Below are positions 1 to 64,000 of a stretch of 64,000 nt of DNA, one piece after another. Location of the stretch: positions 77,130,001-77,194,000 of the forward strand of contig NC_086097.1 in the NCBI RefSeq assembly GCF_963921235.1, given 5' to 3'. Source of the stretch: Mobula hypostoma. Its lineage: Eukaryota. The translations under genes and the position numbers were made by a program. Each line of letters begins with the position of its first letter. The first letter of the stretch is position 1. Below the pieces are notes generated by a model, which saw only the letters and a program-made list of their open reading frames with translations, searched no databases and was not told the DNA's origin.

Positions 1-632
1 TGGACCCAAAGTTATGTTGGCGCTAGGTCACTTGCGTAATGAGGTTCTAAATGATGTGGAAGATTGGACTGGTCCCTCTACCATGCAATACCCCAGTCAG
101 CTGAACATTGCTGTACTGTCTGTCTATGTGGAAGAGTTCTTCCAAGTTAACACCTTTGACCACAAGTCCATCAGGTAGTGGTTAGCACTGAATGGATTGC
201 AGACGCTGTGAGACAGAAGCAGTTTGGATTCTGCGGGCTTGTTTCCGAAACAAATGGTCAAAGCCTTCCACTACAGATGGTCACCCCCAATATGCACAGC
301 CCACAGGATGGCTGTGGTGGGGAAGGGACAGTCAACCACCTCTTTGCTTAATGTAGATTTGCTAAAAGGATATGGAGATGGAGACAGGGGTCCATGTCCT
401 GGTTTATTCTCAGTAGTTGTGTAACAGAGGAAGCCCTGATTTATGGTCCATTCCTGGAGATATTTGCTCTAATGTGGTGTGTGCTCTTTGGTCGGCCCAA
501 AACCTATTGGTCATCCTGGATAGGGAGATGTTTGTGAGAGAATGCTGCAAACTGGCTCACTATAGTTGTTGGTGAATGCACTGAAGCTTTGTATAACCAA
601 TGCTAAGGTTTTGTAGGGATGGACCACAGTAT
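1..632 (+). mobile_element. Decayed Tx1/L1-type LINE, 3' end of ORF2
   Basis: Broken frames read NTFDHKSIR..., GCGGEGTVNHLFA*CRFAKRIW (C-terminal zinc-knuckle-like) and ALWSAQNLLV...ECCKLAH; many stops. Confidence 0.55.
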
Positions 633-917
633 AGCTCCTTCTGCTACTGCACATGCAGGGGCAGAAAAGCCCCTTGAAAAGTGAAAGGGGTATCACCTCA
701 GGGAGCCTGTTCACAGTCAACAAATCATCCTATCCTTCTCTTTCTTCTTCTTTGGAATATGTCAGTCCTGACTTTGGACAGTTGGCTCATAAAAAAACAC
801 TCCCATGTCAGATGACACTCAGAGACAGCTGCTCCCCATTTATTACCAGTTCCTACCTTATTATGTTGTCGTTTTCCTAACACCAAACTTTCCTCTGAGT
901 TCTGGATTTATCCTTAA

Positions 918-1095
918 CTATCTTAAAATTCCGTAGTTGTGACCATTATTCTCAAAATGCTCTCCCAAGGAAACCCCAATTACCTGGCTGAGCTCATTTC
1001 CCAATAAAAGGTCTATTATGGCCAATTTCCTGGTTGGACTATCTATATACTGTTCCAAGAAACCCTCCTGGATGCAACCAACAAATTCTACCCAG
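918..1095 (-). mobile_element. CR1 LINE endonuclease fragment
   Basis: EFVGCIQEGFLEQYIDSPTR...LLLGNE...GEHF, similar to the CR1 copy near 62800-62960. Confidence 0.75.
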
Positions 1096-2379
1096 ACTAA
1101 GCTTCTTGTTTGGTTACTTTTTACTTTATTTTTCTTTTGAGATACAGCATGGAACAGACCTTTCCAGTCCAATAAGCCTTGTCACCCAGCAACTCACCTA
1201 TTTATCACTAGTCTAATCACAAGACAATTTACAGTGACGAATTAACCTACTAACTGGTATGTCTTTGGGCTATGGGAAGAAACCTACATGGTCACAGGGA
1301 AAACATTCTGGTCCAGTCAAGATTGCGCCTGCATACAACACTCCTTCAGTTAACATCTTCTGGATAGATCATGAAACCATATATAACACTTCTTTTATAT
1401 CATTTACATTTGTTTTTCATCTTGGATGTGATTCTGGAAATGTTGGAGCTGTGATTTGCAGTTTGAAGATCGTTTGGATGATCCAGTGCTCTGAAGTCTC
1501 CAAGAGGATTCTGGGAGGCAGAGGCAGCATGCACAAACCTCAATAAGGCAGGCCGCAGGATAGCTGTGAGGCTGATGTATGACTCCATTTTGCTGATTAA
1601 AGCATTGAAGGAGATTGAAACATTGAGGTGATTGCAGAAGCTTGTTTGGGAGCTTCAGCACTCTGCAGTCTCTGAAGCAATTCCAGGAGACTGAAGCAAT
1701 GTGCACGAATTTCAGTGGGTGTAAACCGATGTTTGACTCTTTCGCTGATCAAAGCTATTATTTGCTGATTAAAGCAGTGAGGGAGATTGAAGCATCAAGC
1801 CGAGTGCAGATGGGGTAGCAATATCTGTCTGTCTTTTGATAGCTCTGCTACAGAGAGGGAAAGGCCTGCCGGAGAATGTTGCCCTGGTTTTCTGCATTTT
1901 GGTTGTGGACTTGGACTGTAGACTTTCTTCAAGTCTCATAGTTATTGATATTCTGTGTGTTTCGCCCGATCTCTTTTGTTTTTTTTTTGTACGTGGAGAG
2001 GGATTTGGGGGCCCATGTGCCAGTTCCCTTTTGTTCCTTTATTTTTGTGCGGAAGGAGGGATTTGGGGGTTGATATGCTGATTCCTTTCTTTGTTCATTT
2101 TTTTGTGCGGGGAGCGGGGATATAGCAAATATCTAGCAAATATAGACTAGACGTCCAGATCACAGGAATAGACAAGTAGCGATTATGAATTCTTAGGTAT
2201 AAATTTTGGAGAATAACTTGCTTCTGTTCCATATTGCTGGCCAGTAAAATAGAAAACCTGATTTTAGGCCTCCACAGTACTGGAAGTTCAGGCCAAGTTC
2301 AGCAGTGATCTGCAAACCAAAACTGAATTTAACCCTTCGGCTAATTGAATATCTTTTGAAATAAAAATTTGTGGGCAAA

Positions 2380-3150
2380 CAGAAAAGTACTACCAAAGAC
2401 TGTGGATGACTACCTAAGAAAATTAACATATATTATGACTTAATCTATGCGTGCACAGCAATATACCATGACTGGGGTGTAAAACTAAATGGCCTCAAAA
2501 AGCATTTGGTGCAACCAAACACATCACCATTGTTTTGAATTTACCTCCAATTATAAGAGACACACATAAAAAATAACCATCATTCACCATAATGTTCCAT
2601 ACTTAAATACCTAAAAGAAATAAATGAAATCAACAGCACCCCCAGAACAGACTGAGATCATAAGCACAGGAAAATCAACACAGTACATCAACTCTGAACA
2701 TTATATAAAAAGAATACATAGGAACTGGTTAAGAACAGAACACTGACTTATTTACAACAAAAGAGTCACCAGCAATCACCAGATGCAGGCAAAGCGTTTA
2801 CAATACAGATGGTGAGATGAAGTTAAGGGCAAACTGTGAATAGAAATTACCAAATAAAATAGATTCACTCGGCTTTTGTGATACACTAGATACTAGCAGA
2901 AATGTCCAGATACAGTACTAGCAACCCTTAGGTCTCCCAGAGGGTGGAGCAAAATGTTACCCACAAGGAGCAACACAGAGGTATCCATATACACAGCCAG
3001 AGTCGCCAGTGATCCAGAAACAGCGGGAGTTATAATAACTATTGGAAAGATGACAGCAGTGATAATTTTAGATCAAATAAACGGCATGGCTTATGATTAT
3101 CACCTGGAGCTAGAAACATCAATAGGCCAGATGGTCAGGGGGCAATATTA
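2380..3150 (+). mobile_element. Highly decayed LTR-retroelement pol (RT/RNase H linker) remnant
   Basis: TVDDYL at ~2400, then GVKLNGLKKHLVQP about 25 codons later (RT motif 5/6 spacing), then SPDAGKAFTIQ at ~2780. Confidence 0.4.
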
Positions 3151-3409
3151 ACTTTAAAATAAAGTCTGAGCAGGACTCAAATAAGATTTAACAGACTCTT
3201 TCTATATGAATTTTTTGTCAGGACTTAACATTTAAAGAATATGGAATTATTTAAGTATTTGAATTTTAGTCATTATTTCAAATAAAAACCTTTTTGAAGT
3301 TACTACTTTCACCTTTATTATTAAAATTAAGATAAAGTCTGAACTAATCTTTGTATGCTTATTTTGGTTCAGGAAGTACAGCTGACTGAGAACTCTGCAG
3401 CAAGTCCCC

Positions 3410-3620
3410 TGACTTGACTGTGGAGGCCAATGCACTGGGTATATTTGAAGTGGAGTTTGGTAGGTTCTTGCTTAGTAATCGTGTTAAGGATTACGGGGAG
3501 AAGGTAGGAGAATGGGTTGAGGGGAAAAAAAAAATAAATCAGTCATGTGACCATGACTGGAACAAACTCAATGGACTGAATGGCCATATTCTGCTCCTGT
3601 GTTTTTGGTCTTATGACTTG
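3410..3620 (+). mobile_element. CR1 3' end
   Basis: VEANALGIFEVEFGRFL followed by the CR1 3' UTR ending ...ctgctcctgtgtttttggtcttatg. Confidence 0.7.
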
Positions 3621-3749
3621 ACAGAAATAAAAGAACAAAGAACATGCTAGGGCATCAGAACAGTAATTAATTTAAATTGGTAGCTTCTTGAGCTCAAGGC
3701 ATTAAAGGCAAAGGCAGTTTTTATGCCCATCCCTAAATGAATCAGTGCA

Positions 3750-4760
3750 GGCCTTCTGGTGCATTAGCCATGGCATAGGAGTTCCTGAATATATACTTGA
3801 GAAACAATCAGGGAACGGCCATATATTTACCAGTCAGGGTGGTGTGTAAATTAGAGGAGAAGTTCATGTGGTGCTTTTCCCATATACCTGAAGCCTTTGT
3901 CCTTCTTGGTGAAAGAGGTCACTGGTTTTGGACATCCCGCTGGAGAAGCCTAGGTGAGTAACAGCTGTTTATTTTGTAGACAATATACATTGCATCCTAT
4001 AGGTGTCTGAAAAGTTTTGGATGTTAAGTGATAGATCACTAACTCCAGCATACACAGCCCCTAACCTTCCTCTTGAAGCCAGAGTATTTTTGTAGATGCT
4101 CCAGATGTTTCTGGCCAGTGAAGCACCCCAGAATGGTGATGGTAGTTGGATTTGACAATGGTAATCCTATTTAATGTTAAGAGAAGGTGATTAGATCTTT
4201 TTCTTGTTGCAAACAGACATTGTTTGATATGAATATTCCATGGCACTTATCAGGCCATGCCTAAATGTTATCCACATCTTGCTGTGTGTGGGCATGGTCT
4301 GTTTCATTCACTAAGTGGTTGTGAATCGAACTAAATATCGTGAAATCATCACTGGTAGTCTCATGTGTCTCCAACCCTTAATTCTGACCTTGTGTTATAA
4401 AGGTCACTGATGAAGCAGCCAGCTGGGCTTTGGATGCTGCCTTGTGGAACTCCATCAAAGATGTCCTGGGGATTGGATGATTGATGTCCAATAACTACAA
4501 TCATCGACCTTTCTATGAGGTATGGTTCCAATCACTGGAATGTTTTCATCTTTGTTTGCATACTTTTTATGTTACGAAAGGTCCTTGACATTACACTCAG
4601 GTTAATGTCAAGGGCAGTCACTCCCACCTTACCTATTAATCTCAGTGCGCTGCATACTTTTGGACCATGAGGTTAAAGCCATGTGGTCTTGGCAAAATTC
4701 AATTTGGTCATTGATGAGCAGGTTAATGCTAAGTGACACTTGATTGTACTGTCCAGCACA
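3750..4760 (-). mobile_element. Decayed non-LTR retrotransposon RT (CR1/L2 group)
   Basis: Reverse strand contains VTALDI (gtgactgcccttgacatt, ~4600-4620) and remnants of the GVPQGS motif (~4440). Confidence 0.5.
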
Positions 4761-6941
4761 CTGTTGAAAACAATTATTCTGCTACTGATATTTTCACTGA
4801 AGAAATGTTACAGAAATAGACATAATTAAGATGAGTTTAGATAAATGGAAGTTATCTTCCCCTGAGCAAATGGTTCAGGCATTTGGGAACATCATTTTAA
4901 GATGCTATAACAATCTGCAAGAGAGATCATTTTGTTTCAAAGAGATTGGTTTAATCAGGGACTTGAAGGGGTCGAAACAATGTTAAAAGGAACTTGAATA
5001 GCCAATGATGGAAAATTGTTTGCCGAGCTATGGGGAAGAGGTGTGGGAATGGAACTGAAAGATGCACCCTTCTACGCCACGACCTTTCTTTCCCATGACT
5101 CTTTGTGTCCAGTTATTGCTAGAGACCGGCAACAAGCAAATTGGCGAGATCAAAGTCAAGTTCACTTGTTCCCCGTATGATTCTCCCACCAGCTGCTGCA
5201 AGCCCAATAAGGCTGCTATTTCCTTGAGCTGACAAGCCCTTCCTTGTGATTACTGTTGAAACTTTGCACCCAGACTACATTCCCTGCTCTTGCTTCCTTC
5301 TTACATTCTTTCAAGTGCAATAGGAAGTATGCCAGCCGAGCAGCTTGTGGCAGAAGAGGCTGATCCACTTCCAACCTACTCCATTTCCTAGGCTGCCTCT
5401 CATCTGTTGACATATAACATCTTGTTAATCACTCCTGCTGATCTGGAGAGGCACAAGGCCCTCAGTGAGCCAAGTACAGAATTTTCAATGCCATGCTGTA
5501 TTCTGCAGGATCTTTGAGTGATAGAGACAGATGTCATAGAAGCAGGCTCTTCAACCCAACTTGCCTGTGCCACCCAAGTTGCCTAACTGAGCCAGTCCCA
5601 TTTTCCCACACTTGGCCCATATGCCTGAAACCTTCCTTATCCCTGTAATAAACGTGTTTAAAAAGTCTTAACTGCAACGGTCTCCACCTCTTCCCCTAGC
5701 AGCACATTCTACATATGTACCAGTTGCTGCTTGGAAAAAGTTACCCCACAGTTCCCTTTTAATTGTTTTTCTTCTCACTTTAAACCTATGACTTTTCAAT
5801 GTAGTGCCCCCCCCCCCGCCCTGGAGAAAACACAATGGCTATTTACCTTATTTCTTCTCATTATTTTATAATATTCTAATTCACCTCTCACCCACCAACA
5901 TTCCAGCGGAGAAAGACCATAAGATCAAAAAACACAGGAGCAGAATTAGGCCGTTTGGTTCATTGAGTGTGCTATGCCATTTCATCATAGCTGATTCATT
6001 TCTCACTAAGCCCCAATCTGCTGCCTGTTTTTCTTGACTAAATGAGAGCTTATCAACCTCTGCATTAAATATACCCAATGACTTGGCCTCCACAGCTGTC
6101 CTTGGCAATGAATTCCACAGATTCACCACTCTCTTGCTAAAAAAATTCCTCCTGGACTTCCATTCGAAATGGACATCCCTCTATTATGAGGTTGTGTCCC
6201 CTGGTCTTAGATCCCCCACCATAGGAAACATCATCTCCAGATCCACTCTTTTGAGGCCTTTCAACATTCAATAGTTTTCAATGAGGTCCCCCTCATTTTT
6301 TTGAATTCCAGTGAGTACAGGCCCAGAGCCTCAATCACTCCTCATATGAAAAGCCTTTCAATCCCAGAATCATTTTCATGAAACTCTTTGAACCCTCTTC
6401 AATGTCAGTACATCCTTTCTTAGATAAGGGGCGCAAAACTGCTTACAATATTCCAAGTTATGCCTCACCAGTGTCTTATAAAGCCTCAACATAACATCCT
6501 TGCTTTTATATTCTAGTCTTCTTGAAATGAAGGTTAATATTGCATTTGTCTTTCTCACCACTGACTCAACCTTTAGGTATTCCAGCACAAGGACTCACGA
6601 GTCCCTTTGTGCCTCAGATTTTTGAATTTTCTCTTCATTTAGAAGATAGACTATACTTTTATTTCTTCTACCAAAGTGCATGATCATTCTCCTAATCTTT
6701 CTGTCCTTCTGTAGCCTCTCTACATTCTCAACACTACCTGCCCCTGCACCTATCTTTGTTTCATCCGCTAACTTGGCCACAAAGCTATCAATTCTGTCAC
6801 CCAGATCATTAACATGAAACATAAAAAGAATCAGTCCCAACACAGACCCCTGTGGAACACCATTAGTCACCAGCAGCCAACCAGAAAAGGCTGCCTTTAT
6901 CCCCACACTTTTCCTCCTGCCAATCAGTTAATTCTTTATCC

Positions 6942-8628
6942 CACTTCAACTCTACTTCCCATTCTCATTCTGACATGTCAATCCATGGCTTCCTCTACTG
7001 CCATGATGAGTCTACACTCTGGTTGGAGGACCAACACTTTATATTCCATCTGTGTAGCCTCCAACCTGATGGCATGAATATCAATTTCTCGAACTTCTGC
7101 TAAATGCCCACCCCACCTTCACCATTCCCATTCCTGTTTCCATTTCTCAAATATCATCTACTTACCTGCCCATCACCTCCCTCTGATGCTCCTTCCCCTT
7201 CCCTTTCTTCCATGGTCTTCTACTCTCTCCTATCTGATTCCCCCTTCTCCAGCCCTTTATCTCTTTCACCAGCTTCCCAGCTCTTTACTTCACCCCTCCC
7301 CCTCTCCTGGTTTCACCTATTACCTACTACTTTATACTTCTTCCTCCTCTCCCCCTACCTTCTTGCTCTAACTTAGTGTTTCCCAACCTTTTTGAGCCCA
7401 ACGTCCCCCTAAAGCACTTCCATTCTTGCCAATTCCCTCTTAGGCACAATGTACTTTCCGGTGCCCACATAGTGTAAAAACATGTCTACCATATGCCAAC
7501 ATGAGAAAAATTATTCTGATTTAAATTTTTATTTGTCTTTAAACCTCACTTACACAGCACCTGTGATCAATGTGATCCTTGAACTTGATGGTTTTTAGAA
7601 AGAGTTGAAATATCTGGTTCAAGTTGTGACAGCAAAAGCCTTAAGTCCCCATGCGTAACAATGTCCAAGCAGTTTCTGTTTCTTTGTGAGTATGTGCTTC
7701 ACTGCACCAAAGCCTCTTTCAACAAGGTAGGAGTATGGAAATGCAGTGAAGAACAGGTTGGCCCTTCCCCAAAGACCAGTAAACTTCAAATGACAGTGTA
7801 GCCACATACCTCAAAAGCCAAAATTTTTGAAAAACATTTTTGCTGCTTCATCATTCTGAATTTTGTAAATTTCTTCTTGTAAGCTCTCTTCCCATTCTTC
7901 CACTTACAAAGAAATGGTTTAATTACCCAGTCTGGAATATCCAGTTCTTTTAAATGCTTGAATTGGTTCTGAAAATCCTTCTTCAGTGACTGCAAGTGTA
8001 AGTAGTACTCTTGCAAATCACTGTCTGTGAAAGAGAGTGCCATACTTTCCACGCAAGGAAACTGAAAACATTCTTCTCCCATTCTTCTCCCAATGTTTTG
8101 CTTACATATTTCCAATTTTCTGATAAAAGTGGGCACTGCACATTTTACTCCAGGTACTTAACATTGTATTGATGCACTTTCTGTGGCTTCTGTTTCTTCG
8201 CAGTATTAGAATTCAAGGCTTCACTGCCTTCCGACTCAAAGAGATTGTGACGTCTATATTTATCCATCATTAATGGGCCTAAATTAAAATTAAGAATTAA
8301 CACTAACTGGGAATGCTTATCAGATGTTGATGACAGAAACGAGTTGACACGGTCGGTCAGGTCTTTTGCCTCAAGTTAGAATGCCGCCTACCACCTCACC
8401 TCCACCCACCCTCCAAGAATCTTGAATGCCACCCAATGACTTCTATTTCTCCTAACACCCCTGTAGGGCACATTACCGCCCCCGTTGGTTACCAGTGCTC
8501 TAACTTCTCTTCTTTTTTTCCAGTTCTAATGAAGGGTCTCAGCCCGAAATGTCGACTGTTTACTCTTTTCCACAGTTACTGCCTGGCCTGCTTAATCCCT
8601 CCAGCATTTCGTGTGTATTGCTTTGTCT
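6942..8628 (+). mobile_element. Penelope-like element 3' part (GIY-YIG C-terminus + pLTR), interrupted by hAT
   Basis: HFNSTSHSHSDMSIHGFLYCHDESTLWLEDQHFIFHLCSLQPDGMNINFSNF*, a pyrimidine-rich tract, then a pLTR with a degenerate hammerhead motif at 8521-8558. Confidence 0.75.
7374..8497 (-). mobile_element. Internally deleted hAT (Charlie/Buster-type) DNA transposon
   Basis: Exact 8-bp TSD ctctaact (7366-7373, 8498-8505); imperfect TIRs tagtgtttcccaac / gttggttaccagtg; transposase C-terminal FPYSYLVERGF motif. Confidence 0.85.
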
Positions 8629-10089
8629 ATGCTAGTATCTTTTCTGTAATATTATGAGCTCTTCACTTGTTAAACAGCCTTCTGTGTGGCAACTTGTCAA
8701 AAGCCTTCTGAAAATCCCAAGTATACAACATCCACCAATTTTTCTTTGTCTAACCTACTTGTCATTTCTTCAAAGAATTCTAACAGATTTGTCAGGCAAG
8801 GTTTCCCTTAAGGAACTATGCTGATGTTGGCCTACTTTATCAAGTGCCTCCAAGTATCCTGAAACCACATTGTTAACAATTATCTCCAACATCTTCTTAA
8901 CCACAAAAGTTGGACTAACTGGCCTATAATCTATTTTCCTCTGTCTTGCTCCCTTCTTGAAGAGTGGAGTGACATTTGAAATTTTCCAGTCCTCTGGATC
9001 CAGGCTAGACTCTGTTAACTTTGAAAGATCTTTACTAATGCATCCAAAAGCCCTGGAGTATAGACCATCTGTTCCAGGTGACTTATCTACTTTCAGACCA
9101 ACTAGTTTCCCAAGCACCTTTGCCCTAGTAATAGCAACTTCACTCACTTCTGCCCCCTGACACTCTCGAACTTCCAGCTTATTGCTGGTGTCTTCCACAG
9201 TGAAGACTGATGCAAAATACTTATTCTGTTCATCTGCCATTTCCTTGTCCATGTTACTACCGCTCCAGCATCATTTTCCAGTGATCCTATATCTACACTT
9301 CCCTCTCTTTCACACTTTATATATCTGAAGAAACTTTTGGTATCCTCTTTAATATTATTGCCTAGCTTACCTTCGTATTCCATCTTTTCCTTCTTTATGA
9401 CTTTTTTTAGTTGCCTTCTTTTGGTATTTAAAGGCTTCCCACTAATTTTTGCGCTATTATACGCCCACTCTTTATGTTGGCTTTGACTTCTTGTCAGCCA
9501 TGATTGCCTTTAGGATATTACCTCTTCTTTGGGATGTATCTATTCTGTCCCTTCTGAATTGCTCCCAAAAACTCCAGCCATTGCAGTGCTTCCATCATCC
9601 CTGCTAGTGTTCCCTTCCAATCAATTTTGGCCAGCTCCTCTTTCATGCCACTGTAATTCCCTTTACTCCACTGTAATACTGATACATCTGACTTTAGCTT
9701 CTCCTTCTCAAATTGCTGGGTGAATTCTAACATATTATGATCAGTGCTAGGATATATTATGATACAGTCCTAGCCCCTCCATCCTCTCCTTATTATTCAT
9801 ATCCTTTAGTCCTGGTTAATACCCTCCTAAATCATTCTTGCAGTTTTTCCAATTAAATGGACATCCTTCCCACAGCACAGCAACAAAACTATATGCAATA
9901 CCCCAAATATGGTCATACATGTGGTCTTGTACAGCTATAACATGGCATCCCTCCTCCTATACTCAGTATCCTGACTGAAGAAGGCAAGCATGCCTAATGT
10001 TGTCTTTACCATTTGTATATGTGTCATCACTTTCAGGAAACTATGCACCTGCACCAATAAATCTCTCCTTTCTATATATTAGATATTTA

Positions 10090-10450
10090 TAGAAACATGG
10101 AAACATAGAAAACCTACAGCACAATCCAGGCCCTTTGGCCCACAAAGCTGTGCCAAACATGTCCTTACCCTAGAAATTACCTAGGGTTACCCCTAGCCCT
10201 CTATTTTTCTAAGCTCCATGTACCTATCCAGGAGTCTCTTAAAGGACCCTATCGTATCCGCCTCCACCACCATCGCCGGCAGCCCACTCCACGCACTCAC
10301 CACTCTCTGCATAAAAAACTTACCCCTGATGTCTCCTCTGTACTTACTTCCAAGCACCTTAAAACTGTGCTCTCTCATGCTAGCTATCTCAGCCCTGGGA
10401 AAAAGCCTCTGACTATCCACACAATCAATGCCTCTCATATTCTTGTACAC
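10090..10450 (-). mobile_element. CR1 3' end
   Basis: ORF 10193-10450 is nearly the same as 15605-15856; (tagaaaca)-type tail. Confidence 0.9.
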
Positions 10451-10454
10451 TTAT

Positions 10455-10630
10455 TCAGTGCTCCCAGTGTGGCTTCCTGTATATTGGTGAGACCTGACGT
10501 AAGCTGGAAGACTGCTTCGCCGAGCACCTATGTTCTGTCCAGCAGAAAATGTGGGATCTCCCTGTGGCCATCTGTTTCAATTCTACTTCCCATTTCCATT
10601 CTGATATGTCAGTCCATGGCCTCCTCTACC
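10455..10630 (+). mobile_element. Penelope GIY-YIG fragment
   Basis: YIGET*RKLEDCFAEHL...FNSTSH; similar to 6942-7000. Confidence 0.65.
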
Positions 10631-11583
10631 AATCGGTTTGGATTTAATTCTTTCTTGCACGGAAAATTTGAAATCATTAAGCTGTCTAACTATTACAATA
10701 TTTTCAACTAGAAAATCATGATATTTTAGACACAAGGCATTAACTTGTTCATCGCCAAATGTGAAGTCACAATCTACAATTGCGGAGAAATCAAAAGCTG
10801 ACCATTTTTGTACCTCAACTTTGATCTCCTCTGGGTTTGATCATTTTCGTTCTCACTCATCTGCACTCTACCGTAACATGCGTAGCACTCCTGTAACGGG
10901 TAATGATGGGTTCTGTTGCCTGAGCTTTTGGACACCGTCCAAATGCACTTTACTTGCCAAATGACGCTTCAAAAAGAAAATTTTCCAATTATCATCCCAC
11001 TTCTTTCCACTAGCAAATTCCCCAGCAACTTTCGCATCACGACAAAACAAACAGATAACTCCAGTTTCCGAATCATACATAAATATTTCTCATAGCTGAA
11101 CGTTCATGACCTCAGGAGCTTTCGGTGTAACAGTTTCTACTATTTTGTTAAGCCATTCAACTTTAAACAAATTTGCAGTTCTTTTGCGCTTCACGTCCTT
11201 TGCTTCTTTTGAATTCGACATAGTTAATCAATATTTTTTCCATTAAAAACTTAGTAAGCTATCTACAGGATTTGAAACAGATCTTTGTAAACTTTACGAT
11301 ATGAACACTGTCCACCAAACATGGCTGCCGCCGTGATGCAGCTGTACAAACCGGAACAGGACGGTGAGATGACGTAAATTAGTGATGTGCATTGTGGTAT
11401 TTGAAAAACCGACTAACTAGTTAACAGAAACAGTTAGCTAAAAGATTATTTTCAATAAGTATAATTATTAACTACTCCATTATCTTAGGTAACTAACCTT
11501 TTGTGCACACATTAATTTTCTTTGTGCGCTGGTTGAAAAACGTGTGTGCGCGCGCACACACGCACAGCTTAGAGGGAACTATG
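10630..11583 (-). mobile_element. hAT-type transposon 5' part with TTF-like zinc finger
   Basis: FKVEWL...ICLFCR...LKRHLASKVH zinc finger; terminus reads catagttccctctaagctgtgcg on the minus strand, a hAT-like end. Confidence 0.6.
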
Positions 11584-12451
11584 CTCACAAGTATACATTA
11601 CAAGTCAAGGCACGACTGTGCAGGCACGTGGATGTCAGCGAAATAGACCGGTGGGAAGAATTTTAAAAGAAGACAGCTTTATAGAGTGGGCATTGGAGGA
11701 GCGGGCGACAGAGTAGAGGGAGTCAGAGTAGGAAGGCTTTGGCAATAATGGGTCGAGGCGAGATAAGTTACTTGTGAAGAATATGAATAGGAAGTATGTC
11801 TATGAGGCCGGTATTCTGTACTGGGTGTCCGATGTGGGATGTCCGGGAGAGCTGCAGCTCCTTAGGGACTGGGGTTAGGGAACTGGAGATGCAACTCGAT
11901 GACCTACATCTGATCAGGGGAAGTGAGGGGGTGATAGAGAGGAGCTGCAGGCAAGTAGTCACACTGGGGCCTCGGGAGACAAATAAGTGGGAACCAGTCA
12001 GGAGAGGGAAGGGCAAGAGTCAGACACTAGAGATTATCCCTGCAGCTGTCCCCCTTAACAATAAGTACTCCTGTTTGAGTATTGTTGGGGGGGGTACCTA
12101 CCTGGGGGAAGCAACAGTGGTCACGCCTCTGGCACAGAATCTGGCCCTGTGGTTCAGAAGGGTAGGGAAAGGAAGAGGATGGCAGCAGTGATAGGGTACT
12201 CTATAGTTAGGGGGGAAGACAGGCGATTCTGTGGATGCAGGAAAAAAACATGGATAGTAGTTTGCCTCCCAGGTGCCAGGGTCTAGGATGTTTCTGATCA
12301 TGTCCACAATATCCTGAAGTGGGAAGGAGAACAGGCAGAAGTTGTGGTACATCTTGGTACCAATGACATAGGCAAGAAAAGGAAGGAGGTCCTGAAAACA
12401 GACCACATGGAGTTAGGAAAGAAGCTGAGAAGCAGGACCTCAAAGATAATG

Positions 12452-12716
12452 ACGCAAACACGAGGAATTCTGCAGATGCTGGAAATTCAAGAAACACACA
12501 TCAAAGTTGCTGGTGAACGCAGCAGGCCAGGCAACATCTCTAGGAAGAGGTACAGTCAACGTTTCGGGCCGAGACCCTTCATCAGGACTAACTGAAGGAA
12601 GAGCTAGTAAGAGATTTCAAATCCTGACGAAGGGTCTCGGCCCAAAACGTCGGCTGTACCTCTTCCTAGAGATGCTGCCTGGCCTGCTGCGTTCACCAGC
12701 AACTTTGATGTGTGTT
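12452..12716. mobile_element. Penelope pLTR-derived fold-back mini-element
   Basis: 95-bp inverted arms 12493-12587 / 12622-12716; TSD cctcaaag(a/g)taatg at 12438-12451 and 12717-12730. Confidence 0.85.
12553..12590 (-). ncRNA. Minimal type-I hammerhead ribozyme motif
   Basis: Minus strand UAGUC-CUGAUGA-AGGGUCUCGGCCC-GAA-ACGU-U-GACUG: intact core boxes, stem I, stem II and palindromic ACGU stem III. Confidence 0.7.
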
Positions 12717-15700
12717 CCTCAAAGGTAATGATATCGAGATTACTGCCTGTGCCACGCGACGGTGAGTATAGGAATAGAGTGAGATGGAGGATAAATGCAT
12801 GGCTGAGGAATTGGAGCAAGAGGCAGGGGTTCAGATTTCTGGATCATTGGGACTTCTTTTGGGGCAGGCGTGACCTGTACAAGAAGGACAGGTTGCACTT
12901 GAATCCAAGGGGTACCAATATCCTGGCAGGGAGGTTTGCTAAGGCTCTTGGGGAGAGTTTAAACTAGAATTGCTGGGGGTGGTGGGAACCAAACTAAAGA
13001 GACAGAGGAAGGGGCAGTTGGCTCACAAATAGAGACAGCTTGTAAGCAGTATGAGAGGGAAGATAGGCAGGTGATAGAGAAAGGAAGCACTCAGACTGAT
13101 TATTTGAGATGTGTTTATTTCAATGCAAGGAGTACCATGAACAAAGCAGATGAGCTAAGAGTGTGGATCAGTACTTGGAGCTATGATGTTGTAGCCATTA
13201 CAGAGACTTGGATGGCTCAGGGGCAGGAACGGCTACTTAGAGTGCCAGGCTTTAGATGTTTCAGAAAGGATAAGGAGAGAGGCAAAACAGGTGGGGGCGT
13301 GGCACTGTTGATCATAGTGTCACAGCTGCAGAAAAGGAGGAAGACATGGAGGGATTGTCTACAGAGTCTCTGTGGGTGGAAGTTAGAAACAGGAAGGCAT
13401 AAATAACTCTACTGGGTGTTTCTTATAGACCACCCAATTGTAACAGGGACATCAAGGAGCAGATAGGGAGACAGATTCCGGAATGGTGCAGTAATAACAG
13501 GGTTGTCGTGATGGGAGATTTTAATTTCCCCAATATTGACTGGCATCTCCCTAGAGCAAAGGGTTTAGATGGAGTGGAGTTTGTTAGGTGTGTTCAGGAA
13601 GGTTTCCTGACGCAGTATGTAAATAAGCCTAGAAGAGGAGAGGCTGTACTTGATCTGGTATTGTGAAATTAACCAGGTCAGATTCAGGTCTCTCAGTGGG
13701 AGAGCACTTTGGAGATGGTTCTATCTCCTTTACCACGGCATTGGAGAGGAATAGGAACAAACAAGTTAGGAAAACATTTAATTGGAGTAAGGGGAAATAT
13801 GAAGCTATCAAGCAGGAACTTGGAATTATAAATTGGGAACAGATGTTCTCAGGGAAATATATGGCAGAGATGTGGCAAATGTTCAGGGGATATTTGTGCG
13901 GCGTTCTACATAGGTACGTTCCAATGAGACGGGAAAAGTTTGATGGTAGGGTACAGGAACCGTGGTGGACAAAGGTTGTTGAAAATCTAGTCAAGAAGAA
14001 AAGAAAGTCTTACGCAAGGTTCAAAAAGCTAGGTAATGATAGAGATCTGGAAAATTATAAGGCTAGTAGGAAGGAGTTTAAGAATGAAATTAGGAGAGCC
14101 GGAAGGGGTTATGAGAAGGCCTTGCCGAGCAGGATTAAGGAAAACCCCAAGGCATTCTTCAAGTATGTGAAGAGCAAGAGGATGAGACGCAAGAGAATAG
14201 GACCAATCAAGTGTGACAGTGGAAAAGTGTGTATGGAACCAGAGGAGATAGTGGAGGTATTTAATGACTACTTTGCTTCAGTATTCATTATGGAAAAGGA
14301 CCTTGGCCATTGTAGGGATGACTTACAGCAGACTGAAAAGCTTGAGCATATAGACCTTAAGAAAGAGGATGTGCTGGAGCTTTTGGAAAGCATCAAGTTG
14401 GATAAGTCGCTGGGACCGGACGAGATGTACCCCAGGCTTCTGTGGGAGGTGGGGGAAGAGATTGCTGAGCCTCTGGCAATGATGTTTGCATCATCAATGG
14501 GGATGGGAGAGGTTCCGGAGGACTGAAGGGTTGCAGATGTTGTTCCCTTATTCAAGAAGGTGAGTAGAGATAGCCCAGAAACTCATAGACCAGTGAGTTT
14601 TACTTCAGTGGTTGGTAAGTTGATGACGAGGATCCTGAGAGGCAGGATTGATGAACATTTGGAGAGGCATAATATGATTACAAATAGTCAGCATGGCTTT
14701 GTCAAAGGCAGGTCGTGCCTTACGAGCCTGATTGAATTTTTTGAGGATGCGACTAAACACATTGATGAAGGTAGAGCAGTAGATGTAGTGTATATGGATT
14801 TCACCAAGGCATTTGACAAGGTACCCCTTGCAAGGCTTATTGAGAAAATAAGGAGGCATGGGATTCAAGGGGACCTTGCTTTGTGGATCCAGGACTGGCT
14901 TGCACATAGAAGGCAAAGAGTTGTTGCAGACAGGTCATATTCTGCAGGGAGGTTGGTGACCAGTGGTGTGCTTCAGGGATCTGTTCTGGGACCCCTGCTC
15001 TTCGTGATTTTTATAAATGACCTGGATGAGGAAGCGGAGGAATGGGTTAGTAAATTTGCTGATGACACAAAGGTTGGGGGTGTTGTGGATAGTGTGGAGA
15101 GCTGTCAGAAGTTGCAGCGGGACATCGATAGGATGCAAAACTGGACAGAGAAATGGCAGATGGAGTTCAACCCAGATAAGTGTGAGGTGGTTCATTTTGG
15201 TAGGTCAAATATGATGGCGGAATTTAGCATTAATGGTGAGACTCTTGACAGAGTGGAGGATCAGAGGGATCTTGGGGTCCGAGTCCATTGAACTTTCAAA
15301 GCTGCTGCATGGATTGACTATGTGTTAAGAAGGCATACGATGTATTGGTATTCATCGACCATGGGATTGAGTCCAAGAGTCGAGAGGTAATGTTTCAGCT
15401 ATATAGGACCTTGGTCAGACCCCATTTGGAGTATTGTGCTCAGTTCTGGTCACCTCACTACAGGAAGGATGTGGAAACTATAGAAAGGGTGCAGAGGAGA
15501 TTTACAAGGATGTTGCCCGGAGTGGGGAGCCTTATGAGAATAGATTGAGTGAACTCGGCCTTTTCTCCATGGAGTGACAGAGGATAAGAGGTGACCTGAT
15601 AAAGGTGTATAAGATGATGAGAGGTATTGATCGTGTGGATAGTGAGAGGCCTTTTCCCTGTGCTGAAATGGTTAATACGAGAGAGCACAGTTTTAAGATG

Positions 15701-16179
15701 CTTGGAAGTAGGTACAGAGGAGATGTCATGGGTAAGTTTTTTATGCAGCAAGTGGTTAGTGCGTGGAACGGGCTGCCAGCTACGGTGGTGGAGGTGGATA
15801 CAATACAGTCTTTTAAGAGACTCCTGGATAGGTACATGGAGCTCAGGAAAACATAGGGCTATGGGTAACCCAAGGTAAGTTCTAAAGTAAGTACATGTTT
15901 AGCACAACATTGTGGGCCAAAGGGCCTGTATTGTGCTGTAGGTTTTCTATGCTTCAATGTTTCTATGAGTCATCTCAACTGGCACATTGCAAGTGAGAAA
16001 ATTGTTAAAAATATAACAACAATGAAGAATATTAGGATAAACGGCATAATGTCTAGCAGTTATCAACTCTATTTGATGTTTCTGGCTGGTTCGTGATTTT
16101 CTCACTATGGTCCAGCAGTATAGGCACTGAGCTGGATGTTACTAGCACATTAACCACGGCACTTGTTGTCCTCGTTGGG

Positions 16180-17420
16180 CACCACTTTCGTTTACTTGCA
16201 GTGGCTAGCGTTTATCTACTTACTTTTACCTTCTAGTTTCACTGCAGATTTAGTAAATAACAGTACTTGATAATGACCTTCCCATTGAGCTCCTAGTGGT
16301 TCCTTATGCAGTTTTTTAAATCAGGACCCATACACCAGGAGTCAGATGTGTCCTCCTTCTGTTGGCTCACTCCAAGTGGCAGAAACCTGTTGAGAAACAA
16401 GTTGTAGAGCTTGGGTTAATTTCACACAATAGTTAACTAAACTACGCAAACACAAGAAAATCTGCAGCTGCTGGAAATTCAAGCAACACACACAAAATAC
16501 TGATGGAACGCAACAGGCCAGGCAGCATACCTGCTGCATTCCACCAGCATTTTGTGTGTGTTGCTTGAGTTAACTAAACTAAATAGGTAAGTAAATATGT
16601 ATATCAGCCTCGCTGAGATCAAGATCTCCCAGCAGTGACATAGGATGCCCTGTTATTACCTTAAATGAACAGTATAGTTTTCTTGTTTGGGGTTGTTCTG
16701 ATGCTACATAAGACCAAAGGAAGAGCTGTAGGCCATAACATGATACTTAGTCAGCTGTTTGATGACATTCAACTTGTCCTGATGATTCTGGGTGATGTGG
16801 ACAATGAAACAACCATTCAATGTTCATCAGTCTGCAGAGTTCCTGACAAACACTTCCAGGGAAATGTATTCCTTAGTCAGAGTCGATGTGACATGGCAAT
16901 CTCCATCTAGGAATATAATCCTTGATCAAAATTTTTGCTGTGAGTGTGGAATGACTTCTTTTGTTGGAATAACTTCCATCCATCAGTATGTCTAAATTCC
17001 CTTGACACTTTGGCAAAGATATGTAGTCCACTTGTAAATGTACGTTTGTAAAAATGGACCAGGTAAGGCAGGAGCGCTTAATTGTGCTAGCTTTTCCACT
17101 GCTTCAGGATTTGTTTTCTAGCACACCATGCATCTTTCAAATGTTTGTCGAGCTTTGGATTCCACCACCATTGGGAGAATCTGTTCATCATCTTTTTCAC
17201 TCCAGTGTCTCCTTGGGTGTGTATCTGCTGTGCCAGATTAGGAAGACAGATGGAGCTACTAGTCTATGACTAGTGCCATATCTCCATGTTCCATCACTGT
17301 TGAATATCCTACCATTCTCCATCAAGAACCACTTTTCCTGGTTAGAACATTGAACTTGCACCTCTCGAATATCTCATCTGTTCATCTGTGATACAGAGTT
17401 CAACTTTGATCCATAACATT
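16180..17420 (-). mobile_element. Endogenous retrovirus integrase (decayed)
   Basis: HTQGDTGVKKM...WWNP...CMVC; HLQVDYISLP; PRWRLPCHIDSD*GIHF; HCPHHPESSGQVE; WPTALPLVLCSIRTTP; KEPLGAQWEGHYQVLL...INASHCK. Confidence 0.85.
16445..16567. mobile_element. Short Penelope pLTR-derived fold-back insertion
   Basis: Inverted arms of about 39 bp; exact 14-bp TSD agttaactaaacta (16431-16444, 16568-16581). Confidence 0.8.
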
Positions 17421-17424
17421 TTTG

Positions 17425-18545
17425 AATTGACTTTATTTCTTACACCTTTCACATACATGAGGGGTAAAAATCTTTATGTTACGTCTCCATCTAAATGTGC
17501 AATCTGCAATCATAGTAAATATAATAATTTATAATAAATTGAATGGTCAATGTAATATAGAACACACTCAAATCAGTGTGAGTTCATCAGTCTGATGCCC
17601 TGGTGGAAGAATATGTCCTGGAGCCTGTTGTTCCTGGCTTTTATGCTGTGGTACCATTCCCCAGATGGTAGCAGCTGAAATAGACTGTGGTTGGGGTGAC
17701 TCAGGTCCCCATTGATCCTACGGGCCCTTTTTACACACCTATCTTTGCAAATGTCCTGAATCATGGGAAGTTCACATCTACAGATGCTCTGGGCTGTCTG
17801 CACCACTCTCTGCAGAGTTCTGCGATTAAGGGAGGTACAGTTCCCATACCAGGCAGTGAAGCAGCCAGTCAGGATGCTCTCAATTGTGCCCCTGTATGAA
17901 GTTCATAGAATCTGGGGGCCCTTACCAAACTTCCTCAACTGTCTGAGGTGAAAGAGGCACTTTTGTGCCTTTTTCACCACACAGCTGGTGTGTACAGACC
18001 ACCTGAGGTCCTCGGTGATGTGGATGCCGAGGAACTTGAAGCAGTTTACCCTCTCAACCCCAGATCCATTGATATCAATAGGGGTTAGCCCATCTCCATT
18101 CCTCCTATAATCTACAACCAGCTCCTTTGTTTTTGCTGCATTGAGGGGAAGGTTGTTTTCTTGACACCACTGTGTCAGAGAGATGCCTTCTTCCCTGTAG
18201 GCCACCTCGTTATTGTTTGAGATAAGGCCAATCAATGTAGTGTTGTTGGCAAATTTTAATTAGCAGATTGGAGCTGTGGGTGGTGATACAGTCATGGGTA
18301 TACAGGGAGTAAAGGAGGGGACTCAGTACATGGTCCTGAGGGGCTCCTGTATTGAGAGTCAGAGGGTTGGAGGTGAGGGAGCCCACTCTTACCACCTGCT
18401 GGCATCCTGACAGGAAGTCCAGGATCCAGCTGCACAAGGCAGGGTTAAGGCCGAGGTCTCTGAGCTTCTTGTCGAGCCTGGGTGAAACTATGGTATATAG
18501 TCCAAGGTCAGCATTCTCACTAAGCATCCTTCTTTTCCAGATGTG
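17425..18545 (-). mobile_element. Rex1/Babar-type LINE, 5'-truncated
   Basis: LCSWILDFL...LNTGAPQ, WCQENNLPLN..KTKELVVDYR; aataaagtcaattc tail. Confidence 0.85.
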
Positions 18546-18604
18546 TAAGGACTGGGAACATATACAATGAACCCAACAACTTGGGTTGTTAGGTTCATTG
18601 CATA

Positions 18605-19303
18605 TGTAAGGGGGTTTAGTCTCTTATGTTACTGCGTAGGCGAATTAAAATTTGTTATGTTATACTTGGGAATGCTTCTTTGTTATGTTAAACGCTGAGA
18701 AAGTTTTTGCGCTAGCAGCTTGTTTTGGGTTAGGAGTGTGATAAGAATATGTTACGAACCAATTGGGATAGTTGTTATGTTTTTGGTGTATTTGAAGATA
18801 CTGTATGCGTGGGGTTTTAGAGGCAGAAGGCAGGAGAAAGAGATAGAGGATGGACCAGGTGCTGTGATGTCCGCTAACGGGGTCGGACCCCGAGCAGGGC
18901 GTTTGGCGAGGAGAGGAGACGGAGACGGACTCGTGTGGAGCGTCTGGTCGACCACCGTAGTTGGTCCCAGGTGGCCGGTCAAGGTGGTCCGAGGGGTCGC
19001 AGGGTGAAGAAGAAGGGTCCTGAGCTCCAACTGTTTGTGCACGCAGAGGCTGAACTTTGATAAGTGTGGTGCCTTTTATTTTCTTTTTATATTTTATTCT
19101 CTATTAATTATATAGTTCCAGTAATATCTATAAATTGTAAATCATTTAATCATATCTGGTGTATTGTCTGTTATTTGGGCAGCATGGGGTACGTCACACA
19201 GCATCCACATAAACTAATTACCCAGTTTGGCAGGGCCGAGGGCTGTTTCCCTAGACGACAGCGAGCCAAGCGACCCTGAGGTTGGCCGGGGGGGGGGGCT
19301 ACA
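18605..19303. mobile_element. Solo LTR (Gypsy-like)
   Basis: TGTA...TACA termini, 4-bp TSD cata (18601-18604, 19304-19307), 699 bp. Confidence 0.8.
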
Positions 19304-19307
19304 CATA

Positions 19308-19760
19308 TGTTCCCAGTTCCTCTTTTAATTCTTTGACATTTTTTACTTCTTTTATTTCTATTTCTTTTATCCCTTTCCATGCTGCCTTTTTCAAAATGTC
19401 ATCCACAAATGCATTTCCACAGCTGTCCATTGTAGTCATTATGGAGTGGCATTTACATTTTAATACAGCCACTTCTGACAGAAGTTGTATGACATACATG
19501 AGTTCTTGTACGAGTTGGCCATTCTTGATTGGGGTTTTTATAGCCATAAGAAATCCTCTTTGCCTCCATAAATTTCCAAAATCATGAACAACTCAAAAAG
19601 CATATTGAAAATCAGTGTAGACATTAGCTGATTTTCCTTTTGTCATTTTATAAGCTTCAATCAAAGCTTTCATTTCTGCCAGTTGCACAGAGCCATGCTT
19701 CCTGATGCCAGTACTTAAGTTTCAAAAATAAAGATCCATCCATTCAAATTCCTCCTTCAA
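19308..19760 (-). mobile_element. ERV RNase H domain
   Basis: DGS...SVQLAEMKALIEA...ANVYTD..YAF..HDFGNLWRQRGFL..TPIKNGQLVQELM...VAVLKCKCH...GN. Confidence 0.85.
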
Positions 19761-19764
19761 TCCA

Positions 19765-21440
19765 TTGCATCAGTCTTCACTGTGGAAGACACTAGCAACA
19801 TGCCAGAAGTTGAATGGTGCAAGGGAAGAGAAGTGAGTGCAGTTACTGTTACAAGGGAGAAGGTGCTCAAAAAGCTGAAAAACCTAAGGGTACATAAGTG
19901 ACCCAGACCAGATGAACTGCACCCTAGGGTTCTGAAAGAGGTAGCGGTAGAGATTGTGGAGGCATTAGTAATGATCTTTCAAAAGTCATTGGACTCTGGC
20001 ATGGTGCCAGATGACCGGAAAATTGCAAATGTCACTCTACCTTTAAGAAAGGAGGAAGGCAGCAGAACGGAAATTATAGACCAGTTAGCCTGACCTCAGT
20101 GATTGGGAAGATGTTGGAGGCAATTGTTAGGATGATGTTATGGAGTTCCTTGTTGCACAGGACAAGATAGAACAAAGTCAGCATGGTTTCCTTAAGGGAA
20201 AATCCTGTCTATTGAACCTGTTGAATTTTTTTGTGGCGATTAAATGGGGGATAGATAAAGGGGATGTAGTGGATGTTGTATATTTGGACTTTCAGAAAGC
20301 CTTTGACAAGGTGCCACACATGATGCTGCTTACCAACTTAAAAGCCAATGGTATGACAGGGAAGTTACTGGCATGGTTAGAGCATTGGCTGATTGGTAGG
20401 AGGCAGCGAGTGGAAATAAAAGGATCTTTTTCTGGTTGGCTGCCAGTGACTAGTGGTGTTCCACAGGAGTCAGTGTTGGGACCACTTCTTTTTATGTTGT
20501 ATATAAATGATTTAGATGATGGAGTTGATGACTTTGTTGCCAAGTTTTCAGCTAATACAAATATTGATGGAGGGGCAGGTAGTGTTAAGGAAACAGGTAG
20601 GCTGCTGAAGGACTTAGGTAGATTAGGAGAATGGGCAAAAGAGAGGCAAATGAAATACAATTTGGGAAAATACATGGTCATGCACTTTTGTAGTAGAAAT
20701 AAATATATGCAGACTATTTTCTAAATGTGGAGAAAAATCCAAAAATCTGAGATATTAAGGGACTTGGCAGTCCTTTGCAGAACACCTTAAAGGTTAACTT
20801 GCAGGTAGAGTCGGTGGTGAGGAAGACAAATGCACTGTTAGCATTCATTTCAAGAGATCTAGAGTATAAGCACAGGGACACGATGCTGAGGCTTTATGAG
20901 GCACTGGTGAGGCCTCACCTTGAGTGTCATGAACAGTTTTGAGCTCCTCATCTAAGAAAAGATGTACTGGCATTAGAGAGGGTTCAGAGGAGGTTCACAA
21001 GGATGATTCCAGGAATGAAAGGGTTATCATACAAGGAACGTTTGATAGCTCTCGGTCTGTACTTGATGAATTTTAGAAGGATGAGGAGGAGTCTCATTGA
21101 AACTTTTCGAATGTTGAAAGGCCTAAACAGAGAGATGTGGAAAGTGTGTTTCCCATGATGGGGGAGTCTAGGACAAGAAGGCATAGCATCAGAATATAGG
21201 GGCATCCATTTAAAACACAGATGAGGAGAAATTTGTGGAATTTATTACCATAGACAGCTGTGGAGACCAGCCAGGTTGTTGGGTGTATTTAAGCCAGAGC
21301 TTGATAGATTCTTGATTCGACATGGTATCAAAGGTTACGGGGCGAAGGCTGGGGAGTGGGGCGCAGGAGGGGAAAAAAAGACCAGCCATAAAAAAGGAGA
21401 AGCAGACTTGATGTGCCAAATGGCCTAATTCTGCTCCTAT
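19765..21440 (+). mobile_element. CR1 LINE, 5'-truncated
   Basis: QHGFLKGKSC, YLDFQKAFDKVPH, GVPQ.SVLGP; tcttatgg tail. Confidence 0.9.
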
Positions 21441-23260
21441 GTCTTATGGTCTTATGGTTAGTTGTTGAGAAGTCATCAGAGCACAGAATCAGATCTGGAT
21501 TCAAAGAGGCATTTATTTGTAATAATTTACAACTTCATGGCACATTATTGCCCTTGCACAGTCATAGTTATCAGTCTAACAAGAATTCAGCATGTTCATT
21601 TCCATTTAGTAGGTTAACACATAAGCTGTCTGGTTTCTGCTCTGTGAAGGTAAGAAAGGGCTGCAGGGAAGGGCTTAGTCATTTTTGAATTCAACAATTC
21701 ATCCATTACATCTGAAAATTGTTTGTTGACACCATAATATCAGATCAGAATCTCCTGACATTTGTGAGGCAGAGGACTGAACTTGTTAATGACCTTCTTT
21801 CTGTTGTCCACCTTGTATCCTCTACCAGCAACTTCTATCCCTATGTCCTCTCTTACATTTTGTTTTAGGGGATTGGTCTCAGACTGGGTTGGCTGTGGTG
21901 CACAGGGTGAATTCCAGTTCAGCTTCTTCTGTTGACTTATGGGTGTTGGCTATTGACTCATCTGCAGCAGCTACGGCTGTTGATGAAAAGGTAACTGATC
22001 CACCTGTAATGATCTTATTCGATTTTGACAATTCGTTCCACGTTTGGTAGCTTGCACTAGCTCACTGTATGGAACATCAACCTCAATACACTTCAGTTTT
22101 GTCAACTAAACCATCTTAACAATATCTGGTTTCAACTCATCCATAAAAGTTGACTTCAAGGGCCCATATGTAGAGTCCTCTGACTTATCTTCATTTATTC
22201 CCAGAACTGCTGAATAACTTAAACATGCTGGCCTGTAGTGTTCCTCATATTCAGAAACATCCTCAGAAATCTTTTGCTTGCAATCAGCCAATTCCCCCTA
22301 ATCAGTCTGCATTGGTGCCTGTTCTTCGAACCACCTTGTATAATTTGTTTATCATCTCCTATGCCACTATCAACTCTATTACTCAACTGTCAGGTTTGCA
22401 GAGAAGATAAAATGGTAGCCAAGATTTGTATATGTTCTTAATATGTTGAAGCTAAACCTAGAACTTCAAACTTCCTTTTTTTTAGGATGTGGAATTTCTT
22501 TGGATCATTTATCAATCTTTTCCAATTTAGGTGTTTGACGAAAAACCATCTGTCTCCTTTCATAGGTTCCATCTTAGTGACATAGCTGCCCGTCCCACTG
22601 TTTCATCACTGTCATCCTCACTTGAGTTGTGAGAGGCTGCTGTAGAGTGCATGTCATGTCCATCCTGAAATTCTTCAGAGATCGGATAGTGCTGCTTTCT
22701 CAGAAGACTGCCCAATGTACGGGGTGTTTCCTAAAGAGAAACATCACAGGCAGGACTGCTCATTGGAGGTCCTTGCTGGACTTTCTGATACTGCTTCAGT
22801 TTATTTCTTAGCTCCATACAATACCCTTAGATTCAATTACACTAACGTTATTTTTTCACTAGTTCAGTTAATGCAAATATTTGCTCTTTAGACTTTTTAC
22901 TGTTTTTGTAGTTTACCACATGTTTCACATTACTCTCCCAATTGATCAGCAAACTTTTTCACTTGTTCAGACTGACCACGTGTTGTATCTTTAACTGTGA
23001 TAAAATAGTTAAACTCTATCCAAGTTTGTCCTTTTTCTCAGGCATTCTCAAGGTCTTATCACATGCCTTCTTTATCAACTCTACATTGATGGTATACTTC
23101 ATTCAGACTTTTGCATTAATCTTATCAAATTGAAATATTTTCTTCAGGTAAGAACTCAAACCATCAGTCATCTGTTCATACATTACTGGAGATTCAGCTC
23201 CCCCCTTTTCATGTCGTAGGTTTCACAACTTTGGCATTGTCTTAGTTTAATCTCATGTAA
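21440..23260 (-). mobile_element. ERV gag-pro remnant
   Basis: CKQKISEDVSEYEE...LKSTFMDELKP (capsid-like), EFLLD (protease-like) and NASLNP; collinear with the RNase H and integrase pieces. Confidence 0.55.
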
Positions 23261-23288
23261 AACTTAATTTGCATGTACTTTTTATCAC

Positions 23289-23595
23289 TAGGACTGCAAT
23301 CAAAATATTATTGGATTGCATCAAAATATAATTAAATTGCAATCGAAATATCATTTTAGGACCAGGATTTTGCTTTAGGATTTCAGTCGAAATATTGTAG
23401 GATTGCAATCAAAATATCATAGGGTTGCACTCTGAACATTTTGTAAGATTGCAATTGGAATTTCTTATAGGATTGCAATTGATATATTATTGATTTGCAA
23501 GTGGCAATATTTCCCTCACTGGATTACAGTCTCAATGTTTTTTAAGCATTAGATTACAATCGGATGATTTCATAGGTACTGCACAATATTAATAT
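23289..23595. repeat. Degenerate ~22-bp tandem array (taggattgcaatcaaaatatca-like), about 12 units
   Basis: Repeated gattgcaat cores visible directly. Confidence 0.75.
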
Positions 23596-23629
23596 TAGTG
23601 CTGGTTTGATTTTTTTTCAGAATATCAAT

Positions 23630-24830
23630 GTACAATAGAACATAGAACAGTACAGCACAGAAACAAGCCATTTGGCCCACAATGTTGTGCTGTATTAGCT
23701 AAAAAACAAATCGAAAACACCCAAACACTAATCTCTCCTACCTACACCATGTCCATATCCCACCCTCTTCCTCTCATTTATGTGCCTATACAAATGTCTC
23801 TTAAAAGCCTCTGATGTACTTGCTCCACCACCATACCAGGCAGAGCATTCTGGGCATCCACAACTATTTGAGTAAAAAACTTACCCCTCATGTCCCCATT
23901 GAACCTATCCTCTCTTACCTTAATACCCACTCTGGTATTAGACATTTCAGCCCTGGGAAATCAATACCCTCTGTCCACTCTATCTATGCCTCTCAGAATC
24001 TTGTAAACCTTTATCAGATCTCCCCTCAGCCTCTGACGCTCCAAGAGAAAACAACCCAAGTTTATCCAGCCTTTCGTGATAGCACATGCCCTCTAAACCA
24101 GGCAGCATCTTGGTAAACCTCTTCTGCATTCTCTCCAAAACCTCAATGTATTTCCTGTAGTGGGGTGACCAGAACTGTACACAATACTCCAGATGTGGCC
24201 TAACCAGAGTTTTATAAAGTTGCAACATAACCTCCTGACTTTTGAACTCAAAGCCTCGACTAATAAAAGCAAGCATTCCATAGCCTCTTAACCACCTCAT
24301 GGACCTGTGTAGCCAGTTTCAAGGAGCTATGAACTTGGATCCCAAGATCTCTCTGTTTAGCAAAACTATTAAGGGCTGACAGTAGTGAAAACCAAAGGGA
24401 AGTTACTGGCAAGATGAGGGAAACACTGAACAATGCCAAGACCAAGGGGAACCATCAATGCTGCCCTAAGTGCCAGCTGTGTGACGGCAACAATTAAGTA
24501 AGCCTATTGGTCTAAGGAGGTGCCAGTCAATATGAGGGAAGTTAAAGTCATCCATAACAACAGCCCTGTTATTTTTCACCTTTCCAAAATCTGCTTCCCA
24601 ATCTGCTCCTCAGTATCTCTGTTGCAATTGAGTCCATAGAATAGCCCAATAGAGTGACTGCTCCCTTCTTGTTTCTGACTTCTACCCGTACTGACTCAGT
24701 TGATGATCGATCCATGATGTCCTCCCTTTCTGCAGCTGTCTTACTATCCATGATTAGCAATGCAACTCCCCCATCTCTTTTCCCTCCCTGTTCCTTTTGA
24801 AACATCTAAACCCTGAAATGTCCAGCAGCC
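23630..24830 (-). mobile_element. CR1 LINE with internal deletion
   Basis: LYKTLVRPHLEYCVQFWSP close to the endonuclease piece GGVALLI; (atagaac) tail. Confidence 0.85.
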
Positions 24831-25231
24831 ATTTATTATGTTTTTATTATTTATTTATTATCATTCTCTCTTCTCCTGTGGATAATTATCATGTCAAATA
24901 TACTACTAATAGGATGGAAAGTGTAGGTCAGTAGAAGAGAACACCCCTCCAAACATTCCATAATGATCATTCAGAACATGCATGTATATCAGGATAGAAA
25001 AAAGTCTTTAGACTCAGCCAGCTCCACCACGAGCATGAGCTTCCCCATTGAAGAGGACATATTCAAAAGGTATTGCAAGAAGGTGACATCCATCATGAAG
25101 GACCCCCACTATTCAGGACATGACCTCTTCTCAATACAGGAACCCGAAGACACACACTCAATATTTTAAGAACAGCTTCTTCCCCTCTGGCATCAGATTC
25201 CTGAGTGGTCCATGAACACTATCTTGCTATG

Positions 25232-28200
25232 TATTAATGCCCAATCAACATGGGCAAGTTTTTCTTTTGTTTAAGGAACTTTACTTTCAACGTCTCCATT
25301 CAATACCTGAAGGCTGCCACCTTTACATTCCACAATTCCCTCTCCTCCTCTGAAGTGCACATGCGCAAAACGGGGAGAGCGCACATATGTAATACTTACA
25401 CAGTTCAAGTGAACAGGACTCAACAATCTCCCATCTTTTTTATGTATATATTAAAAACATTAAATTTGAAAATAAATTTAAAGACAAATTAAATGTCCAA
25501 ACAATTTGTATGTCCATTAGGATATGAGAAATAGTTCTAACTCTTGATGTTAATACAATTCTTAAGGTACCAAGTGCCTTTAACAGCACAAGAGCTAGAA
25601 CTCCCTTCTTTGTGAGACAGTCAGCTAGTTGTTTCTTTGTAGTTGACCATAGCACATGATGAATTTTCAGTGCTTGGACAAGTTCTTCGATGCTGCTTAT
25701 CTCTAGACGAAGCCTCTTCTCTATAACTGATTTGGTGGATTTGATGGCATCAACCAAAAAGTAATTTTGTCTGTGACACAAGTTATTTGTAGACTGTTCT
25801 TCTTTGGGTCACATGGAAAAGCTCAGAACAGAGTGTGACCAGAAAAACAGCATTGTCAATACCTTCAGACATTGCCAGGGTTTCTCCTGCCAGCATACTA
25901 CTTACAACTCGGATCCTTTTTGATTCCCAATAGAGAGATGAAAATCTTCCCTCTTCTCCCATCAGTACAATAAAATGTCCCCCTTGAGTTCCTCCATCAG
26001 AAGGATTTCAGAGTGAGGCATCACTGAAGACAACAAGCCTCAGTAAGTTATCTTTTCCAAGCTGTTGAAACTTCTAGACTATTTTTTCAGATTGAATTCA
26101 TGTACACTATCTTGTTTGCCTCATGTAAAGTATATACTGTGGTATTTTTTGTGCTGGATGCCAAGTTGAAGGCTTCAAACATAATGTCAGGTGTGCTCTA
26201 TCTTTCCACCCATAGAATCTGACCCATCTTTCACCTACATTGCTCAGCTTCAGCTTTACTGAGGGGTGCATCCCATTGTGTGGCACGGTCGGATTCCATG
26301 CGGATTGTCTGAAGATTCCTTATGTAGCTTTCCTCGTGCAGTTGTACTGTTCTGTCAACAGCAAGGATGTCTATCCCTGCATAGCAGAATCTGTCACGTT
26401 CATCCTGTCCAACCTGAAAGACTGACTTTAGCTGAGGGATAACTGTCGTAGCAAAGTTTTGTGAGCCTCCCGATATGAAGTCATCTACAAGACAGGTAAG
26501 TATTCCAATCACATGAAATCCTGAATCTTCCAGTAAGAAACAGCTGGATCCACTTGTGACATCTTTCCATCTGTTTTTAACATTATTTCCTTCACCTTTT
26601 TATACCAGTAGAGTGATGCATTTGTTAGACCATACACACACTTTTTGAGTTTCCACAGTGTTCCTTCACTTCTGGCTTCAGGCGGTGTTGAATAAAAATG
26701 TCTTGTGACAAGTCCATTCCCTGTAAGAATGCGGATTTTATATCCACACAGTGGGGTTGTCAATGCTTTTGACATATTACCGAGAGAAGTAGTGGGAGAG
26801 ACGGATGCATATGTTGGTGAATCTTTCCGGAGTTCTTCTAATTTCAGTTCCTCAAAACCTCTAACCACCCAGTGTGCTTTTGATATAATTCCTGAAGGGG
26901 TTTCTTTCGGGGTGCATACCCATCTTGTAGACACTGTCTTTTGGCCAATATCTCTGACTTCCTCGAACACACCATTATTTCTCCAACTACTGATTTTATC
27001 CTGTTTTGCGATTCAAAAGACACCTCCTTAGTTACTAGGACATCTTCAACTTGACATTTCTCAGATGGTCCAGCCTGATCTCTACTTGATTCAATATGAA
27101 GTCTGTCAACATGTGACATGTCAACTGACTCTGCAGTGCCAGTGACCGTGACTGATTCTAGGGAATTCAAGTTGTACCAACTTTTGCTTCTCCCAGTGTC
27201 TTTGCCTGCTTAACTTAAGACTTCAGCATTGTCTGAGGTACCAGTGTCTACAAATCTCACAGTTTGTCCTGTTTTAAGACTGAAACTTACATGTTGTCTT
27301 TGCACTTGTGATAATTTCTGTTCGGGCAAGTCTGTTAAGTTCCCATCTGCACTCTCTTTTACACTGTCTGTGCCACCACTGAGCAACTCTATTGAATCCC
27401 CAACTGAACTCTCTTCATCCCTGTCTGTGCTATGTGACCGTGTGCCAGGTAAATGCTTTTCATTTTTTATGTCATTCTCCATGGCATTCTGATGGTCTTC
27501 ATTTTGTGCTTTATCTAGTCTAGAATGATGCACCCCCACATTTGTACCTCCGTGTCTCACGAATACCACAACTCCAACCCGACCAGTGACAACTCCTGGA
27601 CCTTTCCATTCTGTACGGTATGCTGTTTTGTAATAGACTTTGTCCCCTGTGTCATATTTGTCATTTGTAGGACGGACCTGTGCCCTCAGTGCTCTTCGAA
27701 TTCTCTCTGAACACTCTGCTTCAGTGAAAGTTTTCCTTGATGCATGCAGTTTTGAAATATGTTTCCTAACCCATTTACTCCTTGAAGGGCCACCTAGAGC
27801 AGGTGGTCTGTCAACCAGTATAGAGGGAAGATTTGGATTCTGACCGAACACCAATCGATATGGTCTATAGCCATATACATTGTACAAGGTGTTCTTCACC
27901 ATAAGGGCCCAGTCCAGGGCTGTATTCCAATCATAGCCCTTGCTTTCCTTTACCTTCAGCATTGTTTCTGTAAGCGTTTGATTATGTCACTCCACAAGTC
28001 AGTTACTCCAAGTACTATATGCCGCTGTTGTCTTTGTTTCAGTGTTAAAGTTCTCTGCCGTATCTCTGAGGGTCTCTTTGTATTTACAATGCTACCAGCA
28101 CTGAAAGGTGTGAACTATCAATGATGTGGAGGTACCATACTCCTTGCTGCAGTTCATGTAAGTCTATGGCTACTGTTTCATTGTATTCAAATGCTGGTGG

Positions 28201-29878
28201 CAGACCAACTGCAGGATTGGGTTTGGGTTTTCCAAACTTTTGGCATGTCTCACAGCTGTCAATTATCTGCTTTAGAATGGAAAAATAATCCGTGTTTTTG
28301 TTTCCTGAACTCCTGAGCAGCTTCTGAAGTCTACCAATTGAAGCGTGTCCAAACTTCTTGTTAAGTTCGAACAACACTTTGTATTTCTCATTCTATGGGT
28401 CATGTTTTGTGTGACAGTTAGTACTTCACTCTCACATTGGTTCTCCCTAATTCCTTCATCTGGAATGTTCACAATGTAATGTCCAGAGCTGGTGAGCTGA
28501 AGAGAGAGTGGTTGTTGAAACATTGTTATCCAGTAACTGCTCCTGCTTTCTTTAGGGAAGATTTACTCAAGAGTAATGGAATGTTCACTGGTCCCACCTC
28601 TGTTTTAATGTAACAATTTGTCTGCCCTATGTTTGTGGGTACTTTCACTTTTTTGTGGAATATACAGTATTTCCATCACCAAATTTGAATGCTTCGAAAC
28701 TGGGTGTATCTGTGTTCACATCTTGTTCCAGTTTAGTTCACTTACATAGCTTTCAAGCCATTTTTCTCCACACAGTGTGTGTGTTCATGCTGTATCAATA
28801 ACAGCAGATCTTAGAGATTCGATCATGAAAATCTCTGCCTGAGAAATCTCTGCATTAGTAAGTGATTACTTCACAAACAATGTGATATGGCACTCTTCTA
28901 CATCTTCAGATTTGTTATATTCTTCAGTTGGACTAACTTGTTTGGTTCTGTGTCAACAATTTCTTGCCCAGTGGTAAATATTTTGATATACCAATTCCGA
29001 CTACATTTCGATCTCCTACCGTACGTGTTTATTGGATTTGTGCCAGGTAATGGTACCCTTGTCTGGTCCCTCTGGGACCTACGCTTGCTATACTCTTGTT
29101 TCTTCTCAGTGAAGTATGCTGTTTTCTGACTCAAACTAATTCCGACTGTTGTCTTAGCGACCTTTTTTCCAAAAGTCCTCTTCAGTGCTGATTTCATAAA
29201 TGCAAATATAAGTTTTCTGCATGCAGTTAACACTAGCTGTCTGACCTGTATGTCTAGACATGCAGTATCCAACAATTTAAAAGCTAATAGTGTCAGAAAG
29301 TTCCATTTTATATTCAATGCATGTGACTGTACTTCTGGTCAAAATCAGTACAGTACTATAATTAGCCATATTTTTAGAATTGTCTATAAATTTTGTCAAA
29401 GTCTGAATATGCCTCATAAATCCAATCCTTTTCTTCCTTAAAAACAGAGTCAACTGTATTTATTAGTATATTCATACTATCATCTTTGTTCAAGTCTTCC
29501 ACCGAAATTCCCATCGCTGACTCTCTTGCTCTTCCCAAAAATGACAACACAACAGCCAAGGCTTGCTTCATCCTCTCCAGTTCCGCAACACGAGTCCATA
29601 TTCCCGTTTTCATAAGGCTTGCTGTCATCAAATGCTGGCGGCATCCTATAATTGAAAACTATCCTCTGTTACCACTGTTAACACCCAAACAACAATGACA
29701 CATTTTTCATTTGTTTAAGCAACTTTACTATCAACATCTCCATTCAATACCTGAAGGCTGCCACCTTTATATCCCACAATTCCCCTTCCTCCTCCCACGC
29801 ACACACGCATAACAGGGGGAGTGCGCTTGCTTACTAAATACGGGGTACTTACATATTCCAAATGAACAGAACACAACG
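25232..29878 (-). mobile_element. Complete but decayed Ty1/Copia LTR retrotransposon (GalEa-like)
   Basis: LTRs 25232-25425 and 29676-29878; 5-bp TSD ctatg; PBS TGGTAACAGAGGAT (tRNA-iMet-like); PPT aaaaaagatgggagat; order gag-PR(VIDTA)-IN(GHAS..CETC)-RT(WKLKKCVYGL, VDDF)-RH(FSDAS, QLADCLTK). Confidence 0.92.
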
Positions 29879-30089
29879 CTATGTTGCTCTCTTTTTGCAC
29901 AATTTTTATACTTCTTTTTGTAACTTATAGAAATATTTTACGTACTACACTGTACTGCTGCCATAAAACAAGAGATTTCACAGTATACGTCAGTGATAAT
30001 AAACCTGATTCTTATATGTACTTATTGGTATAACATATAGGTTTAAAAAGCCACTCCAAAAGCTATGAAATATAAGCTTCTCTGCACAC

Positions 30090-31000
30090 CCAAACAATAC
30101 CTATCTATCACCAAGGGGTAATAACTGTTCCTGAACCTGGAGGTGGGGATCCCAAAACTCCTGTACCTCCTTCCTGATGGCAGCAGCAAAATGAGAGCAT
30201 CTGGACAGTGAAGATATAAACATCAGGATGCTCTTCATTGACTACAGGTCTGTATTCAATACTATGATCCCCACAAAACTGATCAATAGCCCCAAGACCT
30301 AAGCCTCAATACCTCCGTGTGCAACTAGTTTCTTCAATTTCCTCACTTGCAGACCCCAGTCAGTTCAGATTGGCAACAACATCTCCTCCACAATCACCAT
30401 CAGTACTGATGCACCACAAGACTGTCTGCTTTTAATATAATTATTAATTTTTTTTGTATTTGCACAGTTTATTGTCTTTTGCATATTGGTTGTTTGTCGT
30501 GTTGTGGGTGGTTTTTCTTTTTTTTGTAATTTATTTTTTATTGAAGTTCATCATTAAGTCTATTGTGTTTCTTTGTATTTACTGTGAATGCCCACAAGAA
30601 AATGAATCTCGAGGTTGCAGATGGTTACATACATGTATTTTGAACTTTGAACTGATATGCCACTCACAGAATTGGTTAAAGAACAGGAAGTGACAGGAAC
30701 AGTTACACTCCAGTGCAGTCTCCAGGATCAGAATCTGGTGTGTCACTGACATGCCATGAAACATGTTGCTTTGTGTCAGCAGCACAGGGCACAACATTTA
30801 AAAAAATCACGAGGTTACAATAAAAATATAAGTAAATGGTTCAACAGAGGAATGGTGATGTAGTGTCCATGGGTTCATGGACCACATAGAAATGAAATGG
30901 CAGAGGGGAAGAAGGTTTTCCTAAAACATTTTCAATGTGAGTCTTTAGGCTCCTGTGCCTCTTTCCTGATGTTAGTGATGAGAAGAGGTTTGTCCCCTAT
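30090..31000. mobile_element. Rearranged Rex1/Babar fragments
   Basis: RMLFIDY..VFNT and ISTDAPQ on plus, flanked by minus-strand 3' fragments; tttgaactttga tail. Confidence 0.6.
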
Positions 31001-31668
31001 GATGAGGGACATTCAATTGCATCTAATACAAGAATTAGAAGCTAGAATAGGCCATTTGCCTGCTTCGATCTACTTGTATCCCTTAATACTTACAGTGTCC
31101 AGACATCTATAGGTCTTTGTTTTGAACACAATGAGTCCACAGCTCTCAAGTCAGATGATTCCAAAGATTCGCTACCCTCTGTGTGAAGAAATGTCTCCTT
31201 GCTTCAGCAATAAATGGTGTACCCTTTATTTTGAAACTGTGACCCCCCTTGTCCAAAATCTCTCATTGAAGGAAAACATCCTCCTTACTTTCAAAGGCCT
31301 CTAAGAATTATGAGCGTTTCACAGCCCACTCAGTCTCTTCTCATAATGACTAGTTGTCATCCCAGAAATCTGTCTGGTGAATCTTTGCTGCACTTCTATG
31401 GTGAATATATCCAATTCTAGATTACAGAATAATCATTGGGTGGACTCACCATAACCTTACTATCACATTTCTGAATGCATTTGGTTTCAATTTCTTGATT
31501 CTGCTTTCAGCAGGAAATCAGATTCATAAAGCTTGCTTTAATTAAAGGTAATGGGTATAGACCTCTTTCCACTCATGAGAAGAACTTGCTTACTTATGTT
31601 ACTTCTATGGCACAATATTATTTCAGAAACAAGTTCTGCTATAAATAATTGTTATTTTTTTTTTACAG

Positions 31669-31713
31669 GGGCTGCACTGTATTTTATTTCACCGATGTTA
31701 CAGTCATTCTGTA
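31669..31713 (+). other. Candidate non-coding 5' exon of CHRM5
   Basis: Acceptor ttttttttttacag| at 31668 and donor |gtaagt at 31714; next acceptor ttcttttcctcag| at 31947. Confidence 0.35.
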
Positions 31714-32062
31714 GTAAGTTACTACTGGCTGACCAAGGACTACTTCAAGAAAAGGAACTCAAGTTTTCATCTTAGGAAGAATCAGAAATTTGCAATTGAG
31801 ATGTACTTGAAATTATATGAGTTACCCTGGTTGCTTTTCGTCAATCAGCCAAATCATTTAGAATAATTAAATCAGGTTAACTATTGGAGGTCAAGAAGCA
31901 AGTTACTTCATGAGATAAAATTAGTAACTACATGTTCTTTTCCTCAGAAGAATCAGAGGAGCAAAGGAGGAGAATGCTTGCAAAAGCAACTCTTTAGTTT
32001 TTGTCATCAGAATAGCAAGCATTGCTCTTTGCTTATTCTGGGTTTTGCGACAGTTTCAAAAA

Positions 32063-33598
32063 ATGATGGAATCAGATCTCTTAAGGAATGGATCCATGAC
32101 TGGTAACAGCTCCAATCAAGAGGAGGGTCAGAGCCTTTTGAAAGTAGTATCAATTTCCATTATTACTGCTATTGTGAGCCTTGTAACAATAGTAGGTAAT
32201 ATTTTAGTCATTGTTTCATTCAAAGTGAACAGCCAGCTAAAGACAGTCAATAACTATTTCCTGTTAAGTCTAGCCTGTGCTGACCTCATCATTGGAATTT
32301 TTTCAATGAATCTCTACGCCTCTTATATATTAATCGGCTCCTGGTCGCTAGGAAATTTGACGTGTGATTTGTGGCTTGCGTTGGATTACGTAGCCAGTAA
32401 TGCCTCTGTCATGAATTTGCTCCTTATAAGCTTCGACCGGTATTTCTCAATCACACGGCCATTAACGTACAGGGCTAAGCGTACTCCCAGAAGGGCTGGT
32501 ATCATGATTGGACTTGCATGGTTAATATCCTTTATATTGTGGGCCCCTGCAATTTTATGTTGGCAATACTTAGTTGGAAAAAGAACGGTTCCTTCGAATG
32601 AATGTCAGATACAATTTTTATCTGTACCTACTATTACCTTTGGCACGGCCATTGCTGCTTTCTACATCCCTGTGTCAGTGATGACGATATTGTATTGTCG
32701 CATCTATAAAGAGACCGAAAGACGCACTAAGGACCTGGCAGAATTGCAAGCATCAAACCTTGCCCCTGAAGATGAAGTAGTTGTTTCCAAAAGGACTCTG
32801 TTAGCATCCTGCTTTGGATGTGTAGGCCACAAGCTCACACACAGGGAAAGATCCCAAGTATCGTGGTCTTCAAACAGAAGCACAACAGTGACTCTAAGAT
32901 CCACAAACATACAGAATGCCACAGATGAATGGTTAAAACGTGACAACCAAGATTCTTTTGCAAACTACCCCATGTCAGAAGATGATGAAAGGCTCACCCC
33001 AAAATCTGCCTCCTTGGCATCACAAGGACAGAATCAGAATGATGAATACCCTGGAGAGGATGACACAACTGTGTCCTTGGAAGAGCCTCCTGCGATAAAT
33101 AATTATGAAAATCAAAATTATTTGGTGACCCCTGTGAAAAAACAGAAGGATAAAAAGTACATCCCTTACAAAGGTAATAAAGTAGCTGTCAAAAATAGCA
33201 GCTCCTCATCCACCTCAGACACAAGTAATGGCTGCACTGAAATAAAAGTAACACCCCGCTCAACTGCTGAACCAGAAGTTCCATATATTAGAAATATGGA
33301 TCCAAATCTCAGACTGCAGATCACCAAGAGAAAACGGTTGGTTTTGATTAAAGAAAAAAAGGCAGCACAAACACTTAGCGCGATTCTACTGGCTTTCATT
33401 ATCACATGGACACCGTACAATATCATGGTATTAGTCTCAACGTTCTGCTCATACTGTATCCCAACGTCACTGTGGCATCTGGGGTACTGGCTCTGTTACG
33501 TTAACAGCACAGTTAACCCCATGTGCTACGCTCTGTGTAACAAAACCTTCCGTACGACTTTCAAAATGCTGTTACTATTTCAATGGAAGCGGAAGTGA
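32063..33598 (+). CDS. CHRM5: Muscarinic acetylcholine receptor M5, 511 aa, intronless CDS
   Basis: 7TM class A GPCR with [22 protein letters not shown]5-type [47 protein letters not shown]. First ATG at 32063. EMC7 lies downstream on the opposite strand, as in human. Confidence 0.95.
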
Positions 33599-34339
33599 AC
33601 TGTCTAGCCAGCAGCAAGTTACATCTTTAAAATATGAGATTAAAGCAGATATTGTATAGTTCTTCCAATGTTCCACCTGTAATTATTGACTACTCTTCAA
33701 TAACTTTATTTGCAAAATATCGAACAGCCTCGACAGAACTTCTTCCTTATGATTAAAGAAACTGAACAGACCAAGCACTAACTGTAACCACATGGAATGA
33801 AGTCTAAGAACTGGCACTGAATTTTTTGTGGAAAATCACATGACACTGGTCACCATACCCTTGTTACTTCTCAAGCTACCTTGTCGCAATGATAAACACT
33901 TCAACATTCAAAAAGTCTATTACACCAAGCGCAAATCAGAGTGCTTAAAATTCTGAATTATAGGTCAAATAATGCCATAATGCATACCTTGTGCAGAGAA
34001 AGGATTGTTTCATTTACACTAAGGTGTCTGGTTTTTTTTGGTAACTTTTTTTTACTGCTCTTCCCTTCCTTCCTTAAAAGCAGTACCGACTGACAGGTGG
34101 GGCTTCACAGCAGTTGATATCCTACAGCTGTAAATGTGACTGAGGATCAGCAGGCCATTGCAATACTGGAAGGGGCAAAAGATGTGAACACAAGGCCAAT
34201 TTAAACCACCTCACCACGTGCGCACGTGAAGTCTCTATCCAACAGAGTTGCTGGATGGTGATCAGGAAATGAAGCTCCGAGTGAATTTTCACTCCCTGCA
34301 ATGTTGTAATATGAATTATAATAAACAAACGCATTTCTC

Positions 34340-34620
34340 AGATGTGGAGACCTCTTCCGAAAAATAGAGGGGTTCCATGTGGCAGTACTGGACCAGGTGG
34401 TTAACACAAAAACAAAATCAAAAATGCATAACAAGAGACCAACAAATTCAGTATGATAAATACAGAAAACGCCAAGAGAAACCAGAAACAGTCCAACACA
34501 TTGCAGGACCCTGCAGCAGTTTAACTCAATCTGATTACTTACACAGGCACAATCAAGTGGCAAACATAATTCAGCAAAATCTTGCTTTAAACTACAAACT
34601 CATAAAATAAACCATACCTT
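34340..34620 (+). mobile_element. R4/Dong-like (restriction-like endonuclease) non-LTR fragment
   Basis: EGF..AVLDQVVNT...ETVQHIAGPC...YLHRHNQVA motif. Confidence 0.7.
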
Positions 34621-34639
34621 TATTTCATAAAGTGAGACC

Positions 34640-34915
34640 ACAGAACAACACAGCATGGAAATAGGGCCTTCGGCCCATCATATCTGCACTGACCATCAAG
34701 CACACGTTTACACTAACACTTCACTGATCCCATATTATTCTCCCATATTACCACTAACCCCCTCCAGGTTCCACCACTTACCGACCCCAGTGACAATTTA
34801 GTTTCCAATTAACCTAGGAACCTGGGTATCAGAAGTACATGCAGATACAAGGAGAATGTTGGAACTGAACCCTGGTCACTGGTCCTGCAAGGCCGTGGCA
34901 CCACTATGCCACCTG
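34640..34915 (-). mobile_element. SINE (tRNA-like head, CR1-like tail)
   Basis: Minus strand has an A-box-like ggcatagtgg, B-box-like gggttcagttcc and a gatgggccgaaggccctatttccatgctgt tail. Confidence 0.55.
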
Positions 34916-36074
34916 TTCCACAAGGAACTCAATTACTTTGAAAGTGCTAGCTAAATGAGATATTTAAAATTTCACTTCGTCCCAAATTTGAGTTTAGTGT
35001 GCAGAATTGTATGTATTATACTAACTGGCACTGTCTGTCGAGGAAGATGCAAGGACGGGTGATACAGAATATGTAAAAGGTTGCATGGACACTAATAGAA
35101 TGGTTTCCCATGTCGGGGCTGTTGTGATGCATGAACATTTTATATTTTAAACCTGGTCTGGTCTATACAAGTGTTCTGTCATATAGATAAAGATTACATC
35201 CAAAACTACAATATATTCCATTTTCCACTTCCATGAGCACAAATCAACTCAGTCAATAGTAATTACAAATGGAAATGTGCCTATAGTATATTTAGATATT
35301 GACTGACCGTCCTGCCTGTAATTTTGTCAAAATAGTTTTTTCAAACCAAAATAAAAATTAAATGCAGAAAACCTTGTTTTTTTTAATTTTGAGTTTTGTT
35401 TTGTTCAAAACAACGTTGTTAGAACCAAGATCATTGCTAAAGTAATGAATGTTTCAGTGCTTTTTGTTACCGTTAAAATACATTTGCATTGACAATGCCA
35501 TTATCTTCAAAAGTATTTTATCAATTCTAGTGAACTGTAGAAAGCTTTGGCATTCATTCACATTACTTGCAAAAAGCTTTATCAAATATACTTTCTTGAT
35601 GTTAGGTTCCGGAACTGTTTTCTGAAATTCCAGAGCAAATGTCCAATGCAAAATTTAATAATTTTTACTCATTAAGAGGTATGGTATATACATGCATAAA
35701 AATAATCAGATTTTGGGTTCTTGTGACTACCTGACCTTAGCAGTGGTGTCAGTAGTAAAACTGTATCTTTCTAATTTAAACAATTCTTTCTTTGTCAATC
35801 TTAAAACGCTCCATGAGGGCACTTGTTGCCTATGATCTGCTTACATGCTAACTATTGACATGGCTGTTGACAAATCCTGTATGCTGATTGCTGAACTTCT
35901 AAACACCTGTTTCATAATTTACATCTAATACTGTTATATTTATTTGGCAAACTGAATGGAAAGCCTTTGTTACAAAAGCGTCAGTATTGCAGATGTGCAG
36001 GTTTGTATATGTTTGTACAATTGTTGTATTGTTTCAATTTAATATTTTACCACAAATGTATCATATATCTTGTC

Positions 36075-36080
36075 AATAAA
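36075..36080 (+). terminator. Candidate CHRM5 polyadenylation signal
   Basis: AATAAA preceded by U-rich sequence with several TGTA motifs. Confidence 0.45.
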
Positions 36081-37687
36081 GTCAAGTTTAACATTCTCCT
36101 AATTCACAGCCATATGTGCAAAACCTACAAATAGACCTGTTTAAGATTCATTGATTTCTTCTTCATTTAAGTTTCGAAGAACAATTCTGTAAGATACTTT
36201 TTCTTTCAGTGGAAACAACTCGCCAAGAAAAAAATACAGAATTTTTTTTGCCCTGACAGTCAATCTTCTGAACCAAACATTCGTACAGTTAAACATCCAC
36301 TGGAATTATCACAGCTGGGTCTCGCATCTTCAATCACTTCCAAGAAAGATATTAATAAGAATCAGGAGCTGAATAAAATCTATTTTATTCTTTTGTATAG
36401 CTTGGAAACTTAATAAAACTTATAAAATTGCATCCACTGAAAATTAGATGTTAAAATTAAATTAATTAGGGAGTCTTTCATATTCATGATTAACATTTAA
36501 AGTCTATTAAAGTGGAATAAAGATTCAGGAAATTATATACATAGTATATTTGGACTAAAACCAAACAACATATATAAAATATTTTAAATAATTACAAATA
36601 TTGAACAAACCACAAATAGTTAAATAAAAGGAAACTTTCTCTTTTCTATTTTTCCATGTAGTCCTCCAATGGTCACTGGCATCAGTGGGTGATGGAGCTA
36701 ACCTGGAGAGGCAGAACGTGTTGGTATTTTAAGATACACAAGTTGAGACATCCACATTTGACAATTCATGCATATAGGTTTTGGACTTACTGATGTTTAA
36801 ACAGGCAAATGCTGGCGGTTCCATTCATAACTGCTGGTATTTAACGACAATCAAGCCGATGAAACAGAGAGTGTCATACATCTTAGCCAAATCATCACAC
36901 ACATGTATTATAACCAAATTATTTTATTCACAGAGTAAAATAAACAAATAGATTTTTAAATATTTACTTAATATCTAAATGCATATAAGAAAATTTGCCC
37001 TGGAAATAATTAAATTAATAGCACAGTTTATAGATCTGAGGAGAATTAATTTGTGCAGAGGACAAAGAATTGTTGTAATCATACATAGGTCATCTTGAAA
37101 CTGTTGCTTGTTTTAATTTGCATTTTCTATACCTCTCACTGTCAGTGGGGATCTTAAGTTTGATTTTTCAATTGGGTTTCACAACTTTTTGTTGATGAGA
37201 GATATGCTCTCTTTCAAAACATTATCAATATTGCATTATATTCATCTACAGGTAATGTTTATTTATTCAGCAGATACCCTCACCCAAAGTCATTTTCCCA
37301 GATATTTCAATATTGGATACAAAATGACACTACGGCAACTTTGAATATGACACCATTTAATTTAATTTCAAGCTCTTCATTATTTTCATGCAAACAATTT
37401 CATTCTTCCATCTGAAGAGATTTGAGCTCCCACCACAAACAGAAACAATCATATTTCAAAACAACTATATTAATCACATCTTTTCCACATAAAAATTTAC
37501 TCATGCAGGCAGTACGATGCTGTAGAGCGAATTACTAATCCAATTTGCTCAATTACATTGGACATGTTCTTTTACCAATCTTTCTGGTAAATAAGCCCAA
37601 CGTGCACTTATTCAAAAAAAAATCAATGAATTGTTGAACTTACAAATGAGTTATTAGATTTATTTTCACTTAATTTTTGCACCATAG

Positions 37688-38382
37688 TTACAGCTCATCA
37701 CGCGAGGTACTGCTGCATTTGACTTCCCTGTTTTTAGGCTTTACCATCATCCATGCATACTTGCACAGGTTATCTTTATTACAATCATTCTGCCAGTAAA
37801 TAACATTTTTTCTGTTGAGATTGGCTCCAGCACAGGCATTATACCACCATCCTCCACCTGGTATCCCATTGAGTTCCAGTTTGGCACAATTTCGATAATA
37901 GTTGTCATTATCACTATCTTTTGTGGTGAATTTTTGGTTGTCGTGAATATAAGCTTCTGTATCTTTCGTCAAAGCATCAGTTGCAGTTCCACGATAAAGA
38001 CCAAGTCTAATTTTATATCTGGATTCTTCGTCTTCAATGAAAAATGGGTCATATTCTCCCCACTTCACCTCTCCATTCATGTTGACTAATTTGATTCCCA
38101 AACTATATTCATTTGACCTGCTAGTGATTCTATGCATTAACTCATTGCCCAACCAATGATCACCATTAATAAAGCCAAATCCTTGCTTGTAGTCCTGCCA
38201 CGTTCTGTCAAAGTCCAATGAGCTATTAACAGTGATGTGCTGGATTACAGTCCACCCACCATCTGCACTGTGCATGTCACAGTAAACAACAATATGATCC
38301 TTCATTAACTGAATGACATAGAGGCCATCTTCAGCTTTGCTTTCTGACTGCTGAAAAATCTCATAACAGTCACTTGGAAAAC
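37688..38382 (-). CDS. Fibrinogen-related-domain (FGL1-like) protein, coding exon 2
   Basis: Acceptor ttgtgcag|GT, phase 1; SDC, VYCDM, GGWTVIQ, WQDYKQGFG, WLGNE, FTTKDSDND, GGWWYNAC..NLN; ends RDEL*. Confidence 0.93.
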
Positions 38383-38729
38383 CTGCACAACACAAAATGA
38401 TTAGTACAACAATCAGTTGAGAAATTTTACATTTTTCATCTAGCAAAAATTCATTGGAAGAAAAGGAAAATGGACAATTTGTGAAACAAGTAGTCAGACA
38501 TGTAACCGCATTAAACAAGGCCTTTTTTTGCAGGTGCTGATTTCTGTGGTTTATTCTGTGTTAATATAACATTAATACTAATTCTTACATCCCAATAGCT
38601 CTACTCTCTTGCTGCATTGTATTTTACTGCGGTAAAAGTACAAAAAAGGTATATATTGATCCACACAACTATAATTATTGCCTCACAAGGACATATACAA
38701 CATCCACCCTGAAGCTAATTCAGACTTAC

Positions 38730-38889
38730 CGCCTTGCTGTCTCAAATTGATGATATGAGCATAATCTTTAGAAGTTAAAAGATGTGCATTTCTGAGTTCC
38801 AATGATGATTCAGTGCTTATCAAGGTGGTACACTTCAGCAACATCAAAAGAGTAATGGTGAAAAGGCTCCTCAAATTCATCACTAACAT
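38730..38889 (-). CDS. Fibrinogen-related-domain protein, coding exon 1 (signal peptide + linker)
   Basis: MLVMNLRSLFTITLLMLLKCTTLIST...; donor G|gtaagt, phase 1, matches exon 2. 347-bp intron; 855-nt CDS = 284 aa. Confidence 0.88.
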
Positions 38890-39899
38890 TGCGCTTGAAT
38901 TCTTGGGAAAAAAAAGTAAGGTTAAAAAAAAGATTACATGAACCTTGTGTCAAAAATATGAATTAAACAATTTCCTATCCATACATTGTTGCCCCAGTGT
39001 ACATGATCACTTTAAACTGGAGCACACTGGTTGGCAACATAAAGGTAACAGCTTTGGCCTCACCACCAGATGGTTTCAAACAGAGACTAGAAGCTATTTG
39101 TCAGTCCAGATTAATTGCTATAATTCTGATGAGATTCTTTTGTTCTGGCAAGAGTTCCTATGTAAAAGGCTTCATGGATCACCACATCAACTTTGGACGA
39201 TAGGTACAAATTGATGTCTCACTTTGAGACTCTATCCAAGCAACTGGCTGGTAATAATCAATTTTTTTGGCATTGATTGTACAGAAACTGGCAGTGAATA
39301 TAGAGAAATCATTACAGTGAAATAATCTATCAATTTAATGGAAATATGCAAAGAGTAAAAATTATTAAACTGTATAATTATTAACTCATTTATTCTAAGG
39401 TTTCAACTGGTACACTAATAATTGGTTCAGTTGTGTGAATTTAATCACTCAGATACAAATACTTCTACATACCATGCTTTTGTACGCATTCTGTGTGTAA
39501 ATATCTACAGTATACAGTTTAGTTATCTATTGTTAAAGTGCCAATTACTTTAAGATCCTACTTTTTTAAACTGGTCCTCCAATCTAGTTCTAACAACCTA
39601 GATATTAACAGGAAACATATGAATGTATCAGAACCTACCTTTCAATGTGAAGTAAATTCAGTTATACACACATGGCAAATCTCATCACAGCAGAAAGAAT
39701 ATATGTGAAGGAACTTGTCAGTACCTATTCATACCTTATTGTACTCTGGGAAGTGCTGACATTTCAGTTCAATGTACAATTAATTCTCATTAGCTAGGGT
39801 GCGTTCAGTAACCAAAGTCTAACATGACAAGTTTACAGGATTTCAATTGCTATCTGTGCACTTTGAACTAGATTTGTGAAGAAAAGAATGTGTATAATA

Positions 39900-40345
39900 A
39901 AATACAATAGCTTTCTTGACCTCTGAGTATTCCGCAGTCAATGCCATTTTTCAAGGGAGGGCCACCGCCATAGTAAGGGAGATGGATTGGTCTCTATCAG
40001 CTTTGGACATCTGGACACTGCAATTTTTTCCCATTCTCCTTTACAAAACTACTCAAGCTCTGTCAGATTGCATGGGGATCATGAGTGAACAGCTCTTTTC
40101 AAGCCCAGCCACAAATTCTCAATTGGATTGAGGTCTGGGATCTGACTTGGCCACTCCAGGACATTAGCTTTCATGTTTTTAAGCCATTCCTGTGTAGCTT
40201 TGGCTTTAGGCTTGGGGTCATTGTCTCGCTGGAAAACAAATCTTCTCCCAAGTCACTGTTCTCTTGCAGACTGCATCGGGTTTTCCTCCAGGATTTCCCT
40301 GTATTTGCTGCATTCACTTTGCCCTCTACGTTCACAAGCCTTCCA
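39900..40345 (-). mobile_element. Tc1/mariner transposase C-terminal fragment
   Basis: [11 protein letters not shown] and [18 protein letters not shown]. Confidence 0.85.
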
Positions 40346-41059
40346 AATTATTCTTATGTCTTATGGTCCTACCTTGTTTAGCAGCCTCATGTGAGGCACA
40401 TCAAAGGCCTTCAGAAAATCCAAGTAAACAACTTCCACTGATTTCTCCCTACATTCCCAATTTCGCTCTAGATTCTAATTTATCTATATGGTGGGGGGGG
40501 GGGGACTTAGAACCAAGTGATGTTCCAGCCTGGTCGAAGAAAAAGAAATAGCTTTGGCTTAATGGACCACTCAAAAAACAAAGAGCATCTCTGAAAGGAC
40601 AGCATAACCGCAATACCGCCATGAAATATTCAATTCAGTGTTGGGCATTAGTGCCTGCAGTACACATTCCTCTTGAGAAAAAGTTTCAAATGTCACATTT
40701 AATCATTTTAAAGAGGAAAGTGGAGTTTTCCTCCTCTGCATTTAGATATTCTAGGCTTTATAAAGGACGGACCAAAGGATGCCTCATGTTAAGACTTATT
40801 AGTTAGCACATCTGTGAGCATGACAATTCTACTTGCTTGCTAATGGGAATGCTGCTCCTGAGGCCAAAGTGCAATAAGGACTTGTCAGAACACAACATAG
40901 CACCACTGGGTTTATAAGTAAAGTAAAGATATAATACTTGGCCTGCATCATGACTTTCCTGTTAGTGGGAGATGTCAGTCGCTAAACTTTTAAACTATAA
41001 GATCATGACAGCTAGCAATAATACATATCTCTGCTAGAGGATATAGGGCTCACGTGCAA

Positions 41060-41520
41060 GGGTTAAGTTCGAAGTAAATTTATTGTCAAAGTACATATTT
41101 GTTGCCATATACTACCCTGAGATTCATTTTCAAAGAAACACAACAGAATCAATGAAAAACTGCACACAAGGACACACAAACAACCAATGTGCAAAAGAAT
41201 TGTGCAAGTACAAAAAAGGAGACAAAAACAAAATAATAATAAATAAATAATAAATATTGAGAACATGAGTTGAAAAGTCCTTGAAAGTGAGTCCACAGGT
41301 TGTGGAACTAGTTCAGTGTTCGGGTGAGTGAAGTTAGCCATTCTAGTTCAACAGCATGGTAGTTGAATGGTAATACAGTAACTGTTCCTGAGCCTGGTAT
41401 CGTGGGACCTAGGGATCCTGTACCTCAGCAAGTGGCCATCAGCAAAAACAAAGCATGGACTGGTTGGTGGGGATTCTCAATGATGGATTCTGCTTTTCTA
41501 CTACAGCGCTCCAGTGCAAG
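41060..41520 (-). mobile_element. Rex1/Babar 3' end
   Basis: RKAESIIENPHQPVHALFLL; aataaatttacttcgaac tail. Confidence 0.75.
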
Positions 41521-44210
41521 GAACTTAACCAATTTTGGTTGGAGAATCTGGACACTGGGACAGAACCTCAAACAGGAAGCACCAGTCAAAATATCTAATG
41601 CCAAATAAAGTCTAGAATGTGAAATAAACAAAAGTTGGTTTAAGAGAGATGGATAACCAGCATGACGGAACATTAGCTGGTCCTCCTCCCTCACAGATCC
41701 AGTGACTGGAATTTGATCCTGATCTTTGTGCTGTCTGGGTAGAGTTTGTAAATTTCTCCTTGCACCCATACAGAATCCTGTCAGGTACTCCAGTTTATTT
41801 CCAAGTTCAAGGAGGTGGTACTAAATTGACTTGGCTACTGTAAATTACTCCTTAATGCAGGTTGAAGCAAACTATATAATTGGAACTGATGGGCAGGTGA
41901 CAAAAAATAAATTGGAGGCTAAAGGGAAATAAGAGGGAGAATGTGTCTAATACAACTCTTTTGCTGGGAGCTCACATTGATTGATTGCTCAAATGTCCTT
42001 CAGTATTGTCATAGAGTAGGTTACATTAAGGAAGACAGTACAATTAAAATCTGAAGGGGCAATCTAACAGATGGGGAAGTTAATTTTCAGTACTGCAGAA
42101 GATGCTTGGTATGTCCAAAGCTTACCATGTCCAAAGGTCACTGCAACAATGAACCTGCTATTTCACCTTTGAACGTGATGCTTCAGGGTGAGCATACCAT
42201 TTTGAACAGCAACTTCTGGATTCCTTTGTTAAAGTAAGCATGTATTGTCACCATCCATGTCTAAGTTATACTTTATTAATAGCAAACCTTCAATCACAGC
42301 ATCGCCTATGATGTGATTGTCATAGAAAATACATGCCACAGTGCCACATAAAGGCAAAAATGATACAATTACAGATATGAATATCATGGCGCATCGCCTC
42401 CACCTACTGATATAACATGAGATAAATGAAGGGTAGAATATAAGGAAAAATAATTACAAAGCACAATGAAGATATCAAGTAAACAAAATCACTGCACAAT
42501 CTTTTCTTCACATTGTCCCACTTAGGCAAATAAGCAATGACATAGGTCGAGGATGTCAATCTATAAAGTAGTTTTAATAAATCATAATGCAATAATTTAC
42601 TTGCAAAGAAACAGTCTCACCCAAAAATTTAGTTTGGTAAAATAATTAACCTGCAGTTAATTTCCTAAAAATTGCATTCATTGAATTTTTCTGTTGTTTG
42701 AAGAGGTAAAAACTTTGTGTTTTCCTGGAAAATAATCTAAAGTTTCACAAATTTACAACTGATTTCTTCAGGAATATTTAGTAATGATTGTAATTATAAG
42801 ATATTTTAAAATAATTTTCATTCCCTTCTATGCTTCAGCTAATACCATCACTCAATATGGCACATAACAATATAGGTCAATAAAGTTCTTTACCTCAGCT
42901 GAGTTAACCAATAATAATAGTTCAGAGGGAAAGCCTATTAGTTATCCATTGATTTTGTATAAGGTCATATCAAGCTAAAGAATCCATACCCTCTCTGGAT
43001 ATGCTAAGTTACTAACCAGCCTGGCGGTGGGAAGAGAAAATTATTTAATAAAGTAGATAAAGCCATAGAAAACCATTTGTACAATGACAAAATTGTTCAA
43101 AGGTTAAAGCCTACAAACAGAAATTCAAGAAAAGACTAAAATATTATAGCCTATAAAAAATGAAATTATAAAATTTGCCTGGTGGCCGCTGATGGAGTAA
43201 CAGCTCTCTGCTGGTGCTCCCAACTTACTTACTTTTGTCTCCAACATTTTGAAATCCTACTGCTAGACAGGTTATTATATTACTATGACTACCAAAGAAG
43301 CTTTGGAAGCTATTACAGGCTCAATTCAAAAGCTTACTGAGGAGTTTCAACAGCTCAGAAAAGAAGCGTCGGCTGACTCGCAACAAATCAGCACTGAAAT
43401 TAAACAAATAGGGACGAAATTAGACGATATTCAAGCGACTCTAACCAAGCATGACAAGAAAATAAAGGAAAATGAGGATGGATGAGAAAATGGATGATTT
43501 GCAAAAGCTGTATGACAAACAATCCAAGTCCAACGAAATACTGAGAGAGAAGATTATTGATTTGGAAAACAGAAGTAGGAGAGACAACTTACGAAACTTG
43601 GGACTTAAAGAGCAAACTGAAGGAGATAATCCTAAAGAATTCTTTGCAAACCTTTTGATGGAATTATTCCCTGATATAATAAAGTTTCTGTCTTTGATTG
43701 ATCGTGCTCACAGATCACCTATCTATGGATCAAGTTCAAAATCAAAACCAAGATCTAGAGCGCTCTAGGTTACTCCAAGGGGAACTGACCAGACAAACCA
43801 GCAGCCCACACTCAACCCCAAGGCTACTTATATTCCAAGCCCCAAGATGGAAATCAGGTGCCTATGATTAACTCAAACAAGGGACAGCTGGAAGACCCGG
43901 AGTCCTGAGTCCACAGACCGGACCGTGAACTGGAATGCGGACTTCACGGACCGGACCATGACAGTCTAAGCTTTTTTTTATCTGTATATTATTTAGTCTT
44001 GGTTGGAACAGTAAATAATCTTGAGTTCTCTGAAGCTGTTCGAACAGGCTTTCTAAGGGGATGTTTTCAGTGGGGGTAAATAGCGGTTGTTCTTTGACCA
44101 ATTTTCTTTCTTTGGGAGGAGGGAGAGGTATGGGGAGTTCTTTATTCTTGAAGCTGATTTGGGAATCTAATCAATTCTGTTGTTTAGCTAATATATCTCA
44201 AGATTTATTA

Positions 44211-44373
44211 AAGTTGCTGGTGAACGCAGCAGGCCAAGCAGCATCTATAGGAAGAGGCACAGTCGACGACGTCGACTGCGCCTCTTCCTATAGATGCTGC
44301 TTGGCCTGCTGCGTTCACCAGCAACTTTGATGTATGTTGCTTGAATTTCCAGCATCTGCAGAATTCCTGTTGT
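44211..44373. mobile_element. Penelope pLTR-derived fold-back mini-element
   Basis: Near-perfect ~59-bp arms with apex cagtcgacg-a-cgtcgactg; exact 13-bp TSD tcaagatttatta (44198-44210, 44374-44386). Confidence 0.85.
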
Positions 44374-45349
44374 TCAAGATTTATTATTTAGGTTTAGTAC
44401 ACATTTCTCTGATTGCTACTTTAAACTTTCTTATAAATAGTTTTTAAATGGATCAAAGTATTAATTTACTTAGTTTTAACGTGAAAGGGCTAAATCACCC
44501 CATGAAAAGAAATAAGATTTCTGCCTGTATTAAAAAACTTAAGGTACCAATTGTTTTTGTTCAAGAAACCCATGTACGTAAGTGTGACAATTCACGCCTT
44601 TTTATCGATGAAGATGGTCTCATCTCCATTCATTGTTTCAGGTCAAAGCCAGAGCAGTTTCGATCTTTATAGATAATAAAGTTCCCTTTGTTCAACATAA
44701 AGTAATTTCTGATACTAATGGGCATATTGTTATAGTATCAGGGAAGCTAAGGAACAAACTAATGATATTTGCCAATGTGTATGCTCCGAATATAGATGAT
44801 CCAGGTCTTTCTGAGCGTTTTTTTCCCCATTTTTGCTAGATCTAAGACTGCTCATTGGTGATGGGTGGAGACTTTAATTGTTGCTTAAATCCAGCTTTAG
44901 ATCGTTCATCTTCTAAACTAATGATACCAAGTAAATCAGATGTGTTTATTAAATCTTTTTTAATGAAATGTGGTATTGTTGATGCTTGGTGTTTTTTTTT
45001 CATCCAATAGACAAGGATTATTTGTTTTTCTCTCATGTCCATTATACATATTCCAGGATTGATTATTTTTTATTGATAGCAAAATGATTCCATCAGTTCA
45101 ATCCTGTGAATATAAAGAGATTGCTGTCTCAGTTCACGCTCCTGTGCTCCTATCTTTAAGTATCCCTGGTCTTCTTCAAACAAAGAGGTTTTGGCGATTT
45201 AATTTAACTTTATTATCTGATAAAGATTTTTTAAGGTTTATGGAGAGACAAATTACTCTTTTTTTTAAGAGAATACATTAGAGGAGACATCTAATCTTAT
45301 CAGATGGGATGCCATTAAGGCATATATTACAGGACAAATTATTTCTTAT

Positions 45350-45654
45350 TCAAAAAGATTCAAAAGATTCAAAGATTCAAAAAACGTTATTGTCATTCTA
45401 ACTGTACATCAGCTCTGCAGGGCAGAATGAGAGCATTTCTCAGGAGCAGTGCAATCATAACATAACAAACACAATGCTAAATAATAAACATAACAATAAA
45501 TAGTAAAACACAACAGCCACATGTCAGTTAAAATCAAGTTATAAGTGTCCAGTGCAAGTTAAAAGTGTCCAAAGCAGAGTCAGGTAGAGCAGCTATTTAG
45601 CAGTCTGACTGCCTGTGGGAGGAAGCTGTTTAGTAACCTTGTGGTTTTAGTATA
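45350..45654 (-). mobile_element. Rex1-type 3' fragment inserted in L1 ORF2
   Basis: (attcaaag)n tail; splits the L1 peptide GQIISY|TASIKKK. Confidence 0.7.
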
Positions 45655-48600
45655 TTATACTGCAAGTATTAAGAAAAAAGCTAATAAAGAGAGAAGTGAT
45701 TTAGCTAATCAGCTGAAACAATTAAACCAAGAGTATGCCTTGGCTCCAGAACCTGCCTTATATAAAAGACATGTTGAAACTAAAACTAAATATGATCTCC
45801 TTTTAACCTATCCAATTGAAACGCAACTCCTAAAAGATAAAAGTCAATTTTATATTCATGGAGATAATTCAGGTAAATTATTGGCTGATCAAATTAAAAC
45901 CTTTATAGCTGAACAGCAGATTAAAGAAATATGCAAAGCTAATTGTGATAGGACAACTGATTATTTAGAAATAAATGATACTTTTAGAGAATTTTATTCT
46001 AAACTCTATAGTTCTGAATCTTCTAAAGATAACACTGTAATGAACAATTCTTTAGACCAACTAAACATTCCTACAATTTCTGCCGACAACAGAAAGTTGT
46101 TGGAACAACCTATTTCTTTTGAGGAAATTGTTGAGGCTGTGCCCTCATTACATTTGAGGAAAGCTCCGGGTCCAGATAGGTTTTCTGGAGAGTTTTACAA
46201 GATCTTTTCCTCACTGCTTATACCTCATTTACGTTCAATATTTTTCGGATTCGTTCAAGTCGGGCAGACTCCCTCAATCTTCTTATGAGGCTTCTATTTC
46301 GCGTATCCTTAAAAAGAATAAGGATCCAACTGAATGCTCTTCTTATAGACCAATTTCTTTACTTAATGTTGATACTAAGATCCTATCTAAAGTTTTGGCC
46401 CATAGTATTGAAAATATTTTACCATCTTTCATTTCCGATAACCAAACTGGATTTGTCAAAAATCAATATTCTCACTTTAATATTTGTTGGTTATTAAATA
46501 TTATTTATTCTCCTTCTAACATGATATCGGAACGTGTGGTATCCCGAGATGCTGAGAAAGCTTTCGCCAGAGTTGAATGGAATTATTTATTTAAAACTTT
46601 AGAAAAATTCAATCTTGGACCCGTTTTCATTCAATGGATTAAATTACCTTATTTAGCTCATTCTGCTAATTCTCATAATTCCAAAACATTTAAACTTCAG
46701 TGTGGCACTAGACAAGGCTGTCTGTTGAGCCTTTGGCTTTTTGATCTGGCCTTAGAACCTTTAGCCATTTCCTTTTGAGAATCTAATTATATCACCGGTA
46801 TTTTAAGGAGCGATACTATTCACAAAGTCTTGCTGTACGCTGATGATCTGCTGCTATTTATTTCCAATGTTCAGACTTCGTTATCCCATGCGCTTCCTTT
46901 ACTCTTCTGTTTTAGCCAGTTCTCAGGTTATAAATTAAACCTACATGAAAGAGAACTTTTCCCTTTGAATAATTTGATACCAACAAATTCTAACCTTCCT
47001 TTTCAAATTGTAAGAAACCAATTTACCTGCTTAGGTGTAACAATTACTAAAAACTATAAGCGCCTATTTAAAGAAAATTTTCTTATCCTATTGAATCACG
47101 TAAAAAGGATACTATCAAATTGGTCGCCTCTTTCGTTATCGCTGATTGGCTGAATTAACTCTATATGAATATATTTCCTAAATTTATATACCTTTTTTAG
47201 GCATTTCATGTTTTTATTCCTAAATCTTTCTTTCATTCTCTTGACTCTATTATAGCCTTTTATATATGAAAGAATAAGTGTTCTAGATTAAATAAAATTC
47301 ATCTTCAGAAAGATAAAAAATATGGAGGATCAGCCTTACCAAACTTTAGATTTTATTATTGGGCAGTTAATATAAGAAATCTTACATTTTGGTTATATTA
47401 TATTAGTCGTGAGGATTGCCTGATGTGGGTTTTTTTAGAAGCTAACTCTGTTAATAAATTTTCTATTATTTCTCTTCTTGGATCCTCACTTCCTTTGTCT
47501 CTGAGTAAATTAATTGATAATCTGGTAGTTAAACACACTATGAGAATTTGGATACAATTCTGAAAATACTTTGGCTTACTAAGGTTCTCTCTTTTAAGTC
47601 CCATTTTTTCTAATTAATTTTTTAAACCCTTTATGATTGATGTGGCTTTTAAAGAATGGAATAGATAAGGTATTAAAGTGCTTTCAGGACTTGTTTGTAG
47701 AGGGAAGTCTCTTTTTGCTTGAACACCTATCAACTAAATATAGTTTACCCAAAACTCAGTTTTTTCGATACTTACAAATAAGAGATTTTTTACGGTCTCA
47801 AGTAAGTACATTTCCTAAAAGTCCTGATAAGAATCTACTAGATGTAATTTTTAATTTGAAACCTATTTATAATGGATCTATATCTAATATTTATAATATG
47901 CTGTTGGGAATAAGAAGTGTTCCTTTAGATAAAATTAAAAATCTTTGGGAACAAGATTTACAGACTTCAATTTCTGAGGAAATTTGGAATTAAATTTTTA
48001 AATTGGTTAACACTTCATCATTATGTGCCCGCCACTCTCTGCTACAATTTAAAGTGGCCCATAAGGCCGATATGACCAAAGATAAGTTGTCTCGTTTTTA
48101 TTTAGATATATCTCTGTATTGTGATAAATGTAATAATGGAGAAGCTTCACTCATTCATATGTTTTGAGTCTTGTAAAATATTGGAAAGAAGTATTTCAAA
48201 CTTCCTCGATACTTTTCAAAGTAAACTTTAAGCCTAATCCTTTGACCGCTTTATTTGGTATTGTTGGAGGAAAGGATATTATTTTGGAGTCATCTGACTT
48301 GCACATTTTGGCTTTTATTTCTCTTATGGCCAGAAGGACGCTCTTGCTTAAATGGAAAGATGCAGCTCCTCCTATTCACGCTCAATGGTTACGTGATGTG
48401 ATGTCATGTTTAAATTTAGAGAAGATTCGATGTTCAATCCCTGAATCTAGCCAAGACTTTCAAACATTGTGGGGACCTTTTTTTGACTTATTTTCAAAAC
48501 CTTTGATTTGCTGTTAAAGCACAGATGATGACTAATAATATTTTTTTCCTTTTTTTCTTTACTAATCAGCTTTGGCCTTGGTAGTGGGTTAGATTTTTTT

Positions 48601-50221
48601 AATATAATAAAATTACTATATTTCAATGTTATGAATTAATTAATCTGTATGAATATAGGGTAAGGAGTCTTTATATGTGATTTAATATAATGTATTGATA
48701 TATTTTTTCTTGTACTCCATATTCTTACGTGTAAAATTAATAATAAGAATATTGGAAAGAAAAACAATATTGTATAAAGTTGGTGCCAGCAGGCCAATTT
48801 TAATGTCCATTGACTCTAATCAGCTTAAATCTTACCAAATAGTAATGATACCTTAAAATTGACAAATAAGCCATAAATGTGATACAGCAAAACTTGAATA
48901 CGTGAGATACAAGACTTTAAAGTATTAAATATAAATATGTAAATGAATTAATGACACTACTCTTTTTGCACCATCACACAAAGTTAAGATTTGTCTAAAC
49001 TCATGTAATACTCTATAAAACATTATTGCAATATTATTTTTGGTATTGCATTCTTTCTTTTGAGATGTTGCAGCGTTTTTCCTAATTTGTTCTTGTTCAT
49101 CCAGCATTTTTTCTGAATTATGCTCTTAAATTAGGATTTAATTTAATTCAGCCTCAAGTGACCAAAGTCATGTGGAACCTTAGATGCATGCATCAGTATT
49201 GTGAGCAAAATCTGCAAGAAATTTACTTTAAACTGATTAGCAGGGGAGAAGGGGAGAAGGGCAAATGGAATTCAATCCATTGATGAATGAGCTAATTTAT
49301 TTAGAGAGGACAATCGAGGTAAGAGAAAACTATAGAGGACCAAAGGAACTTTCAAATAGCCTCCCTACAGATCCCTGAAGATATGCAGAAGTGTTTTGAT
49401 ACTTACAAGGATATTATAAAATTCCAACTAAGCCAGGGGATTGCTGGTACAGGAGATTTAGCATATAGGAAAGATTTAACAGCTTCAGTTTGTTCTTTTA
49501 ATAGACACTGAGATTTAATTGAAATTGCATTGTACGTGCTTTAGAGAAAGTGGGTTGGAATTACAGTGTCAGTAAATCGGGCATTTAGATTTAAAAGTAT
49601 TTGAGGAGAACCACCTTCAGCCAGATGGTGGTGCAGGGTCCCAAATTAGTAAGTCAGTCACTCTTGCATAAGATTTGAAGCTGTGTTACGAGTACAACAG
49701 ACTCAATTACAACAGATTCAGAACAAAACAAAAACCAAAAAGTACTGAAAACCTTTTTAAATGCTATCACTGAACCAAGCATATTAGCAGGTTTAAAATC
49801 TAACAAGCTGTTCAAAATCTTACAAGATAATTAATCTGCAGAAACAATTTCAACACATGGTGTAGCAGCAATCTCCTTTGAAGGCCTTGATATACTTGAC
49901 AAGTCTAAATCTTAGTTTGTGCATATTCATATACTGAACATCCAGTGGAACGAGCTAAAATAGGTTAGCATCCTCGTACAACAATTTGGAAATGACTGTT
50001 TTTCAAGTACAAGGCATAACTTTGCTCCTCTCCCATTCCAACATGCTTAACAGAACACTGTGAAGATTGTTTGGAGACTCCCCGGTATCCATGTAGTTAA
50101 AATAACAATCAACATTACAAAATGCAAAAAAAAAACACTTCTGGGTAACTTAAGAGCAATAATTGTGCACTATGAAATACCCAGACTTCTGCAGAATTAG
50201 TCGGCAAGAGTCAGTGTATCA

Positions 50222-50426
50222 GCTGGCTGGTGGTGCAGTGGCATCTGCACTGGACTTCGAGGCGAATGGTCACAGGTTCGAATTCAGCCGGGTCCTTGCA
50301 CGCTTCCCATCCAGCTGCATTAAGTGAGCAACTCGGCCTGGTAAAAAACAGGCACATGCTAAAGTAGCAGCAAGGTTGCTGTCCAAAGTGCCACAGGGCA
50401 CAGAGAGGAACAACAGACACAAAACA
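50222..50426 (+). mobile_element. tRNA-derived SINE, 205 bp
   Basis: A box tggtgcagtgg, B box ggttcgaattc; exact 13-bp TSD agtcagtgtatca (50209-50221, 50427-50439). Confidence 0.85.
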
Positions 50427-50879
50427 AGTCAGTGTATCACAATGAACAGATCATAATCCTCAATGTATTCTAAATGCAAATAATTGCCTAATAACAGCAT
50501 TTTTTTTTGGAAGGGACTCAAAATCATTGATCAACCATGCACAACTACAGGTTAAACTGAGGAAGACAGGCACTGAAATGAAGCCTTACACTAACTTCTC
50601 TTTGCGTTAGTAGAACATTCTGCTACCATGAACTGCATTTCTTGAGGTATTTAGTAAAAGAACAAAGAAAATCCTTCAATTTATTGCCACTAGTGCACTC
50701 TATAAAAGCCAAAAGTTGCAGAAGGCCTGCGAAGGTAAAATGCTGCTCTCCCCGGTGCTCTCTCCTTCCACATGTAAACTTATGAGGGATGACTGAAAAG
50801 AATACTCAAGGTGCCAATGGAAGACCTCAGGAATATACAGGATACGAAGTGGAATTGTGAAATAAAATAATCTAAGACA

Positions 50880-51085
50880 TTGCAACACCCACAAAATGCT
50901 GGTGGAACGCAGCTGGTCTGGCAGCTTCTATAGGAAGTACAGTTGACGTTTTGGGCCAAGACCCTTCATCAGGACTAACTGAAAGAAGAGATAGTAGAGA
51001 TTTAAAAGTGGGAGGGGGAGGGGAGATCCGAAATGATAGGAGAAGACAGGAGGGGGGAGGGAGGAAGATAAGAGCTGGAAAGCAT
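50880..51085 (-). mobile_element. Penelope pLTR fragment with degenerate hammerhead
   Basis: Minus 50940-50977 reads tagtc-ctgatga-agggtcttggccc-aaaacgtc-aactg. Confidence 0.75.
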
Positions 51086-51459
51086 TGTTTTATAGTAGAT
51101 CACAAAGACAGGACAAGAGGAAAAGGTTGAATATGGAAAAATTAGAATAATAGTTCTCTATTATTTGAAAAATATTAGGAAAATTAATGTCACCCACTAC
51201 AACAATTCTGTTGCTTTTCTATCTATCCATAATTTGTCTACATATCTGTACCTCCATCTTCCACTGGCTATTGAGAGGCCTACAATTGAAATCCTCCCTG
51301 TGTGGCCTCAGTGGATGAATCTGCTGGATGCCTTCTCTGAGTGTCGCTGTGACATTCTCCCTCTTTAGGAATGCAGCTCTCCCACCTCCCTTCCCCACCC
51401 GTCTAAAATATCAAAACCCAAGTATGGTGAGCTACCAGTCCTGTTCCTCTCGTAAGCAA

Positions 51460-52800
51460 GGATCAGAATTCAAAGTAAATTTATTATCAAAGTACATATG
51501 CCACCATATACAACCCTGAGATTTGTTTTCTTGTGGGCGGGGCATACTAGGTAAATCCAAGAAATATAACAGAATCAGTGAAAGACCGCACGCAAAAGGA
51601 CTAACTACCAATGTGTAAAAGACAAAAGAAAAATAAATACAAATAATAACATATTGAGAACATGAGATCAAGAGTCCTTGCAAGTGACACTGATCATTGA
51701 TGGGGTGAGTGAAGTTATCCCCACTAATTCAAGAGTCTGATGTTTGAGGGGTAATAACTGTTCCTGAACCTGGTGGTGTGAGTCTTGAGGCTCCGGTACC
51801 TTCTTCCTGATGGCAGTAGCAAGAAGAGAGCATGGCCTGTGTGGTGGTGGATGTCCTTGTTGGATGCTGTTTTCCTGCTACAGCATTCTGTGTAGATGTG
51901 CTCAATGGTGGGGAGGGCTTTGCCCATAATGGACTGGGTTGTATCCACAACATTTTGTAGGACTTTCCGTTCAAAGGCATTGGTATTTCCATACCAGGCC
52001 ATGATGCAACCAGTCAATATACTCTCCACCACACAATATACTGCACTTTGCAACCACCTGTGATTCGGTCTGTAACAGTGGTGTTGTCAGCAAACGTAAA
52101 TATGGCATTGGAGCTGTGCTTAGCCTCACAGTCATAAGCATAAAGCAAGTAGAGCAGGTGGCTAAGCACACAGCCTTGTGGTGCGCCTATGCTGATGGAG
52201 ATTGTGGAGCTGTTGTCAACTTGAACTGACTTGGGCCTACAAGTGAGGAACGAGGATCCAATTGTACAAAGAGATATTGAGGCCAAGGTATTGAAGCTTA
52301 TTGCTTAGTTTTGAGAGGATGATCGTACTGAATGCTGAGCTGCAGTCAATAGAGCATTCTAGTGTTCCAGGGTTGAGTGAAAAGCCAATGAAATGGCATT
52401 TGCTGTGGAACTTTGGTGCTGGAAGGCAAATTGGAGCTGATCCAAGTCACTTCTCAGGCAAGAGTTGATAAGTTTCATCACCAACCTCTCAAAACACTTC
52501 TTCACAGTGGTTATAAGTGTTACTGTACAATAGTAGGCAGGCTACCACTTTCTTCCCGTGTAATTGAATCCTGCTTGAAGTCGGTGAGTACCTTAGACTG
52601 CCAAACTAAGAAGTTAAAGATATCGGTAAACACTCCGCCAGATGATCAGCACAGATCTTTAGTACTCAGCCAGGTACCTATCTAAGCCAGTTGCTTTCTG
52701 TGGATTCACCCTCCTGAAGGATAATCTCATGTCAACCTCACAGACTGACATCACAGGGTCATCAGGGGCTATGGGAGCTCATGAAGGTTCCTCCATGTTT
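51460..52800 (-). mobile_element. Rex1/Babar LINE
   Basis: GAPQGCVLS, ESILTGCIMAWYGN, LLPSGRRYRS. Confidence 0.85.
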
Positions 52801-52849
52801 TAGCAAGTCTTAGTGATGGCCATAACATCTTGGCATGGTGTACTTACTG

Positions 52850-53945
52850 GAAAACCATAGGACATATGAGCAGAATTAAGCCACTTGGTCCATTGAGTCT
52901 GCTCTGCTACTCCATCATACTGATCTTTCCCTCTGAACCCCATTCTCCACCCACATAACCTTTGACACCTTTACTTATCAACAGCTGAGACAGATGGGGG
53001 AATGGACAAAGAAGTAGCAGATGGAATATAACGTAGGAAGTTCATTGTCATGCACTTTGGCAGAAGGAATAAAAGTGCGGACTGTTTTCTATATGGGGAG
53101 AAAATTCAAAAATCAGAGATGCAAAGGGACTTGGGAGTCCTCGTGCAGGATTTCCTAAAGGTTAACTTGAAGGTTGAGTCAGTGGTAAGGACTGCAAATG
53201 TAATGTTAACATTCATTTTTAAAGGACTAGAATACAAAAAGCAAAGATGTAATGCTGAAGCTTTATAAGGCAGTCGTCAGATGACACTTGCAGTATTGTG
53301 AATAGTTTTGGGCTCCTTATCTAAGATGATGTAATGGCATTGGAGAGAGAAGATCCCAGAAGTGAAAGGGTTAACATATGAAGAGTATTTGATAACTCTT
53401 TCCCTACACTCACCGAAGCTTAGACGGTGGGGGGGGGGGGGGCCCAGGAATCTCATTGCAACCTATCGAATACTTAAAAGTCTGGATAAAGTGGATGCAG
53501 AGAGAATGTTTCCTATAGTGGGCGAGTCCAGGTCCAGAGGGTACAGCCTCAGAATAAAAGGCACTGTCTATTTAGAGCACAGATGAAGAACAATTTCTTT
53601 AGCCAGAAGGTGATGAATCTGTGGCATTCATTGTCTCAGACAGCTGTACAGGCCAAGTCATTGGGTATATTTAAGGCAGAGGTTGATAGGTTCTTGATTA
53701 ATCAGTGTCAAAAGTTACGGGGAGAAGTCAGTACAGAGTTGAGACGGATAATGAATCAGAAATGATGGAATGGCATAGCACACTGGATGTGCCGAATGGC
53801 CTAATTCTGCTCCAATATTTTATGGTCTTCTCAACCTCCACTTTAAATATATCCAATGACTTGGTTGCCACAGTTGTTTGTGGCAATGAATTCAACTGAT
53901 TGACCAACTTCTTGCTACAAAAATTCCTCATCTTGTTCACTGTAA
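52850..53945. mobile_element. CR1 3' fragments in both orientations
   Basis: MHFGRRNK, QRDLGVLV, NLWHSL..VQAKSLGIFKAEVDRFL on plus; minus-strand CR1 ends on both flanks. Confidence 0.8.
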
Positions 53946-54772
53946 TACTCATACCTCCGATTTTAGTTTCTCCCTCTCAAATTGCAAAGTCAATTCTATT
54001 ACACTGATCCAGGCTCCATGTCCATGCTATTATCTACTTTACCATAGTGATAACAGCCACAAAAGTCATCAAGTTAGAAGTCAAAACAAAAACATACTCA
54101 AAATGTTTAGATGCTATGAACAGAAAATGCAATTTCTCGGGAGGATTGTCATATATGAGACAAGAGGTTTCTGTCATCTGCAATTAAATTTGTGAAATGT
54201 TGTACCTCTATTAAATGGGAGCAAAACAGAACCTTGTTATCAGGAGAACAAATTCCAAATCATTCAAAGTGGCTATTAATAATACTATAATGATCATACC
54301 AAAAGTCAGAGCCTTATGTCGATCTTGTATTATTTTATTTTGTGCACTTGGAAATATACTGTACATAGCTCAGAAACAGTTATCTTCAATATACTTTCAT
54401 GAATTTTTGACCTTCTTGTACAACAGAAAATGAACAAGGATCTGAAATATTTTTATATTACTTTCATTTCTTGCACAAACTTTATATGTATTAAAAATAC
54501 TTACCAAAAGTTGCAGTAAATAAACTAGGATATTAATGTTGCATTACATTTTAATTTAATTATAATAAATCTTCCAAATGTACTAGTCACTGCAAGCACA
54601 CAGAATTTTTGATGTTTCAAAATATACATAAACACCAAACCCTTGTCTTCAAGAAGTCATATGTTATTTCTCAGATTTTATTTTGCCTTGTGAACAGTTG
54701 AGTGTTCTACCAGTGATTTCTCTTCAGAGCACAGATAGACAGTGTATTAACCTCGAATTATGTTCCAAAGGA

Positions 54773-54919
54773 CTACCTCCTCTTTACTGCACCACTCTTC
54801 CCAGCCTTATTGCCACTTCCAGACTTAGATGATTTAGAAGAGAAGAGGCGAGTCATAAACTCTGAAACATCTGGTAACTCGTGATTTGGGTTCAGCATGT
54901 TCATGGACTGCTCCATCTC
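54773..54919 (-). CDS. EMC7: ER membrane protein complex subunit 7, last coding exon (upstream exons not found in window)
   Basis: Acceptor ttttctgtcctag|GAG; translates [48 protein letters not shown], recognisable as the vertebrate EMC7 C-terminus. Minus-strand AATAAA at 54677-54682 and 54334-54339. Confidence 0.93.
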
Positions 54920-55039
54920 CTAGGACAGAAAACAACCACATGCTGTTACAATGCTTCATAAAGTACATGCAAATAAATTCAATGACACTAAATAAAGCTT
55001 TTAGGAACACTGAATACAGAAGTCATTTGAGTTTGACCC

Positions 55040-55405
55040 AGCAACACGCACACACCCGTCTCAGTGTATCAACGTAAACACTGACCTCTGGCAACAAACA
55101 GAAGCCAGAACCCCACCATACAATATAGTGCAAGACCCCACAGAAATGTTGCCAGACGGGGCACTGCTTGACAGACAGAAGTGGTGCACTCTCAACAGAG
55201 CGAGAGTGGGAGTTTGTAGGACGGGAGACAATATGGTGAAGTGGAGTTTAAAGACCAGCGAATCCTGTGAGTGTGGTGAAAGGGTGCAAAACATGTTCTT
55301 CGCAACTGCCCACTCTCACCTGATTTAGCTGACATTGACCTGCTCAACATCAACCAAACAACACTAGAGTGGTTGGCTGTCTGATGCGACAAGCTATGAT
55401 GATGA
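55040..55405 (+). mobile_element. Ingi/Vingi-like LINE 3' end
   Basis: WCTLNRARVGVCRTG...CECGE..Q..HVLRNCP; (tga)n tail. Confidence 0.6.
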
Positions 55406-55759
55406 ACATAAACATTGTGAAATACTGAGACACTTTCAGAGACAAATCCGAAATTAACAAAAAAGATTCCAAACACTACCATGCAGTTTAGAGAAACAAA
55501 TATTCTTTTACTTTTATTTGTTCTTATAAAATAATGCCTCATTTTTGACATTACATAGAACAGCAACCATTCTGATTTAACAAGGAAAGACAGGCTGGAT
55601 TAAACAAAACAATACAGATTAAGTTACAGTCACAGGAAATAAAATACTTATTCATGCTTCAAGTAATAGTTGGTGGTTCAAAACATTTGAAATCGATAAA
55701 ATTGAATATACAAATTAAAGCCAATTAAGCAATCTTAAACACTCAGCATTTAACAACCA

Positions 55760-56215
55760 AATTCCAGAAAGCTGAAGGTGGCTAATGTTGTGCTTTTATT
55801 TAAGAAAGGCTGCAGACCTTTGAACTACAGACCAGTAACCTAATATTGCTGGTGGGCAAGTTATTTGAGGGCATTCTGAGAGACAAGATCTACATGCACC
55901 ATGAAAGAAAAAGGACTGATTAATAACGATCAGCATTGTTTTTTGTGGGAAATTTGACACATTGACACATGAATTTGACTGAATTGTTTTGAAGAGGTGA
56001 CCATATCGACAGATGACAACAGTAATGCATTAGACAACGTCTGCATGGACCTTAGCAAAGCTTTTGACAAGGTTCCACATGGTAGACTGGTCTATAAGGT
56101 TAGATCACATGGACTTGAAGGCAACCTGGCCAATTGCTTACAAAATTGACTTGATGCTGGGAGACAGAGGATGGTGGTTGAGGGCTATTTTCCAGACTGG
56201 AGGTCTGTGACCATT
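55760..56215 (+). mobile_element. CR1 RT fragment
   Basis: NYRPV, MDLSKAFDKVPH. Confidence 0.75.
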
Positions 56216-56229
56216 TGTGTACTTGCAAA

Positions 56230-58950
56230 CAGCATCAGATCTAATATCACTGGCATACATCATGAAATTTATTTTGTGGCAGCAATGCATACTTTAAAAA
56301 ACTATAAAGTACAGTATCTATATTAAAAAATTAAAGTAGTGCAAAAAGGGAGGGAAAAAATGTGGTGTTCATGGGCTTACCGTCCATTCAGAAATCTGAT
56401 GGCAAAGGGGAAGAAGCTGTTCCTGAAATGTTGAGTGTGTGGTTTCAGGCTCCTGTACCTCTTCCATGATAGTAGCAATGAGAAAAGGGCATATCCTGGG
56501 TGATGGATGCCCTTAATGACAGATGCTGCCTTATTGAGGCTTCACCATTTGAAGGTGCCTTCATTTGAAGCTGGCTAAGTTTACAACTTTCCTTGGCTTG
56601 ATCCTATGCAGAGGCCAATCCATACCAGTTAGAAGGCTCTCCACATTACATCAATAGAAAATTGCCAGTGTCAATGGTGACATACGAAGTCTCCTCAAAT
56701 TCATAATGAAATATAGCCACTGTTGTCATCAATATACTGGGACCAAGATAGATCATCAGAGTTGTTAACGCCCCCGTCAACTTACCCTTCCTGAAGTTCA
56801 CAATCAATTCTTTGGTCTTACTAATGTTAAGTGCAAAGTTGTTACACCACCACTCAATCAACTGATCTCTCACTCATATATGCCTCCTTATCACCATCTG
56901 AAATTTTGCCAACAATAGTGTTATTGGCAAATTTATTGATGGCATTGGAGCTGTGCCTGGCCAGAGTCATGAGTGTAGAGTGAGTAGAGCAGTGAGCAAA
57001 GTACACATCCTTGAGGTGCAACAGTGTTGATTGTCAGCAAGATGTTATTTCCAATTCGCACTGACGATGGTCTTCCAGTAAGGAAGTCAAGGATCCAGAT
57101 GCAGAGGGAGGTACAGAGGCCCAAGTTTTGGAGCTTGTCAACTTGAGCTGAGGATATGATTGTGTTGAATGCTGAGCTGTAATCAGTAAACAGCAGCATG
57201 ACATAGGTATTACTGTTGTCCAGGTGATCCAAAGCAAAGTGGAAGGCAGTGACAATGCATCTGCTGTAGACCTATTGTGGCGATAGGCAAACTGGAGGTC
57301 CAGGCTGCTTTTTTTAGGCAGGAGTTGATTCTTGCTATGACCAACCTCTCAAAACATTTCATCACAGTAGATAGGAGTGCCACCGGGTGATAGTCAATAA
57401 GGCAGCACACCCTGCTCTTCTTGGGCACTGGTATGATTGTCACTGTTTTGAATTGGGTGGGAACCTCCCAATGCAGCAGTGATAAGATTGAAGATGTCCT
57501 TGAACACTCCTGCCAGTTGGTTGGCACAGGGGTTGAAGGTGTACAGGGCCAAGGTTCACCCTCATGAAAAATGATCTGATATTGGCTTCTGCGACAGTGA
57601 TAGCAGGGTCACCACATGAGCAGGGATTTGCACAGGTGTAATTTTATTCTCTTTCAAAGTGTGCATTAAAGGCATTGAGCTCATCTGGGAGTGAAGCATC
57701 ACAGGCATTCATGATGTTCGGTCTCGTTTTGTATGAAGTAATGGCCTGCAAACCCTGCCAGAGCTGATGTTCATCCGATTCCATCTCTAACCTCTAGCAA
57801 AATTGTTTTTTTTGCTCATAAAATAGCCTTCTGTAAGCCATACATGCACTTCTTGTATATCTCTGGATCACCTAGCTTGAATGCCACAGATCTAGGCCTC
57901 AGAAGACTATGAATCCCTGGCTCGTCCACGGCTTTTGGTTTGGGCATGTCTGGCATGTTCTTGACGGCGCACACACACATCCACACAGGTCTTAATGAAG
58001 TCAGTGACAACTGTGGCATATTCATTTAGATTCAAACATGAATCCTTGTCTCAAAGCAGTCCTGTAAGCTTTCCTGTCTCCCTTGACCATACTTTCTTGG
58101 TCCTCATCGTTGGCGCGGCAGTCTTTTGTTTCTGCATATACGCTGCGAGTAGAAGTCCAGCCAGGTGATCGGACTTTCCAAAGTGTGGGTTTGGGATGGC
58201 ATGATAAGTGCTCTTGATTGTGGTATAACAGGGTCAAGTGTATTGGCTCCTCTGGTTCCACAGGTGATATGTTGGTGGCATTTGTTCAGAGACTTCTTCA
58301 AGCTGACCTGGTTGAAATCCCCCACATTGATAGGGAAGGCATCCGGGTGCATTATTTCATGCCTGCTGGTTACGGGGCTTAGCTCCTCCAGTGCTTGCCT
58401 GACGCTTACCTGAGGTGGAATGTACACCGCTACCAGGATGATGGTAGAAAATTCCCTTGACAGATGAAAAGGACATTTGACTACAGGATGTTCCTGGGTG
58501 GGTGAGCAGGACCAAGACAGAACCGCCACATCTGTGCACCATGATGAGTTAATCATAAAGCATACTCCACCTCCTCTGCCTTTGCAGAAAATGGTGAAGC
58601 CATCGATCTGCAGTACTGCATCTGACATGGCGGGGGATAGCCATGCTTCCATCAAGCAAAGTACACAGGCGTCCCTGACGTTTGCAATCTTGCTCTGAGG
58701 TTTTCAATTTTTTTCCCCAGAAGCCTGTAGGATCTCCAAATAGGATAGTTGGGACTGGGGGGGGGGGGGGGTCTAAAGTCTCTGTATTTCAATCGTACCT
58801 GTAGACTAGCTTGGCTTCCGCACTTCCATTTTCTTAAATGGGAACTGCAGTCTGCCATCTATTGATCTTGAGTACTGATAGATTTTTTGTTAATATTTTA
58901 AAACAATGTTGCCTACTGAAATACCCATGAGTGTGGTTATAGGCTCAGCT
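56230..58950 (-). mobile_element. Near full-length Rex1/Babar LINE (decayed)
   Basis: [58 protein letters not shown]. Confidence 0.88.
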
Positions 58951-59668
58951 GTGGTAGACCTGATTGGGGATTCTTGATGATTCCCATGAAAGTTGCAAAT
59001 GAAAAGAGTGGCCGATTATCAGCGCGATCTTGATGTGCTGTGTCCATTGTTGTCATTTTTATTAATGATTGGGATGAGACTTCAGGTTGTGGGATCAGTA
59101 AGTTTGCAGAGGATACTAAAATTGGTGTATAGAAGACATTTCATTAAAAATGAGGATACAGCCAGATAAAGTAGTGAAGAATGTATTCATTGATCGGAAT
59201 ATTGAAGTTGGGATGTAGTGCTAAGCTGTACAAAATATTAGTAAGACATTTGCAGAACTGTGTACAGTTCTGGTCACCTATTACTGGAAGATGCCATTAG
59301 ACTGAAAGGATGGAAAAAAGACAAGAATGCTACTGGGACTGGAGGGTTTGAGTTACAAGGACAGGCTGGAAAGGTTCTTACTTTTTCTTCCTGGAGCATA
59401 GGAGCCCAAGTGGAGACTTTATATAACTTTGTAAAATTATCAGGGGCATAGATATTATGCATAGTCACAGGGAAAGGGAGTCCATAGCTAGATGTTTTAG
59501 GCTCAAAGTGAGCAGAAGACTGAAAAGGGACCCGAGGGGCAACTTTTTTCACAGAGAGTGACCTATACATAGAACTAGCTGCCAGAGGAAGTAACAGGGA
59601 GAGGTTTAGAAGGATGTGGCCTGGATGAAGAAGTGGTGGGATGGGTTATTCCTTCAGCGGTTTGATTG

Positions 59669-62600
59669 GGGCACGACTGCGCAAGCGCATGGATGTCAGC
59701 CAGTTAGAACAGCGAGAAGAGTTTAAAAGGAGACAGTTTTATAAAGTGGGCAACAGAGTAGAGGGAAACAGAGTAGGAGGGCTTTGGCTTAATGGGGCTT
59801 CAGCGATAACGAGTTGAAGCAAAGTAGGTTGCCTGTGTAGAATACATACAGGAAGAATGTGTGTGAGGCCGGTGTTCTGTGCTTGGGTGTGAGATGTGGA
59901 AAGTCTTGGAGACTCCCAGCCTCCCGGATGGCCACATCTGCGCCAGGTGCATCGAGCTGCAGCTCCTTAAGGACCATGTTAGGGAACTGGAGATACAGCT
60001 CGATGACCTTTGTCTGGTCAGGGAAAAATGAGGTGACAGATCAGAGCTATAGGCAGGTAGTCACACCGGGGCCTGGGGAGACAGATAAGTGGGTAACAGC
60101 AAGGAGAGGGAAGGGCAGGAGTCAGAGGCTAGAGAGCACCCCTGTGGCTGTACCCCTTGACAATAAGTACTCCTGTTTGAGTACTGTTGGGGGAATGGCC
60201 TACCAGGGGGAAGCAATTGTGGCCGTGCCTCTGACACAGAGTCTGGCCCTGTGGCTCAGAAGGGTAGGGAAAGGAAGAGGATGGCAGCAGTGATAGGGGA
60301 CTCTACAGTAAGGGGGTCAGACAGGCGATTCTGTGGATGCAGGAAAGAAGCATGGATGGTAGTTTGCCTCCTAGGTGCCAGGGTCCAGGATGTTTCTGAT
60401 CACGTCCATGATATCCTGAAGTGAGAAAGAGAACAGCCAGAGGTCGTGGTACATATTGGTACCAATGACATAGGCAGGTAAAGGGAGGAGGTCCTGAAAG
60501 TAGACTAAAGGGAGTTAGGAAGGAAGTTGAGAAGCAGGACCACAAAGGTAATCATCTTGGGATTACTGCCTGTGCCATGTGACAGTGAGTATAAGAATAG
60601 AATGAGGTGGAGGATAAATGCCTGGCTGAGGGATTGGAGCGGGGGCAGGGATTCAGATTTCTGGATCATTAGGACATCTTTTGGGCAAGGAGTGACCTGT
60701 ACAAAAAGGATGGGTTGCACATGAATCCCAGGGGGACCAATATACTGGCGGGAAGGTTTGCTAAGGTTATTCATCATCATCAGGTGCCGTGCCCAGTTTG
60801 AGCTTTGACTGCCATAGCCCACACACTCCTGTTTCAAGTCAAGTGGATCAATTCATTGGTATTCATTTCCAGTTCTCTGGCTGCTGTCTCCATCATCATT
60901 TGTCTTTGTCTTCCTCTTGCTTTCTTCCCTTCAACCTATCCCATAATTACCGTGCATTCTAACGCCTCTTTCCTAATCACATGTCCAATGAAGATACGTT
61001 GCCTTTTCATGATCTCATACATTATTTCTCTTTTTGTGTTTGCTCTGTTCATGACATCCTCGTTAGATATTCGTTTCGTCCATGATATTCTTTGCACCCT
61101 CCTCAAGAACCACATCTCTGCTGCTTCAATTCGTTTCCTCATGTTACTAGATATTGTCCAGCATTCTGAGCCATATAACATAACTGGATAAACGTAACAT
61201 TTCAGTACTCTGAGGTGGGTTGTCATGCCTAGTTTAGTATTGGTCAGTATACTCTTCATTCTTGTAAAGGTGTCTTTTGCCATCCCTATTCTTCTTTTGA
61301 TGTCCATGTCGCACCTGCCATCTGATCTCACTCAGCTTCCTAAGTAGCAAAAGTTCTGAACTTGTTTTATGTCTTCCCCATTTATTCTCAGCCTGTAGAC
61401 AGGATTCACCTTCTTTTTGGTATCACCATACATTCTGTCTTTTTGCAATTGATAGATAGACCCATTTTTTCACTTTCTTCAAGAGCTATAACAATTCAGT
61501 TTTGTAGTTCTTCCTTCGTACTTGCAGTTGACAGTGTCATCTGCATATCAGAAATTATTGATGTTTTCACTGCCAACTTTGATTCCCAAGATGTCTCTTA
61601 TTTTTTGTATTGTTTCACTGTACACTTAAATAAATCAGGGAGAAAACACACCCTTGTCTAACGCCTCTCTTGATTTTCGTAAACTGACTCACTTCTCCAT
61701 CTATTCTTACAGCGGCAGTACAGATTTCTGATTTGGTGGAGGTCTTTCAAATCTAGATCCAGTTTTCTGTAATATTTCAAATAACTTATTGTGCTTCACT
61801 TTATCAAATGCTTGTGTAGTCAATTAAACAAACAAATCTTTTTGCACTTGAATAGCTCATTCTGATAGTATCCTTAACATCAATATTGCGTTTCTTATAC
61901 TTTTGTCTTTACAAAACCACATTGTTCTTTACCCATTTCAGCTTGTATCTTACTTTTAGCTCTTGTTACCAAAATTCTTAGAAGTATCTTGATGATATGA
62001 CTCATTAAACATATGGTCTTATATAATTCACATTCTATCGCTCCAGGTTTCTTAGGAAGAGTGATAAATACTGATTTTTTTGTCTCTTCTGGTATTATTC
62101 CAGTCTCATAAATGTCACTGATTAAATAAGTTTTTCTTCAAGGGTGATAATTTGTTCTACTACTAATTCAATAGCTAAGGCTATTGGGAGAGTTTAAACT
62201 AGGATTGCTGGGGGGTGGGAACCAAACTGATGAGACAGACGAAGAGGTAGTTGGCTCACAAATAGAGAAAGATTGGAGACAGTGCGAGAGGAAGGATAGG
62301 CAGGTGATAGAGAAGGGACTCGCTCAAACTGATGGTTTGAAATATGTCTATTTTAATGCAAGGAGTATTATGAACAAAGCAGATGAGCTTAGAACGTGGA
62401 TCAGTACTTGGAGCTATGATGTTGTGGTCATTACAGAGACTTGGATGGCTCAGGGGAAGAAATGGTTACTTAGAGTGCCAGGCTTTATATGTATCAAAAA
62501 GGACAGGGAGAGAGGCAAAAGAGGTGGGGACATGGCACTGTTTATCAGAGATAGTGTCACAGCTGCAGAAAAGGAGGAAGATATGGAGGGATTGTCCACG

Positions 62601-64000
62601 GAGTCTCTGTGGGTGGAAGTTAGGAAAAGGAAGGGGTCAATAACTCTACTGGGTGTTTTTTTTATAGACCACCCAATAGTAACAGGGACATCAAGGAGCA
62701 GATGAGACAGATTCTGGAAAGGTGTAATAACAGGGTTGTCATGGTGGGAGACTTTAATTTCCCAGATATCGATTGGCATGTCACTAGAGCAAGGGGTTTG
62801 GATAGGGTGGAGTTTGTCAGGTGCGTTCAAGAAGGTTTCTTGACACAATATATAGATAAGCCTACAAGAGGAGAGGCTGTACTTGATACGGTATTGGGAA
62901 ATAAACCTGGTCAGGTGTCAGGTCTCTCAGTGGGAGAGCATTTTGGAGATAGTGATCACAATTCTATCTTCTTTACCATAGCATTGGAGAGGAATAAGAA
63001 CAGACAAGTGAAGAAAGTGTTTAATTGGAGCAAGGGGAAATATGAGGCTCAGGCAGGAACTTGGAAGCGTAAATTGAGAACAGATGCTCTCAGGGAAATG
63101 TAAGGAAGAAATGCGGTAAAAGTTCAGGGGATATTTGCGTGGAGTTCTGCAAAGGTACGTTCCAATGAGACAGGGAAAGGATGGTAGGGTACAGGAACTG
63201 TGGTGTAAAAGGGCTGTTGTAAAAAGAAGAAGAGCTTACGAAAGGCTCAAAAAACTAGGTAATGATAGAGACCTAGGAGATTATAAGGCTAGCAGGAAGA
63301 AGCTTAAGAAAGAAATTAGGACGGCCAGAAGGGGCCATGAGAAGACCTTGGCGGACAGGATTAAGGAAAACCCCAACGCATTCTACAAGTATGTGAAGAG
63401 CAAGAGGATAAGGCGCAAGAGAATAGGACCAATCAAGTATGACAGTGGAAAAGTGTGTATGGAACCGGAGGAGACAGCAGAAGTACTTAATGAATACCTT
63501 GCTTCTGTATTCACTACAGAAAAGGATCTTGGTGACTGTCGCGATGACTTACAGCGGACTGAAAAGCTTGAGCATGTAGATATTAAGAAAGAGGATGCGC
63601 TTGAGCTTTTGGAAAGCATCAATTTGGATAAGTCACCGGGACAGGACGAGATGTACCCGAGGTTACTGTGGGAGGCGAGGGAAGAGGTTGCTGAGCCTCT
63701 GGCGATGATCTTTGCACCCTCAATGGGGACAGGAGAGGTTCCGGAGGATTGGAGGGTTGCAGATGTTGTTCCATTATTCAAGAAAAGGAGTAGAGACAGC
63801 CCACAAAATTATAGACCAGTGAGTCTTACTTCAGTGGTTGGTAAGTTGATGAAGCAGATTGCGAGAGGCAGGATTTATGAACATCTGGAGAGGTATAATA
63901 TGATTAGGAATAGTCAACATGGCTTTGTCAAGGGCAGGTCGTGGCTTACGAGCCTGATTGAATTTTTTGAGGATGTGACTAAACACATTGATGAAGGTAG
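59669..64000 (+). mobile_element. CR1 LINE from 5' end (same family as 11608-15967), runs off window
   Basis: Collinear ORF1/ORF2 sequence with the 11608 copy. Confidence 0.93.
60772..62173 (-). mobile_element. RTE-clade LINE, 5'-truncated, nested in CR1
   Basis: IKRRIGMAK, LYGSECW, IEAAEMWFLRR; (tga)n tail; 12-bp TSD gctaagg(t/c)tatt (60760-60771, 62174-62185). Confidence 0.9.

Follow-up and report, generated by a model that had tools for sequence, protein, structure and literature searches.

The window analysed here, a 64-kb stretch of Mobula hypostoma DNA, contains at 12452-12716 a 265-bp fold-back insert that splits the SGNH/GDSL esterase-like ORF1 frame of a CR1-like LINE. The insert is bordered by a target-site duplication (TSD), and its two inverted arms carry opposed hammerhead motifs on either side of a spacer that continues the longer arm upstream (Table 1). 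The overall size of the insert and its 95-bp arms are as the original prediction had given them. The same repeat occurs in five stretches of the window, three of which are fold-backs and two of which are single arms. Elsewhere, the window holds an intact 556-codon rhodopsin-family receptor frame (31928-33598, plus strand; 7tm_1, E=1.2e-65), which looks like a muscarinic acetylcholine receptor, and a 290-codon open frame (37688-38560, minus strand) whose product resembles proteins with a fibrinogen C-terminal domain. The integrase- and RT-like frames at 26231-27986 (minus strand) are broken and resemble a copia-type retroelement, and a small tandem-like repeat at 23289-23499 has a 32-nt unit, four copies of which are irregularly spaced.

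Table 1. The fold-back insert, its target and the related repeat copies, in window positions
Feature	Position	Strand	Basis or remark
Coding-element 3' fragment: GIY-YIG ORF end, then pyrimidine-rich 3' region overlapping the 50884-51083 copy	6942-7376	+	Sequence matches
Single-arm copy, related subfamily, decayed hammerhead motif	8494-8623	+	Alignment
Host LINE, CR1-like, ends approximate	11787-15966	+	Lipase_GDSL_2 E=1.1e-7; Exo_endo_phos E=1.1e-5; RVT_1 E=1.4e-31
Left TSD copy, 14 bp	12438-12451	+	13/14 vs 12717-12730; single in empty paralogue near 60540
Penelope 'tail', 41 nt, long arm only	12452-12492	-	Between recurring element ends 12452/12456 and 12493; loose-end peaks
Long arm, paired part (pLTR 3' part, sense on minus)	12493-12587	-	95 nt, 5 mismatches vs other arm
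Minimal type I hammerhead motif, core intact, triplet GUU (majority GUC)	12554-12589	-	Hand annotation; majority letters from runs
Spacer, 34 nt, long arm continuing into the pyrimidine-rich upstream region of the element	12588-12621	-	Aligns with single-arm copy 50884-51083
Short inverted arm, 95 nt (12587 to 12493 of long arm)	12622-12716	+	Sequence comparison
Second hammerhead motif, broken	12624-12655	+	G12 to A at 12644 (GAAA to AAAA); helix I cut by junction, changed at 12653
Right TSD copy	12717-12730	+	13/14 vs left copy
Third fold-back, perfect 13-bp duplication (TSDs included in span), without hammerhead	16431-16580	+	Sequence comparison
Second fold-back, 12-bp duplication (TSDs included in span)	44199-44386	-	Apex on helix III palindrome
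Single-arm copy, sense on minus, begins at 12493 equivalent (inner end), ~75 nt further upstream	50884-51083	+	Alignment

Comparison of the two arms revealed that all five mismatches over 95 nt are transitions, three of them at CpG. A 14-bp TSD had been predicted, and a duplication is indeed present, but it is imperfect, with 13 of its 14 positions identical. A duplication of this quality at the spacing of the insert is unique to this site (two overlapping offsets among 63,707 window positions), and the window itself provides an empty site, in a paralogous LINE copy near 60540 where the target sequence is single and carries no insert. Given that the duplication is unique at this spacing and that the LINE paralogue is empty, the insertion is genuine and of some age. 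A fold-back chimera from assembly or library preparation might be suspected, as such artefacts commonly take the form of inverted repeats and no listed contig spans the whole stretch; however, the arms differ mostly by CpG decay, the TSD has a mismatch of its own and the paralogue is empty, such that an artefact can for practical purposes be dismissed. To look beyond the window, contigs of four public runs (X1, X2, X9 and X15; 24 listed) were aligned to 12410-12645, giving 54,869, 65,631, 33,959 and 8,363 aligned contigs, respectively; the status of X15 as an RNA run is a guess. A perfect snap-back apex followed by a later 27-nt deletion was considered and rejected, as these contigs match the reference as far as 12621, beyond which they carry the upstream sequence of the element.

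The repeat can be connected to a coding element through a chain of overlapping fragments in the window. An ORF end at 6942-7100 leads to 7272-7320, which matches 51083-51036 at 82% (E=1.8e-6, 49-nt overlap), and 51036-51083 leads in turn to an arm with the hammerhead. The 53-residue ORF end gave three protein matches, from two rays, at 73-83% identity. All three of these ray proteins have an RT motif and a GIY-YIG match of 18.8-20.9 bits, which is below the Pfam cut-off of 22.6, and they are without most of the RT core. A second decayed piece of a Penelope-like element (PLE) endonuclease lies at about 10430-10629 on the plus strand (74% to P0001 over 43 residues, 10447-10626). The GIY-YIG pieces of the window gave no GIY-YIG match when searched alone, no full-length coding element was seen and the fragment at 6942-7376 stops ~15-20 nt short of the expected hammerhead start. 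Taken together, the overlap chain and the relatives that bear RT and GIY-YIG indicate that the repeat is a pLTR, derived from the 3' end of an endonuclease-positive PLE, with the link made by overlap of separate fragments, one of them 49 nt at 82%. The insert is arranged as endonuclease-positive PLE insertions are, having an inverted, 5'-truncated copy placed head to head, a tail at one end and a short TSD. The Penelope background to the original prediction is correct, in that the arms are pLTR ends with minimal hammerhead motifs, inserted as an inverted pair with the enzyme supplied by another copy. The open frame in the arm (12452-12616, minus strand) was also considered as a gene and set aside, its peptide giving no Pfam family. 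Exact-pattern scans of viral and metagenome contigs returned no matches.

Expressed in long-arm coordinates, the focal fold-back comprises 12452-12621 joined to 12493-12587, the one at 44199-44386 comprises 12457-12562 joined to 12504-12561, and the one at 16431-16580 comprises 12452-12537 joined to 12488-12526. All three apexes differ and each fold-back has its own duplication, of 14, 12 and 13 bp, respectively. The two single-arm copies (50884-51083 and 8494-8623) are not bordered by any clear duplication, and the window holds no second copy of the focal apex. Full elements with inverted pLTRs, one tail and a 9-10 bp duplication have been described (PMC3846280), and a longer PLE insertion of this type could in principle have lost its middle by deletion, leaving the arms adjacent as they are now. 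We consider this very unlikely, as the focal junction at 12621/12622 is free of microhomology and all three fold-backs in the window are this short; short single-arm copies also exist, and so short primary products suffice.

The original prediction had proposed an Infernal-type hammerhead search as a check, and the Rfam models did not recover either motif. There was no hammerhead match at the gathering score across the window, and none of the nine matches at E<=10 in 12300-12900 is a hammerhead, these matches being generic hairpins. Since Rfam gave no match, the motifs were called by hand against the published description of the minimal hammerhead (PMC4209133). In the minus-strand motif, helix I is formed by 12589-12586 paired with 12557-12554 (4 bp) and the core CUGAUGA lies at 12585-12579, with one extra A after A9. 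G10.1-C11.1 follows, with a helix II of 4 bp closed by a 4-nt loop, GAAA at 12565-12562 and a palindromic, zero-loop ACGU helix III, such that every feature of the minimal hammerhead is present (CUGANGA, GAAA, the extra base after A9, G10.1-C11.1, palindromic 15.2-16.2 and helices I and II). Cleavage is predicted between 12558 and 12557. The cleavage-site base 12558 is U, where the base giving C makes up 84% of the depth in run X1. The description of this motif as intact thus holds for its core, but it has GUU where most copies have GUC and it lacks an Rfam match. The plus-strand motif is damaged in the way that had been described, with GAAA changed to AAAA and stem I disrupted. Its G12 to A change, which is at a CpG, also accounts for 11-19% of depth across the four runs, and two things break helix I of this motif: the arm starts only within the 5' strand of the helix, and 12653 is changed.

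The two motifs are ~35 nt apart and lie head to head on opposite strands, with one motif per strand. Any transcript would therefore carry one motif together with its complement, and dimer pairing within one RNA is impossible. When folded, the 265-nt RNA forms one long stem (MFE -201.3 kcal/mol) with the motif buried in the 95-bp duplex, and helix I and II pairs have a probability below 0.0001 on either strand. The lone minus arm, folded under the same model, has a helix II probability of 0.0007; given that the lone arm likewise disfavours helix II, the computation speaks to the inability of the fold-back to help rather than to cleavage by a lone arm. The nearest-neighbour model, which ignores core contacts, preferred a different dimer (-28.5 vs -14.5 kcal/mol). 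The 24 loose-end rows listed, of 1,071 from the public runs, do not include a peak of run-off ends behind 12557, where the cut is predicted. It seems that the insert needs no ribozyme motif of its own and probably cannot use those that it has.

These observations bear upon the larger claim of the original prediction, namely that this is a ribozyme-bearing hairpin mobilised in trans. A non-autonomous 265-nt unit, transcribed and re-inserted by PLE proteins, has some appeal, as the insert is small, non-coding, bounded by a TSD and keeps the tail region in which the PLE protein begins its synthesis, such proteins do work in trans on RNA that carries a pLTR (PMC3846280), and non-autonomous PLE derivatives exist (PMC8557442; bioRxiv 10.64898/2026.07.22.740005). 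The depth past the apex is also above zero, at 0.081% of arm depth in X1, 0.122% in X2, 0.138% in X9 and 0.036% in X15, values that are upper bounds since depth is not copy number and some joints are uncounted; in a very large family, some hundreds of copies of one apex would still fit within about 0.1%. Against this, no second focal apex occurs in the window or in the 32 listed contig pieces, none of which passes 12621. The 15 joints listed, of 200, all begin at different places (12506 to 12589). All 15 enter at 12621/12622, which is partly an effect of the reference, and this was not counted as a hot spot because the second arm is present in the reference only from that point, and several start offsets are pooled. 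Such a unit would, in addition, have one sense motif per transcript, with helices I and II scarcely formed in the fold described above, both motifs show private decay and copying from the outer start would need to cross the 95-bp duplex. An amplified 265-bp unit, with many copies sharing the same ends and internal junction, is not supported by the window or the four runs, and nothing points to it. A different breakpoint in every copy, which had been set down beforehand as the pattern of independent abortive insertions, is what the three fold-backs of the window display, and with past-apex depth at no more than 0.04-0.14% and many different joints we hold mobilisation in trans to be highly improbable.

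Our preferred reading, to which we attach a probability of roughly 0.87, is that the insert is a single dead insertion by an endonuclease-positive PLE of a cartilaginous fish, a one-off event and not a self-spreading ribozyme unit. It consists of two 5'-truncated 3' ends of the element joined head to head, one with a tail, within a TSD. PLE protein nicks each of the two target strands and extends it, and it begins reverse transcription at two internal sites of the RNA, one on either side of the tail; the purified protein needs no hammerhead cleavage for cutting or extending its target (PMC11167929). Staggered nicks 14 bp apart would have provided two primers. The first cDNA may have started at the outer site, 12452, and reached 170 nt, with a second started on the opposite strand at the equivalent of the inner site, 12493, reaching 95 nt, after which the two cDNA ends would have been joined bluntly. 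The copy would then have decayed, mostly at CpG. As the hammerhead lies ~65-130 nt from the start sites, both cDNAs would have crossed it, and the two opposed motifs would therefore be a by-product.

The ends of the arms provide some evidence on these starts. Loose contig ends were found before 12456 in 305 (X1), 378 (X2) and 72 (X15) contigs, before 12452 in 74 contigs (X15) and before 12493 in 335 (X1) and 461 (X2) contigs; run X9 had no peak at 12452, 12456 or 12493 among its six listed loose-end rows. The recurring end sites 12452/12456 and 12493 are thus 37-41 nt apart. Half of the listed pieces (16 of 32) start at recurring sites, six at 12452-12456, four at 12488-12489 and six at 12493. 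The focal long arm starts at the outer site, and the outer end of the focal short arm falls exactly on the inner site 12493, which favours priming from both target strands. Across the window, the short arms of two of the three fold-backs end on recurring starts (12493 and 12488), and that of 44199-44386 ends 11 nt inside the inner site.

For this step of the mechanism alone, a single polymerase run is a serious contender, if one that we place short of even odds. Here the first cDNA would jump back onto itself or, in a route proposed in PMC3846280, self-prime on antisense RNA, copy 95 nt and then jump to the other side of the target. Palindromic head-to-head junctions have been read as self-priming in earlier work (PMC3846280), and the fold-back at 44199-44386 suits such a route, since helix III has its ACGT palindrome exactly at the apex, with a 3-nt stutter, and the predicted cut lies a few bases before it. 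The short arm of this copy also ends off the recurring starts, which two-sided priming does not predict. At the focal insert, however, the long-arm end has no complement beside the start of the short arm, making plain snap-back priming impossible there, and the exact match of the short-arm end to the inner recurring start also counts against a single run. Weighing two-sided priming against a template jump over the three fold-backs, we give them nearly equal odds, two-sided priming being slightly favoured.

The place at which the focal spacer ends is also of interest in this respect. In both subfamilies, the sequence immediately before the hammerhead core has a pyrimidine tract, a branch-point-like word and an AG (12588-12621, 50970-51010 and 8494-8522), and the focal short arm begins at 12622, right after this conserved AG, the acceptor-like AG with which the spacer ends. 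Judged by the splice consensus, the region may represent a splice acceptor, or alternatively an initiator. The 5' end of helix I is where an intron terminates in D. virilis (PMC4209133; intron data PMC2377424). Loose ends also peak at 12587-12589 in all four runs, although this peak is mixed because the related subfamily diverges at the same point. Of the two, a stop at the AG would point to the 5' end of an RNA more than to splicing, as no upstream exon is found in the junction. One may go further and suppose that short fold-backs record both-strand priming by a PLE protein dimer from two fixed starts, with one common stop being an RNA boundary at the conserved AG (a splice acceptor or transcription start); we offer this broader proposal tentatively and think it doubtful as a whole.

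The locus itself matters little, being a single decayed member of a very abundant repeat, and both the inverted pLTR with a tail and the opposed minimal hammerheads are already in print (PMC8557442, PMC4209133). How PLEs form inverted pLTRs has nevertheless been described as still undefined (PMC8557442), and among the publications searched, a set that leaves out most subscription journals, we found none stating an origin of fold-backs by two-sided priming. If the outer ends of short arms match both start sites in many copies, this would tie the both-strand extension observed in vitro (PMC11167929) to the inverted arrangement that genomes display. The great size of the family makes the genome a natural experiment on the origin of inverted pLTRs and tails. 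Read-through of fold-back copies would yield RNA duplexes of 40-95 bp, which could feed small-RNA silencing.

The hammerhead motifs are closest to the minimal hammerheads of metazoan PLEs (PMC4209133), with which they share the type I layout, a helix I of 4-5 bp, the extra base between 9 and 10.1, G10.1-C11.1, palindromic 15.2-16.2 without a loop 3, and dual motifs on opposite strands. As in D. virilis, moreover, helix I has an acceptor-like site at its 5' end (PMC4209133). The focal helix II is 4 bp, compared with 7-8 bp in the schistosome families (PMC4209133). Opposed minimal hammerheads 100-700 bp apart have been reported and read as truncated PLEs, whereas the focal motifs are much closer together; cartilaginous fish are not named among the hosts in the portion of that source available to us (PMC4209133). 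In PAc/Poseidon of Anolis (PMC11167929), as here, two starts bound the tail and lie ~85-105 nt downstream of the hammerhead cut site. Unlike those elements, the focal repeat has no start codon at helix II in its majority letters.

Animal non-LTR retrozymes, which have been reported in one chondrichthyan, are likewise non-coding, hammerhead-bearing and derived from PLE pLTRs (bioRxiv 10.64898/2026.07.22.740005). They are, however, head-to-tail tandems with a motif per unit on one strand, whereas the focal insert is head to head with one motif per strand and does not contain the at least two complete same-strand motifs, in head-to-tail tandem, that define this class. Dimer cleavage of PLE hammerheads has similarly been attributed to same-strand tandems (review PMC6765202). 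A close parallel is with the complex insertions of endonuclease-positive PLEs (PMC8557442; PMC3846280, Pen2a_Av). In the focal insert, unlike in these, the copies are cut to 170 and 95 nt, and so there is no ORF between them, and the TSD of 14 bp compares with 8-10 bp in the rotifer examples (PMC8557442; PMC3846280). The focal tail of 41 nt stands beside the 30-40 nt described for PLEs (PMC8557442; PMC11167929), and an inverted, 5'-truncated copy with a tail of 30-40 bp is a described PLE layout (PMC8557442; PMC8969392). What the focal insert and the complex insertions have in common is the arrangement itself: inverted 3' ends placed head to head, a tail at one end, a short TSD and a retroelement as target.

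What the first reader, a model, noticed from the sequence alone, without database searches (positions are those of the whole stretch)
37688..38889. Stand-alone fibrinogen-domain protein with a signal peptide and C-terminal RDEL: candidate ER-resident FReD
Seen: a clean GT-AG phase-1 splice gives 284 aa: hydrophobic leader, ~28-aa linker, an intact FReD and ...KCSSTSRDEL*. No coiled-coil or collagen stalk is visible. Established: RDEL is a KDEL-receptor retrieval variant, while fibrinogen, angiopoietin, ficolin and FGL families are typically secreted and oligomerise via stalks. Inference: an ER-retained lectin- or chaperone-like FReD. I know of no equivalent gene between CHRM5 and EMC7 in human, so it may be lineage-restricted.
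Basis: partly seen in the sequence, partly recalled or inferred. Interest (0 to 1): 0.8.

Follow-up and report, generated by a model that had tools for sequence, protein, structure and literature searches.

The report
ER-tagged fibrinogen-domain protein mammals lack
This ray gene makes a small fibrinogen-family protein ending in a 'return to the ER' tag that its orthologues from sharks to birds also carry, so it likely works inside the cell rather than in blood like its relatives, and mammals appear to have lost it.

Summary
The 38729-38383 intron is spliced in RNA-type contigs, and there is an extra 5' non-coding exon. The 284-aa product is identical to the RefSeq protein XP_062925554.1 of Mobula hypostoma, orthologous to zebrafish zgc:194887. 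So the gene is annotated but, in my searches, uncharacterised. It is not narrowly lineage-restricted: orthologues run from sharks to birds, and none was found in mammals or snakes. 92 of 102 orthologue clusters end in K/R/H/N-x-E-L on a variable tail, against 0 of 134 other fibrinogen-domain (FReD) proteins. The lamprey orthologue and the stalkless sister paralogues lack the tag, so it was likely gained in the jawed-vertebrate ancestor. The trout orthologue is in a liver proteome but not among 513 plasma proteins, which is weak support. The calcium site is intact, the ficolin acetyl pocket is not, and the remodelled ligand subdomain is the most conserved part. Best reading: an ER-retrieved FReD that binds a protein client. 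Localisation and client are untested.

The parts
39639..39731 (-). 5' non-coding exon (5' end approximate); holds two short out-of-frame upstream ATGs
   Evidence: joint 38901/39639 in X1-X3; in-frame stop, 7-aa and 3-aa uORFs
38902..39638 (-). intron 1, 737 nt, GT..AG
38730..38901 (-). exon 2: ATG at 38889 (second in-frame ATG at 38880), predicted signal peptide (about aa 1-26) and folded N-terminal segment (aa 31-53)
38383..38729 (-). intron 2, 347 nt, phase 1, GT..AG
37688..38382 (-). coding part of exon 3: whole FReD (aa 55-270) with invariant N106 sequon, D209/D211/D213 calcium loop and Cys pairs 59-88, 219-237, 254-260 (pairing inferred)
37688..37732 (-). flexible tail (aa 271-284) with the seventh, probably unpaired Cys276 and terminal RDEL, then TAA
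37000..37687 (-). 3' UTR (covered to the edge of the laid stretch; end not fixed), AATAAA at 37664 and 37267
32063..33598 (+). neighbour: CHRM5, 511-aa single-exon ORF, convergent with the gene
   Evidence: best PDB match human M5, E 1.2e-168
54319..54920 (-). neighbour: last exon of EMC7 with its own poly(A) end, about 14.6 kb upstream of the gene
   Evidence: tblastn 96%; poly(T) loose end at 54319; earlier exons just beyond the window

Best explanation
The gene encodes a stalkless fibrinogen-related domain with a predicted signal peptide and a conserved C-terminal RDEL, which likely makes KDEL receptors return it to the ER, where it would bind a protein client rather than act as a secreted factor. 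Shown here: splicing, the protein sequence, conservation of the tag, and the position in the tree. Inferred steps: (1) entry into the ER and glycosylation at N106. (2) Folding into a calcium-binding FReD with three disulfides. (3) Retrieval from the Golgi through the exposed tail (about 85% likely). (4) The remodelled, highly conserved P subdomain grips a protein partner, perhaps helped by a mixed or inter-chain disulfide through the tail cysteine, so the protein holds, escorts or helps assemble that partner in secretory cells such as hepatocytes (about 60% given step 3). Candidate clients are its own tag-less sister FReDs, other fibrinogen-family chains, or the lumenal domain of a FReD receptor; none is identified.
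For: Tag conservation: 92 of 102 orthologue clusters end xxEL (KDEL 44, RDEL 27, KVEL 8, NDEL 4, HDEL 2, KEEL 2, KLEL 2, HTEL, HSEL, REEL 1 each), and 91 of the 93 with an intact last strand do. 81 of 83 further cluster members do too; the two exceptions are lamprey. Background: 0 of 134 other FReDs end in EL; 0 of 144 remote representatives match PROSITE, and 3 end in EL with no tail. The tail varies in length (13-19 aa) and sequence (2.4-3.5 bits) while positions -1/-2 are fixed (0.15-0.17 bits), so the motif is anchored to the terminus. The variants fit a human reporter screen in which -4 accepts K/R/H/N, -3 anything but Pro, and KVEL retains ERp27 (PMC2140024, passages). The tail is low-confidence in the model, consistent with being flexible and exposed (pLDDT 60 and 48). 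Trout XP_021430114 has 3 unique peptides in 11 of 11 livers and rises on infection (log2 0.71) (PMC6167799). It is not found in the searchable plasma tables of a 513-protein study on the same protein set, where FGL1, fibrinogen alpha and MFAP4-likes appear and calreticulin, endoplasmin, GRP78 and PDI do not (PMC10623068). The P subdomain is the most conserved region (0.91 against 0.71-0.76). A tail Cys is present in 91 of 93 rows, at -6 in 71.
Against: There is no localisation or secretion assay and no client. Absence from a 513-protein plasma list is weak for a protein seen by only 3 peptides in liver, and one supplement file was cut when stored. In the infected liver it rises with secreted acute-phase proteins as well as with ER chaperones, so that result does not discriminate. 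No ERSE, ERSE-II or UPRE consensus was found in 39600-42800 (patterns recalled). The lamprey orthologue keeps most of the P subdomain without the tag, so the binding surface predates retention and could serve an extracellular partner. Many birds carry KVEL or KLEL, which suggests some relaxation. The P subdomain was low-confidence when folded from orthologues alone (pLDDT under 50 for 194-249) and confident only with other FReDs in the alignment.
Confidence: 0.52

Rival explanations
1. A stored signal: it is kept in the ER by the tag at rest and released when ER calcium falls or KDEL receptors saturate, then acts outside the cell as a FReD ligand (MANF/AGR2-like behaviour, recalled).
For: The P subdomain is the receptor-binding part of angiopoietins and FGL1 (recalled) and is the most conserved part here. 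The tag-less lamprey orthologue shares it. The protein rises on infection in trout liver.
Against: It was not seen in the searchable plasma tables that include infected trout (weak). No receptor is known.
Confidence: 0.18
2. An ER lumenal lectin that reads glycans on cargo.
For: The calcium-site aspartates equivalent to FIBCD1 D393/D395 are invariant (70 of 70). The fold matches ficolins and FIBCD1 at Z about 29.
Against: The FIBCD1 acetyl-pocket residues are not kept: H415 is Ala238 (70 of 70), the Y405 position is Glu223 beside a 5-residue insertion, and the loop carrying Y431 is 11-12 residues shorter (mapped by offset from anchored cysteines). A new sugar site is not excluded.
Confidence: 0.12
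3. An ordinary secreted FReD whose xDEL only slows export or aids folding, with its function outside the cell.
For: Its sister paralogues lack the tag, and two tag-less-looking 'FGL1L' proteins are in turtle plasma. Some motif variants retain only partly (PMC2140024).
Against: Strong variants (KDEL, RDEL, HDEL) dominate in 73 of 92 tagged clusters, across all jawed-vertebrate groups that have the gene. The two turtle plasma proteins (pI 6.89 and 7.94) do not match sea-turtle tagged orthologues (pI 5.3-5.4).
Confidence: 0.13
4. A gene-model artefact, or the tail of an EMC7 fusion.
For: Fused EMC7+FReD models exist for Albula, Lerista and Caretta.
Against: EMC7 ends with its own stop and poly(A) at 54319. 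The gene has its own 5' exon, whose loose end is adapter-like sequence. Stand-alone orthologues of about 280 aa are the rule.
Confidence: 0.01

Closest known systems
[quoted passage not shown]
   Same: This is that gene: identical to XP_062925554.1, and in one clade with the zebrafish protein.
   Different: No function or ER-tag description was found in my searches.
Chicken FGL1L (Swiss-Prot O93526, LOC428073) and other stalkless sister FReDs
   Same: Signal peptide plus bare FReD of about 280 aa, shortened P-domain loop and extra Cys pair; sister clade at 99/94 support.
   Different: The sister paralogues have no xDEL. Chicken FGL1L lies at chr1:171-172 Mb beside THSD1, while the turkey tagged orthologue is on a 59-Mb chromosome, so the shared name is likely borrowed from another locus. 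The O93526 sequence itself was not seen.
Ficolins, FIBCD1, tachylectin 5A (acetyl-binding FReD lectins)
   Same: Fold (Z 28-29, rmsd 1.3-2.1) and calcium site.
   Different: No collagen or coiled-coil stalk, acetyl pocket remodelled, ER tag present.
Angiopoietins, ANGPTL, FGL1, FGL2, fibrinogen chains
   Same: FReD at 30-40% identity. The whole FReD sits in one exon, as in the ray's FGL2-like and fibrinogen-alpha-like exons. Residues 39-53 superpose on the start of the fibrinogen beta nodule.
   Different: No coiled coil, a separate clade, and a terminal xDEL that none of those examined has.
ER-retained escort or holding proteins such as RAP/LRPAP1, SUMF2, egasyn-type carboxylesterases, ERp44 (analogy, recalled)
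   Same: Soluble lumenal protein with a KDEL-type tag, thought here to bind a client.
   Different: Unrelated folds; the client-binding role is only inferred here.

Membership tests
Fibrinogen-related domain proteins (PF00147) | Fibrinogen_C domain above cut-off and FReD fold | tested here: met
   165.9 bits against cut-off 22; Z up to 29.1
zgc:194887 orthologue group | One clade with the zebrafish protein | tested here: met
   15 tagged rows at 97/98; with lamprey 100/98
zgc:194887 orthologue group | Adjacent to EMC7 | tested here: met
   Direct in this genome; indirect elsewhere from merged EMC7+FReD models in Albula, Lerista and Caretta
KDEL-receptor clients (soluble ER residents) | C-terminal [KRHQSA]-[DENQ]-E-L or a tested variant, conserved | tested here: met
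   RDEL; 76 of 102 strict and 92 of 102 xxEL
KDEL-receptor clients (soluble ER residents) | Cleaved signal peptide, no transmembrane segment | tested here: inconclusive
   Hydrophobic leader by hydropathy; zebrafish RefSeq 'precursor'; SignalP not available
KDEL-receptor clients (soluble ER residents) | ER localisation that depends on the motif | not testable with these tools
   Only the indirect trout liver-versus-plasma contrast
Ficolin/FIBCD1 acetyl-binding lectins | Calcium-site aspartates | tested here: met
   D211 and D213 invariant in 70 of 70
Ficolin/FIBCD1 acetyl-binding lectins | S1 pocket Tyr/His/Tyr/Ala/aromatic | tested here: not met
   His to Ala238, Tyr position Glu223, Tyr431 loop shortened; mapped by offsets, not by superposed coordinates
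Angiopoietin/ANGPTL/FGL2/fibrinogen/ficolin | Coiled-coil or collagen stalk before the FReD | tested here: not met
   About 28 residues between leader and FReD, no upstream coding exon; the four longer orthologue-level hits are merged or extended models
FGL1 (true) | Orthology to FGL1 | tested here: inconclusive
   FGL1 was not in the tree. Human FGL1 scores below the angiopoietins (110 against 126 bits), and trout has a separate 335-aa FGL1, so orthology is unlikely.

The most novel reading that the evidence does not exclude
Jawed vertebrates turned a secreted stalkless fibrinogen domain into a dedicated ER-resident escort by adding a Cys-plus-xDEL tail. It controls the folding or release of other FReD proteins or their receptors in liver-type cells, and mammals and snakes dropped it. 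This would be the first ER-resident fibrinogen-family protein I know of.
Probability: 0.3. Interest if true: 0.8.

Novelty: new variant of a known kind. Interest (0 to 1): 0.6.

Why it matters
Fibrinogen-domain proteins are known as extracellular ligands, lectins and clotting factors (established knowledge). A member held inside the ER across jawed vertebrates would add an intracellular role to the family. It would also point to a secretory quality-control step that fish, amphibians, reptiles and birds have and mammals seem to lack. It is directly testable in zebrafish (zgc:194887), and its tag-less lamprey orthologue and sister paralogues are natural controls. The current database name is also likely misleading.

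Tried and rejected
EMC7 fusion or missing stalk exon: rejected. Ficolin-type acetyl lectin: pocket not kept. Turtle plasma 'FGL1L' proteins as evidence of secretion: length and pI fit tag-less paralogues, not the tagged orthologue; matched by properties, not by sequence. UPR promoter elements: none in 39600-42800. First structure model: P subdomain unreliable, replaced. No oligomer model was obtained, so the oligomeric state and the partner of Cys276 stay open. ESM Atlas gave only generic FReD clusters. The run finder listed no holder on record as RNA. Contig depth was 4509 for this gene against 1119 for EMC7 in X1, but about 4-8 against 419-481 in X2 and X3. This hints at tissue-restricted expression, but the tool warns that depth cannot rank genes and the tissues are unnamed. 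An accession I recalled for chicken FGL1L was wrong (it is fibrinogen gamma). Literature searches: one search gave 3 papers (two proteomics tables, one chicken GWAS gene list); some searches were swamped by unrelated hits; one search gave 0; two searches gave nothing on this gene in their listings; one search gave 1 GWAS paper. The nurse-shark plasma supplement could not be read and may bear on secretion. Earlier scan findings: none.

Full report
Observation. Contigs from three runs of one study skip exactly this intron, and a fourth from another organism shows a near-identical joint. The three also splice in a further 5' exon (about 39731-39639) that carries an in-frame stop and no in-frame ATG, so the protein has no hidden stalk. 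Exon 3 matches Pfam Fibrinogen_C. The product is identical to Mobula hypostoma XP_062925554.1 (284 of 284). The gene lies between CHRM5 and EMC7, whose last exon ends with its own poly(A) at 54319. One close copy was found in the genome; the next hits are 43% identical or less over long stretches.

Orthologues. A search with exon 3 gave 136 hits, of which 120 were listed. 102 of them (54-95% identical) form the orthologue set, from sharks, rays, bony fish, coelacanth, amphibians, lizards, turtles, crocodilians, birds and lamprey, including zebrafish zgc:194887. Lungfish appears among the cluster members. A second search with the turtle protein returned essentially the same clusters. No mammal or snake is named in either list or in the 19 clusters opened, although mammals are in the database (hedgehog and sugar glider FReDs). 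Limits: some representatives are unnamed, at most 15 members per cluster are listed, and mammalian genomes were not searched. Loss is therefore inferred.

The tag. 92 of 102 orthologue clusters end in xxEL and 76 match the strict PROSITE pattern. The ten exceptions are lamprey, eight models that lack a normal last strand, and one lizard model with a 41-residue tail; one of the eight has a sister isoform ending KDEL. Among added cluster members 81 of 83 are tagged, the two exceptions being lamprey models. Among other FReDs, 0 of 134 end in EL (four merged or extended orthologue models were left out). Of 144 remote representatives, 0 match PROSITE and 3 end in EL with no tail (the 144 include two degraded models of this clade). 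The tail is 13-19 residues and variable, while the last two residues are fixed and the fourth-last switches among K, R, H and N. In a human reporter screen, position -4 accepts K, R, H or N and position -3 any residue but proline (PMC2140024; passages seen). A cysteine is kept in the tail in 91 of 93 rows and is the odd seventh cysteine of the mature ray protein.

History. In a 50-row maximum-likelihood tree of hand-picked FReDs, the 15 tagged rows form one branch (97/98). Lamprey is their sister (100/98), and 11 tag-less stalkless paralogues come next (99/94). The simplest reading is one gain of the tag on the jawed-vertebrate stem; a loss in lamprey is possible but needs the same number of steps only if the gain came after the split from the paralogues. 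FGL1, ficolins and fibrinogen beta/gamma were not in the tree. The database name probably comes from chicken FGL1L (O93526, seen in a supplement table), which maps to chr1:171-172 Mb (PMC10976558 and PMC4948856, passages), whereas the turkey tagged orthologue is on a 59-Mb chromosome.

Structure. With 117 aligned FReDs the model is confident (pLDDT 90.1) from about residue 31 to 270 and low-confidence in the tail. With orthologues alone the P subdomain was not resolved. All FReD structures score alike (Z 27.6-29.1), and residues 39-53 superpose on the start of the fibrinogen beta nodule. The P subdomain is the most conserved region. Mapped by offset onto FIBCD1 (PMC3908420, passages), the calcium aspartates are invariant, but His415 is Ala, the Tyr405 position is Glu beside a 5-residue insertion, the Tyr431 loop is 11-12 residues shorter, and an extra Cys pair (254, 260) is invariant. 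This argues against acetyl-sugar binding and for a conserved surface for some other ligand, most likely a protein (inference).

Protein-level clues. The trout orthologue XP_021430114 (ends KDEL) has three unique peptides in 11 of 11 livers and rises 0.71 log2 on Aeromonas infection, alongside both ER chaperones and secreted acute-phase proteins (PMC6167799; section 7 part 1 and supplement row). It was not found in the plasma tables of a 513-protein trout study on the same protein set. There, secreted FReDs are present and classic ER residents are absent (PMC10623068; passages and supplement searches, one file cut). Two 'FGL1L' proteins in green-turtle plasma have pI 6.89 and 7.94, unlike sea-turtle tagged orthologues at 5.3-5.4, and are likely paralogues (PMC8084024, supplement rows). 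These clues fit retention but are weak.

Mechanism. The most likely path is entry into the ER by the leader, folding and glycosylation, and retrieval by KDEL receptors through the tail (about 85%). There it likely binds a protein client through the P subdomain and perhaps the tail cysteine (about 60% of that). The rivals are a stress-released ligand, an ER lectin with a new sugar site, and a slowly secreted ordinary FReD. The client and the oligomeric state are open.

Novelty. The gene is annotated, but ten literature searches (one library, mostly open-access; several swamped by noise) showed no functional study and no mention of its ER tag (one search was for the FIBCD1 site). Automatic motif scans may flag it in databases (recalled, not checked). 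I class it as a new variant of a known kind, interest 0.6.

Noticed in passing
window 40082-40252 (-): Decayed DDE_3 (Tc1/mariner-type) transposase fragment with stops, about 350 bp upstream of the gene's first exon.
   Followed up: partly
window 39639-39731 (-): Two short out-of-frame upstream ORFs (7 and 3 aa) in the 5' non-coding exon could modulate translation; conservation not tested.
   Followed up: no
window 32063-33598 (+): The CHRM5 ORF ends ...LLFQWKRK*, which seems shorter than the mammalian M5 tail and lacks the helix-8 cysteine (comparison recalled, not run).
   Followed up: no
L004 and L005 (G000:C12, about 72.65 and 72.69 Mb): Two single-exon FReD genes 42 kb apart that resemble the tag-less stalkless paralogues; their open frames end without xDEL.
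   Followed up: partly
window 26512-27012 (-), 14527-15288 (+), 46158-46775 (+): Retroelement fragments: RVT_2 (copia-type) and RVT_1 (LINE-type) reverse transcriptase pieces.
   Followed up: partly
proteins P0124, P0126, P0290, P0127: Public gene models merge this gene with EMC7 (Albula, Lerista, Caretta) or with a PF13925 katanin-related protein (Syngnathoides); the Caretta merge pulls turtle EMC7 into the same 90% cluster.
   Followed up: partly
orthologue lists: No snake orthologue is named although many lizards have it, a possible second loss. Many passerine and other neoavian birds shifted to KVEL or KLEL, while galliforms and ducks have KEEL and ostrich KDEL.
   Followed up: partly
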